Assembly (NCBI GenBank): GCA_963783885.1 | Contig: CAWAPJ010000001.1 | Coordinates: forward strand, 1 to 64,000 | Reading direction: 5' to 3' | Length of the DNA stretch: 64,000 bases | Source: Waddliaceae bacterium | GTDB lineage: Bacteria; Chlamydiota; Chlamydiia; Chlamydiales; SLFE01 | Shown: in pieces, positions 1-64,000 of the stretch | Position numbering within the stretch: position 1 is the first letter of the stretch | How the letters are laid out: each line of letters starts with the position of its first letter | Translations under genes and position numbers: made by a program | The notes under the pieces: generated by a model | What the model saw: the letters and a program-made list of their open reading frames with translations, nothing else | The model's database searches: none | What the model was told of the DNA's origin: nothing

Positions 1-15
1 GATTGCTACCTAAAC

Positions 16-132
16 TTGTTGTTAAAGTCTTTCGTTGGATTCAGATGCGTAGACTCGATTTGAAGGCAAGGGTAATCCCTTGCCGATAATCGAGGCTTAG
101 CAGATGAATTCAATGAAAGATTTTAACGACAA
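16..132 (+). repeat. Long imperfect inverted repeat / rod-like hairpin inside the left IS end
   Basis: 16-43 pairs with 105-132 (28 bp, four G-U pairs on the + strand). Inner stems CTCGATT/AATCGAG and GGCAAGGG-TAAT-CCCTTGCC. Confidence 0.9.
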
Positions 133-172
133 TAGTCTTATGATACTTCCTTAGCCAAAAAAAGGGGGCATC

Positions 173-1012
173 ATGGAAACTTACGCAACAACAGTTTATG
201 TCATCAGCGAAGAAATCCTTCGAATTTTGGGGATTAAAGACGATCCTCAATCTCAAATGTCCAACGCAGAAGTGATAACTTTTGCTATTTTATCAGCAAA
301 ATATTTTTCTTGTAACTATAAAATGTCCAGATATTTATGTAAAAGATTACGATTATTCAGAGCTATTTTAAGCAATAGCCGGCTAAATCGCCGAATTCAT
401 AAAATTCCTTGGATGTGTTGGAACGCCATTTTCCGTTTTTTAGCTCTATTTTTTAAGCAAATAAATAAAGATCAGGGTTTTGCTATAGACAGCTTTCCAG
501 TTTCATGTTGTCAGAAAAATAGAATCGATAAACGGAAGGTTTTTCTAGAACGAAGGTATTTAGGTTTCGCAGCTTCTAAAAAGCGTTACTTTTGCGGCAT
601 AAAAGTTCATATGATTGTGACGAGCGAAGGCAAGCCGGTTGAAGTTCTTTTCAAGCCAGGAGCAGTAAGCGATGTAAAGGTGCGCTGGGAAATGAAACTG
701 GACATTCCACCAGATTCTAAACTTTATGCAGATGGTGCGTATAATTGCTTTGATTTAGAAGACATCTTGAAAGAAGAACAAATTACATTGCTTGCAAAAC
801 GGGGATGTAAAGCAAAGAATAGAGTCCGAACACCAATTGAAGAGAGGGAAATTAGCAGCAAGCGACAGATTGTCGAGACGACATTTAGCTGCATAACAAA
901 CCTTTTCCAAAGAACTTTTAAGTTCTGCACTGAACAAGGCTTTTTGATAAAAGTATTCTGTGCAATTCTTGCCTATAGTGTTTCGTTTTTATGCAAAGGG
1001 GAGCTCAGCTAG
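173..1012 (+). CDS. IS982-family DDE transposase, 279 aa
   Basis: Motifs MSNAEVIT, AIDSFP, GFAASKKRYFCGIKVH, LYADGAY and KRQIVETTFS, with a size typical of IS982 transposases. Confidence 0.9.
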   Translation: METYATTVYVISEEILRILGIKDDPQSQMSNAEVITFAILSAKYFSCNYKMSRYLCKRLRLFRAILSNSRLNRRIHKIPWMCWNAIFRFLALFFKQINKDQGFAIDSFPVSCCQKNRIDKRKVFLERRYLGFAASKKRYFCGIKVHMIVTSEGKPVEVLFKPGAVSDVKVRWEMKLDIPPDSKLYADGAYNCFDLEDILKEEQITLLAKRGCKAKNRVRTPIEEREISSKRQIVETTFSCITNLFQRTFKFCTEQGFLIKVFCAILAYSVSFLCKGELS

Positions 1013-1074
1013 AGCTTACACGAGCACACCATCTACTGCCTGTATCTGGCGCACTCGTGTAAGCTCTAGCTAAG
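1004..1074 (-). repeat. Hairpin inside the right IS end, covering the transposase stop codon
   Basis: 1007-1024 pairs perfectly with 1054-1071. The stem extends to 1004-1031/1047-1074 (28 bp) using four G-U pairs available only on the - strand. Confidence 0.9.
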
Positions 1075-1112
1075 GTTTAGGTAGCAATCAGGGTCTCAGA
1101 ATCCGAAAAATT

Positions 1113-1160
1113 TAATCACTTTCTAGAGAATCTCAATGCGGATTAGGGTCACAATCAGCG
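1113..1160 (-). mobile_element. Isolated left-end remnant of a second IS982-type element
   Basis: Aligns with 31470-31518 (TAATCACTTTCTAGAGA...GCGGATTAGGGT..ACA.TCAGCG), which precedes an IS982 transposase fragment. Confidence 0.7.
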
Positions 1161-1167
1161 GCTTTAT

Positions 1168-1518
1168 TTAAAATCTACAGATGTCCCCAATAAAGTCCCT
1201 GCAACTGATACTTTCAATATAAAAAGTATTGACTACTACTGCAACTGTAAATAATCCCAGAAAGCTTAGCTCATTGCTTGAAAAATCATGAAACATGGTG
1301 ATAGCCAAAGCTGCAATCGCAAGAACTAGCATCCCCTTTCGATTTGAAATGCAAGCCTGATTTGAAGTCCAATTGATTTGAGCAGGGTTATTCAGGTTCT
1401 TTTTTAGCACTGCTAAGGCGGCTGAATTGATCATAGGTATCATAAGAATCAACTTGTCTGTATTAGAAAGTGTTAATTCTCTATGCTCCTTGCTGCTGCT
1501 TTCAACAATTTTATTCAT
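1168..1518 (-). CDS. Hypothetical membrane protein, 116 aa
   Basis: GGAGG Shine-Dalgarno before the ATG; two adjacent C-terminal hydrophobic segments. Confidence 0.65.
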   Translation of the reverse strand: MNKIVESSSKEHRELTLSNTDKLILMIPMINSAALAVLKKNLNNPAQINWTSNQACISNRKGMLVLAIAALAITMFHDFSSNELSFLGLFTVAVVVNTFYIESISCRDFIGDICRF

Positions 1519-1608
1519 TTGTAAACCTCCATGGGTGAAGTTTGTTGAAAATTATTCATTGATGATGCATAGAGAATTATTTGTCAATTATAGATAAGGA
1601 ACTTGATT

Positions 1609-2103
1609 ATGCAGGCTCAATCGTATGAATTCATACCGGGATGGTGGATATCAACTGCCGAAGGATCAGCAGCAGGGGCATTGGGTTATGCCGTAATTTA
1701 TTTAGAAAATAAGATTGGGGAATTAGCCTGCCGCAAAATAACGGATTTAACTTCCCTCGGCACCGCGATCTTTGCAGGGGGCAGCACAGTCCTTCACACC
1801 CTCCTAATGGAGGATTTCAGCAGACCGAGAAATTTCATAAAAAAACATCTTCCATGGCCTCTTAACAATCGCGCGGTAAATTTCGGCATCGATGCCATGG
1901 TTTCAACTGCTATCCTCACTTCATTGACAGCCTCTGCTTACGGATTTTGGTATTTGGTTGGCTATCCCATGCCAGCTGAGGATACCCTCCAACTCGCCTG
2001 TCTGACTCAATTGTCAAACCTGACCGTGAATCATGGCCTTCCGGGACTTTATCATTTGTTTACTCGAGCGGTCAAATCAAAGTTAGGCATCAAAGACCAT
2101 TAG
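1609..2103 (+). CDS. Hypothetical membrane protein, ~164 aa
   Basis: AAGGA SD before ATG 1609; several hydrophobic stretches; lies directly upstream of valS. Confidence 0.65.
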   Translation: MQAQSYEFIPGWWISTAEGSAAGALGYAVIYLENKIGELACRKITDLTSLGTAIFAGGSTVLHTLLMEDFSRPRNFIKKHLPWPLNNRAVNFGIDAMVSTAILTSLTASAYGFWYLVGYPMPAEDTLQLACLTQLSNLTVNHGLPGLYHLFTRAVKSKLGIKDH

Positions 2104-2137
2104 CCAAAAATCTCATTTCCCTCTATAATCGGCGTTT

Positions 2138-4965
2138 ATGGATAAAGAAATTTCTAAAAATTACAACGCTGAAGAAACCGATAAGAAATGGTGGGATTTT
2201 TGGGAAAAAAATCATTTTTTTACCGCCAATCCACACTCGGATAAACCTCCCTACTGCATCGTCATCCCCCCGCCCAATGTGACAGGGGCCCTTCACATGG
2301 GCCACGCTCTTGTCAATACCCTCCAGGATATCATGATCCGCTGGAAAAGGATGTCCGGGTATGAAGCTCTTTGGGTTCCGGGAACCGATCACGCCGGCAT
2401 CTCCACCCAGACAGTCGTAGAGAAGCATTTGATCAAACATGAAGGAAAAAAAAGGACCGATTATTCGCGCGAAGAATTTCTCGAATATGTTTGGCAGTGG
2501 AAAGACGAGTATGAAAAACGGATCATAGGACAGCTGAAAAAACTGGGCTGCTCTTGCGACTGGTCGCGAAAGAGATTCACCATGGATCAAGGCAACAACG
2601 GCTCGGTGCGAAAAGCATTCAAAAAACTCTATGATGACGGCTTGATTTTCCGAGGAGATTATCTGGTCAACTGGGATCCTGTCACAGAGACGGCCCTTGC
2701 CGACGATGAGGTCGAGTATGAGGATCGGCAGTCTTTCCTTTGGACAATCCGCTACCCTCTTAGCGACGGGTCGGGATCCATCTGTATCGCCACAACCCGT
2801 CCCGAAACAATGCTAGGAGATACCGCTGTAGCCGTCGATCCTAAAGACAACCGTTTCCAGTCTCTGATCGGTAAAACGATTACTCTCCCTTTGACTGGCA
2901 GAGAAATCCCCATCATTGAAGACCACAGGGTCGATCCCGAATTTGGAACCGGGTGTGTCAAAATTACCCCCGCCCACGATCCCAACGACTACCAGATCGG
3001 CCTCGATCACGATCTTCCCTTTATTAATATTATGACCCCGGACGGCCGCATCAATGAAAATGGAGGAGAATTTCAGGGTCTTTCTATGGCCGATGCCCGC
3101 CAGGCAGTGGTCGCAAAACTCGAAGAACAAAAATTTCTTGAGAAAATCGACCCCCATACCAACCGCGTAGGGGTTTCCTACCGCTCCAAGGCCACAATCG
3201 AACCCTACATGTCCAAACAATGGTTTGTCCGCATGGATAAATTCGCGGGCAAACTCAAAAAAGCGGTTTATGAAAACAAAGTCCGCATCATTCCCAAAAA
3301 CTGGGAAAATGTCTACTTTCACTGGATCAACAACCTTCGCGACTGGTGCATCAGCCGCCAGCTCTGGTGGGGACACAGAATCCCTATCTGGTACAACCGC
3401 AATAATCCCGACGACATCATCTGCTTCGACGGAGAAGGCGACCCTCCCGAAGTCCAGGCAAATCCCGACGGCTGGATTCAGGATCCTGACGTTTTAGATA
3501 CCTGGTTTTCATCTTCCCTATGGCCTTTTGCGACGCTTGGATGGCCGAACCAAACGGCGGAACTGAAAAAATTTTATCCCAATTCCGTTCTCATTACCGG
3601 GCATGACATCCTCTTTTTCTGGGTCGCCCGCATGATCTTCATGGGAGAATATATCATGGGGGAAGTCCCCTTTCCCGAAACATTTCTCCACGGCTTGATT
3701 TTTGCCAAATCCTACTGGAGAAAAAACCCGGATGGCGGCATTACCTACTTAAGCCCTGAGGAAAGGCGGGAATATGAGCTCGGCAAGCCCCCTCCCAAAG
3801 ATGTCGAGAGCCGTTGGGAAAAGATGTCCAAGTCGAAAGGCAATATCATCGATCCCCTGGAAATCATCGCCGAGTACGGCACAGACGCCATGAGAATGGC
3901 CCTGGCGGCCAGCGCCACTGGGGCAAGAGAAATCGACCTCGACAGAAGAAAGTTCGAAGAATACAAAAATTTCACCAATAAGGTCTGGAATGGCGCCCGC
4001 TTCGTATTTATGAACCTCGGAGGACAAGAATTCGCAGAAGGGTTCAATGAAACCATACTGGCCCTTGAAGACAAATGGATCCTATCCAAACTCAACAACA
4101 TCATTAAACAAGTGGGCAAACACCTCGAAGCCTACGCTTTTGACCAGGCGGCCTCTACTGCTTACGACTTTTTCTGGAAAGAATTCTGCGCCTACTATGT
4201 CGAAATCTCCAAACCAGTCCTTTTTGGTAAAACGGGCACTTCCGAAGAGCGACAAAACAAACAAAAAATACTCGCCATTGTCCTTTGCGCCGCGATCCGC
4301 CTCCTCCACCCCATGACTCCCTTCATTACCGAAGAGCTTTTTTCCCATCTGAAAGAGAGACTCCCCGATTTAAAATTAATCCCTTCTTCCGACCCCTACA
4401 CACAAGAAACCGTCAGAGCCCTGCAAAGCCCCGCTTGCGCCGCTGCCCCCTATCCCCGTGTGATACGGGAAAAGGATTTAAACCCTGAAATCGAAGAAAC
4501 TTTCGATTCGGTTGAAGAAATCATCTATACCATTCGAAATCTTAGAGGAGAAATGAAACTGCCGCCGGCAGCTGCAATCGACGCCTATATCATTGGCTCA
4601 GGGCACAAATTCGATCTTGTTCAAAGCAATCAACAGATGATTGCAGCCCTCGTACGTACAAAATCGATTCAATTCTCCGAAACAGAACCCGATCTCCCCT
4701 TCGCTTCCACAGGAGTGGCAGGATCTCTGAAAGTGATGATTCCCCTTTCCGAAAGAGCTGATCGAGCAGGAAAAAAAAGCGCCTTCAAAAGGAAGAAGAA
4801 AAACTCATCAGTCAAATCGAAAGGCTGCAGGTACAGCTCAGCAACCCGAACTTTACCGAAAAGGCCCCCAGGGAGCTTGTCGACAAGCAGCGGGCCCAGC
4901 TCTCCCAAAATGAATCGGAGCTAAACGGGATCAAGCAAAAGCTTAAGCAAATGCTTTCAAAGTAG
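2138..4965 (+). CDS. valS: Valyl-tRNA synthetase, with two +1 indels near the 3' end (T3 at 4746-4748, A8 at 4771-4778); true stop TAG 4963-4965
   Basis: PPPNVTGALHMGH (HIGH), ATTRPETMLGD, DWCISRQLWWGH and KMSKS motifs. The intact C-terminal frame is shown by the duplicate at 8408-9138. Confidence 0.97.
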
Positions 4966-4986
4966 AATTAATACATTCTTAACAAA
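4233..4986 (+). repeat. Direct repeat copy 1 (valS 3' end plus ~20 nt downstream)
   Basis: Colinear with 8408-9159 (offset 4175, becoming 4173 after the two indels). Confidence 0.95.
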
Positions 4987-4987
4987 G

Positions 4988-5035
4988 TGCATATACCGGT
5001 GAATCTGATAACCGATTCCGCTGTAATCCGATAAC
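4988..5035 (+). mobile_element. IS21-family-like terminal sequence (remnant)
   Basis: Begins TG (TGCATATACCGG) and carries two subterminal units, AATCTGATAAC and AATCCGATAAC, 23 nt apart. No istA/istB follows. Confidence 0.55.
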
Positions 5036-5195
5036 GTTTTTTCAAAATTGAGAACAAAAAAGCAGAGATTACTCCTCTAAATATGGGACGAGAACTGGAA
5101 CTTATTTCGCAGGAAGAAAAAAAGGGGGGGGCTATTATGGCTTAAATCGAACACGTCAGTACCTCTGACATAGCAGAAAAATTGTTGCATTGATC

Positions 5196-5501
5196 TTATT
5201 TTAAATTCTTTTCAGGAAAAACTAAGCATGAGCTATTAGGTAACTCAATATCATAATCCAAACGTATTGGTTGATCTTGGAGCATCTCAGAATGATAGTG
5301 TGATAATATTTCACCCCCTAAATCGTTAAATATATCTCGAAGGTAGTCATTTAATGGACCATGATGATAATAGTTTAGATGTAAGGTATTTAAATCATCA
5401 CTCCAGTATCCCTCAACTGCCCTAAGGCCTTTAATGTCATAAAATTTGAGCACATGAGTTATGATTTTCAATAAATGTTCTTGCTTATCTTCTAAATCCA
5501 T
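5196..5501 (-). CDS. Putative immunity protein for the upstream toxin, 101 aa
   Basis: Small acidic ORF starting 8 nt after the toxin stop. The pattern LRAV..W....LHL.YY..G....D....L..EI...IRLD....LP....VF resembles, from memory, proteins found after Ntox50 toxins. Confidence 0.7.
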   Translation of the reverse strand: MDLEDKQEHLLKIITHVLKFYDIKGLRAVEGYWSDDLNTLHLNYYHHGPLNDYLRDIFNDLGGEILSHYHSEMLQDQPIRLDYDIELPNSSCLVFPEKNLK

Positions 5502-5509
5502 GGTATTTC

Positions 5510-7417
5510 TTAGTTTTTAGGTCTTACTGGAACAACATGTGCCTTTGCATGTTTGTCATAAAAAATAATACCCATTTGAGTAGGATATTGTTTACCATTT
5601 TCATCAACATAAAAACCAATAATCTTCCCAAAGTCGATTCTTTCTCTAAAATTTGGTTGAAGCGGCTGATTCTTAATGAATTGCCCGGTTCCTTTATATC
5701 TTTCAACTAATACTTCTAATTCCTCACGACCAACCGTAATTATGCTCCTACCAGGGATATAATTATGAGATCCAGGAATATGTTTGTTTTGTTTATCCCA
5801 ATGAATTTTAATCTTTTAAAGAAACTAGCTCGTTGTAAGTTTATTTCAGCAGCTGCAGCTTTGAAAGCTTTTTGACTAGCTTTCGAAGAGGTAGCATAGG
5901 TTTCAAGATTACAGACTTGGTTTGCTCGCTTAAGTTTGGACGCATAATGAGCACCTTTTGTTGTTAATATTCCAGTTACAAAATCTACACCATAAGTGCC
6001 TATAAAGTTTCCTAATGCTTCTCCTTTTTTTTTGTCATCCAATTGGTTAAAATTTAAAAAAAAATCCCTGAGTTTTTCATCGCACTGATCTAAATACTCT
6101 TTATCAATATTCTTTAAGAGCTTATAAATTTCATTTCCAAATTCATAGGAAATAGCAGCCAGTTCGTTAACAGTATCTACAGGGTGTTCTCCAAATGTCC
6201 AAAGAGCAGCTCCCATTCCGTAAATTGTATTGCATAGTGATGGGACAAAATTTTTCAGGCTTTCCTTGCTGCTAGATATAGCTGCTAAGGTAAAAGCATC
6301 AATAAATTCATTTGAGGGTAGAGAACCCGTGGTACATCCTGGAATATGATATTTCATATAGTCTTCTACAGAATGCTCAAAATCGCCTATTTCAAAATAG
6401 GCCACAGCTCGTTGGAAATATGCTTCTTGGTTATATGGTTCGTTTTCAATCAACTTGTTGAGAGCAGCTATAGACTTATCATACATACCAAGTTCGGCAT
6501 AAACTTTTGCTTCTTGCTGGTACATTTCGGAAGTGAGTTCAAAACCGAAGGTTTTTTGCATATCTAATAATATTTCAATATAATCAAATGCCATAGGATA
6601 GTTTCCAGCATGCATGAAAATCAAACCCAATTCATAAACAATTTTTGGATGAGGGTGTTTTTCCAAACAGTTGGAATATAATTCGTAAAATAGGTTTCTA
6701 CGTTCCCTTAGCTTTTTATAGATTTGGTCAAGACAATGAGTTGCGACTTTGGTGTCAGGCTGATATATCTCTATTTTTTGGGCCAAATCCATCATGATAT
6801 TGTGTGTTTGTGAATAGAAAAAAATATGAGCTGCTAACAAATCACCTTGCCCTGGAGAATTATCAAAATAAGGGGAATAGCTCTCAGGTAGATTCCAAAG
6901 TAAGAATGAAAAATCCTGCTGATTAGAATATTTTGCACAATAAGCTAATTGATTTAACTCTGGCCAGTAACAATTGCACCCATAGTTTTCATTCAAATAT
7001 TCTAAGTATAGACGAAAATGAGGAATGGTAAGTCTAGTGCGATTTTGGAAGTAGATTGAGTTTAATCTGAGTGTCTGAGTGCATACTTCCCAGTATTTTG
7101 CTTTTGAAAACTTTTTGCAGTGATTGCAAATATATGTTCTCCATGTAGGGTTATCGTTGTTCAAAATTCCCTCGAGATTACCAAGGGCCGTTAACATATT
7201 GCATTCAGGACAAACAATTATGGAGCATGGTTTTTTTTCCCTCCCATGGAAATAGGGCTCTGTATCGCTCAAACTTATGATAAAGAGAGGCGGTTTGGGG
7301 GTACTCTGCAAGGTGTGACTCGCAAACATTGTCATAATATTTTTCCGTCCAGTCTGCATTCAGAATAGTCAGATGGAGTAGTATCGTTAATAATACCAAA
7401 GATTTACAAAATTTCAT
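5510..7417 (-). CDS. Putative secreted polymorphic toxin: signal peptide, CxxC..CxxC, TPR, linker, Ntox50-like RNase; ~635 aa after repairing two frameshifts
   Basis: SD AAAGGAAG before ATG 7417 (MKFCKSLVLLTILLHLTILNA). One extra base in T8 at 7231-7238 joins to KKPCSIIVCPEC. One missing base near 5814-5817 joins to KIHWDKQNKHIPGSHNYIPGRS...GTG...ERIDFGKIIGFY...GIIFY...HVVPVRPKN, stop 5510-5512. Confidence 0.85.
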
Positions 7418-7597
7418 GTTACTTCCTTTGGACTGCGCCCCAATGTTTGGACAGTAAAACGACGTCAATAACAAAACTTCGGCATCAATTCTCTAATTGA
7501 TTAAAAAGTTTTATTCTCTTCAAACGGAACATAATCGAGCATAAACAATCCCCGTGATTATCAACAACAGAAATTTTGTTCGTGTTTTACTAAGTCG

Positions 7598-8327
7598 TCA
7601 TAATTCAAAATATTTTATATCTGCACTTTCCTCCAGGTATTCGAACAATAACTTATGATCTTCAGGTTTTGGCCAAAGGATATAACGTAATTTATGTTCT
7701 TCAATCATCCGAAAGTATGGAGCTGTCGAACTCAAGCCATCCTCCAAAAGGATATCCTTGAAGTGAGGATGTTCTCTACGAACGTTCTCAAGAAAGCGTT
7801 TACAGGCATTTCTTTCACAGCCATTTTTCTGTTTATTATGCTGGTTTATAATAACCTCTGGACAAAGTGGAATTACGTTCTTCTTATCAGGGTGAACCAC
7901 GCATACTCCAAACATTTGGTGGTAGCATAAGATGGTTCCGTCGTTAGGTCGTTTAGTGCAGAAATGAGGGCAGGAAATCTTGTTAGAGTGAAATGTACCT
8001 ATACTATCTCCTGATTATAAGCACATGTCCATCTATGTATGTGAATTCTTCGAGAACTTTCCCCAATTGAGCTAAGGCAAAAACCCTTTTGAAAGCCGTA
8101 CGTGAAAATTTTGGATTAAAACATTCATTTCTGTCGCATTCGAGCAGAAATGAATGTTTTAATCCAAATACTGCCAATCCAACCATAAGATGGTTGACAA
8201 AGGTATAGTCCCACTCTGGTTAAATTTCCGTGGTTCAGAAATTTTACTGAACTTTTTGTAAATATTACGAATCAGTCCTGGTACGCTGAGGTGTTTTTTT
8301 CAACGACTGTTTGAGAAGAGGTTGCAT
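7598..8327 (-). pseudogene. Degenerate ISNCY-like DDE transposase fragment
   Basis: Multi-frame pieces KKHLSVPGL, MVGLAVFGLK, YHQMFGVCVVHPD..VIPLCPE, CERNACKRFL..RREHPH, EDGL; 3' part missing. Confidence 0.8.
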
Positions 8328-8407
8328 GTGTTGATCCTTTGAACTGTCTAAATGAAGCTCAAAGTTTAAGAAATAAAGATTTTAATTACCTCTGAAAAAT
8401 CGCTCAG

Positions 8408-9138
8408 CGGACACTTCCGAAGAGTGGCAAAACAAACAAAAAATACTCGCCATTGTCCTTTGCGCCGCGATCCGCCTCCTCCACCCCATGACTCCCTTCA
8501 TTACCGAAGAGCTTTTTTCCCATCTGAAAAAAAGTCTCCCCGATTTAAATTACATCCCTTCCGCCGACCCCTACACACAAGAAACCGTCAGAGCCCTGCA
8601 AAGCCCCGCTTGCGCCGCTGTCCCCTATCCCCGTGTGATACGGGAAAAGGATTTAAACCCTGAAATCGAAGAAACTTTCGATTCGGTTGAAGAAATCATC
8701 TATACCATTCGAAATCTTAGAGGAGAAATGAAACTGCCGCCGGCAGCTGCAATCGACGCCTATATCATTGGCTCAGGGCACAAATTCGATCTTGTTCAAA
8801 GCAATCAACAGATGATTGCAGCCCTCGTACGTACAAAATCGATTCAATTCTCCGAAACAGAACCCGATCTCCCCTTCGCTTCCACAGGAGTGGCAGGATC
8901 TCTGAAAGTGATGATTCCCCTTCCGAAAGAGCTGATCGAGCAGGAAAAAAAGCGCCTTCAAAAAGAAGAAGAAAAGCTCATCGGTCAAATCGAACGGCTT
9001 CAGATGCAGCTTGCCAACCCGAATTTTACTGAAAAGGCTCCCAGGGAGCTTGTCGATAAACAGCGGGCCCAGCTCTCCCAAAATGAATCGGAGCTTGTGA
9101 GTATCAAGCAAATGCTTAAGCAAATGCTTTCTAAGTAG
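8408..9138 (+). pseudogene. valS: 5'-truncated duplicate of the valS C-terminal region (direct repeat copy 2, extending to ~9159); frame intact
   Basis: Near-identical to 4233-4965; encodes RLLHPMTPFITEELF...coiled-coil...LANPNFTEKAP...MLSK*. Confidence 0.93.
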
Positions 9139-9204
9139 AATTAATACATTCTTAATAAAAATTTAATAAATAAAATAAACTATTTATTTATAATATTTAA
9201 CATT

Positions 9205-18346: not shown

Positions 18347-19936
18347 TTATTCAATTTCAATTTGCTCGAAAAACTCGTTTAATCCGATAAGTTTTTGCTC
18401 GCTCCGATCAAAACCTGATCGGATGCTTATTTTGTTTTCCGCCTGTTCAATGTCCCCAATAAAAAGTCCAAAACCAACCCCGTCGCGCTCCATTGATTCC
18501 ACCTTTTTCGAAAGAGGCTCTTTTCTCTTGTCGCTTCTCGCTCTATATCCGAGCATGCGGCACCGAAGTTCAATTTCATCCGCATAGCTTTCCTGCTTTT
18601 CAGACAACGGAAAGATTCTCATCTGTTCGGGAAGCACCCAAAAAGGAAGCGACCCAATCCCTTTCTCCAGCAGCAATGCCGCTATACACTCAACCGAGTT
18701 AAAAAATGAACACCCGATGATCCACAGTGACTCTTCTTTCAACTCTGAGTTTATGTTTGGGAAACTTGTCCAAAGCCCCAAACTGGATCCAAGCCAGCGC
18801 CTGCCCAGTTCATCGATAAAATAATATTCAAGCCTGGGCCCTATAAATGATTTTTTTTCAAAATCAGAATCGATGCTTTCAGTTCGCAAGGGCTTAAACG
18901 CTTGATTTTTCTCAAAAGCTTCAACTAGTAAAGCTTCGGCTCTTTCCCAACTAATAAAAGATTTTTGAGTCCTTTTCCCACAGGGTGCAAGAACCCATTC
19001 ACCTTCAATAGAAAGCATTTTATTCCATTTATCAATGAAATGCAAGTAAGAATTCAATTCCCCGGGCACCTGAGACGCTTCGCAAAAGACATGCTGCATG
19101 TCGCTCCAGCATGCATTTGCCCCAAGAAGGCCGGCCGGATAAGGATTCTCCACCGGCAGGTGCTTACGATAAAATTCCGCGACCCTTATAGGTGGGCTTT
19201 TGGATATTGCCGCTGCGTAGGCCGAATGGGCGGATAAAAGCGCTTGAGGGCTGCCTCTTCCGCTAAAAACGACCTCAAGTCCCTTTTCGAAACAAAAATC
19301 CTTCCAAATTCCTTTAAAAACATCAATGATCCCGCAAAAAAGGGGACCTAAAATCCACCCATCCTTTTCAGCAGGGGCAACCGAGGCAAATAATTTTTTT
19401 TGAAGGCCTATCTCTTGATGGCCTTTATGATTTTTCAGCTTCTTTAAAAATTCTTTTAAATGATTTTGGTCAGGAAAAATGGTGCCGGTTATTCTTGTCA
19501 CCACCCGACCATTTTCGTTAAAAATTTCGATATCGAGAAGTTTCAAAGCCCTAAATCCTTTAAGGTCGGATGGATGGGGCAAGGGGCATTCGTCATAAAA
19601 ATCGCCGATTTGCAAAATTTGAACCTCTGCAGGAGAGGATTTCAGCTCACTGGCCTTGAGGGGTTCTTTTTTGTAGTTAAAAAATTCCCGGGCGTTTTGC
19701 CGTATCATAGCGCTGCTTTTAACTTTGATCTCTTCGACCGTTAAAGCTCTGATATGCTCTTCAATCAGCTCGAATGCGTCCTTACTGACAGGGTGTTCGA
19801 ATAAAAAATCGTAATAGAACCCAATGTCAGTCGCCCCTCCCCTTAAAATTTTGGCGTTTGGGAAGGCACGCGTAACCGCTGCGGCCATGAGGCGGGCACC
19901 GCTTTCTCTTAAAGCCTTTAACGGCAAAGATCTCAT
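18347..19936 (-). CDS. Highly diverged threonyl-tRNA synthetase paralog (no TGS domain, catalytic motifs degenerate), ~529 aa
   Basis: GFYYDF, TRITGT.F, FIGPRLE, LPFWVLPEQ and an anticodon-binding-like C-terminus; sits at the thrS position before infC. The start must be ATG 19936 because the upstream extension overlaps the tRNA. Confidence 0.8.
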   Translation of the reverse strand: MRSLPLKALRESGARLMAAAVTRAFPNAKILRGGATDIGFYYDFLFEHPVSKDAFELIEEHIRALTVEEIKVKSSAMIRQNAREFFNYKKEPLKASELKSSPAEVQILQIGDFYDECPLPHPSDLKGFRALKLLDIEIFNENGRVVTRITGTIFPDQNHLKEFLKKLKNHKGHQEIGLQKKLFASVAPAEKDGWILGPLFCGIIDVFKGIWKDFCFEKGLEVVFSGRGSPQALLSAHSAYAAAISKSPPIRVAEFYRKHLPVENPYPAGLLGANACWSDMQHVFCEASQVPGELNSYLHFIDKWNKMLSIEGEWVLAPCGKRTQKSFISWERAEALLVEAFEKNQAFKPLRTESIDSDFEKKSFIGPRLEYYFIDELGRRWLGSSLGLWTSFPNINSELKEESLWIIGCSFFNSVECIAALLLEKGIGSLPFWVLPEQMRIFPLSEKQESYADEIELRCRMLGYRARSDKRKEPLSKKVESMERDGVGFGLFIGDIEQAENKISIRSGFDRSEQKLIGLNEFFEQIEIE

Positions 19937-19944
19937 AAGAAAAT

Positions 19945-20021
19945 TGGTGGGATATAGCTGACTCGAACAGCTGACCTCCACGATGTCAACGTGGCGCTCT
20001 AACCAACTGAGCTAATATCCC
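19945..20021 (-). tRNA. tRNA-Val(GAC)
   Basis: GGGATATTAGCTCAGTTGGTTAGAGCG-CCACG-TTGACAT-CGTGG-AGGTCAGCTGTTCGAGTCAGCTATATCCCACCA; cloverleaf with encoded CCA. Confidence 0.98.
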
Positions 20022-20119
20022 ACAGGCTAAGCAATTAAACCGTTCATTATAAGCTTAGGGAGAAAAAATAGGAAGAAAATTCTACAATTTATTGATTTTC
20101 ATAAAGATAGACACAAAAA

Positions 20120-20148
20120 TTGACAAGTTAATCGGGCGGGGGTAACTT
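20120..20148 (+). promoter_or_regulatory. Putative sigma66/70 promoter
   Basis: TTGACA-17 nt-TAACTT upstream of the GGAGG SD and ATG 20179. Confidence 0.5.
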
Positions 20149-20178
20149 CAGGATATAAAGCAGCGGAGGGAACATATC

Positions 20179-20772
20179 ATGTTTTGCCTTTATAGAACAG
20201 CGGCCATAATTATGGTCATTTTTTGTTTTACAGCTCAGGCAGCAGTCGCCGAAATCGTCAATGTTGTCGTGACCTATAACAAGGATCTTTGCGACAGCCG
20301 CTGCAACCAGCTGCTTGAAAGAACATTTAAAAAAATGGAACAGACCACTGAAGTGAGCGCTAGCCCGGGGCAGATCCTTCTCAAGTGGGAACCGAATACA
20401 AAATTTACTTACCATTTAGTCAAGCGGCCGATGCAGATGGTCGGTCTTTCCATCGATGGAATCTTTGTTACTGTCAAGGGAACAGCCCATGTTGCCGGTC
20501 AGAAAGCCAGCATCACGTCGCTTGGCGACAATACAAAGTTCGATCTAACAAGCGCCCCCGCCCCAAAAGGCGGCCAATATGTCCAGTACAACAACCCTAT
20601 TTCCTATGAGCTGCTTCCGGATGTCAGAGAGCAGCTGCGAGAAGCTCAAAAGAAGCGCGAGCTGGTGACAGTTTCCGGCTTCCTGCTCATGCCGCATCGC
20701 ATGCCGCTCACCATTGTCGTCAATAATGTAAGCATTGAAAAAGAAAAAAAAGAAAAAAACCAATTAAGATGA
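20179..20772 (+). CDS. Exported hypothetical protein, possible HMA-like N-terminal domain (CxxxC)
   Basis: GGAGG SD; signal peptide ending AQAAVA; LCDSRC followed by a helix/strand pattern. Confidence 0.7.
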   Translation: MFCLYRTAAIIMVIFCFTAQAAVAEIVNVVVTYNKDLCDSRCNQLLERTFKKMEQTTEVSASPGQILLKWEPNTKFTYHLVKRPMQMVGLSIDGIFVTVKGTAHVAGQKASITSLGDNTKFDLTSAPAPKGGQYVQYNNPISYELLPDVREQLREAQKKRELVTVSGFLLMPHRMPLTIVVNNVSIEKEKKEKNQLR

Positions 20773-21527
20773 AGTTTCTTGTGGGTTTGATTGCTGCATG
20801 CCAACTTTTTGGGAGCCTGTCTGCAGAGTCCCTTGCAAAGAGCAAGGAAGATTTGCTGAAACATCAGGTTTATCGTTATCCTTATACCGATCTTCCGCTT
20901 CAGCTTGAAAAACACCATCAAAAGTCGATCCTTATCTTTACATTCGGAAGCTTGCTCGATAAAAATTCGGCAGCAAAAACATTCAGCAAGGAAGCCGTGG
21001 ATACCAGATATCTTGCCGTTGCTGTCGGGACGAGGCGCTCATTCAACCGCGATATCCCCCTGCAGCCTCATTATAAATGGGGAATGCCCTGGTGCCCGGA
21101 AGCCAGAGGGATGCTGAATCTCATACCAACCGGATCCGATCAGGATGTGACAAACGGTATATTGATGGAGGTCCCGATTAAAGACATCCCCGCTATGAGA
21201 AAAAGAGAAAAAGGCTATGACCTCGTTCCGGTCATCGTCGCCCCATGGCATGATTATTTAGTCAACGAATCCCCCGATTTTATCATTGCCTACACATTCC
21301 ACGCCCCGGACAATTCCCCTTATACTAGCGATGACATCTATCCGAGACCAGGATATTATGAATTCGCAAGAGACGCGGCGAAAAGACAAGGCCCTCTTTT
21401 TTATGAAATGTGGATGGCAAGCACTTTTCTGTCCGATAAGAAAACCCCCATTTCAGTTTGGGAAGAAGCTGTAAAACACGGCCACGAATACAGCCTGATC
21501 AAAAGCAAAGAACCTGTTTGTCCTTAA
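20769..21527 (+). CDS. Exported gamma-glutamylcyclotransferase-like protein
   Basis: Signal peptide; IFTFGSLL, NGILMEV, MRKREKGYD; ATGA overlap with the upstream gene. Confidence 0.65.
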   Translation: MKFLVGLIAACQLFGSLSAESLAKSKEDLLKHQVYRYPYTDLPLQLEKHHQKSILIFTFGSLLDKNSAAKTFSKEAVDTRYLAVAVGTRRSFNRDIPLQPHYKWGMPWCPEARGMLNLIPTGSDQDVTNGILMEVPIKDIPAMRKREKGYDLVPVIVAPWHDYLVNESPDFIIAYTFHAPDNSPYTSDDIYPRPGYYEFARDAAKRQGPLFYEMWMASTFLSDKKTPISVWEEAVKHGHEYSLIKSKEPVCP

Positions 21528-21552
21528 ATTATCATCAAGGTAGGTAGATGGA

Positions 21553-24027
21553 GTGGCTATGTACGTTCCCCAATTGCCCAATTACCCGGAAAAAACAAGA
21601 AATCTCCGCGAAAAATCGTGGAAAATAGGCAGATGTTCTAACTCGTATTTAAATAGTTTGCTGCACAAATGTCTGAGCTTAGAAGGCCGTACATCGGGGA
21701 TTAAATCCCCTCATTCGATTAAAAATCTTAAAGAAAAAATCAGACTCCCCTCGGGAGGCGATTACAACAGCCGAGAGTTGATAGAAGAGCAGCTAACCCT
21801 GATAGAAAATACCAATTCTGATCCAGAACTTTACAAATTTGCAAGGTTCCTTTCTAAGCAAGAAAACGCCCTCCAAAAACTGGGGATGCTCCTCTTTGGC
21901 CTCGATCATTTTCCGGACAAACTAGCTCAAGGAAGAGACGAGAATCTCCTTGAGGAGATATTTTCTTCGGCAGTGAATCTCATCGACAAGCGTTTAAATG
22001 ATGCTGTCAATCGAAATAAAAAAACCGGTATTCAATCCTCAAAAATCGTTAAAAGTACTCTAATTCCACAAGAGATAGCAAAACTGGTCATCACAGATAA
22101 GGGATTTGTCAATGCAGGACTTTTGGAATGGGTAAAAGAAGCGATAGCCAAGAAAAGGAAGACTTATCTGAGCCATGATGTCAGCTTATTGCAAACACTG
22201 ACTCTATTTTTGCAATCAAAATTGCTGCGAGAGCACCTGGAAAACATCAAAGCCCCGATTAATTCCCAATCTCCGGCAGGAGTTGTTATCAGAGCCTCCC
22301 TCGGGATGGTTCCGGATTCCCCCATACGCAAGGTTCATGCTATCCGAACCGTTGTTGCGGCTCTCCTCTCGCATTTAAGGCAGCAGGAAAAGCGTTCGTG
22401 CTTTGCGACATTTTTAGCTATTAATATGAAACAGTCCCATTTGAAGATGTGTATTGATGACTTTAACTCTTTGCTCCAATACAGCCACTTGACAAGAGAA
22501 GAGGACGGCGTCACCCAGCACTTCCCCTTTCTGCTCAAAATGAGCAATTTGGACCTGAATCATGAACTCAACTTCGACCGGCATGGGAAGATTGACGGCG
22601 CAGGTTTTCTCTTAGACTCGGCTGGAATTTCTGCAGCTTGTAAAGTCATGGGTTTTGACAATCCGAAAGAAACCTTAAAACAAGTAGTTCGGACAATGAA
22701 TTCTCCGGCAACCCCAAAGAAGATTATCGAAAAACTGGCAACTCTTGGGGCAAAATCCTCCATTCAAAGAAAAACAGCGGCAAAACTGTATCAGGAAGGC
22801 TGTTTTGCGTTCGGTTCTGCGACATTCAATCCTTTGCTTAAAGTTTGGGTCAACGCCATTGCCGGAATGGCAGAGTCTCAGGCGAGCTGCTTTTTCGGAT
22901 CATGCATTCTTAAGACAATCATGACTGTCTTTCATAAACATCTGGTAAAAGACTCCTCCTTGGAGTTTGAGAAACAGCTCTATTTCACACTTTACGAAAC
23001 GATTCAGCTCATTTACGATCCCAGCCTAGGCAGCAGCGAAGGAGGCTTTGTCTTGTATGCGGGAGAGGATTGTGGGGAGTTCAGACAATTAAATCGCATA
23101 GACAATGCCAAAGACTTCAAACGCTTCATTAGCCGCATCTTAAATACCCTCGCAAATAATCCCAAAAATAAAGACCTGGCTGAGTCGCTTCAATCCTATG
23201 TCAATTCACTTCAGTTCACGGAAACACTCCTGACATCTTATAACGAAATCCTTTTTCACCACCTTGACAAAACCGATCAAAAAACCAGAAGCGCCCCCTG
23301 GATCAATCTTCTTGGCCATGATGCAAGCGATATCCTGAAAGTCTACCTAAGCGATAGCAAAGAGCTCAAAACGCAAGTTTTCATTCCCAAAAATGGAAAA
23401 AGCCTTTTGAGAAGGCTCATCATCATGGGAAAGAGTCTCGATGAAACGGAAAAAAACAAACTGAAGCAAAATCCCTATCTCTTAAAGCCCGCCCGCATTC
23501 TCAATTATCACGCTTTTTCGCTTATGATCGGCTTTCCCGCTCTGCAAAAAGCCTGGAGGGATAAGAGGCCGTCCCGAAAATGGATCGAAGAAGAAATTTT
23601 CCTTCACGGCTCCGAGGTCTCCGATGCCCCGATAAGCGATGAGCAAAGAAGACTTCTTATAAAAAACCTCAGGATTGCCGATCTTCCCCAAAAAGCTACC
23701 ATCAAAGAATTTAGAAAATCTCTTTTGAAAAAGCTCTATCCCTTTGCGCCGGGAACTGAACTGGAAGTGGATCGATTGATTGTGGAAACACTTCCAAAAA
23801 ATCTGAAAGATAAGCTGGGCAAAACCGTCATTCACTTCGCGGATACGAATCTGCACAGCGGCGTGCACGATATTCATTTTTGTTTTATCGTAAATCCCGG
23901 AACGGGAAAAATCGAAGTTTGGCAGGCGACAGATGATAATTCAACTCTCATTCCCCTGGATCAAAACCTTGTGGTTAAAAATCAGCAGTGGCAGATCTAC
24001 CTCTATCCCGATGGATTAATCAAATAG
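21553..24027 (+). CDS. Large hypothetical protein with papain-like Q/C/H motifs
   Basis: 824-aa open frame; [24 protein letters not shown]. Start uncertain (GTG 21553 or ATG 21559). Confidence 0.75.
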
Positions 24028-24781
24028 GTTTGTCGGAGACGCACCGAAAGCCGGTGAAGTCGTTGCAGTCGTCTTCGAGCATCGGCGCCCGGTCGATAAG
24101 GGGAATCTTCTGCTCAGATTTGGCTGCTGTTCCGCGGCGGATGGTTTTGAAGCGGGAAGAGGCTTTCGTCTCTTCATACGGGCTTGAGGTCCACTCTGCC
24201 ACGTTAGTCATGGCACTCGGCTTTTCCTCTTCTTTAAAGTTAGAGAGCTCATCGCTTTTATTAGCAAGGGCTGCCGCCACTTCCCATTCCGCTTCGGTAG
24301 GAAGCCGTTTTCCCGCCCATCGGGAAAAAGCTTTGGCATCTTCGTAGGTGACCCCGACAACGGGCTCGTTTTTCAGCTCTTCGGGCAAGGCCCCATCGGG
24401 CCAGGTGCGCGGAGGCTCTCTTCTTGTCGCGCGAATAAACAATTCGTACTCCCCATTTGTCACTTCATAAGGGTCGATATAAAATCCTTCAACTTGTATA
24501 GAACTGCTGCCCATGTCAAGTGTTGTCGGAGGGACATAAACCATATTTGAAACGGGACGTTTGCCTTTTTTCTGTTTTTGAGGAACAGACAGGATTTGAA
24601 GCCACGAAATCTCCTCTCCCTCCCCGGGTGCCTGAAATTGCAAGTCATTTTTATCGAAATAGGCTTCGACAGCGCCGACATTTTCAGAGAGGCTCATTTG
24701 TTCTGCTCCAATGACTGCCCCCGCTGCCAGCCGGCAGACTCCGATAATCAACATGAGGGAAAAAATTCTGATCATGAGCAC
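24020..24781 (-). CDS. Exported formylglycine-generating-enzyme (FGE-sulfatase) domain protein
   Basis: [44 protein letters not shown]. Confidence 0.9.
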
Positions 24782-24844
24782 CTCTTGCCTATTTAAGTTC
24801 TAAGAGTCTATTATATAAGCCTACAATACAAAAAACTTATTTAA

Positions 24845-27800
24845 ATGAAAGCTCTAACTGTCAAAAAAGTTCGCGTTCATAACCTGAAAGGGTTCGATAT
24901 CAGCCTGCCGACACGCCAACTCATTGTCTTATGCGGTGTGTCGGGATCGGGAAAGTCATCCCTTGCCTTCGACACCATCTATACCGAAGGGCAGCGCCGC
25001 TATGTGGAATCCCTCTCTCATTTTGCCAAAAGGCAGATGGGAGAGCTCTCCAAACCCGATATCGAAAGCGCCGAAGGAATATCCCCTACGATCTCCATCG
25101 AACAAAAAACAGCCGGAAGAAATCCCCGCTCCACTGTCGGAACCATGACGCAAGTCTATGATTACCTTAGGGTTTTGTTTGCCAGAATCGGCACTGCCTA
25201 CTGCCCTAAAAGCGGCGACCCTGTCGAGCCTCAAAGCAAAGAGCGGATCATCAAAACGGTCCAGGCCTATCCCGATAAATCTAAAATTATCATCATGGCC
25301 CCCTTCGCAAGAGACAAAAAGGGGGAATTCAAGGAAGATTTTCAAGATCTTTTGAAAAAAGGGTATATGCGGGTCAGGGCCGACGGCAAATGGATCTCGC
25401 TGGATGACGACGTTTCGCTCGATGGAAGCGTCCATCACAATATCGATCTCGTGATAGACAGGACCGAGGTCAAACCGGGCAATAAATCCCGCATTGGGGG
25501 CAGCATCACCCAGGCTCTTCAGCAGGGCGGGGGCATCTGCATGGTTTATAATGCGGAAACCGAAGAGGAAGAGCTCTTTTCGATGCATGCCTTTTCTCCA
25601 AAGTCGGGACTCTCCTATCAATCTTTAGAGCCTCAGGACTTTTCGTTCAACAGCCCCATCGGCATGTGCCCAAGATGCCACGGATTGGGTATGATCAACG
25701 AGTTCAAATTGGACCTTATCATCAATCCGGACAAAAGCATCGCCAAGGACTGCTGCTCCATTGCCACCTCCTATCAAACCGTACGCTATGGCAATATCTA
25801 TGACAACCTGGCCAAAATTTTCGACTTCAGCGTCAAAACTCCCTGGAAAAAACTTTCGCAAAAAGCGCAGGATATCTTCCTGTACGGAACGCCCGATGAC
25901 CGCTGGCTGAAAATGACCTTTGTCCATCCCGTCAAAAGCTACGTTTGGACCGACCGCATTAAATGGAAAGGGGTTCTTCACGAAGCGCATGTCCGCTATC
26001 AGGAGGCAAAAACCGAGCGCTACAGAAAAAAAATGGCCGAGCTAATGCACAAACAAGTGTGCCCCGATTGCCGGGGGACTCGCCTGAAGCCTTATCCCGC
26101 AGCCGCAAAGCTCAGCGGAAAAAGCATCAGCGAAATTTCTTCGATGACAATCGGCGAGTGCGTGCGTTTTTTCGAGGGGATTTCCCTGACTCGAACCGAA
26201 CAGCTCATCGCCGAAGAGCTTCTCAAGGAAATTCGCGAGCGCCTCCATTTTCTGGTTCAAGTCGGGCTCCACTACCTCGCGCTCGACAGGACAGCCCCCA
26301 CTCTTTCAGGCGGGGAAGCGCAAAGGGTCCGCCTGGCCTCGCAAATCGGCTGCGGACTTGTCGGCATCACCTATGTATTGGACGAACCTTCCATCGGCCT
26401 TCATCCCCGCGATAATCTCAAGCTGATCGAAACGCTCAAACACCTCCGCAATATGGGCAATACCGTTCTGGTCGTCGAACATGATGAGGAAACGATACTT
26501 TCTGCCGACTACGTTGTCGACTTTGGTCCGGGGGCTGGTTCCAAAGGGGGCGAAATCGTCGTCCAGGGAGACTTAAAGAAGCTGCTCCAAAACCCTCGCT
26601 CCCTAACGGCGGGGTATCTTCGCGGCGACCTCACAATCCCCATTCCCCGAAAAAGACGCAAGCCCTCCAAAGCAAAACTTCAGATTATAGGAGCCCGGCA
26701 CCACAATCTCAAAGAGGTTAATGTAGAGTTTCCCTTGGAAGCCTTCATCGGAATCACAGGGGTCTCCGGTTCGGGCAAGTCTTCGCTGATCTCCGAGATT
26801 CTCTATCCCGCACTCTCCAACAAGCTGCACGGCGGAGAACACGATGTCGGGGAGCACAAAAAAATCCTCGGAATCAAAAACATCGACAAAGCGATCGGCA
26901 TCGACCAGTCCCCAATCGGCCGCAACCCCCGCTCCAACCCCGCGACCTATATTAAGCTTTTCGACGATATCCGAGATCTGTTTGCCAAGCTTCCCGAAAG
27001 CAAAGCAAGAGGATACAAACCCGGACGGTTCAGCTTTAACGTGAGGGAAGGCTCGTGTACCGAATGCTCCGGAATGGGACTCAACAAAGTCGATATGGAT
27101 TTTATGGAAGACGCGTGGGTCCTCTGCCCTCTTTGCCTCGGCAAACGCTTCGACACCGAAACCCTGTCGGTCAAATTCAAAGGGAAAAGCATCTATGATA
27201 TTCTGGAAATGGATGTGGACAAAGCCTTCGAGTTTTTTCAAAACATCCCCTCGATTCGGCATAAACTTGAAGTGCTGCTGAAAGTAGGGCTCGGCTATTT
27301 AAAACTGGGACAATTTTCCACCACGCTGTCAGGCGGGGAAGCGCAGAGGATCAAACTCGCCAAAGAGCTGGTCAGGCCGGCCACGGGAAAAACGCTCTAC
27401 ATTCTCGACGAGCCCACGACAGGGCTGCACTATCACGATGTGAAACACCTTCTTGAAGTCCTCCACGAGCTCGTCAACCGCGGCAATACCGTCATTGTGA
27501 TCGAACATAATATGGAAGTGATCAAAACCGCCGACTGGATCATTGACTTGGGTCCTGAGGGAGGAGCAGGCGGTGGAAACATTGTCGGGGCCGGCACCCC
27601 CGAACAAATAGCCAAAAAGAAAACGGCGACAGGACAGGCGGTCAGCCATATCTTAAACGGTACACTTCTCAAAGAGGTTCAAAAAATTTTGCAGAAACCC
27701 CCTGCCAAGAAGAAAAGCGTCAAAGGGATTCAACACATTATCGTCGAAAACGCTAGACAAAATAATCTCAAAGGGGTCGACGCTTCAATACCGCGAGGAA

Positions 27801-30517
27801 AAATCACCATATGCACAGGCCCTTCCGGATCAGGGAAAAGTTCTTTTGCCTTCGACACCGTCTATGCCGAAGGACAAAGACGCTACATTGAATCGCTATC
27901 CCCTTACGCCCGTCAATTCGTCAAACAAATGCCAAAGCCGGTTTTAGATGCCATCGCCGGACTGTCTCCCGCCATTTCCATCGAGCAAAAAATCCATGCG
28001 GGCAACCCCCGCAGCACCGTCGGCACCCTGACCGAAGTTTATGACTATCTGCGGATCCTTTATGCCAGAATCGGCACACCTCACTGTCCCGAAACTAAAG
28101 AGAAGATCAAAGCCATCAGCAAAGATTATGTCGTCGACCGCGTGATGGGATATCCTGCAGATATTCCTCTCTATTTTCTCGCTCCTATAGGCAGACAGGA
28201 AAAATTTTCTGAAATTGTCTCCCGATTTCAGCGCATGGGATATCTCAGGATTCGGCTCGACAAAGATTTCTACGAACTTGAGAATCCCGAGGCCATCCCC
28301 TTCGACCCTAAACGGAAACATGAACTCCTCCTTGTTGTCGATCGGTTAAAGTCCGGCCCGAACATCCGCCAGCGCGTTTTTGAAGCTGTTGAAACATGCG
28401 CCAAGATCGGCGCCAACCGCTTAATCATTCAAAAAGGAGAAGAAGATATCTTCTTCAACCTCTCCTTTTCTGTTGAAAGCACAGGCAAGTCCTACCCTGA
28501 AATCACGCCACACACCTTTTCTTTCAACACCCCAGATGGGATGTGCCCTTATTGCGAAGGACTCGGATTTCAATATGGAGCAAGCCTCATCAAGCATCCA
28601 GAGATTATGGATCTTTCCTTCATTGAATTGATGCAGCAGCTTTGGGGCGATTATTTTTCCGAGGCAGCCTATGAGATGCTTTACCTGTTTCTTAGCTCCG
28701 AAGGAATTGAATCCGAAGTGCCGCTTAGCGATCTTCCCCTCAGGCATCTTCAAATGCTTTTGGAAGGCACGCCGGAATCTAAGCTCTATCAAACCTCTGA
28801 AGGGCTCTATTTCCGCTGGGCGGGATTGAACCATCTCCTTGCACACTCGATCCGCAGCGTCGACTCATCCATACGGAAAGCGGCGATCATGCTGATGGAA
28901 GAGACGCCTTGCATCTCTTGCGGCGGCGCCCGCATTAACGACCTAGCGCGTCATGTGACCATTAAAAACAAAGGAATTCACGACATCTGCGGCCTGCCGA
29001 TCTACGCTGCCCTTCAATTTATAAAAAATCTCAAACTCTCTACCGAAGAAAAGCATCTTTTGGAAGAGGTGATGTCGCAGCTTGAAAAAAGGCTCTCTTT
29101 TTTGTGCGAAGTCGGACTGGACTACCTTTCCCTAAACCGCATGGCTCCAACGCTAAGCGGCGGCGAAGCCCAGCGCATACGCCTTGCCCGCCAACTCGGA
29201 TCCGGACTCACCGGCTCTCTCTACGTTCTTGACGAACCGACTATCGGCTTGCACCCCAAAGACAACGAACGCCTCAACAAAGCCCTTCTGAAGCTGAAAA
29301 ACCTCGGCAACACTCTTCTGCTTGTCGAGCACGATCCCCTCACCATTTCTATTGCTGACTCTCTTTTCGACTTCGGCCCCATGGCAGGAGAAAAAGGAGG
29401 TCATATTGTTGCCAGGGGCACTCTCAGCCAGATCAAAAAAAATCCTAAGTCTCTGACCGGAAAGTACCTGTCGGGAAAGCTGAAAGTTGCTGCTTCCGAA
29501 AAAAGGCGAACCCCAAATAAGACTTCCCTCACTATCAAGAACGCCTCATTGAACAATTTAAAATCAATTGAAGTGAAGATCTTCTGCGGCCTTCTCACCT
29601 TAGTGACCGGCGTCTCCGGATCGGGAAAATCGACACTGATCCATCAAATCCTTTCGCCGGCAGTCGAAAAAGGACTTTTATCCGGAGAGGATAGATTCGC
29701 ATTTCCCTTTGGTAAAGTGCAGGGCATACAGAATTTCGATACCATCATTTCCATCGACCAGAATCCAATAGGCCATACAGTTCGCTCGAATGTCGGAACC
29801 TATACCGAAGTTCTCGACAGAATGAGAGAATTTTTCGCCAAACTTCCCGGGGCTCGAGCCAAAGGACTCCTTTCCCGTCATTTCAGCTACAACCACAAAA
29901 AAGGCATGTGTACGGGCTGCTGGGGACTGGGGTATAAACGAGTCGAGATGTTTTTCCTCCCCCCAATCAAGGTTCCCTGCGAAGAGTGCAGTGGCCTTCG
30001 GTTGAACCCTGTAAGCCTCGAAGTCAAATATGACGGAAAAAACTTTGGCCAGTATTTAGACTCTACCGTAAATGAAGCGCGTCTTGCTTTCGAGAATTTC
30101 CCGAGAATCACACGCATTCTAGACACCCTTATCGGCGTCGGCCTGGGCTATCTCAAGCTTGGCCAGGAAATGGTCACCCTCTCCGGCGGCGAAGCCCAAC
30201 GCATTAAACTGAGCCGCGAGCTAGCCAAGAGGGCTCGAGGAAAGACTCTCTACATCATGGACGAACCGACTATAGGCCTTCATAGCGACGATATTCAGAA
30301 GCTTCTCAAGGTACTCCACCGACTAGTCGACAAAGGCCACACAATGGTCATCATCGAACACAACCTCGATATGATCAAAAATGCCGACCACGTCATCGAT
30401 CTCGGCCCCGGCGCCGGCGAGAAAGGAGGCAATGTCATGTTTACCGGCACTCCAGAAGAACTCGCCCGCTGTAAAAAGTCCGCTACAGCCGGGTATCTCG
30501 CTTCGTGCAATAAGTAG
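24845..30517 (+). CDS. uvrA: Excinuclease ABC subunit A, tandem double-length chlamydial form, 1890 aa
   Basis: Four GxSGSGKS Walker A motifs and four LSGGEAQR signatures; zinc-finger CxxC motifs. Confidence 0.98.
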   Translation: MKALTVKKVRVHNLKGFDISLPTRQLIVLCGVSGSGKSSLAFDTIYTEGQRRYVESLSHFAKRQMGELSKPDIESAEGISPTISIEQKTAGRNPRSTVGTMTQVYDYLRVLFARIGTAYCPKSGDPVEPQSKERIIKTVQAYPDKSKIIIMAPFARDKKGEFKEDFQDLLKKGYMRVRADGKWISLDDDVSLDGSVHHNIDLVIDRTEVKPGNKSRIGGSITQALQQGGGICMVYNAETEEEELFSMHAFSPKSGLSYQSLEPQDFSFNSPIGMCPRCHGLGMINEFKLDLIINPDKSIAKDCCSIATSYQTVRYGNIYDNLAKIFDFSVKTPWKKLSQKAQDIFLYGTPDDRWLKMTFVHPVKSYVWTDRIKWKGVLHEAHVRYQEAKTERYRKKMAELMHKQVCPDCRGTRLKPYPAAAKLSGKSISEISSMTIGECVRFFEGISLTRTEQLIAEELLKEIRERLHFLVQVGLHYLALDRTAPTLSGGEAQRVRLASQIGCGLVGITYVLDEPSIGLHPRDNLKLIETLKHLRNMGNTVLVVEHDEETILSADYVVDFGPGAGSKGGEIVVQGDLKKLLQNPRSLTAGYLRGDLTIPIPRKRRKPSKAKLQIIGARHHNLKEVNVEFPLEAFIGITGVSGSGKSSLISEILYPALSNKLHGGEHDVGEHKKILGIKNIDKAIGIDQSPIGRNPRSNPATYIKLFDDIRDLFAKLPESKARGYKPGRFSFNVREGSCTECSGMGLNKVDMDFMEDAWVLCPLCLGKRFDTETLSVKFKGKSIYDILEMDVDKAFEFFQNIPSIRHKLEVLLKVGLGYLKLGQFSTTLSGGEAQRIKLAKELVRPATGKTLYILDEPTTGLHYHDVKHLLEVLHELVNRGNTVIVIEHNMEVIKTADWIIDLGPEGGAGGGNIVGAGTPEQIAKKKTATGQAVSHILNGTLLKEVQKILQKPPAKKKSVKGIQHIIVENARQNNLKGVDASIPRGKITICTGPSGSGKSSFAFDTVYAEGQRRYIESLSPYARQFVKQMPKPVLDAIAGLSPAISIEQKIHAGNPRSTVGTLTEVYDYLRILYARIGTPHCPETKEKIKAISKDYVVDRVMGYPADIPLYFLAPIGRQEKFSEIVSRFQRMGYLRIRLDKDFYELENPEAIPFDPKRKHELLLVVDRLKSGPNIRQRVFEAVETCAKIGANRLIIQKGEEDIFFNLSFSVESTGKSYPEITPHTFSFNTPDGMCPYCEGLGFQYGASLIKHPEIMDLSFIELMQQLWGDYFSEAAYEMLYLFLSSEGIESEVPLSDLPLRHLQMLLEGTPESKLYQTSEGLYFRWAGLNHLLAHSIRSVDSSIRKAAIMLMEETPCISCGGARINDLARHVTIKNKGIHDICGLPIYAALQFIKNLKLSTEEKHLLEEVMSQLEKRLSFLCEVGLDYLSLNRMAPTLSGGEAQRIRLARQLGSGLTGSLYVLDEPTIGLHPKDNERLNKALLKLKNLGNTLLLVEHDPLTISIADSLFDFGPMAGEKGGHIVARGTLSQIKKNPKSLTGKYLSGKLKVAASEKRRTPNKTSLTIKNASLNNLKSIEVKIFCGLLTLVTGVSGSGKSTLIHQILSPAVEKGLLSGEDRFAFPFGKVQGIQNFDTIISIDQNPIGHTVRSNVGTYTEVLDRMREFFAKLPGARAKGLLSRHFSYNHKKGMCTGCWGLGYKRVEMFFLPPIKVPCEECSGLRLNPVSLEVKYDGKNFGQYLDSTVNEARLAFENFPRITRILDTLIGVGLGYLKLGQEMVTLSGGEAQRIKLSRELAKRARGKTLYIMDEPTIGLHSDDIQKLLKVLHRLVDKGHTMVIIEHNLDMIKNADHVIDLGPGAGEKGGNVMFTGTPEELARCKKSATAGYLASCNK

Positions 30518-31025
30518 CCATCAGTATGTAGAGTATAAGAGTCAGCCCGAAGAAGAGCATATTGACCCCTACCAAAACCCCAAAGACCCAAAGGGAAGTC
30601 TCGGGACCGAAGAACCAGACTCCAAAAGCTAAACCGATAGCCAGAATGCCGCTGTAGATGTACCACCTAGCGTGTTCGATAAAAGGTCCAGTAATGACTT
30701 TTGTAATGCCGTCAACAATGAACCAAACACTTAAGAGGATGCTCAAAATCATCACGCTTTTCATTGGCAGTGTCAGAAGAAGTATACCGATTGCGATGTA
30801 GGAAATGAGATTGATTACGGTGGGTATCCAGCCTCCAGGATGCTCCCGCCATTCAATGGCACGGGCAATTTGGTAGGCGCCTGTGATGAGAAACAAGATC
30901 CCGAAGAGCAATTCCAAACTCAAAGTCATAACGACCGGGAGTGTGATTGCAATTGAACCTGCGGCAAACAAAATTAAGCTCTCAACAAAAAGAAGCAGCC
31001 GATGTTTGTGAATAATGTCCATCAA
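30483..31025 (-). CDS. HdeD/DUF308 family membrane protein
   Basis: About six TM segments with the repeated G..AI..P / GI..I pattern and terminal GVLVGVNMLFFG; AAGGAG SD. Confidence 0.85.
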   Translation of the reverse strand: MMDIIHKHRLLLFVESLILFAAGSIAITLPVVMTLSLELLFGILFLITGAYQIARAIEWREHPGGWIPTVINLISYIAIGILLLTLPMKSVMILSILLSVWFIVDGITKVITGPFIEHARWYIYSGILAIGLAFGVWFFGPETSLWVFGVLVGVNMLFFGLTLILYILMATYCTKRDTRL

Positions 31026-31309
31026 AATGACTCCTTAAAAATTATTTCTCTCTAACACTTATCCTATTAAAAATTAAATTTGATCCGCAACATAATTATT
31101 AATAAAGAATTGATTTAATTTATTTACCTTAAATTCATGCACTTATATTGATCACGATAGATTTTTAATAATAGTTTTTGGCTTTGTTGCACAATTCACC
31201 ACAGAGCCCACAAGAGCGCACAGAGAGAATATGAGAGATTTGCTTTAAGCTGCTATTAATTCACTTTCAGGCATTCCCTGCCTTGTCATTATGTTTAGTG
31301 CTTCGCATT

Positions 31310-31507
31310 TTGCCCTTGATGATGATGGCAAAAGCCATTACCTCCGGTGATGACATCTTACATTGAGAATCGTCTTTTAGCCCAAAAACTTTCCAAACTT
31401 CATCGCAAATACAATAAATTACTGTGACTGCACCAAGCATATCTTTCCTCCAACTTTTTTGAGAAAAGATAATCACTTTCTAGAGATGTCTTACAGCGGA
31501 TTAGGGT
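31310..31507 (-). mobile_element. IS982-family remnant: left IR plus the first ~40 transposase codons
   Basis: End 5'-ACCCTAATCCGC at 31507; GGAGG SD; ATG 31440 MLGAVTVIYCICDEVWKVFGLKDDSQCKMSSPEVMAFAII, clearly homologous to the N-terminus of the transposase at 173. Confidence 0.85.
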
Positions 31508-31568
31508 TACAGTCAGCGATTGACAATTAAAATACAAGGTGCTTAGATTCTTTATGGAGGAAATTCCC

Positions 31569-32612
31569 ATGGAATATAGGCAGTTAGGTCGGAGCGGTTT
31601 TAAGGTCCCTGTATTGAGTTTTGGAACGGCCACTTTCGGGGGAAAAGGAGAATTATATCAAGCATGGGGAAAAACCGACGTCAAAGAAGCCTCCCGCATG
31701 GTCGACATCTGCTTAGATCATGGGGCAACTTTATTCGATTCGGCCGATGTTTACTCATCCGGGTCTTCAGAAGCTATCCTAGGGGCTGCGATAAAAAAAC
31801 GCCGCCACAAGGTGCTCCTTTCTACAAAAGCAACTTTCCGGTTTAGTAAAGATGATCCCAATGACGCAGGGTCTTCCCGCCACCACCTGATCAATGCTGT
31901 TGAAGGAAGCCTAAAACGATTAGGCACTGACTATATAGATTTATTCCAATTGCATGGATTTGATGCCTCGACTCCTGTAGAGGAAACAATAAAGACTCTT
32001 GACAATCTCGTTCAAAGCGGAAAAATCCGCTATATCGGCTGCTCCAATTTTTCCGGCTGGCATCTCATGAAATCGCTTTCGATATCAGATAGAGAAGGGC
32101 TGGAGCGGTATGTAGCCTATCAAGGATATTACTCTTTAATCGGTCGGGATTATGAAGCAGAGCTCATGCCCCTTGCCTTGGATCAAGGGATTGGCTTGTT
32201 GGTTTGGAGTCCTCTCGGATGGGGAAGATTGACGGGAAAAATCACAAGAAAATCGCCGTCCCCGCCTTCAGTGAGCCGCTTGCATGCCACGTCTGAGGCG
32301 GGCCCGCCGGTAGAAGATGATTATTTCTTTAATGTCATTGATGTCTTAGAAGAGATCGTAAGTGAAACAGGGAAATCGATTCCGCAAATAGCGATTAATT
32401 GGCTGCTTCAAAGGCCCACTGTTGCCAATGTGATTCTCGGTGCAAGAAATGAAGAGCAGCTTAAAGACAATCTCGGGTCTGTTGGCTGGAACTTAAGCAA
32501 AGATCAGATGGAAAGGCTTGGTAAAGCAAGCCAAAAAACCCTTCCTTATCCCTACTGGCATCAGCTAAAGAGTATCAAAGAATCGACTCCCCCTCCTGTA
32601 ACCTATTATTGA
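31569..32612 (+). CDS. Aldo/keto reductase
   Basis: MEYRQLGRSG, FDSADVY, STK, SLKRLGTDYIDLFQLH, GKIRYIGCSN, WSPL; GGAGG SD. Confidence 0.95.
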   Translation: MEYRQLGRSGFKVPVLSFGTATFGGKGELYQAWGKTDVKEASRMVDICLDHGATLFDSADVYSSGSSEAILGAAIKKRRHKVLLSTKATFRFSKDDPNDAGSSRHHLINAVEGSLKRLGTDYIDLFQLHGFDASTPVEETIKTLDNLVQSGKIRYIGCSNFSGWHLMKSLSISDREGLERYVAYQGYYSLIGRDYEAELMPLALDQGIGLLVWSPLGWGRLTGKITRKSPSPPSVSRLHATSEAGPPVEDDYFFNVIDVLEEIVSETGKSIPQIAINWLLQRPTVANVILGARNEEQLKDNLGSVGWNLSKDQMERLGKASQKTLPYPYWHQLKSIKESTPPPVTYY

Positions 32613-33574
32613 GTAGTGAGAAGGACTTTACCTACACTCTTTCGGCTTTCCAGCTTTTGATGAGCCTCAGCAGCTTTTTCAAGCGGAAATGTTTGATCTA
32701 TACGAAGCTTTAGCCAGCCCTCCTTAATGCCTCCTATCACAGCTTTTGCCCGGCTCATCAGCTCTTGCCTGTTCAAAAGAAAGTTAAATAAACTCCCCCC
32801 TGAGAGTGTCAAAGAGTGTTTCATTAACTCATTTGGAGAGATAGGATCGGCAGGGCCGCTTGCAGCTCCAAATATCACAATATGACCACGCCGTGCCGCA
32901 GCTTTCAAGTTGCCTTGAAACGTGGTTTTGCCAACGCCATCAATGATGAAGTCGACACCATGTTTGTTTGTTAATCTTTTGATTTCTTCGACAAAATCCT
33001 GTTCTGTATAGATAATAATTTCGTCTGCTCCGGCATCTTTTGCAATCCTGGCTTTCTCTTCGGTAGAAACAGTCCCTATAACCCTCGCGCCTAAATGTAT
33101 TGCCCATTGAGTCAGCAAGAGCCCCATCCCTCCGGCAGCTGCATGAATTAAAATCACATCGTTTGGTTTTATTTTTCGAAATTCGTGCAAAAGATAATGA
33201 GCTGTCATTCCCTGAAGAGGAAATGCCGCCCCTTGCTCAAAGGAAAATTCAGCCGGCAAAGGTATCAAGTGGTCGGCTTGAACAATATTTTGCTCGGCAT
33301 AAGAACCCGGCTGATGAACATATGCTACCCGATCTCCCGGTTTTACATTCTCAACAGATTTTCCGACAGCCTCGACAATTCCGGAAGCTTCAAGACCGGG
33401 AATATAAGGAAGGGGCACAGGATACGTCCCTCTTCTTTGATAAATATCAATAAAGTTTATACCTGCAGCTTTGATGCGGATTAACACTTGCCCTTCTTTT
33501 GGCTGTTTTTCCTGAATCTGTTGTATTTGTAATTCTTCAGGCCCGCCAAACTGAGCTATTTGTATCGCTCTCAT
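32606..33574 (-). CDS. qor: NADPH:quinone oxidoreductase (zeta-crystallin/MDR family)
   Basis: AAGINFIDIYQR.G.Y, PGLEASG, QGMTAHYL, HAAAGGMG, HQKLESRKSVGK. Confidence 0.93.
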   Translation of the reverse strand: MRAIQIAQFGGPEELQIQQIQEKQPKEGQVLIRIKAAGINFIDIYQRRGTYPVPLPYIPGLEASGIVEAVGKSVENVKPGDRVAYVHQPGSYAEQNIVQADHLIPLPAEFSFEQGAAFPLQGMTAHYLLHEFRKIKPNDVILIHAAAGGMGLLLTQWAIHLGARVIGTVSTEEKARIAKDAGADEIIIYTEQDFVEEIKRLTNKHGVDFIIDGVGKTTFQGNLKAAARRGHIVIFGAASGPADPISPNELMKHSLTLSGGSLFNFLLNRQELMSRAKAVIGGIKEGWLKLRIDQTFPLEKAAEAHQKLESRKSVGKVLLTTQ

Positions 33575-33730
33575 ATGTAATCCTCTTTTGAATGTGAATA
33601 TGCCTTTAGTCACTCGATATTGTCAAACCCAACAAAAAATTAATACAAAGCCCAGCGACGCAGGAACCGGTACGATTCACATAACATATGTAGCACTCGG
33701 AGTGTAAAATAAAGAACATTAGCAAAAATC

Positions 33731-35602
33731 TTAATCAGGAAGAATAAGAGGGACAGGACAGCCGAGAGCATCGCCTATGGCGCGGAACAGCTCAGCTTCG
33801 TATAGAGTTATCTTTTTATCCTGCTGGATACTTGCTAAACATCCCTCCAACAGCTTTTTTTTATCCTGAGGTTTAAGAAGAATCAAGATATTAATGGCAT
33901 TGTCAATATCTTCCCATCGTATTTGCAGCTTCTTCATTTGTGCCAGAGGTTTGACTCCGATTTTTTTTAATCCGGCATTCAAGGCGTCAAGTTGCTGTTG
34001 CAGACTTTTATTCCCAACAGTAGAAAGGGTTTTCAACAACAAATATCCTTCTTTAAGATGGTCCTTCAACTTTTCCTGACCCGCCACCTTTCTTGCCTTG
34101 CGGAACCGTCCATCAAGATGATCGATCAATACTTTTTCCAAAATCCATTCGAAAATATCAATTTTTTTATCGGCAAAAATGAGGTTCTTAATATTTTCAC
34201 GAAAGACTTCATACTGGCTTTTGGTGAGCGAATTCAATGTCGGAATTGCCATGTCGATCATAGGAATCCTCGCTTTCATCTCGATTTTTTCAATATCGGG
34301 AAGCAGCCGGTTCAGCTCGCGATAAACGCCAAGGTAAGACTCTTCCGAAAGTTTATCCATCTGGATTTCGCGAATTTCCGGATTTTTCGAGAGAAGAAGG
34401 CCATAAACAATGGCTCTTGCGCCGTATAAATCGTGAATCGCACCTTTAAGCGGAAGAGGGAGGGCGGCGATCAATGTTTTGGCCAGCTTGATTTGTTCGA
34501 CATTGGGCTTTCCGGTAGAATCGACAAAAGTTAAGGGGGCTTCTTCTGCTTTGGGCTCCTTTTTGGAAATTTTGGGAATGGGAGGCAGTTTTTTTGCTTC
34601 AGCCTTTTCCAACGAAAAAATCCGTTTGATCCTTTCGTCAATGGGAGGATGCGTGGCAAAAAACGACGCCATTGCCGATAACACCCCTGTCGCGAAAAAC
34701 ATATGACTGACTTCCGAAGCGCGGGGACTGATCACCCTCGACCCGAATTGATGGTCGCGTATCTTCCTTAAAGCATTTCCGATACCGCCGGGATTTCGGG
34801 TAAACTGGACGGCGGAGGCATCGGCTAAAAACTCCCTTTGGCGGCTGACGGCAGCTTTGATCAAATGACCGAAAAACGTGCCGACAAAACCGACAGCCAT
34901 CAAGCCAAGACCAACTGTGACTAGAGCAAAACCGGCTCCTCCGCGCTGTCTGGATGATCCAGCGGTAAACATCGAAGATCTAAGAGTATAATAACCGATA
35001 AGGCCAAGGGCTAAGATGCCGAACAAAATGCCCATCAAACGGATATTGATGCGCATATCCCCGTTGAGAATATGGCTGAATTCATGGGCGATCACTCCCT
35101 GAAGTTCATCTCTATTTAAAGATTCCACCAGCCCCCGCGTCACACCTATCACCGCGTTTGAAGACGAGTAGCCGGCCGCAAAAGCGTTCATCCCTTCTTC
35201 TTTGTCCAGAAGATACACCGAGGGCATAGGTATTCCAGCGGCGATAGCAATTTCTTCGACGACATTGAGTATCTTTTGCTCGTCCGCCTTTTTGGTGCCC
35301 GGATTGAGAAGACGTCCACCCAGAGATTCGGCGATATACGCCCCACCCCCTCCTTTTAGCTGCATTATCTTGAAGAGGCTGGCCCCACCGACAATCAAAA
35401 GAGTGATAATCGTCACCCATATAAATAGAGCCGAATTCCACAGATCCTCGGATTGAATTTCATACCCTTTTGAAGAAGAGGCGAAAGCCCACGCAACAAT
35501 AATATATGTAACTCCAATGATACCGACGACGGCGGAAATAAACAGAATGACAAGCCAGGCAGTATTTTTCCTGGCCCTCTCCTGATGCTGAAAAAAGTCC
35601 AT
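33731..35602 (-). CDS. M48 (HtpX-like) zinc metalloprotease with C-terminal extension
   Basis: MDFFQHQE, NAFAAG, AHEFSH (HExxH), SRQREFLADA, THPP; downstream of lemA. Confidence 0.93.
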   Translation of the reverse strand: MDFFQHQERARKNTAWLVILFISAVVGIIGVTYIIVAWAFASSSKGYEIQSEDLWNSALFIWVTIITLLIVGGASLFKIMQLKGGGGAYIAESLGGRLLNPGTKKADEQKILNVVEEIAIAAGIPMPSVYLLDKEEGMNAFAAGYSSSNAVIGVTRGLVESLNRDELQGVIAHEFSHILNGDMRINIRLMGILFGILALGLIGYYTLRSSMFTAGSSRQRGGAGFALVTVGLGLMAVGFVGTFFGHLIKAAVSRQREFLADASAVQFTRNPGGIGNALRKIRDHQFGSRVISPRASEVSHMFFATGVLSAMASFFATHPPIDERIKRIFSLEKAEAKKLPPIPKISKKEPKAEEAPLTFVDSTGKPNVEQIKLAKTLIAALPLPLKGAIHDLYGARAIVYGLLLSKNPEIREIQMDKLSEESYLGVYRELNRLLPDIEKIEMKARIPMIDMAIPTLNSLTKSQYEVFRENIKNLIFADKKIDIFEWILEKVLIDHLDGRFRKARKVAGQEKLKDHLKEGYLLLKTLSTVGNKSLQQQLDALNAGLKKIGVKPLAQMKKLQIRWEDIDNAINILILLKPQDKKKLLEGCLASIQQDKKITLYEAELFRAIGDALGCPVPLILPD

Positions 35603-35606
35603 TCGG

Positions 35607-36209
35607 TTAGAACTCCACTTTCACAGCCTCGCCGATTTCCGCTGATTTGAATTCCAAAAGACCCGCATCTTGATTGAATCCGAAAAACGGAGCAATCATA
35701 ACTGTCGGGAAAGATTGCCTGTAAATATTAAATGTCATGGCAGCATCGTTGAAAGCCTGTCTTGAAAAAGCCACTTTATTTTCTGTTGATGTCAACTCTT
35801 CGCTAAGCTGCATCATATTCTGACTAGCCTTCAAATCGGGATAGGACTCGGCCACTGCGAAAAGACGCCCAAGCGCGCCGGACAGCTTTTCCTCCAGCCC
35901 GGAGAGCGACCGCATCTTTTCGGCATCGCCGGGGTCGCCCGAGGCTGCTTTCAGACCATCCATTGCCTGGCTGCGAGCTTGGGTGACTGCTTCCAAAGTC
36001 TCCCTTTCATGCTTAATATACCCTTTTGCGGTCTCGACAAGATTCGGAATCAGGTCATGCCTCCGCTTTAGCTGAACTTCAATCTGAGCAAAGGCATTTT
36101 TATATCGGTTTTGCAGCTTGACAAGCATGTTGTAGATGCCGGCCAAAACAAATCCGATAATCAAAATAATCGTGACAACTGTAGAGAGAGTGACCCAAAA
36201 GATCCACAT
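35607..36209 (-). CDS. lemA: LemA family protein
   Basis: QIEVQLKRRHDLIPNLVE, ESYPDLKA, ELTSTENKVAFSRQ. Confidence 0.96.
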   Translation of the reverse strand: MWIFWVTLSTVVTIILIIGFVLAGIYNMLVKLQNRYKNAFAQIEVQLKRRHDLIPNLVETAKGYIKHERETLEAVTQARSQAMDGLKAASGDPGDAEKMRSLSGLEEKLSGALGRLFAVAESYPDLKASQNMMQLSEELTSTENKVAFSRQAFNDAAMTFNIYRQSFPTVMIAPFFGFNQDAGLLEFKSAEIGEAVKVEF

Positions 36210-36229
36210 AAAATCCTCGCACTAATGTC

Positions 36230-36258
36230 AGTCTATCCCCTGGCCTGCCTCATGTCAA
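36230..36258 (-). promoter_or_regulatory. Putative sigma66/70 promoter for lemA-M48
   Basis: TTGACA-17 nt-TAGACT on the - strand, 20 nt before the ATG. Confidence 0.65.
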
Positions 36259-36338
36259 GCTCTCTTCTTAACTCGTTAAGATATTGACCCGTAGCAATTT
36301 CAAGCTAGGCGAAAAGGTATAAGATAAGAATTTTGTCA

Positions 36339-37616
36339 TCAACTCAAATCATACACCGATCCTCTTACAGCAGATATCTTCAATGTATCATTACTTTTGC
36401 CTGCTTCTTTAATAGACTCTACTCCCTCCACACTAATTTTATTCCAATCTAAATTCAGTTCGACAAGGCTGCGATTGACTTTCAAAGCTTCGGCAAGCGC
36501 AGCTGCTCCCCGGTCACCGATCTCACTTTCCGATAACTCGAGTTTGAGAAGGCTGCGATTGACTTTAAGAGCTTCAGCAATGATTTCTGCTGCTTTATCG
36601 CGAAGACAGGTTTTGTCCAAAGTCAACTTTCGAATGGGTGAATTTTCACTTAGAAATGCTTTAAGACCACTTTCCAAGCCGGCAAGCTCCATAAAAGACA
36701 ACTCCAGAGTTTCTAAATGAGGCAAATTTTTCAATCCACCTGCCCAATTCTTTCCTAACTGGATTGTACCATGAGCTATAATTTCGAGAGATTTCAGTTC
36801 CTTAGGGAGAGAAAGGAAAACGCTATCATCGATATGTAGTCTTCCCCTATTAAAATCCAGATGACGCATATAAAGAGTTTTTAGATGGGTCAATCGTTTG
36901 AGAGCCTGTACAAAAGGTTTTGATTCGGCGTCCATTTGCGGCAACCCTTCTCTTGAAAAGTTGTATAAATAAAGACTTCTCAAATCCGATAGTTCGCCCA
37001 AAGATTTCCAACCTTCTTTCGTCACCCCTGTGCAATGTTTCACTGATAAATAATGTAAACTTTTGGGTAGAGAAGAGAGAATCCGATCATCGATCCAACT
37101 TAGATTTAATCCCTGAATATTAGGACAATTATCCCGAATAAATTGCATTAATTCAGGATTAATACGATACTCAAGATCTAAAAGCTGAACATTATCCAGC
37201 ATTGTTCCATAATAATCTTTAAAATCTTTTTTATAATCTTCTTTTCTAAAGGATTCGCAGTTTCTTTCAAATTTTTCATCAAGTATATTTTTTACAACAA
37301 CATTGGATTTTAATTCATTAACCTTTGCTTCGAATTCAGTAATTTCAGCTTGAAGCCGTGCCTCCTTTTCAGTGTTCCCAAAAAAGTGTTTTTTGCAAAG
37401 TTGCCGCACTTTGCAATCAACATCTTGAATACCTTTCTCATAAGGCGCTATCTCGTGTTTGAAACTTAACGAACGTAATTCAATCTGATTAAGAGCTTTG
37501 TAGGCATCCATTAGCTGACTGAAGATCTGGCCAGGTTGATTTGCAGGTTCTTTACACTCTTTGAGACACTTTTGAATATGGTCCACTTGAGCCGCTATTG
37601 CTGTATTGATACTCAT
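36339..37616 (-). CDS. Leucine-rich-repeat protein with N-terminal coiled coil (effector-like)
   Basis: LxxLxL repeats; 28-aa RI-like units (AEALKVNRSL twice, DNA repeats 84 bp apart at ~36467 and ~36551); GGAG SD before ATG 37616. Confidence 0.85.
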   Translation of the reverse strand: MSINTAIAAQVDHIQKCLKECKEPANQPGQIFSQLMDAYKALNQIELRSLSFKHEIAPYEKGIQDVDCKVRQLCKKHFFGNTEKEARLQAEITEFEAKVNELKSNVVVKNILDEKFERNCESFRKEDYKKDFKDYYGTMLDNVQLLDLEYRINPELMQFIRDNCPNIQGLNLSWIDDRILSSLPKSLHYLSVKHCTGVTKEGWKSLGELSDLRSLYLYNFSREGLPQMDAESKPFVQALKRLTHLKTLYMRHLDFNRGRLHIDDSVFLSLPKELKSLEIIAHGTIQLGKNWAGGLKNLPHLETLELSFMELAGLESGLKAFLSENSPIRKLTLDKTCLRDKAAEIIAEALKVNRSLLKLELSESEIGDRGAAALAEALKVNRSLVELNLDWNKISVEGVESIKEAGKSNDTLKISAVRGSVYDLS

Positions 37617-37938
37617 ATATATTCTCCATTGTTTAGCATTGAAATCCAGAAATTTATCGAACCGATCCTTTAAGATCAAGAAATTTTTATTTCTTCAGAT
37701 TTTGGTAAAGATGAGAGCGCGGAGTCGCGGAAAAAAGGATTTCTTCTTGAAGATAATTCATCTAATTTGATAAAATTTGGCGGTAAATCACATTACTTTA
37801 ATTATATGAAATTATTTAATGTAAAAAGTTTTTGCAATTCTTCCGAATGTACTGTGCCCGTATCCATTCCCACTGCCGTTCTTTCTTGAAAACATTATCA
37901 ATAAATTTTATAATTATGCACATTTTAAAGAGGAACAA

Positions 37939-39114
37939 ATGGAAATTAAGAAAAAGTCAGCCGTTCTCGCCACAGGTTTTGCGATGTTTTCCATGTTTTT
38001 TGGAGCCGGAAACGTCGTTTTCCCATTGGCAATTGGACTGGAAACCGGAAACTTAAACTTTTTTGCTATCTGCGGTCTGCTGATTTCCGCTGTCGGCATC
38101 CCCCTTCTGGGCTTAATCTCCGCAACATTATTTAACGGAAACTATAAACATTATTTTGAAAGAATCGGAAAAGTCCCCGGTTTTCTGGTTGCCCTCTTTA
38201 TTATGGGCCTCATCGGCCCTTTCGGCGCCATGCCAAGGCTTATTACCGTCGCCCACTCGACTTTTGCCTATTATTGGGAAGGGATCCCCTTTGTACTCTT
38301 CAGCCTGATCTCATGCGCTATTGTATTCGTTTTGACATTCAAGAAAAACAAAATTGTCGATATTCTCGGTTATTACCTGACTCCCCTTCTCCTTTTTGCT
38401 CTTGTTGTCATTATTGTTATCGGATTTGTTTGGGCCACCCCTCCAGAGCAGTCGGCCTTAACTGCCTCCGCCGCCTTTATGGAAGGGCTGCAGACCGGCT
38501 ATTCAACAATGGATCTTCTCGCCACGTTTTTCTTTTCTTCAGTCGTCCTTTCCTGTTTGGAAAGCACCGAAATCGAAAAAGGACACACTCGGGATTTTCG
38601 AAATGTGATATTTACAACGCTAAAAGCCAGCGTCATCGGCATGGGACTTTTGGCGCTGATCTATATCGGCTTTAGTTTTGTGGCGTCTTTTAACAGCGCG
38701 GGTCTGGAAGGTTTAGGCCGCGATCAACTCTTGGGGGCGATTTCCGTACAGATGCTCGGACCTTATGCCGGAATCATCGCTATTTTGGCTGTCTCAATGG
38801 CCTGTTTAACGACAGCCATTGCACTGGCAGCCGTCTTCGCCGAGTTTTTGCACAATGACATCACACTGGGAAAACTGCCCTATATCCCGAGCTTGATCAT
38901 CACGCTTTTTGTTAGCTTTCTGGTCTCAACCTTGCGATTTAGCGGAATTGCCGCCTTCTTGGAACCGATTCTGATCATATGCTATCCGGCGCTTATCGTG
39001 CTGGCCATATTGAACATCGGCCACAAAATGTTTCACTTCAATGTGGTGAAAACGCCTGTTGCCATAACATTTCTCATTTCACTCGGAGCTTATTTCTACC
39101 AGGCTATAATTTGA
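37939..39114 (+). CDS. brnQ: Branched-chain amino acid:cation symporter
   Basis: GFAMFSMFFGAGN..FP, GPFGAMPR, G..LTP, GYSTMDLLA, ACLTTA. Confidence 0.95.
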   Translation: MEIKKKSAVLATGFAMFSMFFGAGNVVFPLAIGLETGNLNFFAICGLLISAVGIPLLGLISATLFNGNYKHYFERIGKVPGFLVALFIMGLIGPFGAMPRLITVAHSTFAYYWEGIPFVLFSLISCAIVFVLTFKKNKIVDILGYYLTPLLLFALVVIIVIGFVWATPPEQSALTASAAFMEGLQTGYSTMDLLATFFFSSVVLSCLESTEIEKGHTRDFRNVIFTTLKASVIGMGLLALIYIGFSFVASFNSAGLEGLGRDQLLGAISVQMLGPYAGIIAILAVSMACLTTAIALAAVFAEFLHNDITLGKLPYIPSLIITLFVSFLVSTLRFSGIAAFLEPILIICYPALIVLAILNIGHKMFHFNVVKTPVAITFLISLGAYFYQAII

Positions 39115-41080
39115 CAAACTGGCTTTGCGTCCAAAGCTCTAGAGCATGTTGAATGATGCCGCAGAAGTGCTCCTGCTTGTAGGGGTCGTCGCAGGTATAG
39201 ATATATCCCAGGCAGGAAGTATCTGAAGCATTCACATAGACAGTCCCCAGCTCGGACTGGGGAATGTTTAACGAGGCAAGCGATTTGTCGGTCTCTTCTT
39301 TGACACCGGGAGTATCGGCAATGATTATCACATAAACCGCATCGAGCTCCCGGTGGATGGAAATTGCGTAGTTTTCACCGGGGAAAAAGCCATGCTCCAA
39401 TGTATCGAGCATTTGCAAAAACAGCGTCTTGAGCGAACCGGCCTCAAATACGCTTCTCATAGCTGCCGGAGTTAATGAATAATAGAAATTCTCTAAAAGA
39501 AGGTCGTTGTACACTCCTTCTTCGGCAAGAAGAGATCTCACGGTACACAGAAGTTCGTTCTGCTTGGAAATCATCCCGCCGTTATAATCGCGGATACCGC
39601 CAAGAACCCTTTCCAGCTCGGCGACCACAACCTGCCTTGCTTTGTATAAGTCGATGGAATGGTCGTCGCGCAAAAACATATCTTTTGGAAGTTTGACACG
39701 AAATACTGTCGCCTCTTTAGGATATTTTTTTCTAATATAGCCGACTGTTTTTGAAAAATCATGAATATATTCCAGAAAAGTGTCAGCCTCTTTAAACATT
39801 TCTTCGATTTTTCTGTCTTTCTTTCCCAATACCCGGACATAGATGATAGTGAAGTAAAGATGGGAGTATGTTTGTTCATCAAAGGTAATAAAGACCTGGG
39901 GAATATCGCGCATATATTTGATTTGATGACTCAAACTCAAAATATTTCGCATGATTTCTTCTTCGTTGCGCGGCATGAAAACAGGGTGCATCATATGTTC
40001 GATGCGGTCTTTGAGGTCGTCGGGAAGGTCGTGCCTAAGACGGGATATTTCTTCCTTTGTAAAAGGCGATCCGTCGATTTTCTCAATTTCCATGTAGAGC
40101 GTTCCGATGTGCTCCATCGACCGCCTGCTTGAAAAAAATGAACCTTCCACCATTTGCACATGAGGAAGATAATTATGGACAGCTTTCATTAAATGCCGGT
40201 CTTCAAAAATTTCTTTATCGCTCATGAAGTTAACCCCGACAAGCAAAGCTAAAACCCGTTTTACCCCTCCTCTCCGTTTAAGGCGGGCTTGAAAGATTTT
40301 CAGACTCAAGTGCCTTTTGTCCGGAGACACCTTTATCGAGTCGCTCAGCGATTTCCTGAACAGGTAATTCAAACTGATAATCCGGCTCAAATGGCGGCAT
40401 TCCCTTTCGCTTTTAAAGGAATCCCTGCAAAGAACCAGAACATGCTGCATTTCGGTAAAGACATCATGATTAAAAAACTCGGGAAGGCGTTTGACCAGGC
40501 TGGCAATGTGTTCCTGAATGAGAGCTGTTTTTTGATCGGCGACCAGCCCCTTTGTTTCAAGAATTCTACGTGAATAATAGGAAGATCCAACCCCCAGCTT
40601 TAGCTCGGTTTCCATCGTTGGAAGATTTCTCATAATTTCCTGATACTCGTAATCGGTATGCACTTTGAGCATCACCTCGACAATGGTGTATTTCTCTTCG
40701 TCGAGTTCAGGCACTCGAAAATCAACGGCATAAAATAGAGTGACATCCAGGCGATGTCCCGGAACAAGCCAATTGCTGATCATGTCAAAAAAGAATTTGA
40801 AAGCGTTGGCCCTATATTTGACTAAAAGATAGAAGGACAGTGTGGAAGGAGCCCCCTTGAAATCGCTGTAGGTGAAAAAGGGTAGAACGGAATAAAGCCT
40901 TGAACGGAGCATTTGATAATCAATTCTGTTTTCTGAAATCGCGTCGGGAAACTTCTGTTCAATCATTTCTTTAAGAATATTTTGAATCAACCGCCTGTAA
41001 AGATTTTTGACAGACTCGTCCTTGTCGGTATCAAAATCGGTAATAATTGTTGGACAGGCTGAGGCATTAGTCATAGGCAT
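39104..41080 (-). CDS. Hypothetical protein, 658 aa
   Basis: Long open frame co-oriented with the aspartate kinase; PRNEEE and RDYNGG motifs; function not recognised. Confidence 0.8.
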   Translation of the reverse strand: MPMTNASACPTIITDFDTDKDESVKNLYRRLIQNILKEMIEQKFPDAISENRIDYQMLRSRLYSVLPFFTYSDFKGAPSTLSFYLLVKYRANAFKFFFDMISNWLVPGHRLDVTLFYAVDFRVPELDEEKYTIVEVMLKVHTDYEYQEIMRNLPTMETELKLGVGSSYYSRRILETKGLVADQKTALIQEHIASLVKRLPEFFNHDVFTEMQHVLVLCRDSFKSERECRHLSRIISLNYLFRKSLSDSIKVSPDKRHLSLKIFQARLKRRGGVKRVLALLVGVNFMSDKEIFEDRHLMKAVHNYLPHVQMVEGSFFSSRRSMEHIGTLYMEIEKIDGSPFTKEEISRLRHDLPDDLKDRIEHMMHPVFMPRNEEEIMRNILSLSHQIKYMRDIPQVFITFDEQTYSHLYFTIIYVRVLGKKDRKIEEMFKEADTFLEYIHDFSKTVGYIRKKYPKEATVFRVKLPKDMFLRDDHSIDLYKARQVVVAELERVLGGIRDYNGGMISKQNELLCTVRSLLAEEGVYNDLLLENFYYSLTPAAMRSVFEAGSLKTLFLQMLDTLEHGFFPGENYAISIHRELDAVYVIIIADTPGVKEETDKSLASLNIPQSELGTVYVNASDTSCLGYIYTCDDPYKQEHFCGIIQHALELWTQSQFVKL

Positions 41081-41133
41081 GCGATATTTTGAAGTGATGT
41101 GAATTCACCACCGATATACAACAGCCTGGATTT

Positions 41134-41907
41134 TCAGGCAAACTCAAATTGCGGAACTTTCGGAATCTTCTTAACATTGCATACAACCTTCGTTCCCACT
41201 GTTTCGGGATCTTTAAAAGAATAAATAAAGAGAGGAATCCCGTTTCTCCAGGCAAGTTGGATGCACCTTTGATGAAGAATTCTTCCCCCTTTTCGGATAA
41301 TTTCCAGCGCCTTTTCATAGTCTATCTCAGGAATCAAAGCAGCATCGGAAAACAGTTTCGGATCCTTATCGTAAATGCCTCCTACATCCTTGAAAAATTC
41401 GACACGTGCAGCGCGTAGGGATGCAGCAAGGGCGACAGCGGAAATATCCGATCCATTTGCCCCTAATGTGGTAATCTCCCCACCCCTGCTGCATCCCTGA
41501 AATCCGGCGACAATCACGATTTTTCCCTCGTCTAACAGAGGCTCAAGGCGCCGCGGCTTAACCTCTACTATCCTGGCATTGGAGTGCTCCTCGCAAGTAA
41601 TGATGCCCGATTGACTCCCGGTAAAGCTGACAGCGCGCTCCCCTTTCGCAGCCAAAGCCATGGCTAGCAAAGAAATACTGATTCTCTCTCCCACGCTGAC
41701 GAGCATATCGTATTCTCTGGGTGGAGGGTCGGGATTGACTTTGTGAGCTAGTTCGGCAAGCTGCCTCGTCATATTAGCCATAGCGCTGACTACGATGACA
41801 AGCCTTCCATGGGATTCTTTTCTTTGCAGGGCAATATTAGCAATTTTTTGAAAATGCTCCGGCGAAGCAACAGCCGCTCCTCCAAACTTCAATACAATAG
41901 TCGACAT
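41134..41907 (-). CDS. Aspartate kinase, catalytic domain only (no ACT domains)
   Basis: VLKFGG, VVSAM, D.L.SVGE, VAGFQG, TTLG..GSD.SA, DV.GIY..DP; ends at 257 aa. Confidence 0.9.
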   Translation of the reverse strand: MSTIVLKFGGAAVASPEHFQKIANIALQRKESHGRLVIVVSAMANMTRQLAELAHKVNPDPPPREYDMLVSVGERISISLLAMALAAKGERAVSFTGSQSGIITCEEHSNARIVEVKPRRLEPLLDEGKIVIVAGFQGCSRGGEITTLGANGSDISAVALAASLRAARVEFFKDVGGIYDKDPKLFSDAALIPEIDYEKALEIIRKGGRILHQRCIQLAWRNGIPLFIYSFKDPETVGTKVVCNVKKIPKVPQFEFA

Positions 41908-42039
41908 ATCTTTTTCCTTAAGAATGAATCCTGTAAATGCCTATTTTAGCCTCAAATCGAGCTGTGCTATTGATATAATTGCCTCCAGTCTGTTAACATA
42001 TTTGTTATTAGTCAATAAATATAAGGAGAAACCTTTAAC

Positions 42040-43773
42040 ATGTCTACAAATCAACAATATACCTGGGAAAACAACAAGCTCGTCGATGACGTCGATTTTG
42101 AGGAGGATGAAGCGCAAGAATTTAAAAATTTGCTTGACGCTACAGGAGAAACCGAAACCGACGAAACGGCAGCCATGGTTCCCGGTACAATCCTAACAGG
42201 AAATATAGTCGAAGTCACCAAAGACCACGTCGTCATCGACGTCGGCCTAAAATCGGAAGGAATTGTTCCTATCGAAGAATTTTCTAATCCCGAAGACATC
42301 TCCCTCGGGGAAAAAACAGAAGTTCTTCTCGACCGCGCCGAGGATGAAAACGGACAAATCGTACTCTCCAGGGAAAAGGCGGAACGGCAAAGGCAATGGG
42401 AGTATATCCTAGAACATTGCGAAGAAGGCTCGATTGTCAAAGGAAAAGTCCTCCGCAAAGTCAAAGGCGGCCTCATGGTCGACATTGGAATGGAAGCCTT
42501 CCTGCCAGGCTCTCAAATCGACAACAAACGCATTAAAAACCTCGACGAATATATCGGAAAGACCTACGAGTTCAAGATCCTTAAGATAAACATCGATCGT
42601 AAAAATGTCGTCGTTTCCAGACGGGAGCTTCTCGAGGCTGAGCGCATTTCCAAAAAAGCCGAACTTCTTGAAGAAATCGAGATCAGCGATATCCGCATAG
42701 GCACAGTGAAAAACATCACCGATTTCGGCGTGTTTCTCGACCTTGACGGAATTGACGGACTGCTCCACATCACCGATATGACCTGGAAAAGGATCAAGCA
42801 CCCTTCTGAAATGGTGCAGCTTGGCGACAAGCTCGAAGTGATGATCCTGAATATCGACAAAGAAAAAGGACGCGTCGCCCTGGGCCTCAAGCAGAAAGAC
42901 ACCAACCCCTGGGATCAGATTGAAGAAAAATATCCGCCGGGAACGAGAGTCAAAGGGAAAATTGTCAACCTCCTACCTTATGGGGCTTTCATAGAAATCG
43001 AAGCGGGAATCGAAGGGTTGATTCATGTTTCTGAAATGTCTTGGGTCAAAAACGTCACCGATCCTTCCGAAATCGTCAATAAAGGCGATGAAGTTGAAGC
43101 GGTTGTCCTTTCAGTACAAAAAGACGAAGGGAAAGTTTCTTTAGGCATGAAGCAAATTGAGCATAATCCTTGGGACGACGTCGATAAGAAATACCCTGTC
43201 GGCAGCAATATCAAAGTCGAAATTAAAAGCCTGACAAATTATGGGGCCTTTGTCGAACTCGAACCGGGCGTAGAAGGATTGATCCATATTTCGGATCTAA
43301 GCTGGATTAAAAAAGTCTCTCATCCTTCGGAACTTTTGAAAAAAGGAGACGAGGTTGAAGCGGTTGTTCTCTCGATCGACAAGGACAATAAGAAAATCAC
43401 TTTGGGACTGAAGCAGCTCAGCGAAAATCCCTGGGAAAATATTAAAGAGACAATGCCAATCGGCTCGACCGTTAAAGGCAAAGTCTCTAAAATTACCGCT
43501 TTTGGGGCATTTGTTGAACTGGAGAACGGCGTTGAAGGACTCATACATGTGACCGAACTGTCAGATCAGGCCTTCGGAAAAGTGGAAGATGTCATCTCCA
43601 AAGGAGATGAAATTACTGCAAAGGTCATCGATATTAAGCCAGAGGATAAGAAAATCGCACTTTCCCTTAAAGAATGCATGATTAAGGAAAACCAGGTCAA
43701 TCGCGATGACATTCCCCTCGGAACCCCTTCTGAAGACGAAAAGCCAGTAGAGGCCGAAAAGGAAACTGAATAA
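42040..43773 (+). CDS. rpsA: 30S ribosomal protein S1
   Basis: Six S1 repeats ([34 protein letters not shown]). Confidence 0.98.
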
Positions 43774-43892
43774 TTAACGGCGGCCCGGATTCTTCCAGGC
43801 CGCTATAACAAACAGAGGCTGAAAGCCTTGCTTTAGGATTAAAAACTTAAATAACAATTACGGCAAAGTCCAAAGCCGGTTTTAGGAAAAAT

Positions 43893-45209
43893 ATGAATAA
43901 AGATCTCATTGCAATCTTTGAATACCTCGAAAGAGAAAAAGGTATCAAACGGGAAACTGTCATACAGGCAATTGAAGAATCTCTTCAAGTTGCAGCGCAA
44001 AAAAGCGTTAAAGGCGAAGCGCATGCAACCGTATCCATTAACTCCAAAACCGGAGATATCGAAGTTTTTTGCGAAAAAAAGATTGTCGAAGATGTCGAAA
44101 ATTCCGCTCAGCAAATCTCGCTCGAAGACGCCAGGGAGATCGACCCTGAATGTCAAATCGGACAATTTATCGATGTCGTCGTCACACCCAGGGATTTTGG
44201 CAGGATTGCCGCTCAGAAAGCCCGCCAGGTGATCACGCAAAAATTGCGGGGCGCCGAACGGGATGTCATCTACGAAGAATACCGCCATAGAATCAACGAA
44301 CTCATTTCCGGAACCGTCAAACGCTTTATCCCGGGTAGCAAACTCATCATTGACCTTGGCAAGGTCGAAGGGGTTATGCCCATTAAAGAATATCCAAGAA
44401 CAGAACATTACCGCACCGGCGACAAAGTTTTTGCTCTGCTGAAAGAAGTCCGCGACACTGACGCAGGCGGCGCCGAGGTTGTCCTCAGCCGAAGCGACCC
44501 TGAGTTTGTCAAACAGTTGTTTATTCAGGAAGTGCCCGAGATTAATGACGGAACCGTAATTATCGACAAAGTGGTCAGAGATGCAGGCTACCGCACAAAA
44601 CTTACAGTAAAATCGACAGATCCCAAAGTTGATCCGGTCGGAGCCTGCGTCGGCATGAGGGGTTTGAGAGTCAAAAATGTTGTTCGGGAACTCAATAATG
44701 AGAAAGTCGACATCATTCCATATTCCCCCGATCCCGTCGAACTTCTTCAGAACGCTCTATCACCTTTAGAAATCAGAAAATTTAGCTTAAACGAAGACGA
44801 TAAGCATATTACAATCGTCATCGACGACGATGATTACCCCGTTGTTATCGGCAAGAGAGGGATGAACGCAGTATTAAATGGCCGACTTATCGGTTATGAA
44901 CTTGAAGTTCAGCGCATTACAGACTATAATAAAAGTATGGCTGTTCAACGGCTTGAGCTCGCAGATCTCGACCATCCTGATCTCGAGAAGAAAATCGAGC
45001 CGATTCAAGGTGTCATCAACTCACTCATATTCGAACAGTTGATTGCAGAAGGTTTTGACACCCCGAAAGCTATTCTGTCCGCTAGTCATGAAAAATTAGC
45101 GTCGGTTTCCGGGATCAGCGTTGAGCTTGCAGACAGAATATTGGAACAAATCCAGAAAGATTATCTTTACCTTCTGGATAAACCATCTTCAGATGAAGAT
45201 GCAGAATAA
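43893..45209 (+). CDS. nusA: Transcription factor NusA
   Basis: [39 protein letters not shown]. Confidence 0.98.
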
Positions 45210-45238
45210 CAAATTTTGTAAAAACAAAGGTACAAGCA

Positions 45239-47686
45239 TTGGCTAAACAAACCGATAAAGAAAAAAAAGGGCTAAAACTCAACATCCAAAACAAGCAAAT
45301 TGCCAAGGCAGTTAACCTCAAGGGCATTAAAGAAAAACTTTCAAAGAAAAAAGCCTCCGAGCCCAAAGAAACGACTCCTAAAAAGGCAAATGAGAAAGTT
45401 GAAGAAGTTGATGAAAAGGAAGAAGCACCCCGCATTAAGGCAAGGTCCAAATCCGTATTCGCCGAAGAGGGAGAGGCCGCGGCAAAAACCGGAACAATAA
45501 AAAAAGAAAAAACCCCAGTGGAAAAGACAAAAGAAATCCGGGAAAAACCTGAAACCGAAAAACAGGAAAAATTGGGGCCGACAGGCAAACACATCTCCGA
45601 CATTTTGCCCCAAAAGAAAAAAAAGGCTCCAAAATCACCTGCGCAGAAAAAATCGGAAGCTACCGCTCACGCCTCCGCAAAGCCCAAAGAAAAACCCAAG
45701 GAAACCCGCCCTGCTACTGCCGAGGATGATTTCAAAAAGAAAGGGAAAAAAGGACCAAAAGGGACGAAGTTTCGCGAATTCAGGGATGTGAAAGCAAGGC
45801 CGTTCGACGCAAGAGACCGGGCCGGACTTCGCGCAGGCGAAGAGCAGTACTACCGCCATAGAAAAAAACGATTGAAAACTGCCAAAACCTCTGCCGAAGA
45901 TTCAACAATACGACCCAGTCATCTTAAAATCCGCATCCCGATTTCCGTTAAAAACCTCTCCGCTGAAATGAAAAGAAAGGCTTCCGAACTGATCGGGCAG
46001 CTTTTTAAACATGGCATTCTGGTAACAATCAATGATTTGCTAGAAGATGAGACGACAATTCAAATTTTAGGCCAGGACCTGGCCTGTGAAATCGAGATCG
46101 ATACTTCCGAGGAAGAACGTATCCGTATCACGGATAAAACGATTGCAGAAGAAATCCAGCAAGCTGATCCGTCGCTACTGAAAACAAGGGCGCCGGTTGT
46201 TACATTCATGGGCCATGTAGATCACGGGAAAACGAGTTTGATCGACAAAATACGCAAAAGTGATATAGCCGCCGGAGAAGCGGGCGATATCACCCAGCAT
46301 ATCGGAGCATTTTTAGCGCACACGCCTGTAGGAGAAATCGCCATTCTCGACACCCCCGGCCACGAAGCATTCACGGCTATGCGTCTTCGCGGAGCGAATG
46401 TAACCGACATTGTTGTGCTGGTCATAGCAGGCGATGAAGGCTTCAGGCAGCAGACAGAAGAAGCTCTCGTCCATGCTCGTGAAGCCGGCGTCCCTATTGT
46501 CGTCGCCATCAATAAATGCGACAAGCCCAATTTTGATGCCGATAAAGTTTTCCGCCAGCTGGCCGATCATGAACTCCTTCCTGAAACCTGGGGCGGACAG
46601 ACCATCACCATCAACTGTTCAGCTACGTCGGGCGAAGGCATCGACACCCTTCTTGAAATGTTGGCTCTTCAAGCCGAAGTTATGGAGCTCAAAGCGAATC
46701 CTGAAGCCCGGGCTCGAGGGACTACTCTCGAATCTGAAATGCACAAAGGATTAGGAACTGTTGCCACTGTGCTGGTTCAAAACGGAACCTTAAAAAAAGG
46801 CGATGTTGTTGTCATCGACCAATATTGGGGCCGCATCAAAACAATGCGCGACGAACATGGAAAAAATATCGAAATAGGCGGTCCTTCAACGCCTTTGGAA
46901 ATCACCGGCATCTCCGGCCTTCCTGAAGCCGGTACGGAATTTATCGTTGTTGACAGCGAAAAAGAAGCTCGCGATATTGCAGAAGCTCGAAAACAAACGA
47001 TGAGGCAAACTGCGATGCAGCGCAAAATCCCGACATTGGAAAATATGCTCGCAGAAGCCCAAAAAAACGATATCAAGATATTCAATCTCATGATTTGCGC
47101 CGATGTTCAGGGGTCGTTGGAAGCCCTTGAAACAGCACTCAATAAAATTAAATCCGACAAAGTTGAGCTGAATATCATCGCAAGAGATGTTGGAGAAATC
47201 TCTGAATCGGATATTGAAATGGCCTCAGCTTCAGGCGCCACAATTTTAGGTTTCCATACAGCAATAGAAAGCCACGCCGAGCCGCTTCTCAAACAATGGG
47301 CAGTGACAGCTAAACTTCACGATATTATCTATCACGCCATAGACGATGTCAAAGAAATGATGCGACTAACACTTGATAAGATTCCGGTTGAAAATGATAG
47401 AGGCAAAGCCGAAGTGCGCCAGATATTCCGCTCGTCTCAACTTGGGGTCATTGCAGGCTGCTATGTCCTCGAAGGTTCGATAAACCGCAATCACCGTATA
47501 CGCGTGATTCGAAACGGCGAAGAGATATGGAAAGGGTCCATTGCGTCAATTAAACGTGTCAAAGAGGATGTTAAAGAAGTTCAAAAGGGATTGGAATGCG
47601 GTATCAACCTGCAAAACTTTAACGATATACAAGAAGGCGATATTCTGGAAGCCTTTGAAATCAGCTACCTGGAACAGGATCTATGA
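45239..47686 (+). CDS. infB: Translation initiation factor IF-2
   Basis: [29 protein letters not shown]; Lys-rich N-terminus; TTG start. Confidence 0.98.
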
Positions 47687-48057
47687 CCCGGAGAACCGAC
47701 AGGCTGAATTCTTTGCTTAAAGAAGTCATATCCGATGTGATTCACAATAAAGTAAAGAATCCGCATATCAAGAAACTGGCGACTGTGACTCGTGTCAGCA
47801 TCACAAAAGACTTGAGGCACGCGAAAGTCTACATAAGCATTATCGGTGATGACAAAGAACGAGAAGAAACGTTAAACGCACTGCAATCGGCTTCAGGGTT
47901 TATTTCAACAAACGCCTCAAAACAAGTTGTCATGAGATTTTTCCCCGAGCTCAAATTCATTTTGGACGACTCTGCCGAGCAGCACGCCCGTATTGAAGAA
48001 CTCTTGAAAGAAGTACAATCAGAAAGAGAGAAAAGACAGTCAGATGATGAAGCCTGA
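47683..48057 (+). CDS. rbfA: Ribosome-binding factor A
   Basis: [28 protein letters not shown]. Confidence 0.97.
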
Positions 48058-48721
48058 AGGAATCCTCCTCATTAACAAACCCCCGGGCAAGACATCATTT
48101 TATCTTGTCAATGTTTTAAGAAAAATTTTGGGTGTAAAAAAAATTGGGCACGCAGGAACGTTAGACCCCTTCGCCACGGGCGTTATGGTCATGCTGATCG
48201 GAAGAACCTACACCCGTCTCTCCGACCGATTCCTCAAACAGGACAAGGTTTACCAGGCTGTCATCAAACTCGGAGCTGAAACGGACACTTACGATTGCGA
48301 CGGACAAATTCTCTCCACCTCTGACTACCACCCTTCCCTTAATGAAATTGAAGAAGCTCTCGCCAAATTTCAGGGAGAAGTCCAGCAAGTCCCTCCAATG
48401 TTTTCTGCCAAAAAAATCAACGGCCAAAAACTTTGCGATCTCGCACGCAAAGGAGAGCATATCGAGAGAAAACCAGTCACAGTCAGCTTAAAAACCGAAC
48501 TTATTGGATACGAATATCCCAATCTTGAGATAAAAATCTCATGCAGCAAAGGGACCTATGTCCGCTCTATTGCCTATGATCTCGGTCAAATGCTAGGATG
48601 CGGTGCCCATCTCTCTTCTCTTGTCCGCCTGCAAAGCGGTCGTTTTTCCCTGGACAGCTGCGTCAACCTAGAAGACCTCAATCCAAGCAACGCCCCGCAA
48701 TTCCTTCAGAAATCTCTATAG
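48044..48721 (+). CDS. truB: tRNA pseudouridine(55) synthase
   Basis: INKPPG.TS, KIGHAGTLDP.ATG, PPMFSA.K, CSKGTYVRS. Confidence 0.97.
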   Translation: MMKPEGILLINKPPGKTSFYLVNVLRKILGVKKIGHAGTLDPFATGVMVMLIGRTYTRLSDRFLKQDKVYQAVIKLGAETDTYDCDGQILSTSDYHPSLNEIEEALAKFQGEVQQVPPMFSAKKINGQKLCDLARKGEHIERKPVTVSLKTELIGYEYPNLEIKISCSKGTYVRSIAYDLGQMLGCGAHLSSLVRLQSGRFSLDSCVNLEDLNPSNAPQFLQKSL

Positions 48722-48762
48722 AGTCCCTTTATCATTTTATGCTGTTCAAGTATGATGGAAAC

Positions 48763-49695
48763 ATGGATGTATTCAAACAGATCGAAGATTTTCCCGAAAA
48801 AAACAAGCAGGCGGCCTTAACCATCGGAAACTTTGACGGCATCCACCTCGGCCACCAAAGAGTTCTGCATAGATTGAAAGAAGTGGCCGCAAACAATAAA
48901 GCCGAATCCATTGTCCTCACATTTTCGAATCACCCTTCAACTGTTTTAAAGCCCGAAAGTCCTACCCCTCTTCTCACGTCAACTAATCAAAAACTAGAGC
49001 TTTTAGAAAAAACAGGACTTGACACCATCATTTTGCTTGAATTTACCCAGGCATTCTCAAAGCAGACAGCTCAGGAATTTTTGGACAAACTGAGACAGTC
49101 GATGAATCTTAGGTTTTTAATTCTGGGGCACGACTCGACACTAGGCAAAAACCGAAAAGGAGATGAGGAGATCGTCAAAGGCTTTGCGAAAAGCCACGGG
49201 TTTTTTGTCGAATATCTCGATGAACTGCTCGTCAAAGGGAAACCTGTCTCGAGCAGCGAAATCAGACGCTGCATCGAAGAAGGGAATTTTTCTGATGCCG
49301 CAACGTTTCTGGGAAGAAAATATTCCATGAAACTCCCCGTCCAGCCCGGCAAAGGGCTTGGAAAGCAAATCGGTTTCTCAACAGCCAACTTCAATGTGCG
49401 CGGACTTATCATCCCTCCCCTCGGCGTCTATTCAGTCTGGCTGAAAACTAATGGCGCCTCTTATGAAAGCGTGGCCAACCTAGGCTTTGCGCCGACTGTC
49501 AAGGGAACCTCATATCCTGAGCTTGAGGTGCACGTCATTGATAAAAATGTGGATCTAAGCGATCGGGAAGTGGAAATCGTTTTTAACCAATTTATCAGGG
49601 AAGAGAAAAAATTCGAAAGTATCGATGAGCTGAAAAAGCAAATTTCACTCGACATCGAGACCGCCAAATCGCAGCTTAAGCCTGGGCAAGGCTGA
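48763..49695 (+). CDS. ribF: Bifunctional riboflavin kinase / FAD synthetase
   Basis: TIGNFDGIHLGH, VSSSEIR, G..IGFSTAN, GVY, LEVH, IREEKKF. Start could be ATG 48739. Confidence 0.96.
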   Translation: MDVFKQIEDFPEKNKQAALTIGNFDGIHLGHQRVLHRLKEVAANNKAESIVLTFSNHPSTVLKPESPTPLLTSTNQKLELLEKTGLDTIILLEFTQAFSKQTAQEFLDKLRQSMNLRFLILGHDSTLGKNRKGDEEIVKGFAKSHGFFVEYLDELLVKGKPVSSSEIRRCIEEGNFSDAATFLGRKYSMKLPVQPGKGLGKQIGFSTANFNVRGLIIPPLGVYSVWLKTNGASYESVANLGFAPTVKGTSYPELEVHVIDKNVDLSDREVEIVFNQFIREEKKFESIDELKKQISLDIETAKSQLKPGQG

Positions 49696-51000
49696 TTTGA
49701 TCTTTTCAATCCCCTCTTCTGTGACGTTTTTGCAGTCGGTAAGGTCAAGGACTGCAAGACCGGCGCATTGACTTCGGAGAACTTCGAGCCCTTGATCGCT
49801 TATGCGGCAAAATTGCAAATAGAGCTCGGCTAATTGAGGGCAGCTTGAAGCCACAAGGTCAAAATCATCGTCGTTCAGCTGGTCGCAGTAAGAAAGATCC
49901 AAACTCGATAGGCTGTTAAGGGACGTCAGCTCTCCAAGACTCCTGAAGGATAAATTTGTATTCCCCGATAAGTTCAGTTTAACCAGTCGTCGGCATTTCT
50001 CTATGATAAGCAAAAAAAGCTCGTCGCTAAGCCACATGCAATGGCTGAGATTGAGTTGCTTGACCGAAGGGAAATTCTCAATAAATTCCGGAGAAATACC
50101 GGATGAATTTGAAAGATCCAGTCCAATGAGCCTAGGTATTTTTCCTAGTATTGCTACAATTTCAAGACTTTCCGGAACATGCGAGCTGCAGATGAGATAG
50201 CTGATCTGTTTTGCGAGAAAATCAATTAAAGCGAGGCCCTGCACAGTTATCCGATCGACTGCCACCTGCAAGCCAATGTTATCACGAAAGTCGATGTTGA
50301 CTCCAAAATCCTGTTCATTAACAAAACGGCAGCATTCAAGTTGAAGCGGATTCAAAAATTCCCTCTGGGCCAAGCGAAGATGGGGAATAACATTTTTTGG
50401 CGTGAGATAACGCTTATACACTCCCGCAGCGTAAGCGGTCATCTCGTCCATCCCTAATTTTTGCGCCTGCCTGATGAAATTCAGGATATACTTCGGTTCC
50501 TCGCGCCACAGAAACTCGATTTTCCCTTTATAAACAAACTCTTTGATATATTCGAAAAAAGAGAGTTTCGCCTTTTGCAATTCAAGGGTTTTGCGTCCTC
50601 TTACAAGCTTTGCTTTTTTAATCAGCTTTTTAAAAAACGATGACTGAGCTCCAAACATAAAGCTCGATACTGGTATTAGCTCGTCCTCAATAATGAAATC
50701 GACATCATACTCTAGTATCTCTTGCAAAGCCTCAAATTGAGGCTGTATGGCCTGAGCTATCGCATTGGCGTCGGCATCGGGCAGCCGTCCTTCGCGATAC
50801 TCCTGGAGCAGCCATTGATAGATCTGCTTCATGAACAAACCGCCGCCCCCTAAAATCCAAGTCCTATCCTCGCAAGATTCGATAAAGAATTCGACGCCAT
50901 GTTCGCCTCCGCTCTGAACAAGTGCTTCAAAAGCCCCGTCAAATGATTCGGATTCCTTTAGATACCAGAACTTTTTGGACATAAATTGCGGCCACTTCAT
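49645..51000 (-). CDS. BTB/POZ + leucine-rich-repeat protein (eukaryotic-like effector)
   Basis: DVDFII....IPV...F.AQSSFFKKL and F..IKEFVY.GKI (BTB-like); C-terminal Cys-containing LRRs (LDLSYCDQLND, LDLTDCKNVT). Confidence 0.8.
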   Translation of the reverse strand: MKWPQFMSKKFWYLKESESFDGAFEALVQSGGEHGVEFFIESCEDRTWILGGGGLFMKQIYQWLLQEYREGRLPDADANAIAQAIQPQFEALQEILEYDVDFIIEDELIPVSSFMFGAQSSFFKKLIKKAKLVRGRKTLELQKAKLSFFEYIKEFVYKGKIEFLWREEPKYILNFIRQAQKLGMDEMTAYAAGVYKRYLTPKNVIPHLRLAQREFLNPLQLECCRFVNEQDFGVNIDFRDNIGLQVAVDRITVQGLALIDFLAKQISYLICSSHVPESLEIVAILGKIPRLIGLDLSNSSGISPEFIENFPSVKQLNLSHCMWLSDELFLLIIEKCRRLVKLNLSGNTNLSFRSLGELTSLNSLSSLDLSYCDQLNDDDFDLVASSCPQLAELYLQFCRISDQGLEVLRSQCAGLAVLDLTDCKNVTEEGIEKIKSALPRLKLRFGGLDVE

Positions 51001-51024
51001 AGCCGCAACTATACACTATTTGAT

Positions 51025-52119
51025 TTAATTATGAAGAAAGAGGATGACATCGCCATCTTGAACGACATACGCTTTGCCTTCGGAACGCATTTTCCCTTTT
51101 TCTTTGGCTTTGACACGACCCCCGCAGACAACCATATCCTCATAAGTGATCACCTCGGCGCGAATGAACCCTTTCTGGATATCGGTATGGATCTTTCCGG
51201 CCGCCATCTGAGCTGTATCGCCCTTATGAATTGTCCAGGCTCTTGTTTCTATCTCCCCGGTAGTTAAAAACGTGATCAGGCCGAGTATATCGAAAGAATT
51301 TTTGATCAGACGATTAAGACCCGGCTCCTTAAGTCCAAGGCTTTCCAGGTACTCTTTTTGCTCTTTCGGTTCGAGCTGAGCTATCTCCTCTTCAAGTTTC
51401 CCGCAGATAGTCAATAAGGTACTCCCTTCCTTTTCGGCGTAGGCACGGACCTTCTGAACATATTCATTTTCCATATCGGGAAGTGTATCTTCGGAAACGT
51501 TGGCGACATAGAGAACAGGCTTTTGGGTAATGAATTGATAAGGGCGGAGAATTTCCTTCTCTTCTTTTGAAAATTCCATTGCTCTTATTGGCTGATTTTC
51601 ATTGAGATGATCTCGGACACGCTTCAAAAGCTCAAGGGCCGGCAGCACGTCTTTGCTACCCTTAGACTGTTTTTCCAGCTTTTGAACAATTTTATCGGCG
51701 GTTTGCAAATCGGCCAGAACCAGCTCGGTATTGATAATTTCAATATCTTTGACAGGGTCGATCTTTCCGGCGACATGGACAACATTGGGATCGTCGAAAC
51801 AGCGGACAATATGCAGAGTGGCATCGGTCTCGCGGATGTTTGCCAAAAATTTATTCCCTAGCCCCTCCCCTTTCGACGCGCCTTCAACCAGTCCCGCAAT
51901 ATCGACAAATTGCGTTGTCGCATAAATAATTTTTTGACTATGGCTGATTTCCGAAAGCTTTTCCAGCCTCGGATCATATACTTCAACAACCCCGATATTC
52001 GGGTCGATTGTGCAAAAAGGATAATTGGATGCTTCAGCAGCGTTTGCTGTTAAAGCATTAAAAAGTGTAGACTTACCCACGTTTGGCAATCCGACAATGC
52101 CACATGATAAACCAGCCAT
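51025..52119 (-). CDS. ychF: Obg-family ATPase YchF
   Basis: GIVGLPNVGKST, NYPFCTIDPN, DIAGLV.GAS.GEGLGN, GFIRAE, EGK.Y.VQDGD. Confidence 0.98.
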   Translation of the reverse strand: MAGLSCGIVGLPNVGKSTLFNALTANAAEASNYPFCTIDPNIGVVEVYDPRLEKLSEISHSQKIIYATTQFVDIAGLVEGASKGEGLGNKFLANIRETDATLHIVRCFDDPNVVHVAGKIDPVKDIEIINTELVLADLQTADKIVQKLEKQSKGSKDVLPALELLKRVRDHLNENQPIRAMEFSKEEKEILRPYQFITQKPVLYVANVSEDTLPDMENEYVQKVRAYAEKEGSTLLTICGKLEEEIAQLEPKEQKEYLESLGLKEPGLNRLIKNSFDILGLITFLTTGEIETRAWTIHKGDTAQMAAGKIHTDIQKGFIRAEVITYEDMVVCGGRVKAKEKGKMRSEGKAYVVQDGDVILFLHN

Positions 52120-52191
52120 GCCAAATATTATAGCGCAATCACGCGCTGGAGGGAAGAGAAATATTTTTTTTGATTTTAGCAGGATGCTTTT

Positions 52192-53850
52192 ATGAATAGA
52201 ACAAACTCAGATCCAGTTGTAAAAAGTTTCTATATACCGCTCGCGAATGCAGGACGTTCCAGGTCTGAATCGGGAAATTGTTTCAAAAATTTTTTTTTAA
52301 AAACAGCATCCCCGCTTACCTCTCCTCGAAAAAAATCACCAAGGTTTAAACAACTTTTGCCTTCACAGCCTCTTATTGAAGAATTCATTCAGTTCAGATA
52401 CGGGGATTGGCAATACAGCTTTCCTTCCGAGCGTGTCATAAAAAAAGCTCCTGGGCTAGTTTCCGAAATGGCTAAAGGAGAAATCATTAGCTTAGACAAT
52501 TTGGGATCCACAGCCGCCAATCTTGCTCTGGCATTTCTCGGTAATGCCGATTTTGATTGGAAGCCTCTACCTGAAAATGATATTTTTATATGTATCACAA
52601 AACTGGGATCCGAAATGCTTCTAAAACATTATTTGTTGGATGTCGGCTTAAAGCATAAAAACTTAAACATGGTACTGAACTGTCTTTCTAAAATGCCAAT
52701 TTCCTGGATGGTAAAAGAATGCTCCGAATTCATCCAAAAGTATGCAGACGATCTGGATATAAAAACCCTCGAAAATCTTTTTAAAATCAGCGTAAAACTC
52801 AAATCCCTATCGGATCAGTTTTGCATCTTAAGAGCCATCCAAATAAAAAGGGGAATTGATGCAATTTCCAACCAGACCCTCAATCAAATGTATGCGGAAT
52901 TCAAATCTTATCTTGGATATATTGAATGTCAGATCGGGGCAATTTCGATTAATGGGGAATACATGAAGGGATGGAAGCTGCTGGATAGAATTCGGAGGCT
53001 GGTTTTTAAACAAGAATCCAATGTCAAGATCTGGGTCACCCTTACTGAATCCTCTTCGTTGAAATACATCAATCGTTTGATAGAGGAAATCAAAAATCCC
53101 GATTGCATAGTCACCCATATCCATATTTGTTCCAACACCCAAAATACAGATGACAAAATCATTCAATTAATCGAAGCTCTAGAAGACAACCCAAGCGTTG
53201 CTTTTCTCAGATTAAACGGCAATATAGGCTCAAAAACCTGTTTCGCTTTAAAATCCCTTCTGATGAAAAGGCGACTCATCATTGATTTAGATTTGTCCTA
53301 TACGCATGTCGGAGATGTAGGAATTCGATTACTTGGAGACACCTGCCAAAATCCCATATTCGAACACCTAAACATATCTCATTGCAATCTCACATCGAAA
53401 TGTCTCAAAAGCTTTCATCGATTCAATATGTCACATCTGGATTTATGTGAAAACGATCTGGGTGTTAAAGGGGCAAAAGGCGCGGCAAAAATACTCAAGA
53501 ACACGAAAGCTTTGACTTATTTCGACCTTTCGAAAAACAAAATTGAATCCAAAGGAGCCGCATACATCTTTAACGCACTAGAGGCAAATCATTCCTTGAA
53601 ATCGCTTATTTTAAACCAAAATGATATTCTAGATGACATTTCGCAGGGCTTAGGAAAATTTTTAAGCTCGAATCGAAGCATCAAACGACTTTATCTTTGC
53701 AACAATCGTTTAAACAACAATTGCGCAAGATCAATCGCTAAAGGTCTAGTTAAAAATAAAATCTTACAGTATTTGAATTTGTCTGGAAATCCGATGGGAA
53801 GAAGAGGAAAGCTTTTGCTGGAAAATTCTAAGAAACATATTATCATGTAA
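52192..53850 (+). CDS. RI-like LRR protein with Ser/Pro/basic N-terminus (effector-like)
   Basis: C-terminal 28-aa LRRs (LDLCENDLGVKGA, FDLSKNKIESKGA, LNLSGNPMG). Confidence 0.85.
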   Translation: MNRTNSDPVVKSFYIPLANAGRSRSESGNCFKNFFLKTASPLTSPRKKSPRFKQLLPSQPLIEEFIQFRYGDWQYSFPSERVIKKAPGLVSEMAKGEIISLDNLGSTAANLALAFLGNADFDWKPLPENDIFICITKLGSEMLLKHYLLDVGLKHKNLNMVLNCLSKMPISWMVKECSEFIQKYADDLDIKTLENLFKISVKLKSLSDQFCILRAIQIKRGIDAISNQTLNQMYAEFKSYLGYIECQIGAISINGEYMKGWKLLDRIRRLVFKQESNVKIWVTLTESSSLKYINRLIEEIKNPDCIVTHIHICSNTQNTDDKIIQLIEALEDNPSVAFLRLNGNIGSKTCFALKSLLMKRRLIIDLDLSYTHVGDVGIRLLGDTCQNPIFEHLNISHCNLTSKCLKSFHRFNMSHLDLCENDLGVKGAKGAAKILKNTKALTYFDLSKNKIESKGAAYIFNALEANHSLKSLILNQNDILDDISQGLGKFLSSNRSIKRLYLCNNRLNNNCARSIAKGLVKNKILQYLNLSGNPMGRRGKLLLENSKKHIIM

Positions 53851-54776
53851 TGACTTGGTTTCAAATATTCAAGACTGCCGCCCGAGCATTTTTTACCGAT
53901 AAGGTCTCGCAAATGGGCGCGGCGCTTGCCTATTACACAATATTCTCGATCGCGCCCCTTTTGCTTATTGCGATTGCCATTGCAGGTTTTTTCTTCGGAA
54001 AAAGCGCGGCTCAAAGCGAAATCATCGAGGCGGTTAAAAACGCAACAGGTCCGCAGGCAGCCGGCATCATCCAAACCATGTTGATGAGCGCGGCAAGGCC
54101 GCAAACCGGATTAATTGCGACTATCACCGGAATCATCACCCTCGCTTTCGGTTCGCTTGGAGTTTTTAAACAGCTCAAGTACGCGATGAATTCTGTGTGG
54201 GAAGTGGCCCCCAAGCCAAGTCCGGGGCTGTGGTACTACTTGAAGACGTATATTTTCTCGTTCGGACTCGTCCTTGTAATAGGGGTGCTGCTTCTGGTTT
54301 CGCTGGCAGTTAGCGCGGCCCTTTCTTTAGCGGAGATGTATTTCGAAAAATTGCCCTGGGGAGGAGCAGTTTTGTGGAGCGCAGCCAACACGGCAGTATC
54401 ATTTCTGATTATCGTCTTATTATTCGGTATTGTCTTCAAAACACTGCCCGATGTTTACGTCCGCTGGCGCGATATCTGGCCGGGAGCCATTATTACCTCG
54501 CTGCTGTTTACAGCAGGCAAATTCGGTTTGGGATGGTACATTGCCCATGGAACAGCGGCATCGAGCTTTGGGGCCGCCGGCTCGCTGGTCGTGCTTCTGA
54601 TATGGGTATACTGGTCAGCCCAAATACTGCTTTTTGGAGCGGAGATTACCCAAGTCTTTGCAAACTCGAGGGGCAAGGGAATCAAGCCGAAACCCTACGC
54701 AATGAAAATACGCCGCCAGGTTCCAGTAGAACCCTCATCCGGTTCTGAGTCAAAAACCTATGAAAATATTTCTTGA
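53850..54776 (+). CDS. YihY / virulence factor BrkB family membrane protein
   Basis: GAALAYYTIFS.AP, L..AMN.VW, FKTLPD, GAAGSL..L.WVY.SAQI.LFGAE. Confidence 0.95.
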   Translation: MTWFQIFKTAARAFFTDKVSQMGAALAYYTIFSIAPLLLIAIAIAGFFFGKSAAQSEIIEAVKNATGPQAAGIIQTMLMSAARPQTGLIATITGIITLAFGSLGVFKQLKYAMNSVWEVAPKPSPGLWYYLKTYIFSFGLVLVIGVLLLVSLAVSAALSLAEMYFEKLPWGGAVLWSAANTAVSFLIIVLLFGIVFKTLPDVYVRWRDIWPGAIITSLLFTAGKFGLGWYIAHGTAASSFGAAGSLVVLLIWVYWSAQILLFGAEITQVFANSRGKGIKPKPYAMKIRRQVPVEPSSGSESKTYENIS

Positions 54777-54801
54777 CATGCCCATTTAACACTATTATAA
54801 T
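54773..54801 (+). promoter_or_regulatory. Perfect-consensus sigma66/70 promoter upstream of the T3SS operon
   Basis: TTGACA (54773-54778), 17-nt spacer, TATAAT (54796-54801). Confidence 0.85.
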
Positions 54802-54925
54802 ATAATAGAGAGGGAATAGAGTAGGAGAGAGTTGGCTCTCAAACACTTGCATAATACAAAAAGGCAATTTTTAGCCGAAAATCGGTTGTTTTGGGCTATT
54901 TCCTCCAAAAATCAAGAGTTTTTCT

Positions 54926-55999
54926 ATGGCTGAAAAGACCGAAAAAGCCACTCCGAAAAAGCTGCGGGATGCGAGGAAGAAGGGGCAGGTTGCCAAATCC
55001 CAGGATTTGCCGTCCGCTTTCACGTTTATCGCGTCGGTTTCCGCTGTTTTGGTCCTGACCGGTTATCTTTATCACAAGATAGCCGCCTTTACTATCGCCG
55101 CATTTTCTTCTGTGACGAATACCGACATGCTGCAAACCATTACCGGAATGTACGGTGAGGGAATACTCGTTATATTCGCGTGTGCGGGGCCGATTGTGAT
55201 TTTTGTCGCTTTTGTCGGCACAATGGTCAATTTTTTGGCGGTTGGCCCGGTTTTTGCTCCGGAAGTGTTCAAACCTGATATAAAGAAGTTCGATCCTATA
55301 CAAAACTTAAAGGCGAAATTCAAGTTTAAGACTCTGTTTGAACTACTTAAGTCGATATTTAAAATCTCGGTCGCCGCTTATCTGATCTACGGTGTGATGT
55401 ACAAGAGTTTGCCCGTGCTGACAAAGACTGTATCGCTTCCGCTTATTGGATCCTTGACGGTGTTTCATGCTTTTTTGATTGAAGTTCTCTGGAAGGTCGG
55501 ATTATTATTCATTGTTGTCGCAGTCGCCGATTTCATCTATCAGAGACGCAACTTCGCCAACGAAATGAAAATGGAAAAATTTGAAGTAAAACAGGAATAC
55601 AAGAATACTGAAGGAGACCCGCAGATTAAGAGCAAGCGAAGACAGATCGCCCAGGAAATCGCCTATGAGGAGGGGCCGTCCGCAGGCGTCAAAAAATCCA
55701 AAGCTGTGGTGACAAACCCGACCCACCTCGCCATAGGAATCGCCTATGACCAGGAAATCGACCAGGCACCATGGATTACGACTATGGGGAAAGATAAAAT
55801 GGCCGAACAAATCATTAAGCTGGCCAAAGAGAACAATATCCCGATAATGCGCAATATTCCGCTGGCACACGAACTTTGGGATAGTGGAGAGCTCTATGAC
55901 TATGTGCCGGAAGATACTTACGAGCTGCTGGCTGAAATCTTAAAGTGGGTCGCTACGCTGGAAGAAAACCAAGAACTTGGAATCATGGATATAGAATAG
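54926..55999 (+). CDS. sctU: Type III secretion export apparatus switch protein SctU (CdsU/YscU)
   Basis: EKTEKATPKKLRDARKKGQV, EYKNTEGDP, NPTH autocleavage motif. Confidence 0.97.
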   Translation: MAEKTEKATPKKLRDARKKGQVAKSQDLPSAFTFIASVSAVLVLTGYLYHKIAAFTIAAFSSVTNTDMLQTITGMYGEGILVIFACAGPIVIFVAFVGTMVNFLAVGPVFAPEVFKPDIKKFDPIQNLKAKFKFKTLFELLKSIFKISVAAYLIYGVMYKSLPVLTKTVSLPLIGSLTVFHAFLIEVLWKVGLLFIVVAVADFIYQRRNFANEMKMEKFEVKQEYKNTEGDPQIKSKRRQIAQEIAYEEGPSAGVKKSKAVVTNPTHLAIGIAYDQEIDQAPWITTMGKDKMAEQIIKLAKENNIPIMRNIPLAHELWDSGELYDYVPEDTYELLAEILKWVATLEENQELGIMDIE

Positions 56000-56012
56000 T
56001 AGGAATCAATCA

Positions 56013-58193
56013 ATGCTAAGATCAATAAGAAATGTACTAGATGGAATATCCGCAAGACTGGGCGGCGAAAAATCGATGAGCAACATTTCCAGGTCCAGCG
56101 ACTTAGTCCTTGTACTTGTCATTGTTGCCATTTTATCTCTGATTATCATACCCGTTCCGCCGGCCGCACTCGATTACTTCATTGCTTGCAACCTGATGGC
56201 CGCGATTTCCCTACTCATCGTATCGGTATATATCAAGAGTGCCATCGAACTGTCGATTTTTCCCTCCCTGCTGTTAATTACAACCCTTTATCGCCTGGGA
56301 CTCAACATTGCCACTACCAGGCAGATTCTTTTGCAGGCCAACGCAGGGAAAATCATTTTTGGTTTCGGCGATTTTGTGGTGGGAGGAAATTTTGTTGTAG
56401 GCGGTATTATCTTTTTAATTATCACGCTGGTTCAGTTCATCGTCATCGTTAAAGGAGCCGAAAGGGTCGCAGAGGTCGCGGCCCGCTTCACATTGGACGC
56501 TATGCCCGGTAAACAAATGAGTATTGATGCAGACCTGAGGGCGGGCATTATCGATTCCGACACCGCCCGTGAAAAACGATTGGGCATACAAAAGGAAAGC
56601 CAGCTCTACGGCGCCATGGACGGTGCGATGAAGTTCGTGAAAGGAGACGCCATTGCCGGCCTTGTGATTACGCTGATAAACATCGTCGGAGGACTGATTA
56701 TCGGTATCGCCTTAAATGGAATGGACGCGATGACAGCGGTGCATACCTACTCGATACTGTCCATCGGGGATGGACTCGTCTCTCAAATCCCCGCCCTGCT
56801 GATTTCGATCACTGCCGGTATTGTCACAACCCGTGTTTCCAGCGAGGAGACAAATACCAACTTGGGAGCGGATATTTCGAGCCAGATCATGGCCCAGCCG
56901 AAAGCGATTTTGATTGCCGGCGCCATCCTGCTGGCAATTGGACTCATCCCTGGTTTTCCCCTCCCTCCTTTTATGTTTTTGGCTTCAATCATGGGCCTCA
57001 TCGGCTACGCCCTCTGGTCGGCGGGACAAATGCGCGCAGAAAGGGAGATTGCGGCAGGCGGCCCCGGAGGCGAAGGGGGTACAGCGGCAGCTCCTTCGGT
57101 GCAAACGCCGGTCAAAGGGCATAAAGTTGTTTCAGGCGGAGGCATCGACTCTTATGCTCTCACGCTGCCCGTCATCTTGGAAGTAGGAGCCGAGCTGTCC
57201 CGTCTGATCACAGACTCGACGCGCGGGAAAAATGTCAGCTTTATCGACCAGATGATCCCGAAAATGCGCCACGCCCTCTATCACGACCTGGGCGTCCGCT
57301 TTCCCGGCGTCCACGTCAGAACAGACTCGCCGTCGCTTGAAAAAGACGAATATTCCATCCACCTCAACGAGGTGCCCATCATTCGTGGTAAAGTTCTGGA
57401 AGGAATGGTTCTCACCAATGAATCCGAGGACAACCTGCAAAGGTACAATCTTCCGTTTACCACATATAAAAATTCTCTCGGGCTTCCCTCTCAATGGGTC
57501 GAAAAGCAATATCAGGAGCTTCTCGACAAAGCCGGCATTAAATACTGGGGCCCTCTTGAGGTGGTGATCCTGCATTTGTCTTACTTTTTCAGGGGCTATG
57601 CGGGAGAATTCGTGGGAATTCAGGAAACCAAAGCCATGCTTGAATTTATGGAAAAATCCTTCCCCGACCTAGTCAAGGAAGTGACCCGCCTGATTCCCCT
57701 GCAAAAGATGACCGATATCATGAAACGGCTCATCCAGGAGCAGATATCGGTCAAGGATCTGAGAACGATTTTAGAATCGCTCAGCGAATGGGCGCAGACC
57801 GAAAAAGACACCGTTCTTCTGACCGAATACGTGAGGTCTTCGCTCAAAAGATATATAAGCTATAAATATTCTCAGGGCCAATCCGTCCTTTCGGTGTATA
57901 TATTGGACCCCGAGATTGAAGACATGGTGCGAGGCGCCATTAAACAAACGTCCGCGGGCTCATACCTGGCCTTGGACCCCGACTCTGTGCAACTCATTCT
58001 GCAGAGCGTCAGATCAACCGTCGCCCCTCCCCCTCCGGGAGGCCAGCCCCCGGTGATCCTGACCGCTATCGACGTTCGCCGATTCGTTCGCAAACTGATC
58101 GAAATGGAATTTACCGATATTTCTGTGGTCTCCTATCAGGAGATCGTCTCCGACATCCGCATACAGCCCTTGGGACGGATACAAATATCGTAA
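56013..58193 (+). CDS. sctV: Type III secretion export gate SctV (CdsV/LcrD)
   Basis: FPSLLL.TTLYRL.LN, KGAERVAEVAARFTLDAMPGKQMSIDAD, GAMDGAMKFVKGD. Confidence 0.98.
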   Translation: MLRSIRNVLDGISARLGGEKSMSNISRSSDLVLVLVIVAILSLIIIPVPPAALDYFIACNLMAAISLLIVSVYIKSAIELSIFPSLLLITTLYRLGLNIATTRQILLQANAGKIIFGFGDFVVGGNFVVGGIIFLIITLVQFIVIVKGAERVAEVAARFTLDAMPGKQMSIDADLRAGIIDSDTAREKRLGIQKESQLYGAMDGAMKFVKGDAIAGLVITLINIVGGLIIGIALNGMDAMTAVHTYSILSIGDGLVSQIPALLISITAGIVTTRVSSEETNTNLGADISSQIMAQPKAILIAGAILLAIGLIPGFPLPPFMFLASIMGLIGYALWSAGQMRAEREIAAGGPGGEGGTAAAPSVQTPVKGHKVVSGGGIDSYALTLPVILEVGAELSRLITDSTRGKNVSFIDQMIPKMRHALYHDLGVRFPGVHVRTDSPSLEKDEYSIHLNEVPIIRGKVLEGMVLTNESEDNLQRYNLPFTTYKNSLGLPSQWVEKQYQELLDKAGIKYWGPLEVVILHLSYFFRGYAGEFVGIQETKAMLEFMEKSFPDLVKEVTRLIPLQKMTDIMKRLIQEQISVKDLRTILESLSEWAQTEKDTVLLTEYVRSSLKRYISYKYSQGQSVLSVYILDPEIEDMVRGAIKQTSAGSYLALDPDSVQLILQSVRSTVAPPPPGGQPPVILTAIDVRRFVRKLIEMEFTDISVVSYQEIVSDIRIQPLGRIQIS

Positions 58194-58211
58194 AAAAACA
58201 AGAGGTGATTT

Positions 58212-59258
58212 ATGTCTATAAATCCAGAAGCCGTAAGCCAATTCTTAGGGATGAAAGTCGACGAGATGGCAGACAAACTGCAAATCTATGAACAAAAACT
58301 AGCTAAAGCTATAGATATCAAAGAAGATGCCGCCCTTTCCAGACAGCTTGACGCCAGCCTAAAAATGCGAAGCAGAACGACCCAAGAGCTGAAAAAGAAA
58401 GGAAAACCTGTTTTGCAACGGGTGAAAAGAGCCGAAAAAGCGGAAAAACCGGAAGAAGAAGCTCCTGTTGAAGAAGGCGCAGAAGTCAGAGAAGTTGGCA
58501 TGAAAGGCGAAGTAAAATCCGAAGAGGAGACAAAAAAAGAGCTGCTCGCAAAATTTGAAGAAACCGGAAAGAAAGACGCCGAACTCAACCATATTCAAAA
58601 CGCCGAATCATTCATCAAAAAACTGCATAGCGGCGTGGCCTACGAAGAGATCATCTCCTCTTTGATCGGCAGCAAGTTCGGATCCTATCCTAACAGGCCG
58701 GACGAGGCTCAAAAAGAGGCCATTAAACGAGCCGATAAAATATTGGATGAGATCATCAAGGATCCCAGAACCCACATAGAACTTAAGCTCACCTCCAAAG
58801 AAGCCAAAGAGGTTAAAGAAAAAATTCCCGACTTTATAAAAGCCTTCTGGTCCCATACTGAACTTGACAGACACAGTCCTTTATTCGGCCAGCCCACATC
58901 ACGCGCAGTCGCCTACAGAGTAAAATTAGAAGATGATTACGCTGCAAAAAATCCTACCTTTAAGTTGGAGGAAGCAATAAAGACTCTCAGTACCTTGAGC
59001 GAGAGCCAAGCTCACATCCAATTCTGCTTAAGATATACCAAAGACGAGCTTGTTCCTCTATTCACTGTATTTGGACGTGAGAAAGGCGATTTTGTCAATT
59101 CGGAAGGCGACCACATTTCCAACGCATATTTACGGGATATCATTGAAGTTCTCAGAAACAACACAGGTTTTAAGCAAGTATATGTCATCATAGACAAAGA
59201 ACTGGCCACTTGGATGAAAGAATGGTACAAGAAAATTGGGCCCGCCGAAATCGGGTAG
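58212..59258 (+). CDS. Putative T3SS gatekeeper N-terminal part (SctW/CopN/YopN position), strongly diverged
   Basis: Occupies the copN position between sctV and scc1; GAGGTG SD; charged helical protein. Identity rests mainly on synteny. Confidence 0.6.
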   Translation: MSINPEAVSQFLGMKVDEMADKLQIYEQKLAKAIDIKEDAALSRQLDASLKMRSRTTQELKKKGKPVLQRVKRAEKAEKPEEEAPVEEGAEVREVGMKGEVKSEEETKKELLAKFEETGKKDAELNHIQNAESFIKKLHSGVAYEEIISSLIGSKFGSYPNRPDEAQKEAIKRADKILDEIIKDPRTHIELKLTSKEAKEVKEKIPDFIKAFWSHTELDRHSPLFGQPTSRAVAYRVKLEDDYAAKNPTFKLEEAIKTLSTLSESQAHIQFCLRYTKDELVPLFTVFGREKGDFVNSEGDHISNAYLRDIIEVLRNNTGFKQVYVIIDKELATWMKEWYKKIGPAEIG

Positions 59259-59276
59259 ATTAAATAGAGGTTGGCT

Positions 59277-59705
59277 ATGGCAAGGCGAAAAGTCCCTTTC
59301 GCTGAGATTAGAAAAGCTTTTCCGCAGGAAATCGACGCCGAGTTGATATCCAAACAATTTTTGCAGTTTGCAAGAGACCGCTACCCCTCTTCCGATAAAG
59401 CGCTGCAAAACGCTAATGTCATTCTTTCCCGTGTCAATATACAAGATCCCATTAAACTCATTAGAGCCAGAATCATTATTCTAAGCGTTATGCGTAATGC
59501 AGTGAGACAGGTGGATCCACGCTATGTCTACAACTCGCCCCAGCATCGCGATGAAGTCTACGCCGCTATCATCGAAGCCCTCGAGGGTCTGGAAGAAGAG
59601 CTCGAAGAGCTTGAGGAAGAAGCTCTTCTCGAGGAAGAAGAGCTCGAGGGTGAGGAAGTTGAAGAAATTGATATTGAAGACTTTGGATTTAATTTGGAGT
59701 TATAA
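59277..59705 (+). CDS. TyeA-like C-terminal domain of SctW/CopN encoded as a separate gene
   Basis: KQFL....RYPSSDK, III.S..RNAVRQV.PR, QHRDE...AIIEALE.LEEE resemble the chlamydial CopN C-terminus; own SD GAGGT. Confidence 0.75.
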   Translation: MARRKVPFAEIRKAFPQEIDAELISKQFLQFARDRYPSSDKALQNANVILSRVNIQDPIKLIRARIIILSVMRNAVRQVDPRYVYNSPQHRDEVYAAIIEALEGLEEELEELEEEALLEEEELEGEEVEEIDIEDFGFNLEL

Positions 59706-59708
59706 TTT

Positions 59709-60176
59709 ATGCCTAAATCCCCCTTAACCAATATTGTTGATGACCTTGTAAAAAGCCTCGGCCTCAATATCGAGATAAAAGACAGCCCTTCCTATACCTT
59801 CACATTGGGAGGTCGGGCCATGCAGATCGAAATGGACGATGAAGGAGAATTTGTCATCGTCAGCGCCCTTCTGGGAAAGGTTCCCTCAGGTATGTATAGG
59901 CAAAATGTTCTCGAGCAAGCCTTAAAATCCAATGGCTACCCGCCCCCGTACTTCGGTATTTTAGGTTTCGATGCCTCCTCCGAAAGCCTGGTTTTGCACC
60001 GCCGCTTTCCCCTTTCAAAAATGACAAAAAAATCCTTAATCGAACAGCTTCCCGGTTTTATTGAAATGGCCAAAAACTGGGAAAGGGCTTTGAGCAGCTC
60101 GACAACGCCGGTTGCCTCAAAACCCGACCCGTCCCAAGCCCCCGACATCCTGGAAATCTTGGGAATTAAAAAATGA
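59709..60176 (+). CDS. scc1: Type III secretion chaperone, CesT/SycE family (Scc1)
   Basis: LGKVP.G.YR..VLEQAL..NG......GILG, F...A..W; lies between the gatekeeper and malQ. Confidence 0.8.
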   Translation: MPKSPLTNIVDDLVKSLGLNIEIKDSPSYTFTLGGRAMQIEMDDEGEFVIVSALLGKVPSGMYRQNVLEQALKSNGYPPPYFGILGFDASSESLVLHRRFPLSKMTKKSLIEQLPGFIEMAKNWERALSSSTTPVASKPDPSQAPDILEILGIKK

Positions 60177-61754
60177 CCGTTGATGATGAGACTTTGCAAG
60201 CGATTAGGCAAACCGCTGCAGCCGGGCAATGGGAAAAAGTCGGCATCAAGCATCATCACGGCATTCTCACGCCCGTTTTTTCTTTAAGAAGCCTAGACAG
60301 CATGGGCATCGGCGAATATTCCGACCTGATGTATCTGGTGGATTGGTGCGCTGATCTCGGGATGAACGTCATCCAGATCCTTCCCGTCAACGACCCGGGC
60401 CTCGATTCGAGCCCTTATAACGCCATTTCCGCAAATGCCTTAAACCCCCTCAATCTCGGTTTGAGGCACCTTCCCGATTTCTTTGAAACAGAAGACATCT
60501 ATACCCTGACAGAACTCAACAAGCTCCAAAGGGTCGATTATCCGAAAGTCCGGATTCACAAATTCAATTATCTGAAGGATTACTTTGCCAAAGTCGGCAA
60601 GCAAATCGTAGAATCGGAAGAATACAAACACTTTGTCAATGACAATCCCTGGCTGAAAGGATATTCCGTCTTCAAAATTTTGAAGATAGGACACGACTGG
60701 AGATCCTGGCAAACATGGGACGAGGAAGTCCGCACGCCAAGCGATAAGCTCCTCGACCGTATCAAAAAAGAAATGTCTGAGGAGTACAATTTTCATATCT
60801 TTGTGCAGTTTTTGTGCTTCAAACAACTCCAGGACGTCAAAAAAGCCGCCAATCGGAAAGGTATTTTGCTCAAAGGTGATATTCCGATCCTTATCAGCCC
60901 CGACAGCGAAGAAGTGTGGTGCCACCGCAGTCTTTTCGATCTGGGACTCTCCGCGGGAGCGCCTCCGGATATCTATAATGTCGACGGGCAGAACTGGGGC
61001 TTTCCCCTTTTCAATTGGGACAAATTGAAAGAGCAGGATTATCATTGGTGGAAACTGCGTCTCGACACCGCTTCGAAGCTCTATGACATATACCGCCTGG
61101 ACCACATAATGGGTTTTTTCCGAATATGGGCCATACCGGACGACATTCCTCCTGATCGACGGGTACTACGTCCCCAACGGCCACGCCGAATGGTATAAAG
61201 CGGGCAAAGAACGCCTTGAAATGATGCTCAGCTGCTCCGAAATGCTGCCTATCGGCGAGGATCTCGGAACCGTTCCTGAAGGGGTGCACGATGTGATGGA
61301 AAAAATGGGAATCCCCGGCATGAGGGTCCTTCGTTTAAAGAGAAGCGACTACAGCCTCGCCTGGTCGAAAAAATTCCCCGCGCTCAGCCTTAGCACCGTC
61401 TCGACCCACGATGGAGAAACCGTCGATCTTTGGTGGCGCAACAATCCTGAAGAAGTCGATATTTTCTGCTATTATAAGCGTTGGAAGCACACCCCGCTGA
61501 TCACGCAAGAGCAGCGAATTAAACTCCTTCAAGAGAGCCACAGCAGCACCAGCCTCTTCCACATCAACCTCCTTTCCGAATACCTGGCCCTTTTTCCCGA
61601 ACTTGTGTGGGAAAATATGGAAGACGAGAGGATCAACCGTCCCGGCGTAATGTCAGACCGCAACTGGAGCATCCGCCACCGTCCGCTTCTTGAAGAAATC
61701 GCCAGCCACAAATCCCTAAAAGATGTCATCAAAAACGAAATCCTCTCTTGCTGA
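60173..61754 (+). CDS. malQ: 4-alpha-glucanotransferase (amylomaltase, GH77) with one frameshift near 61145-61156
   Basis: PVFSLRS..GIGE, QILPVND, SSPY, KGDIP, GAPPD, QNWGFP, RLDH..GFFR.W; continues in another frame IDGYYVP...GEDLG, STHD, ERINRPG...NW. Confidence 0.93.
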
Positions 61755-61901
61755 CCACCGCTTCTGCCAACGCTGCATTCCTAATGGAGTTGTTCTCTAA
61801 TTGCTGATTTAGCAAATGAAAGACTAACGGTTACCAGTATTGATGACCATTTATGCTATTCCCTCTTGAGAATTACGGCCATACCCGTTATCTTAAAAAG
61901 C

Positions 61902-63428
61902 ATGAAAGGGCTATGGATCGTCTTACTGGTGCTCGTCGCGGCCCAAGTCTATGGAAACGACAAAAAACTCAGGACATTGCTAAGCAGCCTCGACCCGAAA
62001 TCCGTCTCGCAAAATCTAGCCTTTTATCAACTCTATCCCGAAACAACTGAAGGACATACAGCCCTCCAAAGGGCTTGGGGGCTTATATCGGGCCGCCCCG
62101 GCCAGCCGGGGGCTCTCGCAGCGCTCCCCTCCTCAGACGCCCTGCAGGCGCTGATCTCCCTTGTCAATAAGCAGCCGGAAGAAAAACCGCCCCCTCTTAC
62201 AGCTCAAGACCTAGGGACAATCAATCAACTCTCACGGGGGCTGAAAAATCGAAAGCTCAAGGGATTCGGCGCCTCAAGGGAAGAGGACGTGATCAGGCTT
62301 CCCCCCGAAGAAATCGATCTCGCCAGGGGACTCTTCTTAAGCCAGCTTGGACGAAACATTGTATCGTGGGATGAAATTTACACTTACGAGGCCATGATGG
62401 ACTTGATGGCCTTGCAAATCCAAGCGCGCCTTGGCCCTTATCCCGAACCGGAAGAAGTTGTCAGAGAAATGAATCGATTTGTCTTCGAAGAGATGGAGTT
62501 CCGGTTCCCTCCACACTCCGTTTACTCTAAAGACATCGACCTCTACACCTTTCTTCCCAATGTTCTCGACTCCAGAAGAGGGGTCTGCCTTGGAGTCTCT
62601 ATTCTCTATCTTTGCCTGGCTCAGAGACTCGGCGTCCCCCTGGAAATTATCACTCCTCCCGGCCACATCTATGTCCGCTACCGCAAAGGGGACCATATCA
62701 TCAATATCGAGACGACGGCGCGGGGAATAGATATGGAGTCGGAGGCCTATCTCGGCATGAATACGAGAAGTCTTCAAAAGAGGAATCTCAAAGAAACCAT
62801 CGGGTTTGCCCATGTGAACCAGGCATCGATTTTCTTAAATAAAGAGCACATACAAAAAGCCAGGGATTGTTATGAAATCGCCTTAAATTATATCGAGAAC
62901 GACTCGCAAATTTCAGAACTTTACGCCTATTCCCTCATGCTGACAGGGGAAAAAGAAAAAGGGCTGAACCTCTTGCAAAAAACGCATGCGGCGATCCCCG
63001 AATATGCCGTGATCAAAGACCCTTTGAGCGAGGACCTGCTTTTCGGCAACACCGACGAAGAAGGTCTTTATTCCTGCTTTCACTATGTTGACGACCAAAG
63101 GCAGTCGCTGATTAAAAAAAAGGAAATGCTTCAAGCCACTCTGGAAAAGCAGCCCCTTTTTCGAAGCGGCTGGCTCAACCTCGGCATCACACTTACTCAG
63201 CTGCATCGCGAAGGCGAGGCACTTGACATCCTAAAAAAGCTTCATAAGCTCGATGCCAACAACCCCACCGTCGAATACATTTTAACGATCCTTTGCGCCA
63301 AACGATTTGAATTTGACGAGGCCTGGAAGCACTGCCATAAAGCTGAAGAGATTGTCCTCTCCAGAGGCCATATGCCGAGAGCTTTGAAAGAATTAAAAAA
63401 ACAACTCTCTATTCTGTATCCCGAGTGA
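61902..63428 (+). CDS. Exported transglutaminase-like (SirB1-type) + TPR protein
   Basis: Signal peptide; FLPNVLDSRRGVCLGVSILY, PPGHIYVR, NIETT; C-terminal TPR-like helices. Confidence 0.85.
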   Translation: MKGLWIVLLVLVAAQVYGNDKKLRTLLSSLDPKSVSQNLAFYQLYPETTEGHTALQRAWGLISGRPGQPGALAALPSSDALQALISLVNKQPEEKPPPLTAQDLGTINQLSRGLKNRKLKGFGASREEDVIRLPPEEIDLARGLFLSQLGRNIVSWDEIYTYEAMMDLMALQIQARLGPYPEPEEVVREMNRFVFEEMEFRFPPHSVYSKDIDLYTFLPNVLDSRRGVCLGVSILYLCLAQRLGVPLEIITPPGHIYVRYRKGDHIINIETTARGIDMESEAYLGMNTRSLQKRNLKETIGFAHVNQASIFLNKEHIQKARDCYEIALNYIENDSQISELYAYSLMLTGEKEKGLNLLQKTHAAIPEYAVIKDPLSEDLLFGNTDEEGLYSCFHYVDDQRQSLIKKKEMLQATLEKQPLFRSGWLNLGITLTQLHREGEALDILKKLHKLDANNPTVEYILTILCAKRFEFDEAWKHCHKAEEIVLSRGHMPRALKELKKQLSILYPE

Positions 63429-63437
63429 GGTGCCCCT

Positions 63438-63998
63438 ATGATAGGATCTCAAAATATCATCAGACCAAATACCGAGTTCGGGAAATCACTGGCAAAATTA
63501 GGTTATCCCATTGCAAAAACACTCTCCTTATCTCAATCCTGTTCAAAAACTCTGAAAAGAGCCTGGGAATGCATCGGCTCAAACAGCGCCGAAACCTATC
63601 GGATTGAAGGGCTGATCTTTTCCCCGATTTCCTTTTCCCGATTTACAGAATCACTAAAAACCGCTCGATGCAGGCGCCTGATACTCACAGACATTACATT
63701 CAAAACAGGATCGCTTTCTGTCCACATTCCCAATCTCCTTCAAAGAACCTCATCCAACAGCCGCATTCGTCATTTGGCCTTAAATCGCTGTCAACTGTCC
63801 TACGAGCATGCCTATCTGATCGCCTGCCATTTGCAAAGAACAGACCTCAAAAGCCTCGATCTGACCGAAAATGCCTTGGGACTCGAGGAGCAAAAACTTC
63901 TGCTTCCAGTTAGAATGAATCAAGAAGTTACTTTAAATTGCGACCCTTTAAATAGGGAAGATCAAAAAACATTTGACGCATATATAGAAAAACTTTAA
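63438..63998 (+). CDS. Short LRR-containing hypothetical protein
   Basis: GAGGTG SD; IRHLALNRCQL, LKSLDLTENALG. Confidence 0.7.
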   Translation: MIGSQNIIRPNTEFGKSLAKLGYPIAKTLSLSQSCSKTLKRAWECIGSNSAETYRIEGLIFSPISFSRFTESLKTARCRRLILTDITFKTGSLSVHIPNLLQRTSSNSRIRHLALNRCQLSYEHAYLIACHLQRTDLKSLDLTENALGLEEQKLLLPVRMNQEVTLNCDPLNREDQKTFDAYIEKL

Positions 63999-64000
63999 TA

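Follow-up and report, generated by a model that had tools for sequence, protein, structure and literature searches.

A twice-broken Ntox50 toxin gene beside an intact immunity-type gene, a probable remnant of a polymorphic toxin system in a chlamydial genome

Polymorphic toxins have been studied in free-living and mucosal bacteria. The parts of the survey by Zhang et al. 2012 (PMC3482391) used here describe a class of such toxins that depends on Sec and the type II secretion system (Sec/T2SS) and may bear TPR repeats, and they place chlamydiae in the Ntox50 and Ntox35 rows, the Ntox50 row being given without an immunity family. In the same parts, intracellular bacteria such as Waddlia are said to have hardly any immunity proteins and mostly host-directed toxins, and intracellular bacteria are described as having toxins without immunity genes and as not fighting their own kind. 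Two solved systems are the closest to the locus reported here. In sections of the paper on YxiD from Bacillus subtilis 6633 (9V8I; PMC12700104), the YxiD CTD is a Pfam Ntox50 domain and a metal-dependent tRNase with the active-site residues His447, His521, His528, Lys446 and Lys524, of which His521 was changed to Ala with loss of both tRNase activity and toxicity; YxiD itself has an LXG carrier exported by a type VII system, and YxxD, the protein that gives immunity to it, adopts an Sm-like fold. The other system is MafB2-CT/MafI2 of Neisseria meningitidis B16B6 (8HHJ; PMC9970974), for which the sections consulted report that His402 of MafB2 is required for toxicity.

The window, meaning the whole 64,000-nucleotide stretch of DNA that was analysed, carries on its reverse strand a toxin gene that is read in three pieces. 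Frame A starts at ATG 7417, 4 nt behind a Shine-Dalgarno-like AGGAAG (7422–7427), and stops at 7205–7207; its N-terminal piece (7208–7417, 70 aa) holds the start of a Cys-rich domain and a signal-peptide-like leader, recognised by eye only from a Lys-rich start, a hydrophobic stretch and LNA|D in a pattern shared with the N-termini of homologs. Frame B encodes the carrier body (5815–7233, 473 aa), which is part of a 539-aa ORF at 7359–5740. Frame C, which a stop immediately upstream of 5815 shuts off, runs from 5815 to the stop at 5510–5512 and encodes the Ntox50 tail (5510–5815, 101 codons plus stop; BECR-fold RNase, Pfam PF15542). Frames A and C are one and the same frame, because 7417−5510+1 = 1908 nt and 7417−5815 = 1602 nt are multiples of 3. 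The first-pass annotation had proposed a single 1908-nt frame from ATG 7417 to the stop at 5510–5512, interrupted twice; the ORF analysis bore this out, and all of the motifs that it had listed were found (CPEC...CNHC, the Gly/hydrophobic linker, KQNKHIPG, ERIDFGKIIG, IIFYD and HVVP).

Residues 39–66 of the homolog P0007 align with frame A residues 31–58 (E 5e-5), and frame B is homologous to its relatives from the PCSIIVCPEC stretch up to ...ASFFK; these limits therefore place break 1, where frame A passes into frame B, within 7230–7244, a stretch that includes a run of eight A (7231–7238). Break 2, from frame B to frame C, lies in or beside the A4 run 5814–5817, precisely at the carrier/toxin junction. 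Scans of 4900–7700 gave no promoter signal (11 promoter-like sites vs 10.5 expected) and no terminator signal (1 terminator-like site vs 1.9 expected).

The assignment of the tail to Ntox50, previously made from its motifs, was confirmed by a full-length Pfam match (PF15542, model positions 1–92 of 92, 83.6 bits where the gathering score is 22.2, E 1.7e-23). Matching PDB sequences included the YxiD CTD (9v8i_B, E 1.5e-10), which among solved structures comes closest to the tail in sequence, and the MafB2 toxin (8hhj_B, E 2.6e-4), a homologous tip whose KH and HxVP histidines are likewise kept. Four of the five YxiD active-site positions are retained, namely the Lys-His pair at tail residues K11 and H12 (YxiD Lys446/His447; MafB2 His335), which is invariant in 15/15 chlamydial tips, the His of HVVP (YxiD His528; MafB2 His409), and, in the Y-D-K of the tail, the Lys three residues past the second His (YxiD Lys524). 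The fifth, tail residue 85 (codon 5561–5563, reverse strand), is Phe and aligns with a catalytic histidine, His521 in YxiD and His402 in MafB2. An earlier remark that IFY at the usual IHY position could alter activity was thus well founded, as each of the two solved relatives has a His there that takes part in catalysis. On account of this Phe, we therefore treat the tail as Ntox50-derived and not as an active Ntox50 RNase. In the same column of alignment A6, which holds 15 chlamydial tips, H stands in 10 sequences, R in two, V in two and F in one; Arg or Val stands in place of His in four apparently whole tips (2 + 2 of 15), and P0006 also has Arg. Judged from the alignment, the change of His to Phe does not by itself prove inactivity.

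An intact immunity-type gene (5196–5501, reverse strand, 101 aa) starts 8 nt past the toxin stop; no signal peptide was seen in it by eye. Its product aligned with a profile of 11 other downstream ORFs over residues 6–99 of 101 (hhalign, 96.5% probability, E 9.6e-10), and the family profile (A4) gave a weak, end-to-end match to the MafB2 immunity protein, MafI2 (8hhj_A; E 0.0027, 20.8 bits; profile positions 8–95 of 97, chain residues 9–101 of 108). None of 12 members of this family matched Pfam at E below 0.01, neither ORF 5196–5501 nor the Ntox50 tail matched NCBIfam, and the profile had no match to YxxD. When the toxin tail and the immunity protein were modelled as a complex, the ipSAE was 0.85 in three runs, against 0.01 for the best of 3 controls, a mark attained by 58 out of 80 complexes of solved structure and by 2 out of 110 mismatched pairs; such a score expresses likeness, does not prove that this pair binds, and may stem from the model having memorised the solved MafB2/MafI2 complex 8HHJ, to whose chains both proteins are related. 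The partners had pLDDT of at least 89, the runs shared at least 91% of contacts, and the modelled interface takes in toxin residues 8, 11, 85 and 95–101, which is the active-site region. The proposal that the downstream ORF is of the cognate immunity type is upheld by the hhalign profile, the complex model and the weak MafI2 profile match. As in the MafB2/MafI2 system (PMC9970974), the immunity gene lies directly downstream, and the modelled chlamydial complex is, like that one, 1:1 with the substrate surface blocked. The small protein, apparently cytoplasmic, belongs to a family that accompanies chlamydial Ntox50 tips.

The carrier body contains a zinc-ribbon-like CxxC...CxxC stretch (about 7102–7227), helical/TPR repeats (about 6352–6816; TPR_1 and TPR_2 by Pfam, two stretches each) and a post-TPR, family-specific module with a Gly-rich hydrophobic linker (5815–6336), the hallmark of the carrier family, all on the reverse strand. 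In the family alignment, 10 of the 11 columns that are at least half Cys fall in the N-terminal part, 8 of these inside the 5815–7233 piece, a distribution consistent with a zinc-binding or extracytoplasmic domain. The AlphaFold model of the carrier body (pLDDT 81.8, pTM 0.79) returned TPR proteins only when compared with the PDB by Foldseek (8 matches at E ≤ 0.001). Modelled alone, the module was poor (pLDDT 68.9, pTM 0.46), and VIA-align of this poorly folded module against 48,161 chains gave none above Z 5.3, with generic long helices only. The carrier is 40–43% identical to P0003, P0004 and P0006, full-length proteins that continue unbroken into Ntox50. P0004 is a hypothetical protein of Waddlia chondrophila according to its source.

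Pfam scans (window pieces at E ≤ 1; P0003, P0005, P0006 and P0009 at E ≤ 0.1) returned TPR-type families and Ntox50 only, with MafB-N, LXG, Rhs, CdiA, PAAR/VgrG and MuF signatures absent; NCBIfam gave generic TPR models below their cut-offs on the carrier, and no model in either collection covers the module at 5815–6336 or the Cys-rich domain. The first-pass annotation had regarded the carrier as belonging to no recognised delivery class, which stands insofar as Pfam finds no MafB-N, LXG, Rhs, CdiA or MuF domain, but not with regard to the Sec/T2SS class with optional TPRs, which is listed in the parts of PMC3482391 used here. Like that class as described there, the chlamydial proteins combine a putative signal peptide, recognised by eye, as sole export feature, optional TPRs, an exchangeable C-terminal toxin and a downstream immunity gene; unlike it, they have a chlamydial Cys-rich domain and a Gly-rich-linker module without a Pfam or NCBIfam model. 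MafB2 differs in its MafB-N domain (DUF1020), which the chlamydial carrier lacks, in its mucosal Neisseria host as opposed to an intracellular chlamydia, and from the window copy in that the latter is broken and has Phe at the His402 position. The LXG architecture and type VII export given for YxiD (sections of PMC12700104) likewise set it apart from the window carrier. On contig 25 of the source genome, genes for a secretin and for T2SS-F are grouped together.

Of 400 genomes sampled from the phylum, 166 contain the carrier-specific module (profile A8), which also matches 580 protein clusters at E ≤ 1e-10; the 29 genomes of one family (f4), which are small (1.0–1.2 Mb), gave no match. At least five to seven tip types follow the linker module, and among the examined loci these were Ntox50, an unnamed type B, HNH, Ntox35-like and an unnamed type E. 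In the best 150 cluster representatives, 79 tips were Ntox50-like, 24 Ntox35-like, 23 type B, 4 type E and 1 HNH, with 2 other tips and 17 representatives too short to class. Twenty of the loci (L028–L047) were chosen for matches ending at the junction, so that non-Ntox50 tips are over-represented among them; the 19-locus set and the best 150 representatives give less selected counts. Tip and downstream gene were matched by type: immA, the family that the window's own ORF fits, accompanied the Ntox50 tip at 14 of 15 loci, immB the type B tip at 16 of 16 and immE the type E tip at 3 of 3, with no cross hits, the profile seeds among those loci numbering 9, 6 and 3, respectively. Thus, the suggestion that carrier homologs bear different C-terminal toxin domains, each with its own small downstream gene, held, the tips varying among both the loci and the best 150 representatives and the downstream genes among the loci counted above. 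Five loci (L017, L028, L035, L042 and L043) supplied orphan fragments of tips and surplus immunity genes; the window has neither orphan tips nor spare immunity genes. The family therefore combines swappable tips with type-matched small genes as a polymorphic toxin system, with a putative Sec signal, in environmental Chlamydiota, and it shows the conserved N-terminal region, varying tips, co-varying downstream immunity genes and spare cassettes of such systems. Unlike what is stated in the parts of PMC3482391 used here, every common chlamydial tip type has its own downstream family. The window copy is a remnant of this polymorphic toxin system with its frame twice broken.

In the window, the pair lies in a 3.4-kb insert (4987–8407) between two copies of the 3' end of valS, with a GC content of 0.34–0.375 vs 0.46–0.515 in valS; a genomic-island location together with spare cassettes is also described for MafB2/MafI2 in sections of PMC9970974. 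The left copy (4233–4986, forward strand) is continuous with the valS body and has extra bases at 4746 and 4771 that put its last ~70 codons out of frame. The right copy (8408–9159, forward strand) is a fragment with an intact frame, followed by the native downstream flank, and the DNA past its stop matches the same-genus genome G379. That genome has two IS elements and no insert at this site, and the carrier module was found nowhere in it. Dead IS transposase fragments occupy 7598–8190 of the insert (reverse strand; ORFs 7598–7915 and 8004–8186); compared by eye, they resemble parts of a 435-aa transposase (L053:1132–2439), and their DNA has three matching places in G379 at 67–69% identity. 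As to valS as a general insertion site, among 39 toxin loci it adjoins the toxin pair at L012 only.

Both breaks recur in short-read contigs of run X3, one of which (record 20, 263 nt, 7159–7421) equals the window across break 1 and another (record 18, 151 nt, 5752–5902) across break 2, each with 0 differences and 0 gaps; among runs X1–X4 the breaks are covered by X3 only, at a depth of about 2, and X3 is possibly not independent of the data from which the window was assembled. At an intergenic homopolymer after 5116, an X1 contig and the window disagree by a single base, and homopolymer lengths therefore vary between data sets. We consider it very unlikely that both breaks arose in homopolymers through faulty sequencing or assembly and that the real gene is intact and working. 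The X3 contigs show both sites exactly as in the window and, although A runs lie at or beside both breaks, an error is improbable at a run of four. The left valS copy likewise has two single-base extras, one of them within an A run, the X1 contig departs from the window in the homopolymer at 5116, and the source genome is a draft of 46 contigs that is 88.9% complete; however, the missing catalytic His, the adjoining dead transposase and the low GC are signs of real decay, and several relatives are broken at different places. Decay is common in the carrier family, with split or cut relatives at 4 of 19 loci (L005, L008, L011 and L021) and stop codons in other family matches.

In endosymbionts, genes that carry a frameshift are rescued when the polymerase slips on tracts such as A8. 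The tract at break 1 is of this type, and the start codon and the Shine-Dalgarno-like site are intact, as would be expected of a gene broken in the DNA but still expressed, whether through phase variation or because transcription slips or the ribosome shifts frame on the A tracts. Such a rescue would nevertheless need two independent corrections, one of them at a mere four A. Homologs lack a conserved slippery site where the breaks lie and are themselves broken elsewhere, and a rescued product would still be without one catalytic His; we regard this explanation as extremely improbable. A programmed frameshift was rejected because homologs have neither a conserved break nor a slippery site at the break positions. 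The earlier view of a 'hidden' working gene that merely had to be read through was not borne out, given two breaks that are also in the X3 contigs and the lost His. With both breaks in X3 contigs as well and the catalytic His lost, the window copy of the toxin is most likely a pseudogene.

We consider it likely that the locus is what decay has left of one member of a polymorphic toxin family that spans Chlamydiota, its immunity gene still being whole. By homology, the ancestral gene encoded a putative Sec-type leader, a Cys-rich domain with a zinc-ribbon-like CxxC pair, TPR-like helical repeats, a helical family-specific module that ends in the Gly-rich hydrophobic linker, and an Ntox50 tip homologous to the MafB2-CT and YxiD-CTD RNases. 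Sec would export the toxin, passage of the outer membrane perhaps being made through the type II system encoded in the genome, and the carrier would present its exchangeable nuclease tip to neighbouring chlamydiae. The tip would cut RNA, probably tRNA, in cells without the matching immunity protein, which would cover the active-site cleft. The toxin/immunity pair would have come on the low-GC insert with an IS element, beside the duplicated 3' end of valS. The toxin of the window would no longer be made, its frame being broken twice and Phe replacing one of three catalytic histidines, and the remaining intact immunity gene may guard against the toxins of relatives, including an unbroken Ntox50 paralog on contig 20. 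Action against co-infecting bacteria or kin, as first suggested, is what we infer here; an immunity gene is required even if it does no more than protect the producer before export.

In that more limited role, the downstream protein would merely shield the producing cell until the toxin is exported, in the manner of barstar and barnase, and the toxins of the family would be aimed at the eukaryotic host, at the RNA of an amoeba or animal cell. Chlamydiae live inside host cells, host tRNA could also be cleaved by RNase tips, and the Sec plus type II route would deliver into the vacuole, an export that is known for Chlamydia. Nevertheless, at least five swapped tip types with strictly matching downstream genes, surplus immunity genes and orphan tip fragments, and an immunity gene kept beside the dead toxin of the window would be needless for a host-directed effector. 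Tip swapping, orphan cassettes and kept immunity are hallmarks of inter-bacterial conflict in described polymorphic toxin systems, and we judge targeting of the host to be unlikely, although the parts of Zhang et al. 2012 (PMC3482391) used here argue for mostly host-directed toxins among bacteria that live inside cells, such as Waddlia. Beyond decay of a member of a polymorphic toxin family, which we prefer, we raise tentatively, as a possibility in which we have less than even confidence, that the Cys-rich/TPR/Gly-rich-linker carrier forms a delivery class by itself, a device specific to Chlamydiota, which would move exchangeable nuclease tips between chlamydial cells in a shared vacuole or host, with the type B and type E tips as new folds that each have a new immunity family.

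If such Chlamydiota-specific delivery were true, obligate intracellular bacteria would take part in warfare against kin and competitors, and retained immunity genes like that at 5196–5501 would be its record. If the toxins act between chlamydiae, competition in amoebae or shared vacuoles would become a force open to testing in the ecology and genome evolution of chlamydiae, and could bear on the symbiont-mediated exclusion of other intracellular bacteria. The window locus is an example of immunity retained past the loss of the toxin. Parts of the system were partly listed in 2012, in the sections of PMC3482391 used here, and some of the family's proteins may be among those in its Additional file 1; as a family it is apparently undescribed, no title found in the openly accessible literature describing it as such.

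From the family also come two toxin domains, and three candidate families of immunity proteins, that no Pfam model represents. Pfam gave no match for the type B tip, the type E tip, their partners or the partner at locus L018. The type B partner scored 34.7 bits against NCBIfam SCO4402_fam, under the cut-off of 50, and a type B tip fell with unnamed clusters in the ESM Atlas (0.94), where leads to MafB-bearing (0.89) and Ntox37 (0.86) clusters were too weak to use. The Ntox35-like tip reached 21.2 bits, under its cut-off of 23.6, and the HNH tip matched Pfam LHH (E 6.6e-8) and Col-Pyo_DNase (28.9 bits).

The toxin gene on the minus strand was read in three pieces: frame A, 70 aa from ATG 7417 to the stop at 7205-7207; frame B, a 539-aa ORF at 7359..5740; and frame C, 101 aa open from 5815 to the stop at 5510-5512, with a stop codon immediately before its start. 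Frames A and C coincide (7417-5510+1 = 1908 nt). The first-pass annotation had described a hidden TPR-Ntox50 toxin here, and every motif it quoted was found in these three pieces. The N-terminus of P0007, a homologous protein, aligned with frame A residues 31-58 (E = 5e-5), and homologs aligned with frame B as far as ...ASFFK; this homology and the stop preceding frame C fix the positions of both breaks, one within 7230-7244 (minus strand), surrounding the eight-A run 7231-7238, and the other at the four-A run 5814-5817 (minus strand), exactly at the junction of carrier and toxin.

The tail matched Pfam Ntox50 over its full length (E = 1.7e-23; 83.6 bits, cut-off 22.2). Two of its relatives by sequence have solved structures: the C-terminal domain of YxiD (9v8i_B, E = 1.5e-10) and the toxin MafB2 (8hhj_B, E = 2.6e-4). 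YxiD-CTD is a metal-dependent tRNase whose activity is abolished by Ala at His447, His521, His528, Lys446 or Lys524 (PMC12700104), and MafB2-CT is an RNase that requires His335, His402 and His409 (PMC9970974). In sequence alignments the tail keeps the Lys-His pair, the His of HxVP and the Lys that follows the second His position, whereas codon 5561-5563 encodes Phe in place of YxiD His521/MafB2 His402. Among 15 aligned chlamydial tips (C-terminal toxin domains), this column held His in 10 and Phe in 1, with Arg and Val in 2 each. The Arg (L007, L010) and Val (L006, L019) residues occurred in four apparently whole Ntox50 tips, and the homologous protein P0006 likewise has Arg there; these Arg/Val tips could be either inactive or representatives of a changed active site in part of the chlamydial branch.

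The ORF at 5196-5501 starts 8 nt after the toxin stop. It had no match in Pfam or NCBIfam scans and fitted a profile built from 11 small ORFs that lie downstream of Ntox50 tips elsewhere in chlamydiae (hhalign, 96.5% probability, E = 9.6e-10); its family profile also weakly matched the MafB2 immunity protein 8hhj_A (E = 0.0027). A complex model of the tail with this ORF gave an ipSAE of 0.85 in three runs, the best of three controls scoring 0.01, with a partner pLDDT of at least 89 and contact agreement of at least 91%, and the modelled interface took in toxin residues 8, 11, 85 and 95-101. Of 80 solved complexes, 58 passed the ipSAE mark used, as did 2 of 110 mismatched pairs. Because a solved complex with relatives of both chains exists, the pass may come from the model's memory; it shows likeness rather than binding. 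Downstream ORFs of the same type (immA) were much longer at L008, L009, L011 and L012 (219-283 aa vs the usual ~100 aa) and may be fused or duplicated genes; that of L012 resembles a tandem repeat of the domain.

Nothing but TPR matches was found for the frame B body in Pfam and NCBIfam. Its AlphaFold model (pLDDT 81.8, pTM 0.79) placed four short strands round the CxxC...CxxC pair, followed by an all-helical body, and 10 of the 11 alignment columns with at least half Cys sit in the N-terminal part of the carrier. Searches with the carrier returned 12 proteins from a word-indexed search and 19 loci from species-representative genomes; by title, the loci were chlamydial (11), phylum- to order-level chlamydial (4) or Verrucomicrobia-type (2), 17 together, the other three being 'uncultured bacterium'. 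A family-module profile that excludes the TPR and toxin columns detected the module at E ≤ 1e-8 in 166 of 400 sampled Chlamydiota genomes, covering 103 of 212 genera, with a maximum of 7 copies per genome and none in the 29 genomes of one family with 1.0-1.2 Mb genomes. Against 1.84 billion cluster representatives, the profile matched 722 proteins at E ≤ 0.001, of which 580 reached E ≤ 1e-10 and 333 reached E ≤ 1e-30.

In carrier homologs, a shared linker precedes five types of C-terminal domain. Three are Ntox50, an HNH nuclease (Pfam LHH, E = 6.6e-8) and a domain that is Ntox35-like (21.2 bits, under the cut-off of 23.6); the other two, type B (about 130 aa) and type E, are unnamed. The best 150 representatives comprised 79 Ntox50-like, 24 Ntox35-like, 23 type B, 4 type E and 1 HNH tip, 2 other tips and 17 proteins too short to class. 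The earlier note had proposed to test whether homologs bear varied toxin tips, each followed by a small gene. The following gene indeed varied with the tip: Ntox50, B and E tips were followed by immA at 14/15 loci (9 were profile seeds), immB at 16/16 (6 seeds) and immE at 3/3 (3 seeds), respectively, with zero cross hits. Fragments of orphan tips or additional immunity genes were present at L017, L028, L035, L042 and L043. Type B tips occurred in L018, L028, L033-L036 and L038-L047 and type E tips in L031, L032 and L037, where L028-L047 are a non-random sample selected for a match ending at the junction. Neither type matched Pfam; type B ends in a conserved ...AHIP(L), and type E, of about 85 aa, has two His-rich motifs. 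Both types and their partners may represent new families of toxin and immunity protein.

We compared contigs from four public sequencing runs with window positions 5000-8350. X3, at a depth of about 2, was the only run covering the breaks, and its records 18 (5752-5902) and 20 (7159-7421) were gap-free and identical to the window; both breaks are therefore probably real, on thin read cover from a run that may not be independent of the data behind the window. X1, the best of the four runs, had no contig over either break, and its contig has one A more after 5116, in an intergenic homopolymer. Decay of the toxin gene is also pointed to by the loss of the catalytic His, by the adjacent dead IS transposase (7598-8190) and by frequent breakage among relatives, with 4 of 19 carrier loci broken. 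The same genome carries another Ntox50 gene, on contig 20. Truncated by the contig end, it has an unbroken linker and tip, His at the critical position and its own ORF downstream. Contig 20 begins within this gene, leaving the paralog's N-terminus unassembled, and a fragment downstream of the pair (L002:1741-2022) may resemble the C-terminus of an IS91-type transposase.

Homology shows a leader and a carrier, a nuclease tip that can be exchanged, and a small protein cognate to it. The toxin would be exported by Sec, pass a type II system (genes for a secretin and for T2SS-F lie together on contig 25) and be delivered to neighbouring chlamydiae, where the tip would cleave RNA and the small protein would neutralise it by occluding the active site. 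These toxins may have a host-directed role, but cassette arrays and strict tip-immunity pairing speak for conflict between bacteria. Zhang et al. 2012 (PMC3482391) already tabulate Ntox50 and Ntox35 in chlamydiae, include a Sec/T2SS polymorphic toxin class in which TPR repeats are possible, give no immunity family in their Ntox50 entry and report hardly any immunity proteins in Waddlia and other intracellular bacteria. A literature search found no description of the carrier family; the supplement of that paper may list such proteins. We regard the locus as a decayed representative of a polymorphic toxin variant whose Chlamydiota-specific carrier comes with tip and immunity gene sets of its own.

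The 3' end of valS is duplicated on the plus strand (4233-4986 and 8408-9159), and the 3.4 kb between the copies contain the toxin and immunity genes and what is left of the transposase, at a GC of 0.34-0.375 vs 0.46-0.515 in valS. In G379, a genome of the same genus (90% complete), valS is intact and precedes two IS elements and then the same downstream gene; the carrier module is absent genome-wide. Past the stop codon the match to G379 holds for the right valS copy, the left one continues into the insert, and the middle section is identical between copies; this would fit integration of foreign DNA through recombination inside the valS 3' end and later gene conversion. The copy joined to the valS body has two extra single bases (4746 and 4771, plus strand), missing from the fragment copy and from G379. 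They shift the C-terminal coiled coil of this essential gene, its last ~70 codons, out of frame and may be either an error or a real defect; the fragment copy is intact in frame, with its own ATG at 8488. A distant MAG (L012:5572-11056; ValRS 64% identical) shows the same convergent layout of toxin, immunity gene and then valS 3' end on the opposite strand, the only such adjacency among 39 toxin loci compared, which may be a coincidence, a trace of old synteny or a sign that the site is preferred. The stretch downstream of valS seems prone to insertions: in G379 (C4:910800-918400) it carries transposase genes of two different IS elements, and the next gene is partially duplicated. A further DDE transposase ORF lies at 173-1012 of the window.
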